Source: Candidatus Tenderia sp. (GTDB taxonomy: Bacteria > Pseudomonadota > Gammaproteobacteria > Tenderiales > Tenderiaceae). From it: a DNA stretch of 35,512 bases. Positions 1 through 35,512 of this stretch are shown piece after piece (the stretch's first letter is position 1; each line of letters begins with the position of its first letter). Location of the stretch: the NCBI GenBank assembly GCA_043779675.1, contig JAYWDX010000049.1, positions 1 through 35,512 of the forward strand, read 5' to 3'. The position numbers and the translations under genes are program-made. The notes beneath the pieces are model-generated. The model worked only from the letters and a program-made list of their open reading frames with translations, ran no database searches and was not told the origin of the DNA.

Positions 1-373
1 CATGGTCAAACGCCAACGGCTGCGGCAACTCATCCAGCGTGCAGATCACAAAATCCTTTGCATCATCCTGAGCCAGTGGTTGCCCCTGTGCTTCAGCCAC
101 ATAGACCAGGCTTACGGTATGGCCACGGGCATCTCGGTCTGGGCGAGAATAACACCCCAACAACACCTTCAGGGTGACATTCAGCCCCGTCTCTTCATAT
201 GCCTCGCGGATCGCCGCGGCCTCCACCGTCTCACCAACATCAACAAAACCGCCGGGGATCGCCCAGCCATGGGGCAGGTTGAGCCGCTCAATCAGAACAA
301 TGGGACGACCGGGGCGATCGGCCAGCTCAATGATGATGTCAGCCGCCACTGCGGGTGTTACAGGCCTGGCCAT
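1..373 (-). CDS. Nudix hydrolase (ADP-ribose pyrophosphatase-like), 3' end runs off the window
   Basis: Not in the ORF track. Hand translation from ATG at 373: MARPVTPAVAADIIIE...WAIPGGFVDVGETVEAAAIREAYEETGL...DARGHTVS...QDDA...LAFDH, containing a complete Nudix box (GX5EX7REUXEEXGU). Starts 3 nt after the hslR stop. Confidence 0.92.
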   Translation of the reverse strand, partial: MARPVTPAVAADIIIELADRPGRPIVLIERLNLPHGWAIPGGFVDVGETVEAAAIREAYEETGLNVTLKVLLGCYSRPDRDARGHTVSLVYVAEAQGQPLAQDDAKDFVICTLDELPQPLAFDH

Positions 374-376
374 GGG

Positions 377-775
377 TTACTCCTGTTCACGGATAAAGCG
401 GATGATGCTGCGCCGCTCATGTTTGTTGGGACGACGCTCGGGGGATGAAATACCTGCGGATTGCAGACGGCGCTGCTCTGAATCCTGTTCACGCGCCGTG
501 CGGCTTGCCTCGGTCTCGGCGTAAAGAGTCTGTGCAACGGGTGCCGGGCCACGTTTGTCGGAGAGCGCCATCACCACCACGGTCATCTGCTCGCGGTCAC
601 GCTGAATGCGCAACTCATCGCCCAAGGCCAGCGTCCGGGAAGGCTTTACACGGCTACCGTTGAGATGCACGTGACCACCACTGATGGCGTCACTGGCCAG
701 ACCACGGGTCTTAAAAAAGCGCGCGGCCCAGAGCCATTTGTCGATGCGGATTTTGGGGGATTCTGATTCAGACAT
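377..775 (-). CDS. hslR: Ribosome-associated heat shock protein Hsp15 (S4 domain)
   Basis: RIDKWLWAARFFKTR...GHVHLNG...KRGPAPVAQTLYAET...RPNKHERR motifs. Start placed at the ATG at 775 (MSESES) rather than 793. Confidence 0.93.
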   Translation of the reverse strand: MSESESPKIRIDKWLWAARFFKTRGLASDAISGGHVHLNGSRVKPSRTLALGDELRIQRDREQMTVVVMALSDKRGPAPVAQTLYAETEASRTAREQDSEQRRLQSAGISSPERRPNKHERRSIIRFIREQE

Positions 776-793
776 AGCGATGGAATTTAGCAC

Positions 794-829
794 AAAAACA
801 AAGGGCCGACGTCTTCACGCCAGCCCTTT
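794..829 (-). terminator. Intrinsic terminator-like hairpin between htpG and hslR
   Basis: Minus strand AAAGGGCTGGCGT-GAAG-ACGTCGGCCCTTT (13-bp stem with G:U pairs) followed by GTTTTT. Confidence 0.6.
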
Positions 830-856
830 AAGCCGTAAACAAGCAGCGCTGCGCTG

Positions 857-2749
857 TTACTTGCCGTTTACCACCGATAACAGCAGATCATTCAAACGCG
901 AAACAAAGCTGGCCGGATCTTCCAACTGACCACCTTCGCTCAACAGCGCCTGATCAAACAGCACATGGCTCCAATCACCAAAGCGCGCTTCATCACTCTC
1001 GCTCTGCAACCGCTCCACCAACGGATGGCTGGTATTGATCTCCAGGATTGGCTCCACATTCGGCACGGCATGGCCGGCCTGTTTCAGAATCTTCTGCAAA
1101 CTCACCGCCATATCCTGCTCTTCGACCACCAGGCATGAAGGTGACTTGGTGAGACGGTGGCTGACACGCACCTCTTTCACCTTGCCGCCCAGCGCCTTCT
1201 GCATGCGCTCAACCAGATCCTTATACTGATCAGCCGCCTTTTTGACCTCCTCCTGCTCTGCTTCATCTTCGAGCTTGCCGAGATCAAGATCACCCTTGGC
1301 CACAGACTGGAGCTGCTTACTGTCGAACTCGCTGAGGTAAGACATCATCCACTCATCAACACGCTCACTCATCAGCAGCACTTCGATCCCCTTCTTCTCA
1401 AACACTTCGAGATGCGGGCTGTTCTTGGCGGCAGCGAAGCTATCAGCAGTGATGTAGTAGAGCTTTTCCTGACCTTCCTTCATGCGACTGATGTATGCAT
1501 CCAACGAAACGCTCTGCTCGCCACTCTTGTCGTAGGTAGAGCTGAAGCGCAGCAGTTTGGCGATGCGCTCCTTGTTGCTGCTATCTTCCGCTGGACCTTC
1601 CTTCATCACCTTGCCAAATTCGTTCCAGAAGGTTTTGTATTTATCCGCATCGTTCTTGGCCAGATTCTCCAGCAGGCCAAGCACGCGCTTGATGGAGGCC
1701 GCACGAATGGTGTCGATCTGTTTGTTGCGTTGTAGAATCTCGCGTGAGACGTTGAGTGGCAGGTCATCGGTATCAACAATACCGCGCACAAAGCGCAGAT
1801 AGGTCGGCATCAGCTGCTCGGCATCGTCCATGATAAAAACACGGCGCACATAGAGCTTCACGCCATGGGCGCGATCACGCTCCCACAGGTCAAATGGGGC
1901 GCGTTTAGGAACATAAAAGAGTGTGGTGTAGTTGGTATTGCCTTCAACCTTGTTGTGGCTGTAGGCGAGTGGATCTTCGTAATCGTGGCCAACGTGTTTA
2001 TAAAATTCGTTGTACTCCGCTTCAGTGATCTCGTTCTTGGAACGAGCCCAAAGTGCCGAAGCACTGTTCACCACTTCGTATTCATCCTTCTTATCTTCAG
2101 CCAGCGCTTTCATCTGAATCGGCAGATTAATGTGGTCAGAATATTTCTTAATAAGGGTGCGCAGGCGGTAAGTCTCAAGGAACTCATCCTCACCCTCACG
2201 CAGATGCAGCACGATCTCGGTGCCACGGCTAGTCTTCTCAGCAGTCTCGATGGTGTATTCACCCTCGCCCGCCGATTCCCAGCGTACCCCGTGCCCAGTA
2301 CCGACACCGGCGCGGCGCGTGGTCAGGGTCACCTTGTCGGCGATGATGAAGGCCGAGTAGAAACCGACACCAAACTGGCCGATCAACTGCGAATCCTTGG
2401 CCTGATCACCGCTTAATTTATCGAAGAAGGAACGGGTGCCGGACTTGGCGATAGTACCTATGTTATCCATCACCTCTTCACGGTTCATACCAATGCCATT
2501 GTCGTTAAGGGTGATAGTGCGCTGCTCTTTATCCACATCGATACGGATCTTCAGCTCGCCATCGTCCTCAAACAGAGCGTTGTCGGTCAGCGCCTCAAAA
2601 CGCAGTTTGTCGCAGGCGTCTGATCCGTTAGAGATCAGTTCGCGCATAAATATCTCTTTATTAGAGTAGAGCGAATGAATCATCAACTTGAGCAGCTGGC
2701 GCACTTCGGTCTGGAAACCAAGCGTCTCTTTATGGGCTTCTACGGACAT
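857..2749 (-). CDS. htpG: Chaperone HtpG (Hsp90)
   Basis: [51 protein letters not shown] motifs; 630 aa; GGAG RBS upstream. Confidence 0.99.
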
Positions 2750-2791
2750 TACTTTATTCTCCCTTTGTGGTCGTTGCGGAATGCAGGAATA

Positions 2792-2817
2792 ATGGGGACA
2801 ATTAATTTGATTTCAAG
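2792..2817 (-). promoter_or_regulatory. Sigma32 (RpoH) heat-shock promoter of htpG
   Basis: Minus strand CTTGAA-N14-CCCCAT, matching the RpoH consensus, about 40 nt upstream of the htpG start. Confidence 0.9.
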
Positions 2818-2823
2818 CCGTAG

Positions 2824-4479
<1,656 letters not shown>

Positions 4480-4498
4480 TTTAACAACAAACCAACCG

Positions 4499-4527
4499 CC
4501 CTCTCTCCCACTGCGGGGATGAGAGGG
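4499..4527 (+). repeat. CCCTCTC...GAGAGGG hairpin after pgm (degenerate REP-like element or terminator)
   Basis: CCCTCTCTCCC-ACTGC-GGGGATGAGAGGG imperfect inverted repeat 20 nt after the stop; no U-tract. Confidence 0.4.
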
Positions 4528-4655
4528 TTGAAGCGAGGAGATTGGTGAGCAGAAAATTTACAAAAATAGAAGTTGTGTACACAATTGCAGGGGCTTGAGT
4601 GTGCAGTGCCCCTTATCCTGCGCCACTAATGACAGCAACTTACAAGGAAAATTAT

Positions 4656-5351
4656 ATGCCAAATGTATTGCGTATCGACAGCACAGGCAACGAGGTCAAA
4701 CAGCTGCAAGCATTGTTAAACAAAAAACTCAAACCAACACCCCAGCTTGCAGAAGACGGGGCATTTGGCCCAAACACAGACAAACTAGTCAAAAAATTTC
4801 AAGCCATTAATAATCTTGGCATTGACGGTGTTGTCGGACCAAAAACCTGGGCAGTACTCTTGGGCGGAGCTAAGCCAGCGGCACAACCGACGGTTCTAGT
4901 ACACGTCACCCCATCGTCCCCATGGATGCGCTATGCAAAAGACGAGATCAACCAGAAAGAGACCAAAGGCAATACACATAATCCACGCATCATCAACTAC
5001 CACGCCACAACAACACTTAAAGCCGATACAGATGAAACCCCATGGTGCTCATCTTTTGTAAACTGGTGCCTTATACAAGCCGACATCAAAGGAACCGATT
5101 CGGCCGCCGCCGTTAGCTGGTTAACATGGGGCAAGAATTCAAATGCCCAGAGTGGCGCAATCACCGTGATATACAACTCAGCAGCAGCCAACTCCAGCTT
5201 AACCAGCTCTGGTAACCATGTGGGTTTTTTAGTTAAAGAGACCGCAACACATTTTTTTATACTAGGCGGCAACCAGAGTGATCAGGTAAAGATCTCCTCC
5301 TTCCCAAAAAGCACGTGGAACCTAAAAGGTTGCAGATGGCCCAATACATGA
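4656..5351 (+). CDS. Peptidoglycan-binding domain + TIGR02594-like (NlpC/P60/CHAP-type Cys-His) putative peptidoglycan hydrolase
   Basis: N-terminal VKQLQALL...DGAFGPNT...VKKFQ...DGVVGPKTW (PG_binding_1 pattern); C-terminal PWM...NPRI...DETPWCSSFVNW...SWLTWG...NHVGF...LGGNQ. AAGGA RBS before the ATG at 4656; no signal peptide. Confidence 0.85.
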   Translation: MPNVLRIDSTGNEVKQLQALLNKKLKPTPQLAEDGAFGPNTDKLVKKFQAINNLGIDGVVGPKTWAVLLGGAKPAAQPTVLVHVTPSSPWMRYAKDEINQKETKGNTHNPRIINYHATTTLKADTDETPWCSSFVNWCLIQADIKGTDSAAAVSWLTWGKNSNAQSGAITVIYNSAAANSSLTSSGNHVGFLVKETATHFFILGGNQSDQVKISSFPKSTWNLKGCRWPNT

Positions 5352-5805
5352 AAAAAAACTCCACAGACACGCCTTGATATTTAAAATAACTATTGCTACC
5401 TGTCTGCTAGCACTTTTTGCTATCGGCTGTTCCACGCAGGGGCAGAAAATCACAGCACAAGAATTTTGGACAGAGTTCCGGCAAGCGGTATTAGAAAACG
5501 ACAATACCAAGTTGGCAGACATGACTCAATTGCCACTGGAAATCCGTGGTGTCGATGATAGTCAGCCGGCCCAACAATACAACAAAGACCAATTCGGTAC
5601 TATCTTTGCCAAAATACTGGATCAACCCGTCACCGCCATAGAGGGGGAAAAGATTGTTACTAACACCACCAGAGATATTATTAATTCCACCAAAACAATC
5701 ACCAAAGAACAAAACATGACAAGTGACTCTTTCCGGGTTGACCAGCTAGTATTTGAATTTAAAAATGGGCAATGGAAGCTCGTTCGTGTGTATCTTGAAG
5801 AGTAG
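5348..5805 (+). CDS. Lipoprotein, putative immunity/inhibitor partner; likely true start (ATG 5348) is out of frame at an A8 tract, alternative TTG start at 5374
   Basis: Hydrophobic signal and lipobox ...LLALFAIG-C. The ATG at 5348 overlaps the upstream stop (ATGA); one extra A gives MKKKLHRHALIFKITIATCLLALFAIGC. Confidence 0.7.
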
Positions 5806-5905
5806 AGGTGGAATCCCCTATCAGAAAAAATCGAAATTTAGTCAACGACAAACAACATCTACAGAAAACTCAATAAATATTAGCCAAACCAATTGAAATC
5901 ACAAA

Positions 5906-5980
5906 TAAACTACCACCTGCTAAAGCAGGTGGGTTAGCGCAGTCAGGTGCGACGACTAAAGTCGTCAACCGCACCTGTCT
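5906..5980. mobile_element. Orphan IS200/IS605-like end (two TAAA-loop hairpins), no transposase
   Basis: CCACCTGC-TAAA-GCAGGTGG (5913-5932) and CAGGTGC-GACGAC-TAAA-GTCGTC-aacc-GCACCTG (5944-5977); resembles the subterminal hairpins recognised by Y1 (HUH) transposases. Confidence 0.6.
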
Positions 5981-6375
5981 AAACGCGCATGAGTCAACAC
6001 ATGAAGGTCAAAGTCACCCAGCCATGATGTCGCTATAGTTATCAGCGAGCGCCTTAATCCAGTTGTTCCTATTTTGAGATCGCGCTTTTGGAACAGATTT
6101 CACAGTTTTATTTACATCATGCAACTAGAGTTATTAACAATCAGCATCTTGCCAGGATACTGATGGAGTGCTCAAAACATCATTTACATGACAAAGATAC
6201 TGACGCGCCCTCATCTAATAACCCTTGTTTTTGATTAATCAAAAAAATCTGGGGGACGGTGCTCAGATCAAATCCGATATATCCACATCAGAATCAGTGG
6301 CAATATATTTCTTTTATTTCCATAAAAACTTAATGGAATATTAATATATCCAGCGTATTATCGCACTCACCTCAA

Positions 6376-6403
6376 ACGCTATGCCTGCTTTTTGGCATAG
6401 CGT
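6376..6403. repeat. Perfect 10-bp inverted repeat upstream of the micropeptide gene (operator or RNA hairpin)
   Basis: ACGCTATGCC-N8-GGCATAGCGT. Confidence 0.55.
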
Positions 6404-6501
6404 CTTCTCTGAAACTTAATAAGAGATAGCGAGGAAGTACTAGCACTTAATTGCTAGATTGTTGCAAATCTCAATAACTTTAAAAAAATCAGGAGTTTAT
6501 C

Positions 6502-6567
6502 ATGGGTGGAATGAACGGCGGTATGGGCGGTATGGGTGGTCGTGGTTGTGGCGGCGGCGGCATGTAA
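6502..6567 (+). CDS. 21-aa Gly/Met-rich micropeptide MGGMNGGMGGMGGRGCGGGGM
   Basis: AGGAG at 6491-6495, 6 nt before the ATG; in-frame TAA at 6481 bounds it upstream; GC-rich, with mixed GGT/GGC/GGA Gly codons inside AT-rich DNA; followed by hairpins and a terminator. Below the ORF-track cutoff. Confidence 0.75.
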   Translation: MGGMNGGMGGMGGRGCGGGGM

Positions 6568-6641
6568 TATGCCCGCGTCATGCGCGCACTCTTGTTATTA
6601 AGAGGTGCAGCGCATAACCGTTATGGCTCACGCCATAAAAT

Positions 6642-6675
6642 AAAATAGGGGGGCAATCTGCTCCCCTATTTTTTT
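6642..6675. terminator. Bidirectional intrinsic terminator between micropeptide and ABC exporter
   Basis: AAAATAGGGGGGCA-ATC-TGCTCCCCTATTTT followed by further Ts; A-tract on the left side. Confidence 0.85.
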
Positions 6676-6796
6676 AATCAAAAAACCCAACACTACCCAC
6701 TTAATCAAAAAAATAAAATAACTTTCCGTCCTTATAACCACCGCTTAATGCCATTTAAATTCAACGCCATCAACAAAGCTTAGGCTGTTATTTCAG

Positions 6797-8566
6797 TCAC
6801 GAATCAGACTGCCATGCCACGGCATTCCGATAGGCGGGATGAGAGGCATATAACTCATCATGAGGCGCTACTGTAATTGAGCCATCATCATTAAAGTAAA
6901 GTATGCGGTCGGCATTGCGAATGGACGAGTAACGATGGGCAATTATAAAAGTCGTACGTCCTGCGCGTAACCTATCCAGCGCCACTACCACTTCTCTCTC
7001 CGACTGACTATCCAGTGCAGATGTTGCCTCATCCATTATCAAAAATGGTGTGTCCCGTAACATCGCCTGGGCAATGGCGATGCGCTGATACTGCCCGCCT
7101 GAAAGCTCTACTCCACCAGTGCCCACTCGCGTATCGAGACCATCACTAAGCCCGACGATAAACTGCCATGCCCCACTTGCTTCGCAGGCACTGATCATCT
7201 GCGCCTCTGTTGCATCCGCCTGCACCAACAACAGATTGGTACGGATGGTATCGTTCATGATAAAAGGACTTTGCCAGATGATAGAGAATTGTTCCCTCAA
7301 TGATGCGATAGTCACTTTGCGAATATCCATAGCGTCAATCGTGATACGACCTTGCTGGGGATCATAAAAACGCATCAGCAACCGTGCCAGAGTCGACTTA
7401 CCTGCGCCGCTCGGCCCAACCAAGGCAACGGTTTCGCCCGATTCAATCGTAATATCAATCCCATTCAACAACGGCTTACCACCAGGGTAGGCAAAACAGA
7501 TGCCTTCAAAGCGGATCAAACCCTTCGAAACTTCCAATAATCCTGCATCGGATACGTCCTTTGTCTCAGGCACCATATCAAAGATCGCTAAAACACGCTG
7601 GGCGGCCCCCAGGTCACCCTGTAGCTGCATGGGCGCTTGCGCGATCCCCCTCACTGGCACCGAGAGATACCCCAGGTAGAGTAGAAAGCTGACCATGGCT
7701 CCAATGCCAAGCCCTTGGCTCTCTATCCGATCGATACCCACAAAGACAATGATAATGCCGCAAAAATAGATCATGGCGGCCAAGGTCACTGCAAACCCCT
7801 GATCCAACCAACGCATCTTCATACCCCAATGACGGGCGCGTTCGTAACATTCTCCATGCCGTTCAGCCATACGTGCCTCGCCCCTGACCGAACTGATGCC
7901 GCGCAGATTACTCAACGTCTGCTCCTCAAACGCCAGCAGTTCTCCTGACTCATGATAAAAACGTTCTGATACCTTGCGCTTACGCGGACCAAACATGGCT
8001 TGATGAATGACAAACAGCGGCACAAACATTAGCGCCACCAATGCCAGATACCAATCTATCCAAAACAACATGCCACAATAAAACAGCAAGGTGAGCAGGT
8101 GAGAGACAAGAAAAAAAGGGACCTCAAGCACCATGTTCTGCACGGCATCAACATCACTGCTGAGTCGGGCAAGCAGATCGCCTTTGTGCAGATGTGCAGC
8201 ACCTGGTGCGGAGACGTTAAGTAAATGGCGTAGCGCGGCTTGGCGTAATCGGCCCACAAAACGCAGCCCCAGCCAGTTGGCCATCAGCGTGGATGAGAAG
8301 TGAAACGCCTGATTGATCACAACAACCAACGCCAACCACAACAGCACCGACTTGACCTGCTCAAAACGCCCTGCTTGCAGGTGGTCAAAAGGGAGTCCTA
8401 TCAACCAGACCATAGCGGTATTGGTGACTGTTAAGCCTACAATGGCACCAACCACTAAACTGATAAACATCATATCAGCACGTGCATATGGCAAAAAATG
8501 CCGGAATACCTGCCAGAAGACAGGCCCTTGCGTAAGGTTCACGTCTTTATTATCAGGATCACTCAC
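6797..8566 (-). CDS. ABC exporter, fused permease + ATPase (MsbA/peptide-exporter type), no C39 peptidase domain evident
   Basis: N-terminal transmembrane domain; Walker A GPSGAGKS, signature LSGGQ, Walker B LIMDE, H-loop IAHR. Start placed at GTG 8566, which overlaps the upstream stop (GTGA). Confidence 0.92.
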   Translation of the reverse strand: MSDPDNKDVNLTQGPVFWQVFRHFLPYARADMMFISLVVGAIVGLTVTNTAMVWLIGLPFDHLQAGRFEQVKSVLLWLALVVVINQAFHFSSTLMANWLGLRFVGRLRQAALRHLLNVSAPGAAHLHKGDLLARLSSDVDAVQNMVLEVPFFLVSHLLTLLFYCGMLFWIDWYLALVALMFVPLFVIHQAMFGPRKRKVSERFYHESGELLAFEEQTLSNLRGISSVRGEARMAERHGECYERARHWGMKMRWLDQGFAVTLAAMIYFCGIIIVFVGIDRIESQGLGIGAMVSFLLYLGYLSVPVRGIAQAPMQLQGDLGAAQRVLAIFDMVPETKDVSDAGLLEVSKGLIRFEGICFAYPGGKPLLNGIDITIESGETVALVGPSGAGKSTLARLLMRFYDPQQGRITIDAMDIRKVTIASLREQFSIIWQSPFIMNDTIRTNLLLVQADATEAQMISACEASGAWQFIVGLSDGLDTRVGTGGVELSGGQYQRIAIAQAMLRDTPFLIMDEATSALDSQSEREVVVALDRLRAGRTTFIIAHRYSSIRNADRILYFNDDGSITVAPHDELYASHPAYRNAVAWQSDS

Positions 8567-10581
8567 GAGCGGGAATCGGTAAAACAGCGTGCCGTTTTTT
8601 TGATAAACAGTTCGTGCAGAATCTGAACCGTCAAGACCGAGAACAGTACCCACTCCTGTCGCATCGCCCGGTAATAAGCATTCCCGTCGGATGGTGGGGG
8701 CAGATCAACCAATTCCCCCAGCAGGCGGGTGACCGTTTGCGAATCAAATATACCCGCTTCCCGCACCTTATCCTCTGACAGGAAACGCGATAAACGGTCA
8801 GCATTTTTTGGCGTAAAAAACCATTCACGGATGGGCGTGTAAAAGGCACGTTTTTTATAGGCCGTAGGATTTTCTGGTAATTTTGGCAACATCAACTTGC
8901 GTAGGATGTACTTCTCATCCAGACCATTAAGCTTCAGTGCGGGCGGTACCTTTGCCGCCAACTCCACCAATTTATGGTCAAGAAAAGGGACCCGCGCCTC
9001 CACACCATTGGCCATAGCGAGACGATCCGCCCGCCACAGTATCCAACCCGGCAGACGGGTTTTGGTCTCCAGATACAGGGATTGATTAAGTGGGTGCAAC
9101 CCTTCCAGCTTGGGTTTCAGAGTGATAATCAGTTGTGCCATCTGCTCTTGGTGACCGGCAGACTGTTCCAAAAAATCATCGCTGAACACCCCTTCACTCC
9201 CCTCTCGCAAAATCTGCCAGAAGTCGTACCAGACCGGATAACAACCAAATTGCGAAACGATCTTCTGCTGTTGCCTCGGCTCATGCAAGCGGGCCAGCAT
9301 CTGAAGATAGTCAGAGGCAAAGTCACTACCAAAATCACCTAAATAATAGCGCAGCCGCTCTTCCTGACTTGCCTTCTCATTACCCCACTGACGAATGTAG
9401 TCCTGGCGAAAACAGTCATACCCGCCCAGAATTTCATCCGCCCCCTCGCCGGTATACACAACCTTAAACTGGTTTTCACTCACCCGCTTCGACAACATCA
9501 GCAACGGGATATCCAGCGCCATGCGTTGTGGCTGCTCAACGCTGTACATAGCTTCAACTAATACATCGAGATAATCATCAGTACACTGATCGTCCATATA
9601 GAGATCGTGCAGATCGACTCCGATATGAGCGGCGACGCCACTGGTGACCGGATACTCGTCGTTGTCACTATTGGAGAAACGGATGGTAAAGGCCTGCACA
9701 TGCAGATCTGCATTCTGCTGCAACCAGTAAGTAGTGGTCGCGGAATCGACGCCACCAGAGAGATATGAACCAATAGGCACCTCTCCTATCATATGAGAGC
9801 TCACAGCATCTTGCAGGGCTCCATCAAACTCCCCCAGCCACTGCTCTTCACTGAGGTCATCATATTCACCCTCACGCGGAAAATTCAGATCCCAGTAACA
9901 GACAATCTGTGGCGACTTGCCTGGCGCCAGGGTCATGGTGTGCCCTGGTGCTAACTCAACCACCCCAGAAAATAACGTGTGTGGAGCTATATTGAATTGA
10001 TATGTGAAAAAATTGCGCAACGATTGGGGATTAAATTCCGGTGTAATCTGGCCCGAAGCAAACAGTGATTTGACCTCCGAGGCACCGTATAAGCTGCTGC
10101 CATCCCAGTGGTAGACCAGCGGTTTAATGCCCAGCCTGTCACGCGCCACAAACAACTCATTTGTTAACGAGTCATGAATGGCAAAGGCAAACATACCGCG
10201 CAGACGTGGAACACACTGCGCACCATCACGGATAAATAAATTGAGGATGACCTCAGTATCGGACTGACTATGAAACAGAACGCCCTGCTGTTCGAGTTCC
10301 GCACGCAATGCCTGATAATTATAGATTTCGCCGTTATAGACAATGGCAAAGCGGGCATCTGGGCTAACCATTGGTTGAGCACCGCCACGTATGTCAACAA
10401 TGCTCAGGCGTGTATGCCCCAGCGCCACAGCACCACGCAGAAGATGGTTTTGCGCATCGGGCCCTCGGTGAATCAACGCATTCACCATGCGCTGTATTAC
10501 TGCGACATCAGCCTCACTCTCGGCTAATTTTTCTTGGTATTGGGGGGGGTTATGACGATAGATGAAACAAATTCCACACAT
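8563..10581 (-). CDS. asnB: Asparagine synthetase B-like glutamine amidotransferase (substrate uncertain)
   Basis: N-terminal nucleophile MCGI, HRGPD, LGHTRLSIVD, NGEIYN, SDTEV, RDRLGIKPL, PP-loop LSGGVDS, TGEGADE, RVPFLD. Confidence 0.92.
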   Translation of the reverse strand: MCGICFIYRHNPPQYQEKLAESEADVAVIQRMVNALIHRGPDAQNHLLRGAVALGHTRLSIVDIRGGAQPMVSPDARFAIVYNGEIYNYQALRAELEQQGVLFHSQSDTEVILNLFIRDGAQCVPRLRGMFAFAIHDSLTNELFVARDRLGIKPLVYHWDGSSLYGASEVKSLFASGQITPEFNPQSLRNFFTYQFNIAPHTLFSGVVELAPGHTMTLAPGKSPQIVCYWDLNFPREGEYDDLSEEQWLGEFDGALQDAVSSHMIGEVPIGSYLSGGVDSATTTYWLQQNADLHVQAFTIRFSNSDNDEYPVTSGVAAHIGVDLHDLYMDDQCTDDYLDVLVEAMYSVEQPQRMALDIPLLMLSKRVSENQFKVVYTGEGADEILGGYDCFRQDYIRQWGNEKASQEERLRYYLGDFGSDFASDYLQMLARLHEPRQQQKIVSQFGCYPVWYDFWQILREGSEGVFSDDFLEQSAGHQEQMAQLIITLKPKLEGLHPLNQSLYLETKTRLPGWILWRADRLAMANGVEARVPFLDHKLVELAAKVPPALKLNGLDEKYILRKLMLPKLPENPTAYKKRAFYTPIREWFFTPKNADRLSRFLSEDKVREAGIFDSQTVTRLLGELVDLPPPSDGNAYYRAMRQEWVLFSVLTVQILHELFIKKTARCFTDSRS

Positions 10582-10653
10582 CACAGGCTCTCACATAATC
10601 AATCTCTGCAAACAACGCCGGCTAGTGACAATCTGCGGCCTAATTCACGCAAC

Positions 10654-10679
10654 AAAAAAGGGGCTATTAGCCCCTTTTT
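10654..10679 (-). terminator. Intrinsic terminator after pnp
   Basis: AAAAAAGGGGCTA-T-TAGCCCCTTTTT symmetric hairpin with A/T tracts on both sides. Confidence 0.9.
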
Positions 10680-10704
10680 ACATCAGAGGCACGTTAATAA
10701 ACGC

Positions 10705-12795
10705 TTAAGCCTCTTCGGTCACAGCCTTAATGCTCAGGCGGATACGACCCTGCTTATCTACCTCGAGTACTTTGACCTTAACTATTTCACCTTCGGTGAG
10801 TTTGTCGGCAACATTCTCAACACGCTCACTGGAAATCTGTGAAATATGTACCAAGCCATCCTTACCAGGAAGAATCGTTACAAAGGCACCAAAGTCCATC
10901 AGCTTGGCAACCTTGCCGTCGTAGATCTTGCCTACTTCAACATCAGCCACCAGGTCAAGGATGCGCAGCTTGGCCGCTTCACCGGCTGCCCGATCAACAG
11001 AGGCAACCTTAACAGTACCATCATCATCCAGATCAATTGAGGTGCCCGTCTCTTCCGTCAAGGCACGGATAGTAGCGCCACCCTTGCCGATGACATCACG
11101 GATACGATCAGGATTAATCTTGAAGGTAATAATACGCGGAGCATATTCAGAAAGCTCTTCACGTGGTGCTGTGATCGCTTTGTTCATCTCAGCAAGAATG
11201 AACAGGCGCCCATCTTTTGCTTGGGAGAGCGCAGCCTGCATGATCTCACGAGTAATACCGTCGATCTTGATGTCCATCTGCAGTGCGGTCACACCCGAGC
11301 TAGTGCCTGCAACCTTAAAGTCCATATCACCGAGGTGATCTTCGTCGCCGAGAATATCGCTCAGCACAGCAAAACGATCCGCCTCTTTGATCAGGCCCAT
11401 CGCGATACCAGCCACAGGCGCCTTCAACGGTATACCCGCATCCATCATCGCCAAGCTGCTACCACAGACTGAGGCCATCGAGCTGGAGCCGTTGGACTCA
11501 GTAATTTCGGAGACAACACGTACAACGTAAGGGTAATTGGCCATATCAGGCATTACCGCCTGAACACCACGTTTGGCAAGTCGGCCATGGCCAATCTCGC
11601 GACGCTTGGGACTCCCCACCATACCGGTCTCACCAACACTGTAAGGTGGGAAGTTGTAATGGAACATAAACGGATCTTTACGTTCACCTTCAATGGCATC
11701 GATCATCTGCGCATCTTTACCGGTACCGAGAGTGGTCACAACCAGGGCCTGGGTCTCGCCGCGAGTGAAGAGTGCTGAACCGTGGGTACGTGGCAATACA
11801 CCAATACGGATAGTGATCGGACGGACAGTCTTGGTATCACGACCATCGATACGCGGCTGACCATCAAGGATACGGCCACGCACCACATTACTCTCAAGCT
11901 TGCCGATCATGTCGCCCACATCAGCCTCGCTCCATGAAGGTGTTTCACCACCACACAGGCTGGCGACTGCTTGACTACGGATGGCACCAAGTTCGGCATA
12001 ACGGCTCTGCTTCTCTTTGATCTGATAGGCTTCGTTCAGCTGTGCAGCAACAACTTCTCTAACCGCTGACTCCAGCGCCTCATCATTAGCAGGCTCCTGC
12101 CAGTCCCAAGCCTCAACATCCACTTCATCACGCAGTTCACGGATCGCATTGATCACAACCAGCATCTGTTCGTGACCAAACATGACAGCATCGAGCATCA
12201 CCTGCTCAGAGAGCTCTTTGGCCTCTGACTCCACCATCAGCACTGCACCTTCAGTGCCCGCCACAACCAGGTCAAGCTGTGATTCAGCCAGCTGTGATTT
12301 GCTCGGATTCAGGACAAACTCACCGTTGATGTAACCAACACGTGCAGCACCAATCGGGCCTTTGAAAGGCACACCCGCCATCATCAGCGCCGCAGAGGCA
12401 CCAATCAGGGCTGGGATATCAGGATCAATCTCCGAATCCAATGACACTACGGTCGCAACAATTTGGACCTCGTTGGTAAAGCTGCTTGGAAACAGGGGAC
12501 GGATAGGACGGTCAATCAGACGTGAGGTCAGCGTCTCCTTTTCAGTAGGACGCCCTTCACGCTTGAAGAAGCCACCTGGGATCTTACCCGCAGCATAGGT
12601 TCTCTCTTGATAGTTGACGGTCAGTGGGAAAAAATCACGGCCTGGAATGGCCTTTTTGTGAGCAACGGCAGTCACCAAAACCGTTGTATCACCCATGCTG
12701 CACATCACAGCACCACTAGCCTGTCGGGCAATCTCACCAGTCTCTAAAGTGACGGTGTGGTTACCATACTGAAAAACCTTTTTAATGGGTTTCAT
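10705..12795 (-). CDS. pnp: Polyribonucleotide nucleotidyltransferase
   Basis: [52 protein letters not shown] and S1 domains. Confidence 0.99.
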
Positions 12796-12887
12796 TAACT
12801 ATCCTTAAAGTTCTTATTGGGTATTTAACAAAGATCCAGGATTGTTCTGGCTCTAGTGCGGGGCGCGATGGCCATACCAACAACAAC

Positions 12888-12926
12888 AAACCGCCCTGTA
12901 CATCCTTGGATGTTTAACAGGGCGGT
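12888..12926 (-). terminator. Hairpin downstream of rpsO (terminator-like)
   Basis: Minus strand ACCGCCCTGT...ACATCC-AA-GGATGT-ACAGGGCGGT followed by TTGTTGTT. Confidence 0.6.
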
Positions 12927-12952
12927 CTGCCTGGTCCAGATTAGCATTCCGC

Positions 12953-13222
12953 TTAGCGGCGCAAACCAAGACGGGTAATCAGCGCGCGGTAGCGGTCTTG
13001 ATCTTTCTTCTTCAGGTAGTCCAGTAATTTACGACGCTGACTTACCATTCTCAACAAACCCTGACGTGAGTGATGGTCATGGGAATGCTTCTTGAAATGA
13101 TCAGAGAGCTGATCGATACGGGCGCTCAACAGAGCAACCTGAACTTCAGGAGATCCGGTATCCCCTATGGCACGCTGAAAATCACCGACGACTTTCTGCT
13201 TGGCTTCTGCATTCAAAGACAT
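12953..13222 (-). CDS. rpsO: 30S ribosomal protein S15
   Basis: [29 protein letters not shown]; 89 aa from ATG 13222 with GGAG RBS. Confidence 0.99.
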
Positions 13223-13265
13223 GTTATCTCCCAAATAAAACGCTACACAACTCGATAAGCGGCGT

Positions 13266-13294
13266 ATTTTACAGCCGCATCAGGCCCGGTACAA
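13266..13294 (-). promoter_or_regulatory. Sigma70 promoter of rpsO
   Basis: TTGTAC-N17-TAAAAT followed by GC-rich discriminator ACGCCGC. Confidence 0.75.
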
Positions 13295-13343
13295 GCACGG
13301 AATTGGCCCATTTCCCACCGAGAAGGCAGGTTGAGCATTAATT

Positions 13344-14264
13344 CTAGCGATTCACCAGGCGTTTCGGGGCGACTCTACCATCCTCTAAGATGTGGCCGAC
13401 CCCCAGAAAACCCTCTTTACTACCATACAACTTAACCAATCCTGTCGCCGGTGCCTTTGGCACTAGCACTGCCTGGCCACGCTTTACATAGAATACCATC
13501 TCATCGGTGAGCGAGACACCTGGCCACTGGGCCAATGCACTATCCATCGGTAGCAGTCGTGCGTCGATCCCTGCAAAACCATCATTTTCAAGGATCGCCG
13601 CCAAGCGCTCAAGCGTTACCGTCTCATCGAGATTATGGCCACTCACCTGAGTACGACGCAACACCGCAACATGGGCGCCACACCCCAATACATCCCCAAC
13701 ATCTTCAGAAAGGGTGCGGATATAGGTCCCTTTTGAGCATTTAACATGCAGGTCGATCTCATCGGCAGCTTGGCGCAGCAACTCAATCTGATAGATGGTC
13801 ACCTGGCGCGACTGGCGCTCAATCTCCAGCCCCTGATGCGCCAGCTTGTAGAGCGGCTGACCATTAACCTTAAGGGCTGAGTGCATCGGCGGCACCTGTT
13901 GAATCACACCGGTAAACCGCTCCAGCACCGCACGCAACAACTGCTCACCAATCTCCGGCACCGGACGGGTCTCGATCACATCGCCCTCGATATCCGCAGT
14001 ATTGGTCTTTTCTCCCAACTTGAGAGTGACAAAATAACCCTTGTCGGCCTCAAGCAGATATCCCGAGATTTTGGTCGCCTCACCCAAACAGATTGGCAGC
14101 AGGCCTGTGGCAATCGGGTCGAGGCTGCCGGTATGACCTGCCTTATTGGCATTGAAGAGGCGTTTCACCTTCTGCAATGCGACATTGGAGGTCATACCCG
14201 CCGACTTATCGAGTAAAAAGATGCCATGGACATCTCTGCCCGGTGTGCGCCGCTGCTGTGCCAC
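13344..14264 (-). CDS. truB: tRNA pseudouridine(55) synthase
   Basis: KAGHTGSLDP, QVPPMHSALK, CSKGTYIRTL; operon position. Confidence 0.98.
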   Translation of the reverse strand: MAQQRRTPGRDVHGIFLLDKSAGMTSNVALQKVKRLFNANKAGHTGSLDPIATGLLPICLGEATKISGYLLEADKGYFVTLKLGEKTNTADIEGDVIETRPVPEIGEQLLRAVLERFTGVIQQVPPMHSALKVNGQPLYKLAHQGLEIERQSRQVTIYQIELLRQAADEIDLHVKCSKGTYIRTLSEDVGDVLGCGAHVAVLRRTQVSGHNLDETVTLERLAAILENDGFAGIDARLLPMDSALAQWPGVSLTDEMVFYVKRGQAVLVPKAPATGLVKLYGSKEGFLGVGHILEDGRVAPKRLVNR

Positions 14265-14282
14265 GCCTAGACCATGAACAAA

Positions 14283-14648
14283 CTATTTTTCACCGCGATC
14301 AGATGCCAGCGCGGCATTGATGAGCGCGTTGATATTGGCACCATTTTCAACAGAGGCGTCATACAGAAACGTCAGTTGTGGCGTAATGCGCAACTTCATA
14401 CGCTTGCCCAGTTCACGCCGCAGAAAACCTGCCGCATGGTTCAGCGCAACCAACACCTCGTCCACACTATTCTCCGGATTAAACATGGTGATGTAGACCT
14501 TGGCATGGGCCATATCTCGGGTCACGTCCACACCGGAGACTGTCACCAGTCCCACACGTGGATCGTTGAGCTGAAATTGGATCAAATCAGCCAGCTCGCG
14601 CTGTATCTGCGAGCCGACCCGCTGGCTACGACTAAATTCTCTGGCCAT
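14283..14648 (-). CDS. rbfA: 30S ribosome-binding factor A
   Basis: RSQRVGSQIQRELA, DPRV, LRITPQLTFLYD; operon position. Confidence 0.98.
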   Translation of the reverse strand: MAREFSRSQRVGSQIQRELADLIQFQLNDPRVGLVTVSGVDVTRDMAHAKVYITMFNPENSVDEVLVALNHAAGFLRRELGKRMKLRITPQLTFLYDASVENGANINALINAALASDRGEK

Positions 14649-14669
14649 GACGCTCTACCGTTTTTGTAA

Positions 14670-17219
14670 TCAAGTGATGAACTTGGCAACTTCGGTACGT
14701 TCGTAGACCTCGATCTGGTCTCCTGGGCGTACGTCGTTGTAATCCTTAACACCGATACCACACTCGGTACCAGAGCGCACTTCACCAACGTCATCCTTAA
14801 AGCGACGCAACGATTCGAGCGCACCTTCATAAATAACCACGTTGTCACGCAACACACGGATCGGATTATTACGTTTGACCACACCATCGATAACCAAACA
14901 ACCAGCAATGGCGCCAATCTTGGGTGAGCGGAAGACATCACGAACCTCTGCCAGACCCACAATCACTTCGCGAATCTCAGGTGACAACATACCTGACAAC
15001 GCATGTTTGACGTCATCGATAATGTCGTAAATCACGCTGTAATAACGCAGATCAACACCAGTCTCTTGGCAGATACGTTTTGCAGCACTATCAGCACGGA
15101 CATTAAAGCCCATGACAATCGCCTGCGACGCTGCTGCCAGATTGACGTCTGACTCGGTAATACCACCTACGCCACTGGCAAGAATCTTAACCCTGACTTC
15201 ATCGGTAGAGAGCTTGGTCAGTGCATCACGCAACGCCTCGGCACTACCCTGTACGTCGGTCTTGATAACCAGGTTAAGGGCGCTGATTTTGCCCTCCTCC
15301 ATCTGTGAAAAGACATCTTCAAGCTTGGATGCCTGCTGCCGTGCCAACTTCACATCACGGAACTTGCCTTGACGGAATAGGGCGATTTCACGCGCCTTAC
15401 GCTCATCAGAGATAACAGCCGCATTGTCACCCGCGTTCGGAGTACCGGAGAGGCCCAACACCTGCACCGGAATCGAAGGCCCGGCAGAGTCAACTTGCTG
15501 GCCGTTCTCATCAAACAGGGCGCGAACACGACCATACTCTTTACCCACCAGCAATATATCACCCTTGTTCAGAGTGCCGCTCTGCACCAATACTGTTGCC
15601 ACTACACCGCGCCCTTTATCCAGGCTCGATTCAACAACGACACCAGTGGCATGGCCATCCTTGACCGCTTTCAGCTCCATTACTTCAGCTTGCAACAGAA
15701 TAGCTTCGAGCAGCTGATCGATACCGGCACCGGTCTTGGCCGAGACGTGAACAAACATCGAATCACCGCCCCACTCTTCGGGAATAACGCCCTGGGCGAC
15801 GAGCTCCTGTTTAACACGATCAGGGTCAGCGTCATGTTTGTCGACCTTGTTCACCGCCACCAGTATTGGCACACCAGCTGCCCGAGCATGATGAATTGCC
15901 TCTATCGTTTGAGGCATAACACCATCATCAGCCGCCACCACCAGAATAACAATGTCGGTTGCCTGGGCGCCACGGGCACGCATTGCCGTAAAGGCAGCGT
16001 GGCCTGGGGTATCAAGGAAGGTGACCATGCCGCGGTCAGTCTCCACATGATAAGCACCGATATGCTGGGTAATGCCGCCCGCCTCACCCGCCGCAACCTT
16101 GGCACGACGAATGTAATCGAGCAGTGAAGTCTTGCCATGGTCAACGTGACCCATGATCGTGACAACCGGAGCGCGGCTGATCAGCTCGCCCTTATGACCG
16201 GTCTGCACTTCAAGCAGCTCAGCCTCAAGTGCATCTTCACGCATTAACTTAGGTGTATGACCCATCTCCTCTACCACAATGGCAGCAGTATCCTGGTCGA
16301 TCACCTGATTGATGGTCACCATGGTGCCCATCTTCATCATCACCTTGATGACTTCAGCAGCCTTGACCGACATCTTCTGCGCCAGCTCGGCAACAGTAAT
16401 GGTCTCAGGGATTGCAACTTCATGGGTCACTGGTGCCTGAGGCTTCTGGAAGCCATGCGGACCCGCAGCAACCACCACACGACCGCGACTTGGGGTGTGA
16501 GATTTTTTCTTGCGTCGGCCAGCCTTATCAGCAGAGACATGCAGCTCTTCACGATCAAAGCCGCCCTTCTTACCCTTGCCACTAAACGGCTCATCGGCAG
16601 CGCCCTTGGCGCGCTTTTTGGGTTTTTTATCCTTGCCTACATCGGTAACAGTAGCTGCATCCGGTGTGATTGGCGCCACAACAACCCGCACCGTGGCCTC
16701 AGCGGCCGCCTGCTGAATCATCTGTTCGGCCGCCTGCCTTGCGGCAATCTCCATCTCGGCACGACGCTGCTCCTCCTGGAGCTGTGTCCGGATAGCCTCT
16801 TCCGCCGCCAAGCGTGCATTCTCTTGTGCACGCTCTTCACTGATGATTTCCGGCACAACCTCTTCTTCCTGAGGCTCTTGTGCTTCATCACCTGAGGCGT
16901 CCGTGGGACGATCAACGTAGGTACGGCGCTTACGCACCTCAACACTTACCGTTTTGGCACGCCCAGGTGTCCCGGCTTGCTTGAGTTCACTCACGGTCTT
17001 GCGCTTCAGGGTTATTTTCTTCGAAGAGACTGCCTCTTCTGCAACCTCAACAACATCACTCCCCTTACGCAGATGCTTGAGCAACTGCACTTTGCCTTCA
17101 TCACTGATGGTGGCGTCGGCGCTTGGCACCGGCACACCCGCTTCATCAAGCTGGACAAGCAAGCGATCAACCGGAATGCCAACCGCATCTGCCAATTGCT
17201 TTACTGTTACTTCTGACAT
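14670..17219 (-). CDS. infB: Translation initiation factor IF-2
   Basis: [36 protein letters not shown]...ECGI. Confidence 0.99.
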
Positions 17220-17264
17220 TGCTGCCTACCCCTCTTACTCAAGTGCTCTTAATCCTTGGTGCTG

Positions 17265-18749
17265 TTAAGCAAACCAAGGGGCACGAGCGGTCATAATCAA
17301 TCGACTGGCACGCTCTTCATCCAAGCCAGCCACATCACCCAGTTCATCCAGCGACTGTTCCGCCAGATCTTCCATGGTGATTACACCCTTGGCTGCTAAC
17401 GCATAGGCCAGGGACTCGTCCATACCTTCCATCTCCAGCAGATCCTTGGCAGGCTGCTTGTGAACATGTTTCTCTTCGCCAGCTATCGCCTTTGTGAGCA
17501 ATACATCACGGGCACGATTACGCAACTCGTTGACCATGTCTTCGTCAAACTCTTCAATCTGCAGCATCTCCTGCACCGGCACGTAGGCCACCTCTTCAAT
17601 AGAGCTGAACCCCTCCTGCACCAGGATTGAGGCAACTTCCTCATCCACATCAAGCTGCTCTTTAAACAGATTGAGCACTGCCGCAGATTCCTGCTCGCTC
17701 TTTTTCTCAGCATCGGTCTCGGTCATTACGTTCAACTCCCAACCGGTTAACTGGCTGGCAAGACGAACATTTTGACCGCCACGGCCGATGGCCTGGGACA
17801 GATTTTCTTCAGAGACGGCAACATCCATGGTGTGACTCTCTTCATCCACCACAATGGAGACCACTTCGGCAGGTGACATGGCGTTAATCACAAACTGCGC
17901 GACGTTATCATCATAAAGAATGATATCAACACGCTCACCACCCAGCTCATTAGAGACCGCTTGCACACGCGAACCGCGCATACCGACACACGCACCCACT
18001 GGATCGATGCGCTTATCGTTACTCTTGACGGCAATCTTGGCGCGCACACCTGGGTCACGTGCAGCAGCCCGGATCTCGATCAGCCCCTCACCAGCCTCCG
18101 GCACCTCAAGCTTGAACAGCTCGATTAGCAGCTCGGGAGCGGTACGACTAATAAACAGCTGCGGACCACGTGGCTCGGGACGTACGTCGCGCAGATAACC
18201 ACGGACACGATCACCGGTGCGCAACGATTCACGTGGAATCATATCTTCACGGCTGATCAACGCCTCAACATTACCACCCAGATCCAGGATGATGCTGCCA
18301 CGATCATTACGTTTAACGATGCCCATCACCAGTTCGCCAATGCGTCCTTTATAGGCATCCACCACCTGCATCCTTTCGGCTTCACGCACCTTCTGCACAA
18401 TAACCTGCTTGGCAGTTTGCGCCGAAATACGGCCAAATTCGACAGATTCGAGCGCCTCTTCTATATATTCACCCGCATTGATCTTGGGGCTCTTGGCGCG
18501 CGCGTCTGCCAACATGATCTGATAATCGGGAGATTCAAACTCCTCCTCATCTTCCACCACCAGCCAGCGACGGAAGGTCTCATGATCGCCAGTCTCGCGA
18601 TTAATGGAGACACGCACATCAACCTCGCCCTCATAACGCTTTTTGGTGGCGGTTGCCAACGCGGCCTCCATCGCCCCGAAAATGATGCTTTTATCAACAC
18701 CCTTTTCGTTGGATACAGCCTCTACTACCAATAAGATCTCTTTGCTCAT
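17265..18749 (-). CDS. nusA: Transcription elongation factor NusA
   Basis: [51 protein letters not shown]-terminal ARAPWF. Confidence 0.99.
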
Positions 18750-18785
18750 AGCTCAGCCTCTGTTCAGCACTGCCCTACTAAATCT

Positions 18786-19247
18786 TCAGAGTTCAGGCAC
18801 AAGGCGTGCCTTCTCCACATCTTCAAACGAGAACTGCTTGGTTTCACCTTCAAACTCAACGGTGATTACCCCAGACACAATTCCCAATAATTTGGCGGTC
18901 ATCTTACGGCGCCCATCAATCGGCGCCGCCAGCTGCACCTTAATATCACGACCGGCAAACCGCTCATAATCTTTTTCACTAAACAGCAAACGGTCCAATC
19001 CGGGAGAAGAAACCTCCAGTGAGTAACGTCCGGCGATAGGATCTTCCACATCAAAAACAGCGCTGACCTGGCGACTCACTTTTTCGCAATCACTGACTGT
19101 CACACCGCCATCGGGATTGTCTATATATATCCGCAACAGCGAATGGTGCCCCTGCGGCAGATGCTCCACACCCGCAAGTTCATACCCCAGCCCCGCCACA
19201 ACGGGTCCAATCAAATTCAACAATTTTACCGGGGCCTGTCGGGCCAT
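18786..19247 (-). CDS. rimP: Ribosome maturation factor RimP
   Basis: LRIYID, DCEKVSRQVS, YSLEVSSPGLDR, KARLVP; start at ATG 19247 behind AAGGTGG. Confidence 0.97.
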   Translation of the reverse strand: MARQAPVKLLNLIGPVVAGLGYELAGVEHLPQGHHSLLRIYIDNPDGGVTVSDCEKVSRQVSAVFDVEDPIAGRYSLEVSSPGLDRLLFSEKDYERFAGRDIKVQLAAPIDGRRKMTAKLLGIVSGVITVEFEGETKQFSFEDVEKARLVPEL

Positions 19248-19261
19248 GAAGTCCACCTTAA

Positions 19262-19335
19262 AACAAAAATGGGCCATGGGCCCATTTCCAAAATCCAGAA
19301 AATCCGCACCTAACAAAAAGCCCCGCATTCGGGGC
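19262..19335 (-). promoter_or_regulatory. rimP leader: attenuator/terminator hairpins
   Basis: Minus strand GCCCCG-AATG-CGGGGC-TTTTT, then AATGGGCC-CAT-GGCCCATT-TTTGTTT next to the RBS; matches the arrangement of the gammaproteobacterial rimP leader. Confidence 0.7.
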
Positions 19336-19478
19336 CTTGGCAGCAAACAGACAACTACACCAGAGCAGGCGCCCGTCTACTTCATGATCGCGCACCCTTC
19401 ATGGCGCCAGACCATAACAAAAAGACAAGCCAAGGTCAATATTTCATTCTTTAAGTCAAGCCATCTATGACGTGCTTG

Positions 19479-19512
19479 AAAAAAAACAGCCGACGCTAGG
19501 TCGGCTGTTTTT
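19479..19512 (-). terminator. Intrinsic terminator after tRNA-fMet
   Basis: Minus strand AAAAACAGCCGAC-CTAGC-GTCGGCTGTTTTT plus further Ts. Confidence 0.9.
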
Positions 19513-19520
19513 ATCTAACT

Positions 19521-19597
<77 letters not shown>

Positions 19598-19609
19598 TCG
19601 GCGAAGAGC

Positions 19610-19638
19610 ATATTACTGATTTCATTAGGCAATAGCAA
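19610..19638 (-). promoter_or_regulatory. Sigma70 promoter of metY
   Basis: TTGCTA-N17-TAATAT, 12 nt upstream of the tRNA 5' end. Confidence 0.65.
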
Positions 19639-19714
19639 GGGGAATGTGTGATTAAAAACTCTGGAGTGCATATTATTTTACGGCGTTACTCGCTACCGCC
19701 ACAAACATATGGGC

Positions 19715-20095
19715 TTATACAGACAGCAACGTCACAAACGCTACGGCATACTCGTCTTCATCAGAGATGCTGAGGTGACGCACGCCGATGCCGAGTTCAC
19801 GGCAAAGCTCTTCGCCACGACCATTCATTTCGATTAAGGGTTTGCCCTTGGCATCATGGCCCACGGCAATGTGGCGCAATGAGAGCCCATCACGGAAACC
19901 GGTGCCCAACGCCTTGGCCATCGCCTCTTTGGCAGCGAAGCGTTTGGCCAGATAACTGACTGGTCTGGCGGCATTGCGATAGCCTTCTAGCTCAGAGTCG
20001 GCCAGGATGCGTTCGGCGAATCTGTCGCCATGGCGCTCCAACCCCTGCGCAATTCTGGCGATGGCGACGATGTCGGTGCCGATACCAAAGATCAT
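19715..20095 (-). CDS. acpS: Holo-ACP synthase
   Basis: [24 protein letters not shown]; ATGA overlap with pdxJ. Confidence 0.98.
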
Positions 20096-20817
20096 GTGTG
20101 TCGCACCGCCAACATCAATCGCTTCATTTCGCTCACTGCCGGTTGCAAGCCGGTGAACAGGGCGCGGGCAATGATGGCGTGGCCAATGTTGAGCTCACGC
20201 AGTTGGGGAATTGCGGCGATGGCGGTCACATTCTGATAGTTCAATCCGTGGCCGGCGTTAACACAAAGTCCTGCCGCTGTGGCGTGTTCGACGGCGGCAA
20301 CGATGCGCTGATACTCTTTTTGTTTTGCATTACGCTCTTCGAGGTCGGCAAAGTGGCCGGTGTGGATCTCGATCACTGGCGCGCCTACTTCAATCGCGGC
20401 GTCAATCTGAGCCAGGTCGGGGCCGATAAAAAGGGATACCCGCACCCCCGCCTCGGCCAGTTGCTGGCAGGCATCACGAATACGTGATTTTTGCCCCAGT
20501 ACATCCAGACCACCCTCGGTGGTCAACTCCTCACGCCGCTCTGGCACCAGGCAGCAATCTTCGGGTTTAATATTTGTGGCGATGCGCAGCATCTCATCGG
20601 TGACCGCCATCTCCAGATTCATGCGTGTCAGCAAGACCCCCTTGATCATCTCAACGTCACGCTCATTGATATGACGACGATCCTCACGCAGATGCAGGGT
20701 GATCAGGTCTGCGCCCGCCTGTTCCGACTCGATTGCTGCCTGAATCGGATCGGGATAACGGGTTCCACGCGCCTGACGCAGGGTTGCCACATGATCGATA
20801 TTCACACCCAGATACAT
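20092..20817 (-). CDS. pdxJ: Pyridoxine 5'-phosphate synthase
   Basis: [41 protein letters not shown]. Confidence 0.99.
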
Positions 20818-20821
20818 CGTT

Positions 20822-21598
20822 TTACTCCAATAGATTATTTAGGTTGCTCTGCGCCAATGCAGCAGCCCCGGTTGTACGTTGCAAATCCATCATTAACTGG
20901 CGACTATGCAGCGGTCGGCCGCCGAGCTGCTGATCTAGCGCGGCACGCAGCAGCCGTTTGGCATCACGCAGCACATCGACATCCACCAGGTTGCCCGCAG
21001 CCAGGGCCAACAGTGATCGTCCTCTAATCACCAGCAGATCGTGTGTCACCGCTACCGGCCCTGCACCCAGTCGATAACTGTAGTTGGCGTCCGCCTCAAT
21101 GATCGCCCCGGTCACCACATCGTGTCCCAATACCAGGGCGTAACCAAGCTCCTCCAACAGCTGTTTCTCAAACAGACGCAGCCGCTGCTGCAACGACTGC
21201 TGCCCGCCACTGCCCTCACCTAGCAGGCTCAGCTGCAGCAGCAGGGCTTGATAATACTCAAACAACTCTGGATGAGGGTCGTGGCGATGCAACAGTCGCG
21301 TCAACAGTTCATTGATATAAAAGCCACTCAGCAGCAGCGCGCCTTTGAGTGGCTGGGCCGCGCCGCTCATCTCGGCGTCCACCAGCGTGCCCAGCTCACC
21401 ACGCCCAGACCAGGAGAGCAGCAGCGGCACAAACGGTTGCAACAGCGACTGCCAGCGCCCCTTGGCCTTGCGCACACCTCGAGCGACCAGACCCACCCGA
21501 CCGTAGTTAGGGCTAAACACCTCCAGCAACAGGCCACTATCCTGATAGGGGCGCTGATGCAGGACGTAGGCCGATTCGAGGGAGACGCGCTGGGACAT
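20822..21598 (-). CDS. recO: DNA repair protein RecO
   Basis: [43 protein letters not shown]; upstream of pdxJ. Confidence 0.97.
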
Positions 21599-21680
21599 AT
21601 GGCTGTTGTAGAAAGATCGATCCGTTAGCGTAGATGTGCCGCCATTCTACCGTATACACCCGTTAAATCCGATCGGCACA

Positions 21681-24647
21681 TCAGCGACTGACCTGATATT
21701 GCCGCAGACCACTGCCCATCGTCAGCTCCCGACTGCTCATGGCGGGAAGATTGTCATATCCAGCATCGTGCACGACGGTGATGGTGATTTTACGGCCAAC
21801 GTTCCAGAGGATCTGTTTATCGTAACGATGCGGCGTGTAGCTGGTAAACGGTAACGAGCTGGCAACATCAACATCATTATCGACGGTTAGCACAGGGGTG
21901 TGCAGCCTCTTGGTGACAGTGATGGCGTGATTGGCAGGGATGAGGTACCAACCCGAGACAGGGGAGATGGGCTGGCCGGTGTCGTTGTCCTGCACTATGA
22001 ACTGCACACCAAAAAAGCCCTTTTGTTCGCTGCTGCTGGTGATGAAGTTGGCTGGTGTCTGTACTCCATCTATTGCCAGTGATTCGTATTGATGGAGCTT
22101 GCGCTGCTGCATGGTTGGGCCAAGGTCGGGACAGGCGCCAAGAGCATGGTCTGCGCTTGACCACTCTGTCAGGTAGAAGGGATTGTATGGTTTATCAGGG
22201 TTACTCCCCTCAAAAAGATAGTCAAATTTAAAGCTGTAAACATCTATCGTTACGCTGGCAAATTGATTGTCAAAATGACCCATATCGCTCCAGGCACCGT
22301 TGTCGGCGGGCAGTGCCGGAGTATCGCTGTTAACCAGTGCTGCTGAACCGCTGACAACTGCCGGAAGCTGTTGTATCTGCCAGCCGCTATCGGTGTAGTT
22401 CTGGATTTCGGTGATCGCTATTTTATTTACACCAAGTTCAGGGCAGAAATTTGTAACGGTGCTGGAAACAGCCCGCGCCTGCCACTCGGTGGTCGTATTC
22501 AAGCGCACGCTATGTTTACGCACCAGCGTTTCAACATCGCGCGTAGCGCTGTGGGCATCGTCATCACTGAGGCGCAGGTAAAATGCCTTGCCGGTATTGT
22601 TAGTAAAGCTGTAACGGTTGGCGGCAAAATCCTGGTCATGCAGCTCGGCGCGGTTATTAAAATCAACACTGCCAAAAAAGCCCTCGCCTAAATCCTCCAC
22701 CGGCTGCAATGTGAATGACGAGACAACAAAGCTGGTTTTAAAGCTGAACAGTTTTTCACTGCTGTTGCCCGCCTCATCGGTGATGCGCACGCGCAGGACG
22801 TGGCTATCCGCTGGTGTTGAGTTTAACCATGCCAGCGCCAGTTTTTCCGTGGCCAGTGGCGCCAGATACTCGGCCCCGGCGGCGCTGACATTGTTCCAGT
22901 CGCCCAACACTACGCCATTTTTTTCATAACGCGACTGAACCTTCACCTTGTTGCCAGAGCCAACACCATCCAGCAAAGGATCGCTGCCGCTGAAGGCGAA
23001 ATAAGGGATGGTATTGCTATCGAGCGCAGCGCGGTTGATGGCCACGCCCGCCAGATCGGCGTGGGCGGTTTCAATGCGCAACGGCGTGGCGTTGTCATTT
23101 TGCAACGGCGCGCTGGTGATGCTGCCAGCCTGATCGAACTGCGCCAGACTGTGGCCGCTGCCCGCGCCAAACTGCGGTGCGCTCTGATCCAGGGCAACCG
23201 TCATAGTGGTGTCGTGTTGATTTCCGGCAACGTCAATGATGGTGACGGGGATGCTGTTATTGCCGATGCCCAACTGCAACGGTGCCTGCCACTGCCCCTG
23301 AGTGAATTGCGCCTGTCTGCCCTGCACCAGCACGCGCCAGACACCGGCACCGTTGTCACCCACGGCAAAGGTGGCGAGGTAGTTCTGCTGATTGGTGAGC
23401 GGCACCGAACTGAGGTTGATGAACGGGTTGGTATTGTCGAAATTGAGGATGAAACTGCGGCTGACCTCATCGCCAAGATGATTTTTTGCCTTGACCAGCA
23501 GCTGATGCGGGCCATCGCTGTAGGTGGTGGTGTCGATATGAATTGAGGGGGCGGCGGGGGCACTGGCATCACCGATCCAGAGACCATCGAGTTCAAAACG
23601 GACGCTGGCGACGCTGCTGGGGCGGTCAAGCAACAGCGCAAAATCAAAGCTGCCGTTATGATAAAAATTCTCTGGTTCCACTGAGTAAATATTAAAACTA
23701 CCAACACTGGTATTGGCAGGCGCAGGCATCAGCGCTTCGATCCTGGCCGCCATACTCTGCGCCACGGGCAGCAAATCACTGACAGAGGCGGTGGTGCGGT
23801 TAAGCGGATTGGCAGCCATGGTGAGCAGGTGCTGCGCCCACTCCACACGATAGAGATCCGCATTCAGCGGCACGGAACCAAAGGCGAGATCCATCAGGGC
23901 ATCGCCATTTTTATTCAGACCACGGCCATCAAGCCGACCATCGACCTGAAGATCGGCAAACATCAGCTGGCTCAGGGCAATGGTACTGAAGGTGCCTTGT
24001 ATTGTGGCGCCATTTTGACCGCTGGCCCAGTTGGACCAGCTGGAGAGCGCGGCGAGCTGAAAGCCGTAGAGCTGCTCGCTGTTCAGCGTCACCCCCTGAC
24101 CGGATTCGCTGATACTGCGTGGAAAGACCGCAACCACATCGATACCAAAGAGTTGCGATATTTCGTTATTGGCGGCTGTGACTGCCGCCTGCACCGCCAC
24201 CCCTTGGCTGATCTTGTACTGCGCCAGCGCGGTGGCCAGATGAGTCAGTGGTGTAACCATGATGGTAAGTGGCTGACCGGAGCGGTAGTGGGTGACGGCC
24301 GTGAGCCGCTGCTCACCACTGAGGTCAATGCGCTCACCACTCAGCAATTCGTTGTAGTAACCACCGCTGACCTCGATCAGCACGGGACGATCCTTGGAGC
24401 GTAGCTCAACTGAGTAACCGCCCGTAGTATCAGTGATTGCGCTGGTAAGCAGCTCACCCTTCACGCCACCATCAAAGGCGAAGATGCGGACATCGGCCGT
24501 GGCAATCGCCTCATCGACAACAAAACCGCTGACGGTGCCGGTGGGACGTTGTGGCGGAATATCAACTCCACCGTTACATGAAAGCAACACCAGCGTTGCC
24601 ATCATCAATACAGCTATTGTTACGCCTTTATGCAACATGGTCACCAT
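21681..24647 (-). CDS. Large lipoprotein (~985 aa) with probable Ig-like beta-sandwich domains; putative adhesin/surface protein
   Basis: Lipobox LVLLS-C; Ig-like patterns (SVRFELDG...IDTTTYSDGPHQLLVKA; VTIIDVAGN; VRITDEAGN). Start may be 24638. Confidence 0.7.
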   Translation of the reverse strand: MVTMLHKGVTIAVLMMATLVLLSCNGGVDIPPQRPTGTVSGFVVDEAIATADVRIFAFDGGVKGELLTSAITDTTGGYSVELRSKDRPVLIEVSGGYYNELLSGERIDLSGEQRLTAVTHYRSGQPLTIMVTPLTHLATALAQYKISQGVAVQAAVTAANNEISQLFGIDVVAVFPRSISESGQGVTLNSEQLYGFQLAALSSWSNWASGQNGATIQGTFSTIALSQLMFADLQVDGRLDGRGLNKNGDALMDLAFGSVPLNADLYRVEWAQHLLTMAANPLNRTTASVSDLLPVAQSMAARIEALMPAPANTSVGSFNIYSVEPENFYHNGSFDFALLLDRPSSVASVRFELDGLWIGDASAPAAPSIHIDTTTYSDGPHQLLVKAKNHLGDEVSRSFILNFDNTNPFINLSSVPLTNQQNYLATFAVGDNGAGVWRVLVQGRQAQFTQGQWQAPLQLGIGNNSIPVTIIDVAGNQHDTTMTVALDQSAPQFGAGSGHSLAQFDQAGSITSAPLQNDNATPLRIETAHADLAGVAINRAALDSNTIPYFAFSGSDPLLDGVGSGNKVKVQSRYEKNGVVLGDWNNVSAAGAEYLAPLATEKLALAWLNSTPADSHVLRVRITDEAGNSSEKLFSFKTSFVVSSFTLQPVEDLGEGFFGSVDFNNRAELHDQDFAANRYSFTNNTGKAFYLRLSDDDAHSATRDVETLVRKHSVRLNTTTEWQARAVSSTVTNFCPELGVNKIAITEIQNYTDSGWQIQQLPAVVSGSAALVNSDTPALPADNGAWSDMGHFDNQFASVTIDVYSFKFDYLFEGSNPDKPYNPFYLTEWSSADHALGACPDLGPTMQQRKLHQYESLAIDGVQTPANFITSSSEQKGFFGVQFIVQDNDTGQPISPVSGWYLIPANHAITVTKRLHTPVLTVDNDVDVASSLPFTSYTPHRYDKQILWNVGRKITITVVHDAGYDNLPAMSSRELTMGSGLRQYQVSR

Positions 24648-24648
24648 C

Positions 24649-25251
24649 CTAATGACGATAGAGCAGCACTGCTGACATCACAAACTCACTGACACCCTCT
24701 GCCAGTGGCACCACCTGCTCCAGCTTAGCCGCCACATCCCAGTTGCGATTGAGACGCCGCTCCACCACCAGGTTCAACAACAGCGCGGCATGAAAATCGT
24801 TACGGTCAGGATAGCTGCCTACAAGGTAACCATCACTATCGATGGTGTGGCGCTTATGAAATTGATTATGCGAGAGCTGCACACCTACGCCAAACCAGGG
24901 TGTGACGACAGACGACAGCGCCAAGCTTTTTTGCAACGAGAGGCGCGCACCAAGCTGGCGGACCTGCTGACCGACCTGCCCCACCCCCGCGTCCAGCGCA
25001 GTCTCCTGATAGAAGGCCTCACCCCAGTAACGGCTGTTGTAAAGCCAGCGATCGGTGTAGACCAGACTCAACGGACGCAACGCCCACTCATTACGAGTGG
25101 CGTCGTCGGGGTCATCCACCGTGACATGCGCCACGCCGAGTGAATAGCCCCAGCGTCCACCCTCCTCAGGCATACCGATGGCAACCGCGTAGGCATTGCC
25201 CGCCGTTAGCACGGTGGCCATGGTAAAAAAAAGAAGAATCATTTTCGGCAT
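24649..25251 (-). CDS. Small outer-membrane beta-barrel protein (putative)
   Basis: Signal peptide ending AYA; alternating amphipathic strands (TPWFGVGVQLS, WDVAAKLEQ, SAVLLYRH); about 180 aa mature. Confidence 0.6.
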   Translation of the reverse strand: MPKMILLFFTMATVLTAGNAYAVAIGMPEEGGRWGYSLGVAHVTVDDPDDATRNEWALRPLSLVYTDRWLYNSRYWGEAFYQETALDAGVGQVGQQVRQLGARLSLQKSLALSSVVTPWFGVGVQLSHNQFHKRHTIDSDGYLVGSYPDRNDFHAALLLNLVVERRLNRNWDVAAKLEQVVPLAEGVSEFVMSAVLLYRH

Positions 25252-25326
25252 TTATTGAAAACTCCATTTTTCAACTGCCACCACACCCATTCATGCTACA
25301 ACCGATGCATGAGCCAGCGATAACAA

Positions 25327-27591
25327 TTAACGACTTACCGCGTGGGTAAGTTTGCGAATCACCAACTGTTTATCCACTTTACTGACATCCATGTTGAGTT
25401 TGCCCTTGATGGTAGTGGGATCGTCGTCACCCCGGCGCCAAACCGTCACCTCAAAGTCGCCACTGCCATGCATCATCGCCCCATCAGGCCGCCAGTTGAG
25501 GGTGCCGATGCTCATACGCCGCATATCGGTGGACTGGAACAGTTCACGGTAATCACGTGCGATTCTGCTACGACCAACACTGTCATCGGCCATAGCATTA
25601 TTGGCGAACAGACCAGTCAGGCCATCAAGATCGCCGCCCTCATAAGCAAAAACAAACTTGTAAAGCAATTGTGTCAAATCAACGTCAGAGATAGCTAGTT
25701 TTGGTGCCGCAACATCTGCCACACCAGCATTAATCTGGCTCTTAACAGGCGCGGCGGTGACGTCTGGAACGCGTACAGGTGACGACGGTGATGGATCAAC
25801 AATGACAGGAACCGGCGCTGGTTTTATGACCGGTTGCGGCTCTGGAGCCGGCGCCGTTTTAGCAGGGAGAATGGGCATCGGTTTCACCTCCGCAACAATC
25901 TGCGGGGCACTGGCTGCCGAGGGTGTAGCCACCTTCGCCACGACGACCGGTTTCACTAGCTGCGCCTTCGCAGGGGGCACAGGTGCGGGGAGGGTTTCTG
26001 GCTTAGAAACAGGGGTTTTCACCGCGACGCCGGATGCGGGAGCGGCCTCTTGCTGCGGTACAGCTGTTGCTGCGGCTGCGTGGATATCTACCACAGCCTC
26101 AGTCCCATCGCCCTGCGACTCCGTTGTTGCCAACATCTCCTCAGTGGCAATGTCGGAAAACTCGCCATCCCCAGTGCTCTCAGACATCAGCGGCTCAGGT
26201 TGCAGCGCTGCGCCCTGACTCTGAGGCTCAGGCTGGAACGACTCAACCTGACTCACCTGCTTGTCATCGCCAGTAAAGATTATGAACGGCAGCACCACAA
26301 TCACTGCCAACGTCGCCACAACGATAAACACCCGCCGAACCCGCGCCCCTCTGACATCAGGATTTCTATAGGCCAACTCAGATGACTGGCCCTCCTCACC
26401 TAATGGGGAACGAGTACGTACCAACGGAATGGGAATCACATTGGCTAGAGCGACTTCTGCTGCAACCGACTCGCTCTGCACTGGCACCACCTTGTCATCA
26501 TCGTCCATAAAGGGCGGCTGTGCCGATGGCTCTTCGCTTATCTCTGCGACGCTGCTAGGTGGCAACTCAGCAACCGCTTCAACAGGCAGCGCAACCAATG
26601 GCTCTTGTTCGACTAGTTGCGGCTCGTTCTCAACCGCTGGCAGCGGCTCTTCAGGGAGTTCGGCGTGCGCCTCTGTCACAACGGGCGTTTTGGCCTCGAC
26701 AGGAACAAATTCACCATCGGGTAACGGTGGCAAGGCAACCGGGACTACTGTACTGAGGTCATAACCCCAACACGAACCCATCGCCTCTGCCTGCAACTCC
26801 TTCAATACCAACCCTACATGAGCGGTATCAATAAGCTGCTTTTCATCCAGATAAGCAGCCAGCAACAAACGATCACAATAGGTATTAATAATGCGTGGAA
26901 TGCCCTGAGTGATGTGGTGGATCAGACCCAGAGCCTCACCAGTGAAGGCAAGTTTTCCGCGCCAGCCAACACGAGACAGGCGATATTCTATGTAACCACG
27001 GGTCTCAACAGGACTCAGCGGTTTAAGGTGGCACGAGGCGATCACCCGCTGAGAGAGCTGCTCCATATCGGGATCGGCAAGCAGCGTCTGAAACTGCTGT
27101 TGTCCCAGCAGCATAATCTGTATCAACGGCTGTTCAGCACGCTGAAAATTAGAGAGCATGCGCAACTCTTCCAGAGAACGTAGCGGCAGATTCTGTGCCT
27201 CATCGACGATCAGCAATACCCGCTGGCCATTACTGTTTGTATCGATCAGAAATTTTTCCAACGCATTCAGTAGCGCCGCTTTGGTAGTGTCGCCGCAATA
27301 GATACCAAGGCTACTGGCGACCGTGCGCAACACATCGTCAGCCTCAAGATTGGTATTCTTGATGCTCGAAACGATTATGCGCTGACCAGCAAGCTCAGCA
27401 AGCATAGTCTGAATCAGCAGGCTTTTGCCGGTGCCGGGTACGCCGGTGACCACCACAAATCCCTGCCCCTGATGCAGACCATAACGCAGATAAGCCAGGC
27501 CACGCTTGTGGCAGGCGCTTTCATAAAAAAACTGTGGGTCAGGGGCCAGCCGAAACGGGTTTGCGTTCAGACCGTAATATGTTTCATACAT
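25327..27591 (-). CDS. ExeA/GspA-like AAA ATPase with transmembrane helix, Pro/Ala-rich linker and C-terminal NTF2-like domain (putative)
   Basis: MYETYYGL..NPF...PDPQFFY start, Walker A GVPGTGKS, Walker B LIVDEAQNL, EELRMLSN, GIPRIIN; TM segment VFIVVATLAVIVVLPFIIF; C-terminal FVFAYEGGDLDGLTGLF pattern. Confidence 0.85.
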   Translation of the reverse strand: MYETYYGLNANPFRLAPDPQFFYESACHKRGLAYLRYGLHQGQGFVVVTGVPGTGKSLLIQTMLAELAGQRIIVSSIKNTNLEADDVLRTVASSLGIYCGDTTKAALLNALEKFLIDTNSNGQRVLLIVDEAQNLPLRSLEELRMLSNFQRAEQPLIQIMLLGQQQFQTLLADPDMEQLSQRVIASCHLKPLSPVETRGYIEYRLSRVGWRGKLAFTGEALGLIHHITQGIPRIINTYCDRLLLAAYLDEKQLIDTAHVGLVLKELQAEAMGSCWGYDLSTVVPVALPPLPDGEFVPVEAKTPVVTEAHAELPEEPLPAVENEPQLVEQEPLVALPVEAVAELPPSSVAEISEEPSAQPPFMDDDDKVVPVQSESVAAEVALANVIPIPLVRTRSPLGEEGQSSELAYRNPDVRGARVRRVFIVVATLAVIVVLPFIIFTGDDKQVSQVESFQPEPQSQGAALQPEPLMSESTGDGEFSDIATEEMLATTESQGDGTEAVVDIHAAAATAVPQQEAAPASGVAVKTPVSKPETLPAPVPPAKAQLVKPVVVAKVATPSAASAPQIVAEVKPMPILPAKTAPAPEPQPVIKPAPVPVIVDPSPSSPVRVPDVTAAPVKSQINAGVADVAAPKLAISDVDLTQLLYKFVFAYEGGDLDGLTGLFANNAMADDSVGRSRIARDYRELFQSTDMRRMSIGTLNWRPDGAMMHGSGDFEVTVWRRGDDDPTTIKGKLNMDVSKVDKQLVIRKLTHAVSR

Positions 27592-27885
27592 AGGGCAACG
27601 CCTGATTTGTTGGGACAACCATTCCACACACCTGCATTTTTACTACAAAAAATTCGGCTCATTATAACATCAAGACACCCCATGCCAGGCCATTAATAAA
27701 TATTAAAAAACAATGAGATACATCATCAAACCTGGAATTATGGATAAAATAACACAATGGCGCGATGCTATTCATGCACCTTCTCTTGACCGCCTCAACC
27801 AGCATCGGCACAACAGCGCGGATCAGGGCCAGACTCTCACTATTAGTTGGTATGATGCACAACCGCCTGTCGTAATTGGTCCAAC

Positions 27886-28341
27886 ATGCCAAAATCAAAA
27901 CTACCCTTCTGGAAAACCAAAACTCTCGCCGAACTCAGCACTGCGGAGTGGGAGTCACTCTGCGACGGCTGCGGCCGCTGCTGCCTCTTCAAACTCGAAG
28001 ATGAAGAGACGGGTGAGCTATATTTTACCGATGTCGCCTGCCACCTGCTTGACACCCATAGCTGCCGCTGCAGCAACTACCCCCAACGCCAGAAAAAAGT
28101 GAGCGACTGCCTCCAGCTCAGCCTTGATCACCCCGAATATTTCGCCATGCTGCCGGAGAGCTGCGGCTATCGCCGCCTTTATGAAGGGCGCGAACTGGCT
28201 GCCTGGCACCCGCTGATCTCGGGTAGTCGGGAGACAGTCCACAGCGCCGGAATCTCGGTGCGGGGCAACTGCGTCACCGAAGGCACGATCCACCCTGACG
28301 ATCTGGAAAACCGTATAATCGAGTTCTTTGATGCCAGTTAA
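27886..28341 (+). CDS. ycgN: YcgN family cysteine-cluster protein (UPF0260)
   Basis: PFW..K.L..L...EWESLCDGCGRCC, C.LLD...C.CSNY, LPESCGYR, WHPLISG. Confidence 0.92.
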   Translation: MPKSKLPFWKTKTLAELSTAEWESLCDGCGRCCLFKLEDEETGELYFTDVACHLLDTHSCRCSNYPQRQKKVSDCLQLSLDHPEYFAMLPESCGYRRLYEGRELAAWHPLISGSRETVHSAGISVRGNCVTEGTIHPDDLENRIIEFFDAS

Positions 28342-28354
28342 GAACCATAACCTC

Positions 28355-28933
28355 ATGAATAAGATTACCATTACTGCCGCCATATTGCTGCTTGCAACCA
28401 CTGCAACAGCACAGGCAAGCTCCACCGGCCTGATTCTCAACGACGACAGTGTGCTGGTTCATCACATCAGCAAATCCACCACGCGGTTCGGAATAGAGAC
28501 CCAGCTAAACTACAACCTCATGTACTCCCAGGAGCCGGCCCCACGCAATTTTCTGGTAAGCGCCGAAATCGGGTTTCCGCAAAAGGCATGGCGATTCTGG
28601 GAGAACCACAGCCTCACCCCGCGGGTTGATCTGATGGTGGTCGAGTTTATGGATTTTTACATTAGCGCCGCCGCTGGCGGTGTCAGTTACCGCCTTACCG
28701 CGACTGAATCGCACCGCTTCGACATCCTCACCGAGGCGACCCTGGCACCGCAGCTAACCACCTTCGGCAAGGGCAAGTTTCTCTGGACCTTCAAGACCCA
28801 GCTTAACTACCCCATTGCCGAAAACGCTGAACTCAATGTTGGCTACCGCAGCATCACCGCAAAGCTGCTGAACAACTATGCGGATGGCTTTGAACGCGGT
28901 CTCTATTTTGGCCTCACCACCTACTTTAAATAG
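28355..28933 (+). CDS. YfaZ-like outer-membrane beta-barrel protein
   Basis: Signal peptide ending AQA; LILNDDS start, LNVGYR and GLYFGL.. end motifs. Confidence 0.55.
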   Translation: MNKITITAAILLLATTATAQASSTGLILNDDSVLVHHISKSTTRFGIETQLNYNLMYSQEPAPRNFLVSAEIGFPQKAWRFWENHSLTPRVDLMVVEFMDFYISAAAGGVSYRLTATESHRFDILTEATLAPQLTTFGKGKFLWTFKTQLNYPIAENAELNVGYRSITAKLLNNYADGFERGLYFGLTTYFK

Positions 28934-28939
28934 GCAGCC

Positions 28940-29752
28940 ATGAACAATCTTCCTGATATTGCCCAACTGCAACAAATTGTCACCCGCGCCGCCCGCGAGG
29001 AGCTGGTGCCACGGTTTACCCAGGTAATCCGCCATGACAAGGCCGACGGCAGCTTCATCACCGAGGCCGATCTGGCGATGCAGCAGCGCATTCAAACCGC
29101 CCTGCAACAACAATGGCCTGACTATGCCTTTTTAGGGGAGGAGATGGCCGAGACGGAACAGCTGGCGCTGCTGCAAAACAGCTCGCGGCCACTCTGGTGT
29201 CTCGATCCACTCGATGGCACCAGCAACTTTGCCGCCCACATCCCTTTTTTCTCCGTCTCGCTAGCGCTGATAGCCGAGGGCGAGGTGGTGCTGGGGATTA
29301 TCTACGACCCGATGCGCGACGAATGTTTTAGCGCCGTCAAGGGCCAGGGCGCTAGCCTCAACGGCCAGCCGCTCGGTCAAGTGCAATCACACTCATCCCT
29401 GGCCAAGGCCACCGCGTTGGTCGACCTCAAACGTTTGCCCAGCGCGCTGCAAACACGCCTGATCCAGCAGGCGCCTTATAGTTCACAGCGCAGTTTTGGC
29501 TCGGTGGCACTCGACTGGTGCTGGATCGCCGCCGGGCGCTGCCATGTCTATCTACATGGCAAACAGCGCCTCTGGGACTACGCCGCTGGACAGCTGATTC
29601 TGAGTGAAAGTGGCGGCCAGAGCTGCACCTTGGCAGGAGAACCGGTCTTTCAAGCCAGCCTCGCCGGGCGCTCCGCCGTTGCTGCCCTTGATGGCCAACT
29701 GTTTCGCGAATGGACAAACTGGCTGGGCATCAAAGTCCTTGATCTGGAATAA
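28940..29752 (+). CDS. Inositol monophosphatase family protein
   Basis: TEAD, LGEE, WCLDPLDGTSNF, RSFGS, LWDYAAG motifs. Confidence 0.93.
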   Translation: MNNLPDIAQLQQIVTRAAREELVPRFTQVIRHDKADGSFITEADLAMQQRIQTALQQQWPDYAFLGEEMAETEQLALLQNSSRPLWCLDPLDGTSNFAAHIPFFSVSLALIAEGEVVLGIIYDPMRDECFSAVKGQGASLNGQPLGQVQSHSSLAKATALVDLKRLPSALQTRLIQQAPYSSQRSFGSVALDWCWIAAGRCHVYLHGKQRLWDYAAGQLILSESGGQSCTLAGEPVFQASLAGRSAVAALDGQLFREWTNWLGIKVLDLE

Positions 29753-29782
29753 TAGCGCCTCGCCAAAGGAAGACAGTAACCC

Positions 29783-30418
29783 ATGAAACAACCCAATAAA
29801 CGTAACCTCCGCAAAATTCTGCTACGCCGTTTTGAGCAGCAGTTCGATCTTGATCGTCTCGACTACAGCCGCCGCAGCAAACCGGCCAAAGGCGCGGCCA
29901 AGGCGACAGGTGCACTATTTGCCGGGGTGGCCTACCTGATCGGTTTTGGTCTGGCCTACTACAGCTGGAGCCAGGGCAAGATCGACACCATCCTGCTCAA
30001 CAAACTCTCTTTCGTTTTTATGATCCCCGCCTCGGTGGTCGGCATGTTTGCCTTGCTGCTCAGTGGCAGCCGCCGCGAATTCCCGATCCGCGAGGATATC
30101 CGCGCCCATATCAGCGCCGTGGAAGGTGACAATGGTGCCCTCTGGCGTTACGAACCGCTGCTAAAACAGATGGCTCTGAAAAAGATCGACATCGAAGGGC
30201 TGATCGAGGCCTCGCACGAAGGGCGGCTGATCAAGATGGCCCCTGAAGATATCTGCGCCACAATACACGCCCTTTACCAGAGCCTCAGTAACAACAGCGT
30301 CCAGACCAGCGGCGACACCTTGGAGGCCATTGAAAACAATTTCACGAACCCCGGCGGAAGCGGTGTAGAGTCCCTTGACACGGCAGAGACTCGGCCTTTA
30401 GAGTGCGCCACCCCTTAA
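29783..30418 (+). CDS. Hypothetical membrane protein (two TM helices)
   Basis: AAGGA RBS; two hydrophobic segments; codon usage like its neighbours; no recognised motif. Confidence 0.75.
   Translation: MKQPNKRNLRKILLRRFEQQFDLDRLDYSRRSKPAKGAAKATGALFAGVAYLIGFGLAYYSWSQGKIDTILLNKLSFVFMIPASVVGMFALLLSGSRREFPIREDIRAHISAVEGDNGALWRYEPLLKQMALKKIDIEGLIEASHEGRLIKMAPEDICATIHALYQSLSNNSVQTSGDTLEAIENNFTNPGGSGVESLDTAETRPLECATP
30375..30404 (+). promoter_or_regulatory. Putative sigma70 promoter for the riboswitch-btuB transcript
   Basis: TTGACA-N18-TAGAGT immediately upstream of the riboswitch, inside the 3' end of the upstream ORF. Confidence 0.6.
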
Positions 30419-30609
30419 AAACAGGTGTTCCTGTGGTAGCCGCCACCGGGAATGAAACGGGAAGCCGGTGCGTTTTATCTGTCCCTTCCAAAAAAGGGCG
30501 CAAGGGACCATCCCGGCACTGCCCCCCCCGCAACGGTAAGTAAAATAGAGGGACCAACAGGCCACTGCACGGTAAGAACCTGTTCACAAGTCCGGAGACC
30601 GGCCTGCTC
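30418..30609 (+). ncRNA. Cobalamin (B12) riboswitch, atypical
   Basis: CAGGTG...ACGGGAAGCCGGTG...CCGGCACTGCCCC(C)nGCAACGGTAA...GCCACTG...B12 box AAGTCCGGAGACCGGCCTG; upstream of a TonB-dependent receptor. Confidence 0.9.
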
Positions 30610-30733
30610 TATATATATGACTATATTGCGGAGGGCGACATGGCAGAGCAGCCCCATCCGGCGCGCCGCTGCCCCCCTCCGATTTAATCAATCCGCTGCA
30701 GCTACCTGCAGTCAGAGGAAGGAGGTGCCAGCT

Positions 30734-32662
30734 ATGCCCCGTTCACTATTGCCAATATCAGCCATCGCCATTGGCCTGACCTTTGCGCCGCCCCTTCAGG
30801 CTGTCAGTAGCACGCCGATCCTGGTCACCGCCAGCCGTTTCCAGACCAGCATCAACAGTGCCTCGGTCAATAACACCATCATCACCGCCGCGCAGATCAA
30901 GGCCAGCAATGTCACCACCCTGAGCCAACTGCTGGAGCTCCAGGGTGGCGCTCAGGTCACCGACCTGTTTGGCATCACCGGTGCCAAATCAAGCGCTGAC
31001 CTGGGCGGTTTTGGTGCCACCGCCAGCCAGAACACCCTGATCCTGCTGAATGGTCGCCGCCTTAACGACATTGACCCGAGCGGCGCCAACCTCACTAACA
31101 TCCCGCTGAACAGCATCGCCCGCGTCGAGATCATCCATGGCAGCTCCGCCGTACTCTATGGCGACAACGCCACTGCGGGGGCCATCAACATCGTCACCAA
31201 AAACGGTTTTGAACAACCTCGCACCCAGTTCAACGCCGGGGTCGGCTCCTTCAATACTCAACAGCTTGACCTGGGCTACGGTCGGCCTATCGGCAATGAC
31301 AGCGCCATCTTCATCGGTGCCAGTAGCTTGCGTTCCGACGGCTACCGCGACCAGAGCGACGTTGACCAAAAAAGCATTAACGCCGAACTGAGTCGCAACA
31401 GTGACGACTTTAACTACGGCTTCCGCTTCAGCGGCAACTATGAAGACCAGGCACTGCCCGGCGCACTGGATGAACTGAGCTATCAGAACAACCCTCGCGC
31501 CGCGACCACAACCAATGAGCGGTTCAGCCAGAACCGCAATGCGCTGGAGGCCTACCTCGATGCTGATCTATATGCCATCGAACTCACCACCAGCCACAAA
31601 CATCAGGAGTCCAACCTCTTTCAGTCCGACCTAAGCAGCTGGTCGGCCACGCCGCGCATGACACTTGCGGGCGGCGACCACGAAATCATCGCCGGTCTTG
31701 ATGTCTACTACAGCGCCTTGGATAGCCGCGCCGATTTTGGCGTCCCCAATTCCAGCGCTACCACCCGCACCAGCTACGCGCTCTATTTCAGCGACAGCTA
31801 CACGTTGTGGCGGAGTTCCAACATCAGCATTGGGTTGCGCCGCCAGTGGGCCGATGTCGGGATCGATAACAACAATCTCAGCACCCTGGTCACAACCAAC
31901 AGCAGCCAACGGGATAACGTCAGCGCCTGGGATATTGGCCTCAGCCACCAGTTCAATAAAGAGATAAGCGCTTATGTACGCTGGGCCGACAGCTTCCGTT
32001 TTGCGGTATTGGACGAGATGTGGAGCTACTTTGACGGTGCCAGCACGCTGCTCAAACCGCAGACCGGACACCACGTCGAGGCGGGCAGCCGTGTGGTGAT
32101 GAGTAAAAAAGACCATTTTGACATCAACCTGTTTGAGATGGCCTTGAACCAGGAGATCGATTTCGACAGCGTCAACAACAAAAACATCAATTTTACCGAC
32201 CCCACCCGCCATCGTGGTCTCAACCTCAATCTGCGTCATCAGGTCAACGACCTATGGCTGACAACCCTCGGTTACGGCTGGCGTACTGCCAGCTTCAGCA
32301 CTGGCAGCAATGCCGGTAAAACGATCCCGGAGGTTCCCAGACACAAACTCAGCCTGAGCAATCGCGTCGAGCTCAGCTACCACAGCCAGCTCAATGTCGA
32401 TCTGGTCTATACCGGCAGACGTTATTTTGGCAGCGATTTTGACAACGCCGCTAAACAGATGCCCAGCCACACCCGCGTCAATCTCGGTTACAGCTACACG
32501 CTAAAAAGCTGGACTGCCCGCTTCAGCATCAACAACCTGGCCGACAAAAAGACAGCGGACAGCGGCTACTACGACGCCTCTAATAACAGCTACAGCTACT
32601 ATCCGCTGCCGGGGCGCGCCTACTACCTGACCGTTAGCACCGAGTTTTATAACGGGCGATAA
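30734..32662 (+). CDS. btuB: TonB-dependent receptor, probably cobalamin transporter
   Basis: GGAGG RBS, signal peptide, TonB box-like ILVTASR, plug motifs TLILLNGRR and IARVEIIHGSSAVLYG...GAINIVTK, C-terminal INNLADK...PGRAYYL; substrate inferred from the riboswitch. Confidence 0.85.
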   Translation: MPRSLLPISAIAIGLTFAPPLQAVSSTPILVTASRFQTSINSASVNNTIITAAQIKASNVTTLSQLLELQGGAQVTDLFGITGAKSSADLGGFGATASQNTLILLNGRRLNDIDPSGANLTNIPLNSIARVEIIHGSSAVLYGDNATAGAINIVTKNGFEQPRTQFNAGVGSFNTQQLDLGYGRPIGNDSAIFIGASSLRSDGYRDQSDVDQKSINAELSRNSDDFNYGFRFSGNYEDQALPGALDELSYQNNPRAATTTNERFSQNRNALEAYLDADLYAIELTTSHKHQESNLFQSDLSSWSATPRMTLAGGDHEIIAGLDVYYSALDSRADFGVPNSSATTRTSYALYFSDSYTLWRSSNISIGLRRQWADVGIDNNNLSTLVTTNSSQRDNVSAWDIGLSHQFNKEISAYVRWADSFRFAVLDEMWSYFDGASTLLKPQTGHHVEAGSRVVMSKKDHFDINLFEMALNQEIDFDSVNNKNINFTDPTRHRGLNLNLRHQVNDLWLTTLGYGWRTASFSTGSNAGKTIPEVPRHKLSLSNRVELSYHSQLNVDLVYTGRRYFGSDFDNAAKQMPSHTRVNLGYSYTLKSWTARFSINNLADKKTADSGYYDASNNSYSYYPLPGRAYYLTVSTEFYNGR

Positions 32663-32667
32663 ACGGC

Positions 32668-33382
32668 ATGATCCCCCTCACCCAACAGCCACAGCTGCCA
32701 CGCCCAGGAAGACGTTTTGGAGGCCTGATTCTCGCCTCCATCGCCCTTCATGGGCTGCTGCTGTCAGCCTGGAATGAGATGGCAGTCACCCCGCCCGCCA
32801 GCACCACACTGACACTGCAGCTGCTGCCCGCCACACCGCCGCTGGCGAGTAAACCGGCGCGGCTTGCAGAGCCGGCCTCTCCCCCCCAAACCGTGCCGGT
32901 CGCTCGGCAGGTTGTGCAGACCACAGAGGAAACCGTTGCTGTCAGCGCCAAAATCGCACCACTCAGCACCAGTGTCGCCAGCGCAGCGTTGGCCGCCACA
33001 ACCACTGCAATCCCGGAAGGCGCTATAACCAAATCAGAGTCCGATGCACCGGGTGACACCAGCACACCTCGCAACGAGGCCAAAGCAACACAGACACTCG
33101 CGGAACTTCACGGCATGATGCGCACCACCCTCACCCAGGACATCAACCGCCACTTCAAATACCCGCAGCTGGGAAGGCACCGTGCTGCTTGACCTGCAGA
33201 TCGAAATTGATGGCCGGATCAGCCACATCACCCTGGCGCAAAGCTCCGGCTACGCCCTGCTCGACAACAACGCCATCGTCACCCTCAACCGCATCGGCAA
33301 TATCAGCGGTTCAGCGCAGTAGCTGGAGAGGGGCGACATCGAGCTTCAGATTCCGGTCATCTATCGTCTCAGCGACAGTTGA
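32668..33382 (+). pseudogene. tonB: TonB energy transducer, disrupted (frameshift near 33166-33170 and in-frame TAG at 33320)
   Basis: N-terminal SIALH TM motif and Pro/Ala linker up to HFKYP; the +1 frame continues WEGTVLLDLQIEIDGRISHITLAQSSGYALLDNNA...SAQ*LERGDIELQIPVIYRLSDS (TonB C-terminal domain). Confidence 0.88.
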
Positions 33383-33475
33383 GATAAAGGGGAGGGGAAA
33401 CGGGCAACACTGGGAATGGCAGGTGCAGCGACGCACCCAGCCGGAGATCAAAAACAGGGGATCAAACCCCGAAAA

Positions 33476-33727
33476 TCAAGACTGGAATATCTGATTAATA
33501 TCGCGTGGCATCTGCAGGAACCAGCCCTGCTCGGTCAACTGTTTCAACACATCTCTGGCGTTCTCCTGCGACAGCTTGCGATCGACGGTCAGTTCAAAAT
33601 CCAGCACCCGCTCCACCGGAGAGATCATCTTCAGCAGCGCCTCGGGCACCTTTGACATATCATCCGCTTCCGGCAGATAGAGATAGGTCAGATCCTTTTT
33701 GTTACTTCTATATACCGCACATTTCAT
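33476..33727 (-). CDS. ycgL: YcgL domain protein
   Basis: MKCAVYRS.KK..TYLY, VPEALL, RKL......V...L..QGWFLQMP; start at ATG 33727. Confidence 0.92.
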   Translation of the reverse strand: MKCAVYRSNKKDLTYLYLPEADDMSKVPEALLKMISPVERVLDFELTVDRKLSQENARDVLKQLTEQGWFLQMPRDINQIFQS

Positions 33728-33870
33728 GGTTGTCTTCCCTATAGTTATAGTGTTCATCGAACGTGGTGCCGATTTTACCTAAATTTAATGTTGGAATTCG
33801 ATTTTTAAGCCCCTACGTTTCATACTGTAGACGAGCATCTGCGTTGATCAAGCACTCTAACGAGGTTCCT

Positions 33871-35013
33871 GTGAGTAAAACCCTGAAACGCGTGACACTT
33901 ATCACCGTGATCCTGATAATCATCGCCGCACTTGCCTGGCAGTTCACCCGCCCCAAACCTATCGCCGTCACGGCCCATACGGTGGAGCGCGGTGATGTCG
34001 AGGCCACTGTCGCCAATACCCGCGCTGGTACCATCAAGGCGTGCCGCCGTGCCGGGCTCTCGCCAGCCATGGGCGGCCAGATCGCCCGGTTACCGGTCAA
34101 AAAGGGGGATCAGGTCAAGGCCGGGGAGCTGTTGCTGGCGCTCTGGAACGATGACCTTCAGGCCCAGGTAACGTTGGCGAAACAGCAGATTCGCGCCTCC
34201 CGCGCCCAGTCCGAGGCCGCCTGTATCCAGTCCGATATCGCCCAGCGCGAGGCCCAACGGCTGATTCAGCTCAACCCCTCTGGCGCCGTCACCGCCCAGC
34301 AGCTCGATCAGGCACAGAGCAAGGCCAGCGCCGCCAAGGCCGAATGTGGCGCCGCCCAGGCCAATACCCAGGTGGCCAAGGCGAGCATGGGGGTGGCCGA
34401 GGCCAACCTCGCCCGCACCCTGCTGATCGCCCCCTTTGACGGGGTGGTGGCGGAGATCAACGGTGAGCTAAACGAATACGTCACCCCCTCGCCGCCCGGC
34501 ATCGTCACCCTGCCCGCCATCGATCTGGTCGACAACCACTGTTTCTACATCGCCGCCCCGATCGACGAGGTGGACGCCACCGCCATCAAACAAGGGATGC
34601 CCGCCCGCATCACCCTTGACGCCTTCAAACAGCAGCGTTTCGAAGGCCGGGTGCGGCGCATCGCCGACTATGTGCTGGACCGGGAGAAACAGGCCCGCAC
34701 TGTCGATATCGAAGTGGAGTTTGTACAGCTGCCCGAGGGGCTGTTGGCGGGTTACAGCGCCGACGCCGAGATCATCCTTCAGAGTCGCCTCCAGGTGCTG
34801 CGTATCCCCACCGCCGCAGTAATGGAGGGGCCAGCGGTACTGCTCTACTCCGACGGCAGCGTGGTGAAACGCGAGATCCAGACCGGCATCAAAAACTGGG
34901 ACTACACCGAGGTGCTCTCTGGCCTTGCCGCAGGCGAGCAGGTCATCACCTCCCTCGACCGCGCCGGTGTTGTCGAGGGCGCCACTGTTACCTTGGACAA
35001 CACCCCGCAATGA
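33871..35013 (+). CDS. Efflux transporter periplasmic adaptor (MacA-like membrane fusion protein)
   Basis: GAGG RBS + GTG 33871; N-terminal TM; VKKGDQVKAGELL, coiled hairpin, IAPFDGVV, EVLSGL..GEQVI. Confidence 0.92.
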   Translation: MSKTLKRVTLITVILIIIAALAWQFTRPKPIAVTAHTVERGDVEATVANTRAGTIKACRRAGLSPAMGGQIARLPVKKGDQVKAGELLLALWNDDLQAQVTLAKQQIRASRAQSEAACIQSDIAQREAQRLIQLNPSGAVTAQQLDQAQSKASAAKAECGAAQANTQVAKASMGVAEANLARTLLIAPFDGVVAEINGELNEYVTPSPPGIVTLPAIDLVDNHCFYIAAPIDEVDATAIKQGMPARITLDAFKQQRFEGRVRRIADYVLDREKQARTVDIEVEFVQLPEGLLAGYSADAEIILQSRLQVLRIPTAAVMEGPAVLLYSDGSVVKREIQTGIKNWDYTEVLSGLAAGEQVITSLDRAGVVEGATVTLDNTPQ

Positions 35014-35512
35014 TCGAACTGCGCAACCTGTGCCGTAATTTCAAGATCGGTGACGCCACCGTTCACGCCCTGCGCGACATCAATCTCACCATCGACGCGG
35101 GCGAATACCTCTCCATCATGGGACCGTCCGGCTCGGGCAAATCGACACTGCTCAACATGCTCGGCCTGCTCGACCGCCCCGACAGCGGCGAGTATCTGCT
35201 CAACAACAGCGCCATCAGCAGCCTAAAAGAGCGTGAACAGGCACGACTGCGGCGCGAACATATCGGCTTTGTCTTTCAATCCTTCCACCTGGTCCCGCGC
35301 CTCTCGGCGGCGGAAAACATCGCCCTGCCGCTGACCTTGTCAGGGGTCGCACCGGCAGAGCGACAAGAAAAAGTGACGCAGGCGCTGCAAGCACTCGGAC
35401 TCAGCGACCGCGGCCACCACCGCCCCGAGCAGCTCTCCGGCGGCCAGCGCCAGCGTGTTGCCATCGCCCGCGCCATGATCATGAAACCACAGCTGGTGCT
35501 GGCCGACGAACC
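35010..35512 (+). CDS. ABC ATP-binding protein (MacB/LolD-like), truncated by the window end
   Basis: Not in the ORF track. ATGA overlap; MIELRNL...ALRDINL...GPSGSGKSTLLNMLGLLD...IGFVFQSFHL...LSGGQRQRVAIARA...VLADE. Confidence 0.95.
   Translation, partial: MIELRNLCRNFKIGDATVHALRDINLTIDAGEYLSIMGPSGSGKSTLLNMLGLLDRPDSGEYLLNNSAISSLKEREQARLRREHIGFVFQSFHLVPRLSAAENIALPLTLSGVAPAERQEKVTQALQALGLSDRGHHRPEQLSGGQRQRVAIARAMIMKPQLVLADE

What the first reader, a model, noticed from the sequence alone, without database searches (positions are those of the whole stretch)
6491..10581. Candidate undescribed peptide-modification/export system: 21-aa Gly/Met micropeptide + AsnB-like amidotransferase + ABC exporter
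Seen: a tiny ORF with an ideal RBS and its own terminator converges on a translationally coupled (GTGA) AsnB-like/ABC-exporter pair, in an accessory block between pgm and pnp. Known: AsnB-fold enzymes adenylate carboxylates in RiPP pathways (lasso cyclases; C-terminal amidation in thiostrepton), and a housekeeping asparagine synthetase has no obvious need for a coupled exporter. Inference: the peptide has no Asp/Glu, so its only carboxylate is the C-terminus. The enzyme keeps its N-terminal Cys (MCGI), so glutamine-dependent C-terminal amidation is the simplest model, with head-to-tail cyclisation as an alternative. No leader peptide, RRE or C39 peptidase is visible, which would make this a minimal leaderless RiPP. 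The convergent orientation weakens the link.
Basis: partly seen in the sequence, partly recalled or inferred. Interest (0 to 1): 0.85.

Follow-up and report, generated by a model that had tools for sequence, protein, structure and literature searches.

The report
Gly/Met micropeptide with dedicated ABC exporter
A tiny, never-annotated gene for a peptide made almost only of glycine and methionine travels together with its own ABC exporter in several groups of sediment Gammaproteobacteria, and with an asparagine-synthetase-like enzyme in most of them, which points to a new kind of exported peptide whose role is still unknown.

Summary
The 21-aa ORF (6502-6567, +) has an AGGAG ribosome-binding site and its own terminator. 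It converges on an AsnB-like gene and an ABC gene that overlap by GTGA.

The sORF is a real, conserved gene family of the form M(GnM)k, 21-60 aa, with no acidic residue in 19 peptides.

Its constant partner is the ABC half-transporter, not AsnB.
- 12 of 13 ABC-orthologue loci with enough flank carry such an sORF within about 3 kb, and 11 of these are convergent.
- These loci come from five families. Four of those families lie outside the window's own order.
- Among 400 class-level genomes the ABC clade occurs in 9, and all 9 have free-standing Gly/Met sORFs.

The AsnB clade occurs in 7 of those 400 genomes, and all 7 are ABC-positive. It is fused to the ABC only in the Tenderia-like genus. Elsewhere it lies next to an sORF in 1 of 11 loci.

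Best model: a leaderless peptide is exported by a dedicated ABC transporter, and AsnB is an optional tailoring enzyme, most simply a glutamine-dependent C-terminal amidase. Asparagine-synthetase-like (AS-like) enzymes that do this in RiPP pathways are a published precedent. The chemistry, the export and the physiological role are untested.

The peptides are absent from a 15-billion-protein collection, and I found no paper describing them. Interest is high, but all the evidence is comparative.

The parts
6491..6495 (+). Shine-Dalgarno AGGAG, 6 nt upstream of the sORF start
   Evidence: Read directly. A GGAG, GAGG or AGGA core lies 9-13 nt before the Gly-proximal ATG in 13 of the 19 copies as printed. 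In four more the script extended the start to an upstream ATG, and the site is then read in frame just before the Gly-proximal ATG (as KE or LE). The remaining two (G008, G291) have no canonical core.
6502..6567 (+). Micropeptide gene, 21 codons plus TAA. It belongs to an unannotated family of leaderless Gly/Met-rich peptides of the form M(GnM)k.
   Evidence: ORF. (homologous sORFs in 13 further genomes). (variation concentrated at codon position 3). (in-frame indel only). (composition, no acidic residue).
6568..6682 (+). Structured 3' UTR of the sORF: three conserved hairpins, the last being the intrinsic terminator (6648-6667 plus T-run)
   Evidence: terminator scan. (alignment of 7 copies from 4 species). 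(25 predicted pairs, 7 with compensatory changes).
6797..8566 (-). ABC half-transporter (six-helix membrane domain plus ATPase domain, 589 aa) with no peptidase domain. It belongs to a rare clade that is the constant partner of the sORF.
   Evidence: ABC_membrane plus ABC_tran; best NCBIfam match MsbA at 376 bits against a cut-off of 602. (clade in 9 of 400 class genomes). (sORF beside it in 12 of 13 assessable loci). (six hydrophobic segments).
8563..10581 (-). AsnB-family glutamine amidotransferase (672 aa, starts MCGI, PP-loop SGGVDS). It is translationally coupled to the ABC through the GTGA overlap at 8563-8566.
   Evidence: The 4-nt overlap is conserved in all five same-genus genomes. 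Invariant columns include C2, R58, N83-G84-E85, D108 and S275/G277/D279/S280.
10582..10704 (-). Intergenic region between pnp and the AsnB-ABC pair. It holds a GC hairpin plus T-run after pnp, so the pair probably has its own promoter.
   Evidence: Read directly. The scan, which covered this stretch, lists neither a terminator-like nor a promoter-like site here, so both the hairpin and the implied promoter rest on reading by eye.

Best explanation
The sORF encodes a leaderless micropeptide with no charged side chains apart from occasional Arg or His. It is built of Gly runs punctuated by Met. It is made from its own short, strongly terminated transcript.

The peptide together with the convergent ABC half-transporter forms a mobile two-gene module. 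The transporter, acting as a homodimer, carries the peptide across the inner membrane into the periplasm. No membrane-fusion or outer-membrane partner is encoded nearby.

In the Tenderia-like genus an AsnB-family, glutamine-hydrolysing amidotransferase has been placed directly in front of the ABC gene and coupled to it translationally. It most likely adenylates the peptide's only carboxylate, the C-terminal Met alpha-carboxylate, and converts it to a carboxamide before export. A second ATP-dependent step to a nitrile is conceivable.

**Shown:** the gene family, its coding signature, the sORF-ABC linkage, the genome-level AsnB-ABC co-occurrence, and an intact glutaminase Cys and PP-loop.

**Inferred:** that the peptide is the cargo, that AsnB acts on it, and the chemistry.

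**Physiological role:** open. My leading guess, at about one in four, is a periplasmic soft-metal (Cu(I)/Ag(I)) or oxidant buffer, because Met/Gly (and Met/His) tracts are typical copper-handling motifs.
For: **1. The gene is real.**
- It has a ribosome-binding site, an ATG, a stop and a terminator.
- Variation is concentrated at codon position 3.
- The only indel inside the ORF in a co-occurring strain is in frame.
- One or two copies are present in each of 3 same-genus loci.

**2. The ABC linkage is strong.**
- 12 of 13 assessable ABC-orthologue loci carry an sORF within about 3 kb: 10 are immediate convergent neighbours, one is convergent with two genes between (G291), and one is co-directional upstream (G415). 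The outer flanks are unrelated.
- The ABC clade is in 9 of 400 class genomes, and free-standing sORFs were found in all 9.
- The 8 other genomes hit by the strict Gly/Met DNA pattern carry the tract only inside large proteins.
- Four close relatives without the ABC (two of them 100% complete) show only GroEL tails with a relaxed pattern.
- The window's order contains only family f1, so the four other families are from other orders.

**3. The AsnB is linked, less directly.**
- The 4-nt overlap with the ABC is conserved in 5 of 5 congeneric genomes.
- The AsnB clade is in 7 of 400 genomes, all ABC-positive.
- Four further genomes reached through AsnB loci all have the ABC orthologue (a fifth row is the same genome as G267).
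- In G418 an AsnB orthologue lies 2.8 kb from an sORF with no ABC beside it.

**4. It is not housekeeping.** No AsnRS passes its cut-off in 5 of 5 genomes tested. These organisms therefore presumably make Asn-tRNA by transamidation. This rests on established knowledge of that pathway.

**5. The chemistry is plausible.**
- There are 0 Asp/Glu in about 680 residues of 19 peptides.
- Cys2, the glutaminase residues and the PP-loop are invariant.
- AS-like TsrC and ScdTA amidate RiPP C-termini, and PesC goes on to a nitrile (PMC13060819, passages read).
- 15 of 17 peptides in AsnB-positive genomes end in Met. The 2 peptides from AsnB-negative genomes end in Arg.
Against: - No expression or peptide data exist. 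No RNA run holds the locus.
- Two of nine ABC-positive genomes in the class sample, and G013, lack the AsnB clade, so AsnB is dispensable for the module.
- Outside Tenderia the AsnB sits among unrelated housekeeping genes in 10 of 11 loci.
- Co-occurring genomes are related and few, five families. The count of C-terminal Met against Arg rests on one AsnB-negative genus.
- Both G322 peptides do not end in Met although that genome has two AsnB copies.
- The search for sORFs in ABC-negative genomes used a strict pattern. It would miss MGGM-type copies such as the window's own, so 'none elsewhere' is a floor.
- An ABC half-transporter alone reaches only the periplasm. Nothing shows that the peptide, rather than a lipid or glycan, is the cargo, and the closest NCBIfam models are MsbA-like.
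- The Arg-rich, Met-poor variants in genus g5 weaken a metal-binding role.
Confidence: 0.42

Rival explanations
1. The sORF-ABC module is real, but the AsnB-like enzyme has another substrate. It might amidate a cell-envelope or small-molecule carboxylate, or make free asparagine. Its place in the Tenderia operon and its phyletic overlap would then reflect shared lineage history or a common regulon, not action on the peptide.
For: - The AsnB passes the general asparagine synthase model TIGR01536, 427 bits against a cut-off of 267.
- It is unlinked to sORF and ABC in 10 of 11 loci outside Tenderia.
- The module works without it in G008, G013 and G156.
- Its second-best family is the XrtA/PEP-CTERM amidotransferase, a family with no peptide substrate shown.
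- The core motif around E. coli Glu348 is kept, as TGEGADE.
Against: - The clade is found only in ABC-positive genomes, 7 of 7 in 400 plus 4 of 4 further genomes.
- Within the window's own order it occurs only in the genus where it is fused to the ABC.
- A second, independent adjacency to an sORF exists in G418.
- The genomes lack AsnRS.
- It fails the AsnB equivalog model NF006949, 282 bits against 499.
Confidence: 0.27
2. The peptide is not the cargo. It is instead a regulator or accessory subunit of the ABC transporter, or its structured transcript acts as an RNA (a dual-function small RNA or antisense element) that controls the convergent ABC gene.
For: - The convergent arrangement is strictly conserved, with only about 200-250 nt between the two gene ends.
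- The 3' UTR is conserved with compensatory changes.
- Small proteins that modulate transporters are an established class (recalled, not tested here).
Against: - The peptides are not hydrophobic helices, and their length and sequence drift freely from 21 to 60 aa, which is unlike a stoichiometric subunit.
- Strong terminators separate the two genes.
- Extra sORF copies lie far from any ABC gene in G267, G322, G412 and G156.
- In G415 the sORF is upstream and co-directional.
- No Rfam family reaches its gathering score.
Confidence: 0.14
3. The peptide is an exported antimicrobial or signalling peptide, that is a leaderless microcin-like bacteriocin, and the ABC serves as exporter and self-immunity.
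For: - A small leaderless peptide sits next to a dedicated ABC exporter.
- Distribution is patchy and accessory: 7 of 17 genomes in the order, in unrelated flanks.
- Sequence and length diversify rapidly and genomes carry multiple copies.
- Cationic Gly/Arg variants occur in G008 and G013.
Against: - No membrane-fusion protein, TolC-like gene or immunity gene was seen beside any of the loci annotated.
- The composition has no amphipathic or Cys/Ser heterocycle potential.
- Homologous Gly/Met tracts occur inside resident secreted proteins of the same genomes.
Confidence: 0.1
4. The sORF is not translated. It is a GGN-rich simple repeat that happens to be framed by ATG and a stop codon, and its neighbourhood to the ABC is inherited synteny.
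For: - It is low-complexity sequence.
- No gene caller has ever reported it: 10 of 10 peptides are absent from the protein collection.
- No expression data exist.
Against: - A ribosome-binding site lies at the right spacing, read directly or in frame, in 17 of 19 copies.
- Every copy begins at ATG and stays open to a stop directly after the last Gly/Met unit.
- Variation is at codon position 3, and the only indel is in frame.
- The pair is conserved across orders in different flanks.
Confidence: 0.05

Closest known systems
Asparagine-synthetase-like enzymes that modify the C-terminus of ribosomal peptides: TsrC (thiostrepton), ScdTA, and the nitrile synthetase PesC (PMC13060819, passages read)
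   Same: - AS-family fold, ATP-dependent adenylation of a carboxylate, and ammonia from glutamine.
- The enzyme here keeps Cys2, the glutaminase residues and the PP-loop.
- It is encoded beside a short peptide gene whose only carboxylate is the C-terminus.
   Different: - Those substrates are leader-containing, heavily modified RiPP precursors from Gram-positive clusters with several other enzymes.
- Here the peptide is leaderless, low-complexity Gly/Met, and has no other tailoring gene.
- Sequence kinship to TsrC, ScdTA or PesC was not tested, because I held no sequences of them.
- The best solved relative is the hydroxyamidotransferase 7ylz, followed by E. coli AsnB 1ct9.
Microcin J25-type lasso peptide systems (AsnB-like cyclase McjC plus ABC exporter McjD plus small precursor); gene names recalled
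   Same: The gene content is similar: a short peptide gene, an AsnB homologue and a half-size ABC exporter without a peptidase domain, in a proteobacterium.
   Different: - The lasso cyclase model NF033535 scores 193 bits against a cut-off of 525.
- The enzyme keeps the glutaminase Cys.
- The peptide has no Asp or Glu for an isopeptide bond and no leader.
- No McjB-like protease or RRE is present.
C-terminal (GGM)n tail of GroEL
   Same: - It is the only described Gly/Met repeat in bacteria that my literature search returned (abstract of PMC11978752 read).
- It has the same residue pair, also ends in Met, and is flexible.
- groEL lies directly upstream of the ABC orthologue in two genomes, G322 and G418.
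   Different: - GroEL tails are 13-20 residues fused to a 57-kDa cytoplasmic chaperonin.
- Here the tract is the whole gene product and is paired with an exporter.
- No evidence links the two functionally.
Met-rich (and Met/His-rich) Cu(I)/Ag(I)-binding segments of periplasmic copper proteins such as CueO, PcoA/CopA and SilE/PcoE (names recalled)
   Same: - Thioether-rich, flexible, periplasmic.
- The same Gly/Met tracts occur in three multicopper-oxidase-domain proteins of other Gammaproteobacteria.
- One sORF variant adds His.
   Different: - No copper-resistance or copper-handling gene was found beside any sORF-ABC locus.
- The variants in genus g5 are Arg-rich and Met-poor.
- Metal binding is untested.
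Leaderless peptides exported by dedicated ABC transporters (leaderless bacteriocins, phenol-soluble modulins); recalled
   Same: A ribosomal peptide is made without a signal or leader sequence, and a neighbouring ABC exporter serves as its only visible route out of the cytoplasm.
   Different: - Those peptides are amphipathic helices of Gram-positive bacteria.
- These are poly-Gly/Met peptides in Gram-negative bacteria, with no outer-membrane component.

Membership tests
Class II (Ntn) glutamine-dependent asparagine synthetase family (PF13537 plus PF00733; TIGR01536) | N-terminal nucleophile Cys directly after Met1 | tested here: met
   The protein starts MCGI. C2 is invariant in 11 orthologues.
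Class II (Ntn) glutamine-dependent asparagine synthetase family (PF13537 plus PF00733; TIGR01536) | PP-loop SGGxDS and the curated score of the family model | tested here: met
   SGGVDS is present, with S275, G277, D279 and S280 invariant. TIGR01536 scores 427 bits against a cut-off of 267. Pfam Asn_synthase has E-value 1e-75.
Housekeeping asparagine synthetase B (NF006949 equivalog) | Score above the equivalog cut-off, and a distribution that fits a biosynthetic need for free Asn | tested here: not met
   NF006949 scores 282 bits against 499. The clade is in 7 of 400 class genomes. No AsnRS passes its cut-off in 5 of 5 genomes. Activity on Asp was not testable.
Lasso peptide cyclase (NF033535) | Family score; an acceptor Asp or Glu at position 7-9 of the core peptide; a partner leader protease or RRE | tested here: not met
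   The model scores 193 bits against 525. There is no Asp or Glu in 19 peptides. Pfam finds no protease or RRE in the window proteins scanned.
XrtA/PEP-CTERM system amidotransferase (TIGR03108) | Family score above the cut-off | tested here: not met
   The model scores 406 bits against 817. I did not search for an exosortase gene.
AS-like peptide C-terminal amidating or nitrile-forming enzymes (TsrC, ScdTA, PesC) | Acts on the alpha-carboxylate of a ribosomal peptide encoded in the same cluster | not testable with these tools
   Co-location with a peptide gene holds in five congeneric genomes and in G418. The activity needs a biochemical assay. Sequence comparison with these enzymes was not done. 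The complex prediction gave no verdict and is listed only under Tried and rejected.
MsbA lipid A flippase (TIGR02203 / NF008381) | Score above the equivalog cut-off, and near-universal presence in Gram-negative genomes | tested here: not met
   The models score 376 bits against 602 and 315 against 867. The clade is present in 9 of 400 class genomes and 7 of 17 genomes of the order.
Peptidase-containing bacteriocin ABC exporters (PCAT; TIGR01193, TIGR03796) | N-terminal C39 peptidase domain, and a double-glycine leader on the cargo | tested here: not met
   Only ABC_membrane and ABC_tran are found, and the protein starts about 25 residues before the first membrane helix. The scores are far below the cut-offs. 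The peptide has no leader.
RiPP precursor peptide (general definition) | A leader or follower region recognised by the tailoring enzymes, followed by proteolytic release of a core | tested here: not met
   The peptides begin with Met-Gly-Gly directly after the ribosome-binding site and consist of the repeat from the first to the last residue. If the peptide is modified, this would be a leaderless case.

The most novel reading that the evidence does not exclude
Free, GroEL-tail-like poly(Gly/Met) peptides are a new class of exported bacterial product. They would be a genetically encoded, leaderless, disordered 'soft' polymer pumped into the periplasm by a dedicated ABC transporter and C-terminally capped by an AsnB-type enzyme. 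There it would act as a sacrificial thioether buffer or chaperone-like filler, binding Cu(I)/Ag(I), quenching oxidants or shielding unfolded envelope proteins, in sediment chemolithoautotrophs. Resident secreted proteins of the same genomes carry the same Gly/Met tracts, which hints at a genome-wide use of this motif tied to the module.
Probability: 0.2. Interest if true: 0.9.

Novelty: new variant of a known kind. Interest (0 to 1): 0.76.

Why it matters
If the model holds, it would have four consequences.
- It adds a peptide family that every gene caller has missed to the list of bacterial exported products. 10 of 10 peptides are absent from a 15-billion-protein collection.
- It shows that an ABC exporter can be dedicated to a leaderless, low-complexity cargo.
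- It would give the smallest known peptide-modification system: one enzyme, one exporter and no leader.
- It offers a simple test substrate for how asparagine-synthetase-like enzymes recognise a peptide C-terminus.

The organisms are uncultivated electroautotroph and sulfur-oxidiser relatives (order Tenderiales; listing of 10.1101/2022.05.06.490989). A periplasmic Met-rich buffer could bear on how they cope with metals or oxidants at mineral and electrode surfaces.

Tried and rejected
**Steps that led nowhere**
- **HMMER search with a 40-aa peptide over 401 genomes.** It is insensitive: the query's own gene scored E = 0.385. It is therefore useless for this low-complexity family, and I replaced it with DNA patterns.
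- **Pattern scan of metagenome contigs.** Of the 80 loci, 79 carry Gly/Met tracts inside large frames, none holds an M(GnM)k sORF, and 0 of 80 hold an ABC, AsnB, C57-family or 815-aa homologue. It serves only as a background control and did not widen the family.
- **RNA evidence.** No RNA holder is listed for window 6200-10700, so expression could not be assessed.
- **Complex prediction of the G001 AsnB (alignment A3) with its 40-aa peptide.** No verdict: score 0.01, and the controls were not run. This is neither for nor against binding.
- **Rfam on 5800-6900.** Five matches, all far below their gathering scores.
- **Exact look-up of 10 peptides.** None is in the collection. The look-up is by exact sequence, so a differently started version could be missed.
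- **Literature.**
  - searched glycine/methionine-rich peptide terms and returned only GroEL-tail papers and unrelated work.
  - One search gave the AS-like RiPP precedent.
  - One search found no paper holding both 'Tenderia' and 'asparagine synth'.
  - I found nothing in print on free Gly/Met micropeptide genes with these four searches.
Expression tables of the Tenderia metatranscriptome paper (PMC5371394, listing only) might bear on whether the AsnB and ABC genes are expressed.

**Ideas considered and dropped**
- **Leader-peptide attenuator.** Nothing lies downstream on the sORF's strand, and a terminator follows it.
- **Copper operon.** There are no copper genes beside the loci.
- **C57-family secreted protein as an obligate third component.** Homologues exist in ABC-negative genomes.
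- **815-aa membrane protein of G418 as a substitute exporter.** It has only one further homologue, in L034.
- **C-terminal hydrophobic stretch of the AsnB as a membrane anchor.** No segment reaches the hydropathy threshold.

Full report
**1. What is in the window**

The 21-codon ORF runs from 6502 to 6567 on the + strand and reads MGGMNGGMGGMGGRGCGGGGM. An AGGAG lies 6 nt upstream. A GC-rich stem-loop with a T-run follows at 6648-6667.

On the opposite strand, a 672-aa protein starting MCGI (8563-10581) and a 589-aa protein (6797-8566) overlap by GTGA.
- Pfam and NCBIfam call the first a glutamine amidotransferase plus asparagine synthase. TIGR01536 scores 427 bits against a cut-off of 267. 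The E. coli-type AsnB, XrtA-system and lasso-cyclase models all fall below their cut-offs.
- They call the second an ABC_membrane plus ABC_tran half-transporter. Its nearest models are MsbA-like but below cut-off.
- There is no C39 peptidase, RRE or leader.

pnp lies upstream of the pair. A hairpin plus T-run read by eye after pnp separates the two. The scan, which covered this stretch, reports neither it nor a promoter.

**2. Is the sORF a gene?**

AsnB orthologues at 81-93% identity occur in all four other genomes of the genus. The search for related loci names these 'Candidatus Tenderia sp.' and related gammaproteobacterial MAGs.

In all five genomes the order is infB-rbfA-truB-rpsO-pnp-AsnB-ABC, with the same 4-nt AsnB/ABC overlap.

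In the three other loci that extend past the ABC there are one short (21-24 aa) and one long (29-43 aa) Gly/Met ORF, convergent with the ABC. The fourth contig ends 230 nt after it. Beyond the sORFs synteny stops, so the sORFs stay with the enzyme-exporter pair.

Each copy is a unit of ribosome-binding site, ORF, three-hairpin 3' UTR and terminator. Of 25 predicted pairs, 7 show compensatory changes.

Two results point to coding constraint.
- Within the ORF, variable columns number 7, 6 and 17 of 22 at codon positions 1, 2 and 3.
- Metagenome contigs from the habitat (sediment, coded runs) hold a strain variant. Its only indel inside the ORF is 3 nt, while the flanks carry indels of 1, 1, 7 and 1 nt. 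In the variant the Cys and Arg codons read Gly.

**3. The exporter is the constant partner**

A DNA pattern for two Met-Gly4 units hit 15 of 401 class-level genomes, and the reversed-pattern controls hit none.
- In six of the seven ABC-positive genomes hit, the match lies in a free-standing sORF of the same M(GnM)k form. In the seventh, G000, the pattern hit only the C57 protein.
- In the eight ABC-negative genomes the tract lies inside large proteins: three with multicopper-oxidase domains, a polysaccharide-export protein, Ffh and others.

Searching the same genomes with the ABC protein at E <= 1e-120 gave 9 of 400 genomes at 44-82% identity. These are exactly the genomes with free-standing sORFs plus two more, G008 and G059. 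In those two a relaxed scan then found an sORF next to the ABC.

Over all ABC-orthologue loci with at least 1 kb of flank, 12 of 13 have an sORF within about 3 kb.
- Ten are immediate convergent neighbours.
- G291 is convergent, with DegP-like and Hsp20 genes in between.
- G415 has the sORF upstream on the same strand.
- G417 has none.
- Five further loci end within 301 nt of the ABC and cannot be judged.

The outer neighbours differ from family to family. The window's order contains a single family, in which the ABC is present in 7 of 17 genomes. The other four families therefore belong to other orders.

Four close relatives without the ABC show only GroEL tails with a relaxed pattern.

One caveat applies. 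The 391 ABC-negative genomes were screened only with the strict pattern, which misses MGGM-type copies.

**4. Where the AsnB fits**

At E <= 1e-150 the AsnB clade is in 7 of the same 400 genomes, all ABC-positive. Four further genomes reached through AsnB loci also have the ABC orthologue (a fifth row duplicates G267).

G008, G013 and G156 have the module without the enzyme.

Outside Tenderia the AsnB gene stands among unrelated genes: hybrid kinases, RlmJ, Fpg and methyltransferases. An sORF lies within 6 kb in 1 of 11 loci. That locus is G418, where an 815-aa membrane protein of no known family separates them.

No AsnRS passes its cut-off in 5 of 5 genomes tested. Together with the rarity of the clade, this argues against a housekeeping role.

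The enzyme is thus best read as an optional tailoring function that exists only where the module exists. It is physically fused to the module in one genus.

**5. Chemistry and role**

Nineteen complete peptides total about 680 residues. The composition is 67% Gly and 17% Met, with the rest Ala, Pro, Arg and a few others. No Asp, Glu, Lys, Ser or Thr occurs. The C-terminus is therefore the only carboxylate.

The enzyme keeps Cys2, the glutaminase residues and the PP-loop. This fits ammonia transfer rather than lasso-type cyclisation.

AS-like enzymes that amidate RiPP C-termini (TsrC, ScdTA) and one that continues to a nitrile (PesC) are described in PMC13060819 (passages read).

Fifteen of 17 peptides in AsnB-positive genomes end in Met. 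The two from AsnB-negative genomes end in Arg. This is suggestive, but it rests on one genus.

The role is open.
- Met/Gly and Met/His tracts suggest soft-metal binding, and the same tracts sit on multicopper oxidases.
- No copper genes flank the loci, and the g5 variants are Arg-rich.
- Chaperone genes recur nearby: htpG in the window, groEL directly upstream of the ABC in two genomes, and DegP and Hsp20 in G291. GroEL tails are the only Gly/Met repeat my literature searches returned.

**6. Verdict**

- A real, unannotated micropeptide family with a dedicated ABC exporter: I hold about 0.8 that the two are functionally linked.
- That the peptide is the cargo: about 0.55.
- That AsnB modifies its C-terminus: about 0.35-0.4.

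All the evidence is comparative. Expression, export and modification need the experiments listed.

Noticed in passing
L037:4253-5305 (-) = G000 contig C57, outside the window; L095:7050-9111 (+) in G008: This is a multi-copy family of about 310-350-aa secreted, Cys-containing proteins with no Pfam match. Each has three Gly-rich tracts, one of them at the very C-terminus. In ABC-positive genomes the tracts are Gly/Met and end in Met, and in G008 two copies sit divergently next to the ABC. In ABC-negative relatives the same tracts are Gly/Arg/Trp (G010) or missing (G007).
   Followed up: partly
L103:2518-4176 (-) (G322) and L101:5767-7404 (+) (G418); window 857-2749 (-): groEL, with its GGM tail, lies directly upstream of the ABC orthologue on the same strand in two genomes from different lineages. 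The window has htpG 3.7 kb from the sORF. G291 has DegP-like and Hsp20 genes between the ABC and the sORF. This may be a proteostasis or heat-shock neighbourhood, or coincidence.
   Followed up: no
window 6568-6682 (+) and the equivalent stretches of L021, L023, L024: The 3' UTR of both short and long sORF copies keeps three hairpins, and 7 of 25 pairs show compensatory changes. No Rfam family matches. This suggests a stable, abundant small transcript or an additional RNA-level role.
   Followed up: partly
L040, L053, L054 (other Gammaproteobacteria): Gly/Met tracts of the same kind sit at the N-terminal part of three multicopper-oxidase-domain proteins. They also occur in a polysaccharide-export (Poly_export) protein, L046.
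   Followed up: partly
G000, G001, G008, G010, G291 (whole genomes): No asparaginyl-tRNA synthetase passes the TIGR00457 cut-off in any of the five genomes. The hits are other class II synthetases by their scores. These lineages therefore probably use the tRNA-dependent route to Asn.
   Followed up: no
L096:2996-6106 (-) (G059) and L097:2698-5790 (-) (G412): A protein of about 1030 aa with a spermine/spermidine-synthase-like domain (plus an MFS region in G059) lies just beyond the sORF in two different families.
   Followed up: no
L032:5936-8383 (+) (G418) and L034:7899-10598 (+): An 815-899-aa protein with no Pfam match follows the AsnB orthologue in two genomes. In G418 it separates the AsnB from the sORF. 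It has two hydrophobic segments and an HELGY motif that resembles a degenerate zinc-peptidase site.
   Followed up: no
window 6502-6567 in metagenome contigs of runs X1-X4: A co-occurring strain differs in the sORF by eight substitutions and one 3-nt insertion (Cys to Gly, Arg to Gly, Met to Asn, Gly to Asn). A fourth run holds other Gly/Met sORF starts with ribosome-binding sites from other organisms. This suggests fast diversification.
   Followed up: partly
window 4599-5351 (+); L021:11960-12856 (-); L023:3592-4524 (+); L032:9285-9800 (-): Cell-wall enzymes recur on the far side of the sORFs: PG_binding_1 plus TIGR02594 in the window, M23 peptidases in two congeners, and NlpC/P60 and SLT in G418. 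M23 enzymes include Gly-Gly endopeptidases (recalled). No link has been shown.
   Followed up: no
L086/L098:9439-9606 (-) (G267), L073:3732-3905 (+) (G322), L075 (G156), L024:9536-9658 (-): Some family members carry a long (Ala-Pro)n or Pro/Ala-rich spacer between, or in front of, the Gly/Met ends. One replaces some Met by His.
   Followed up: no
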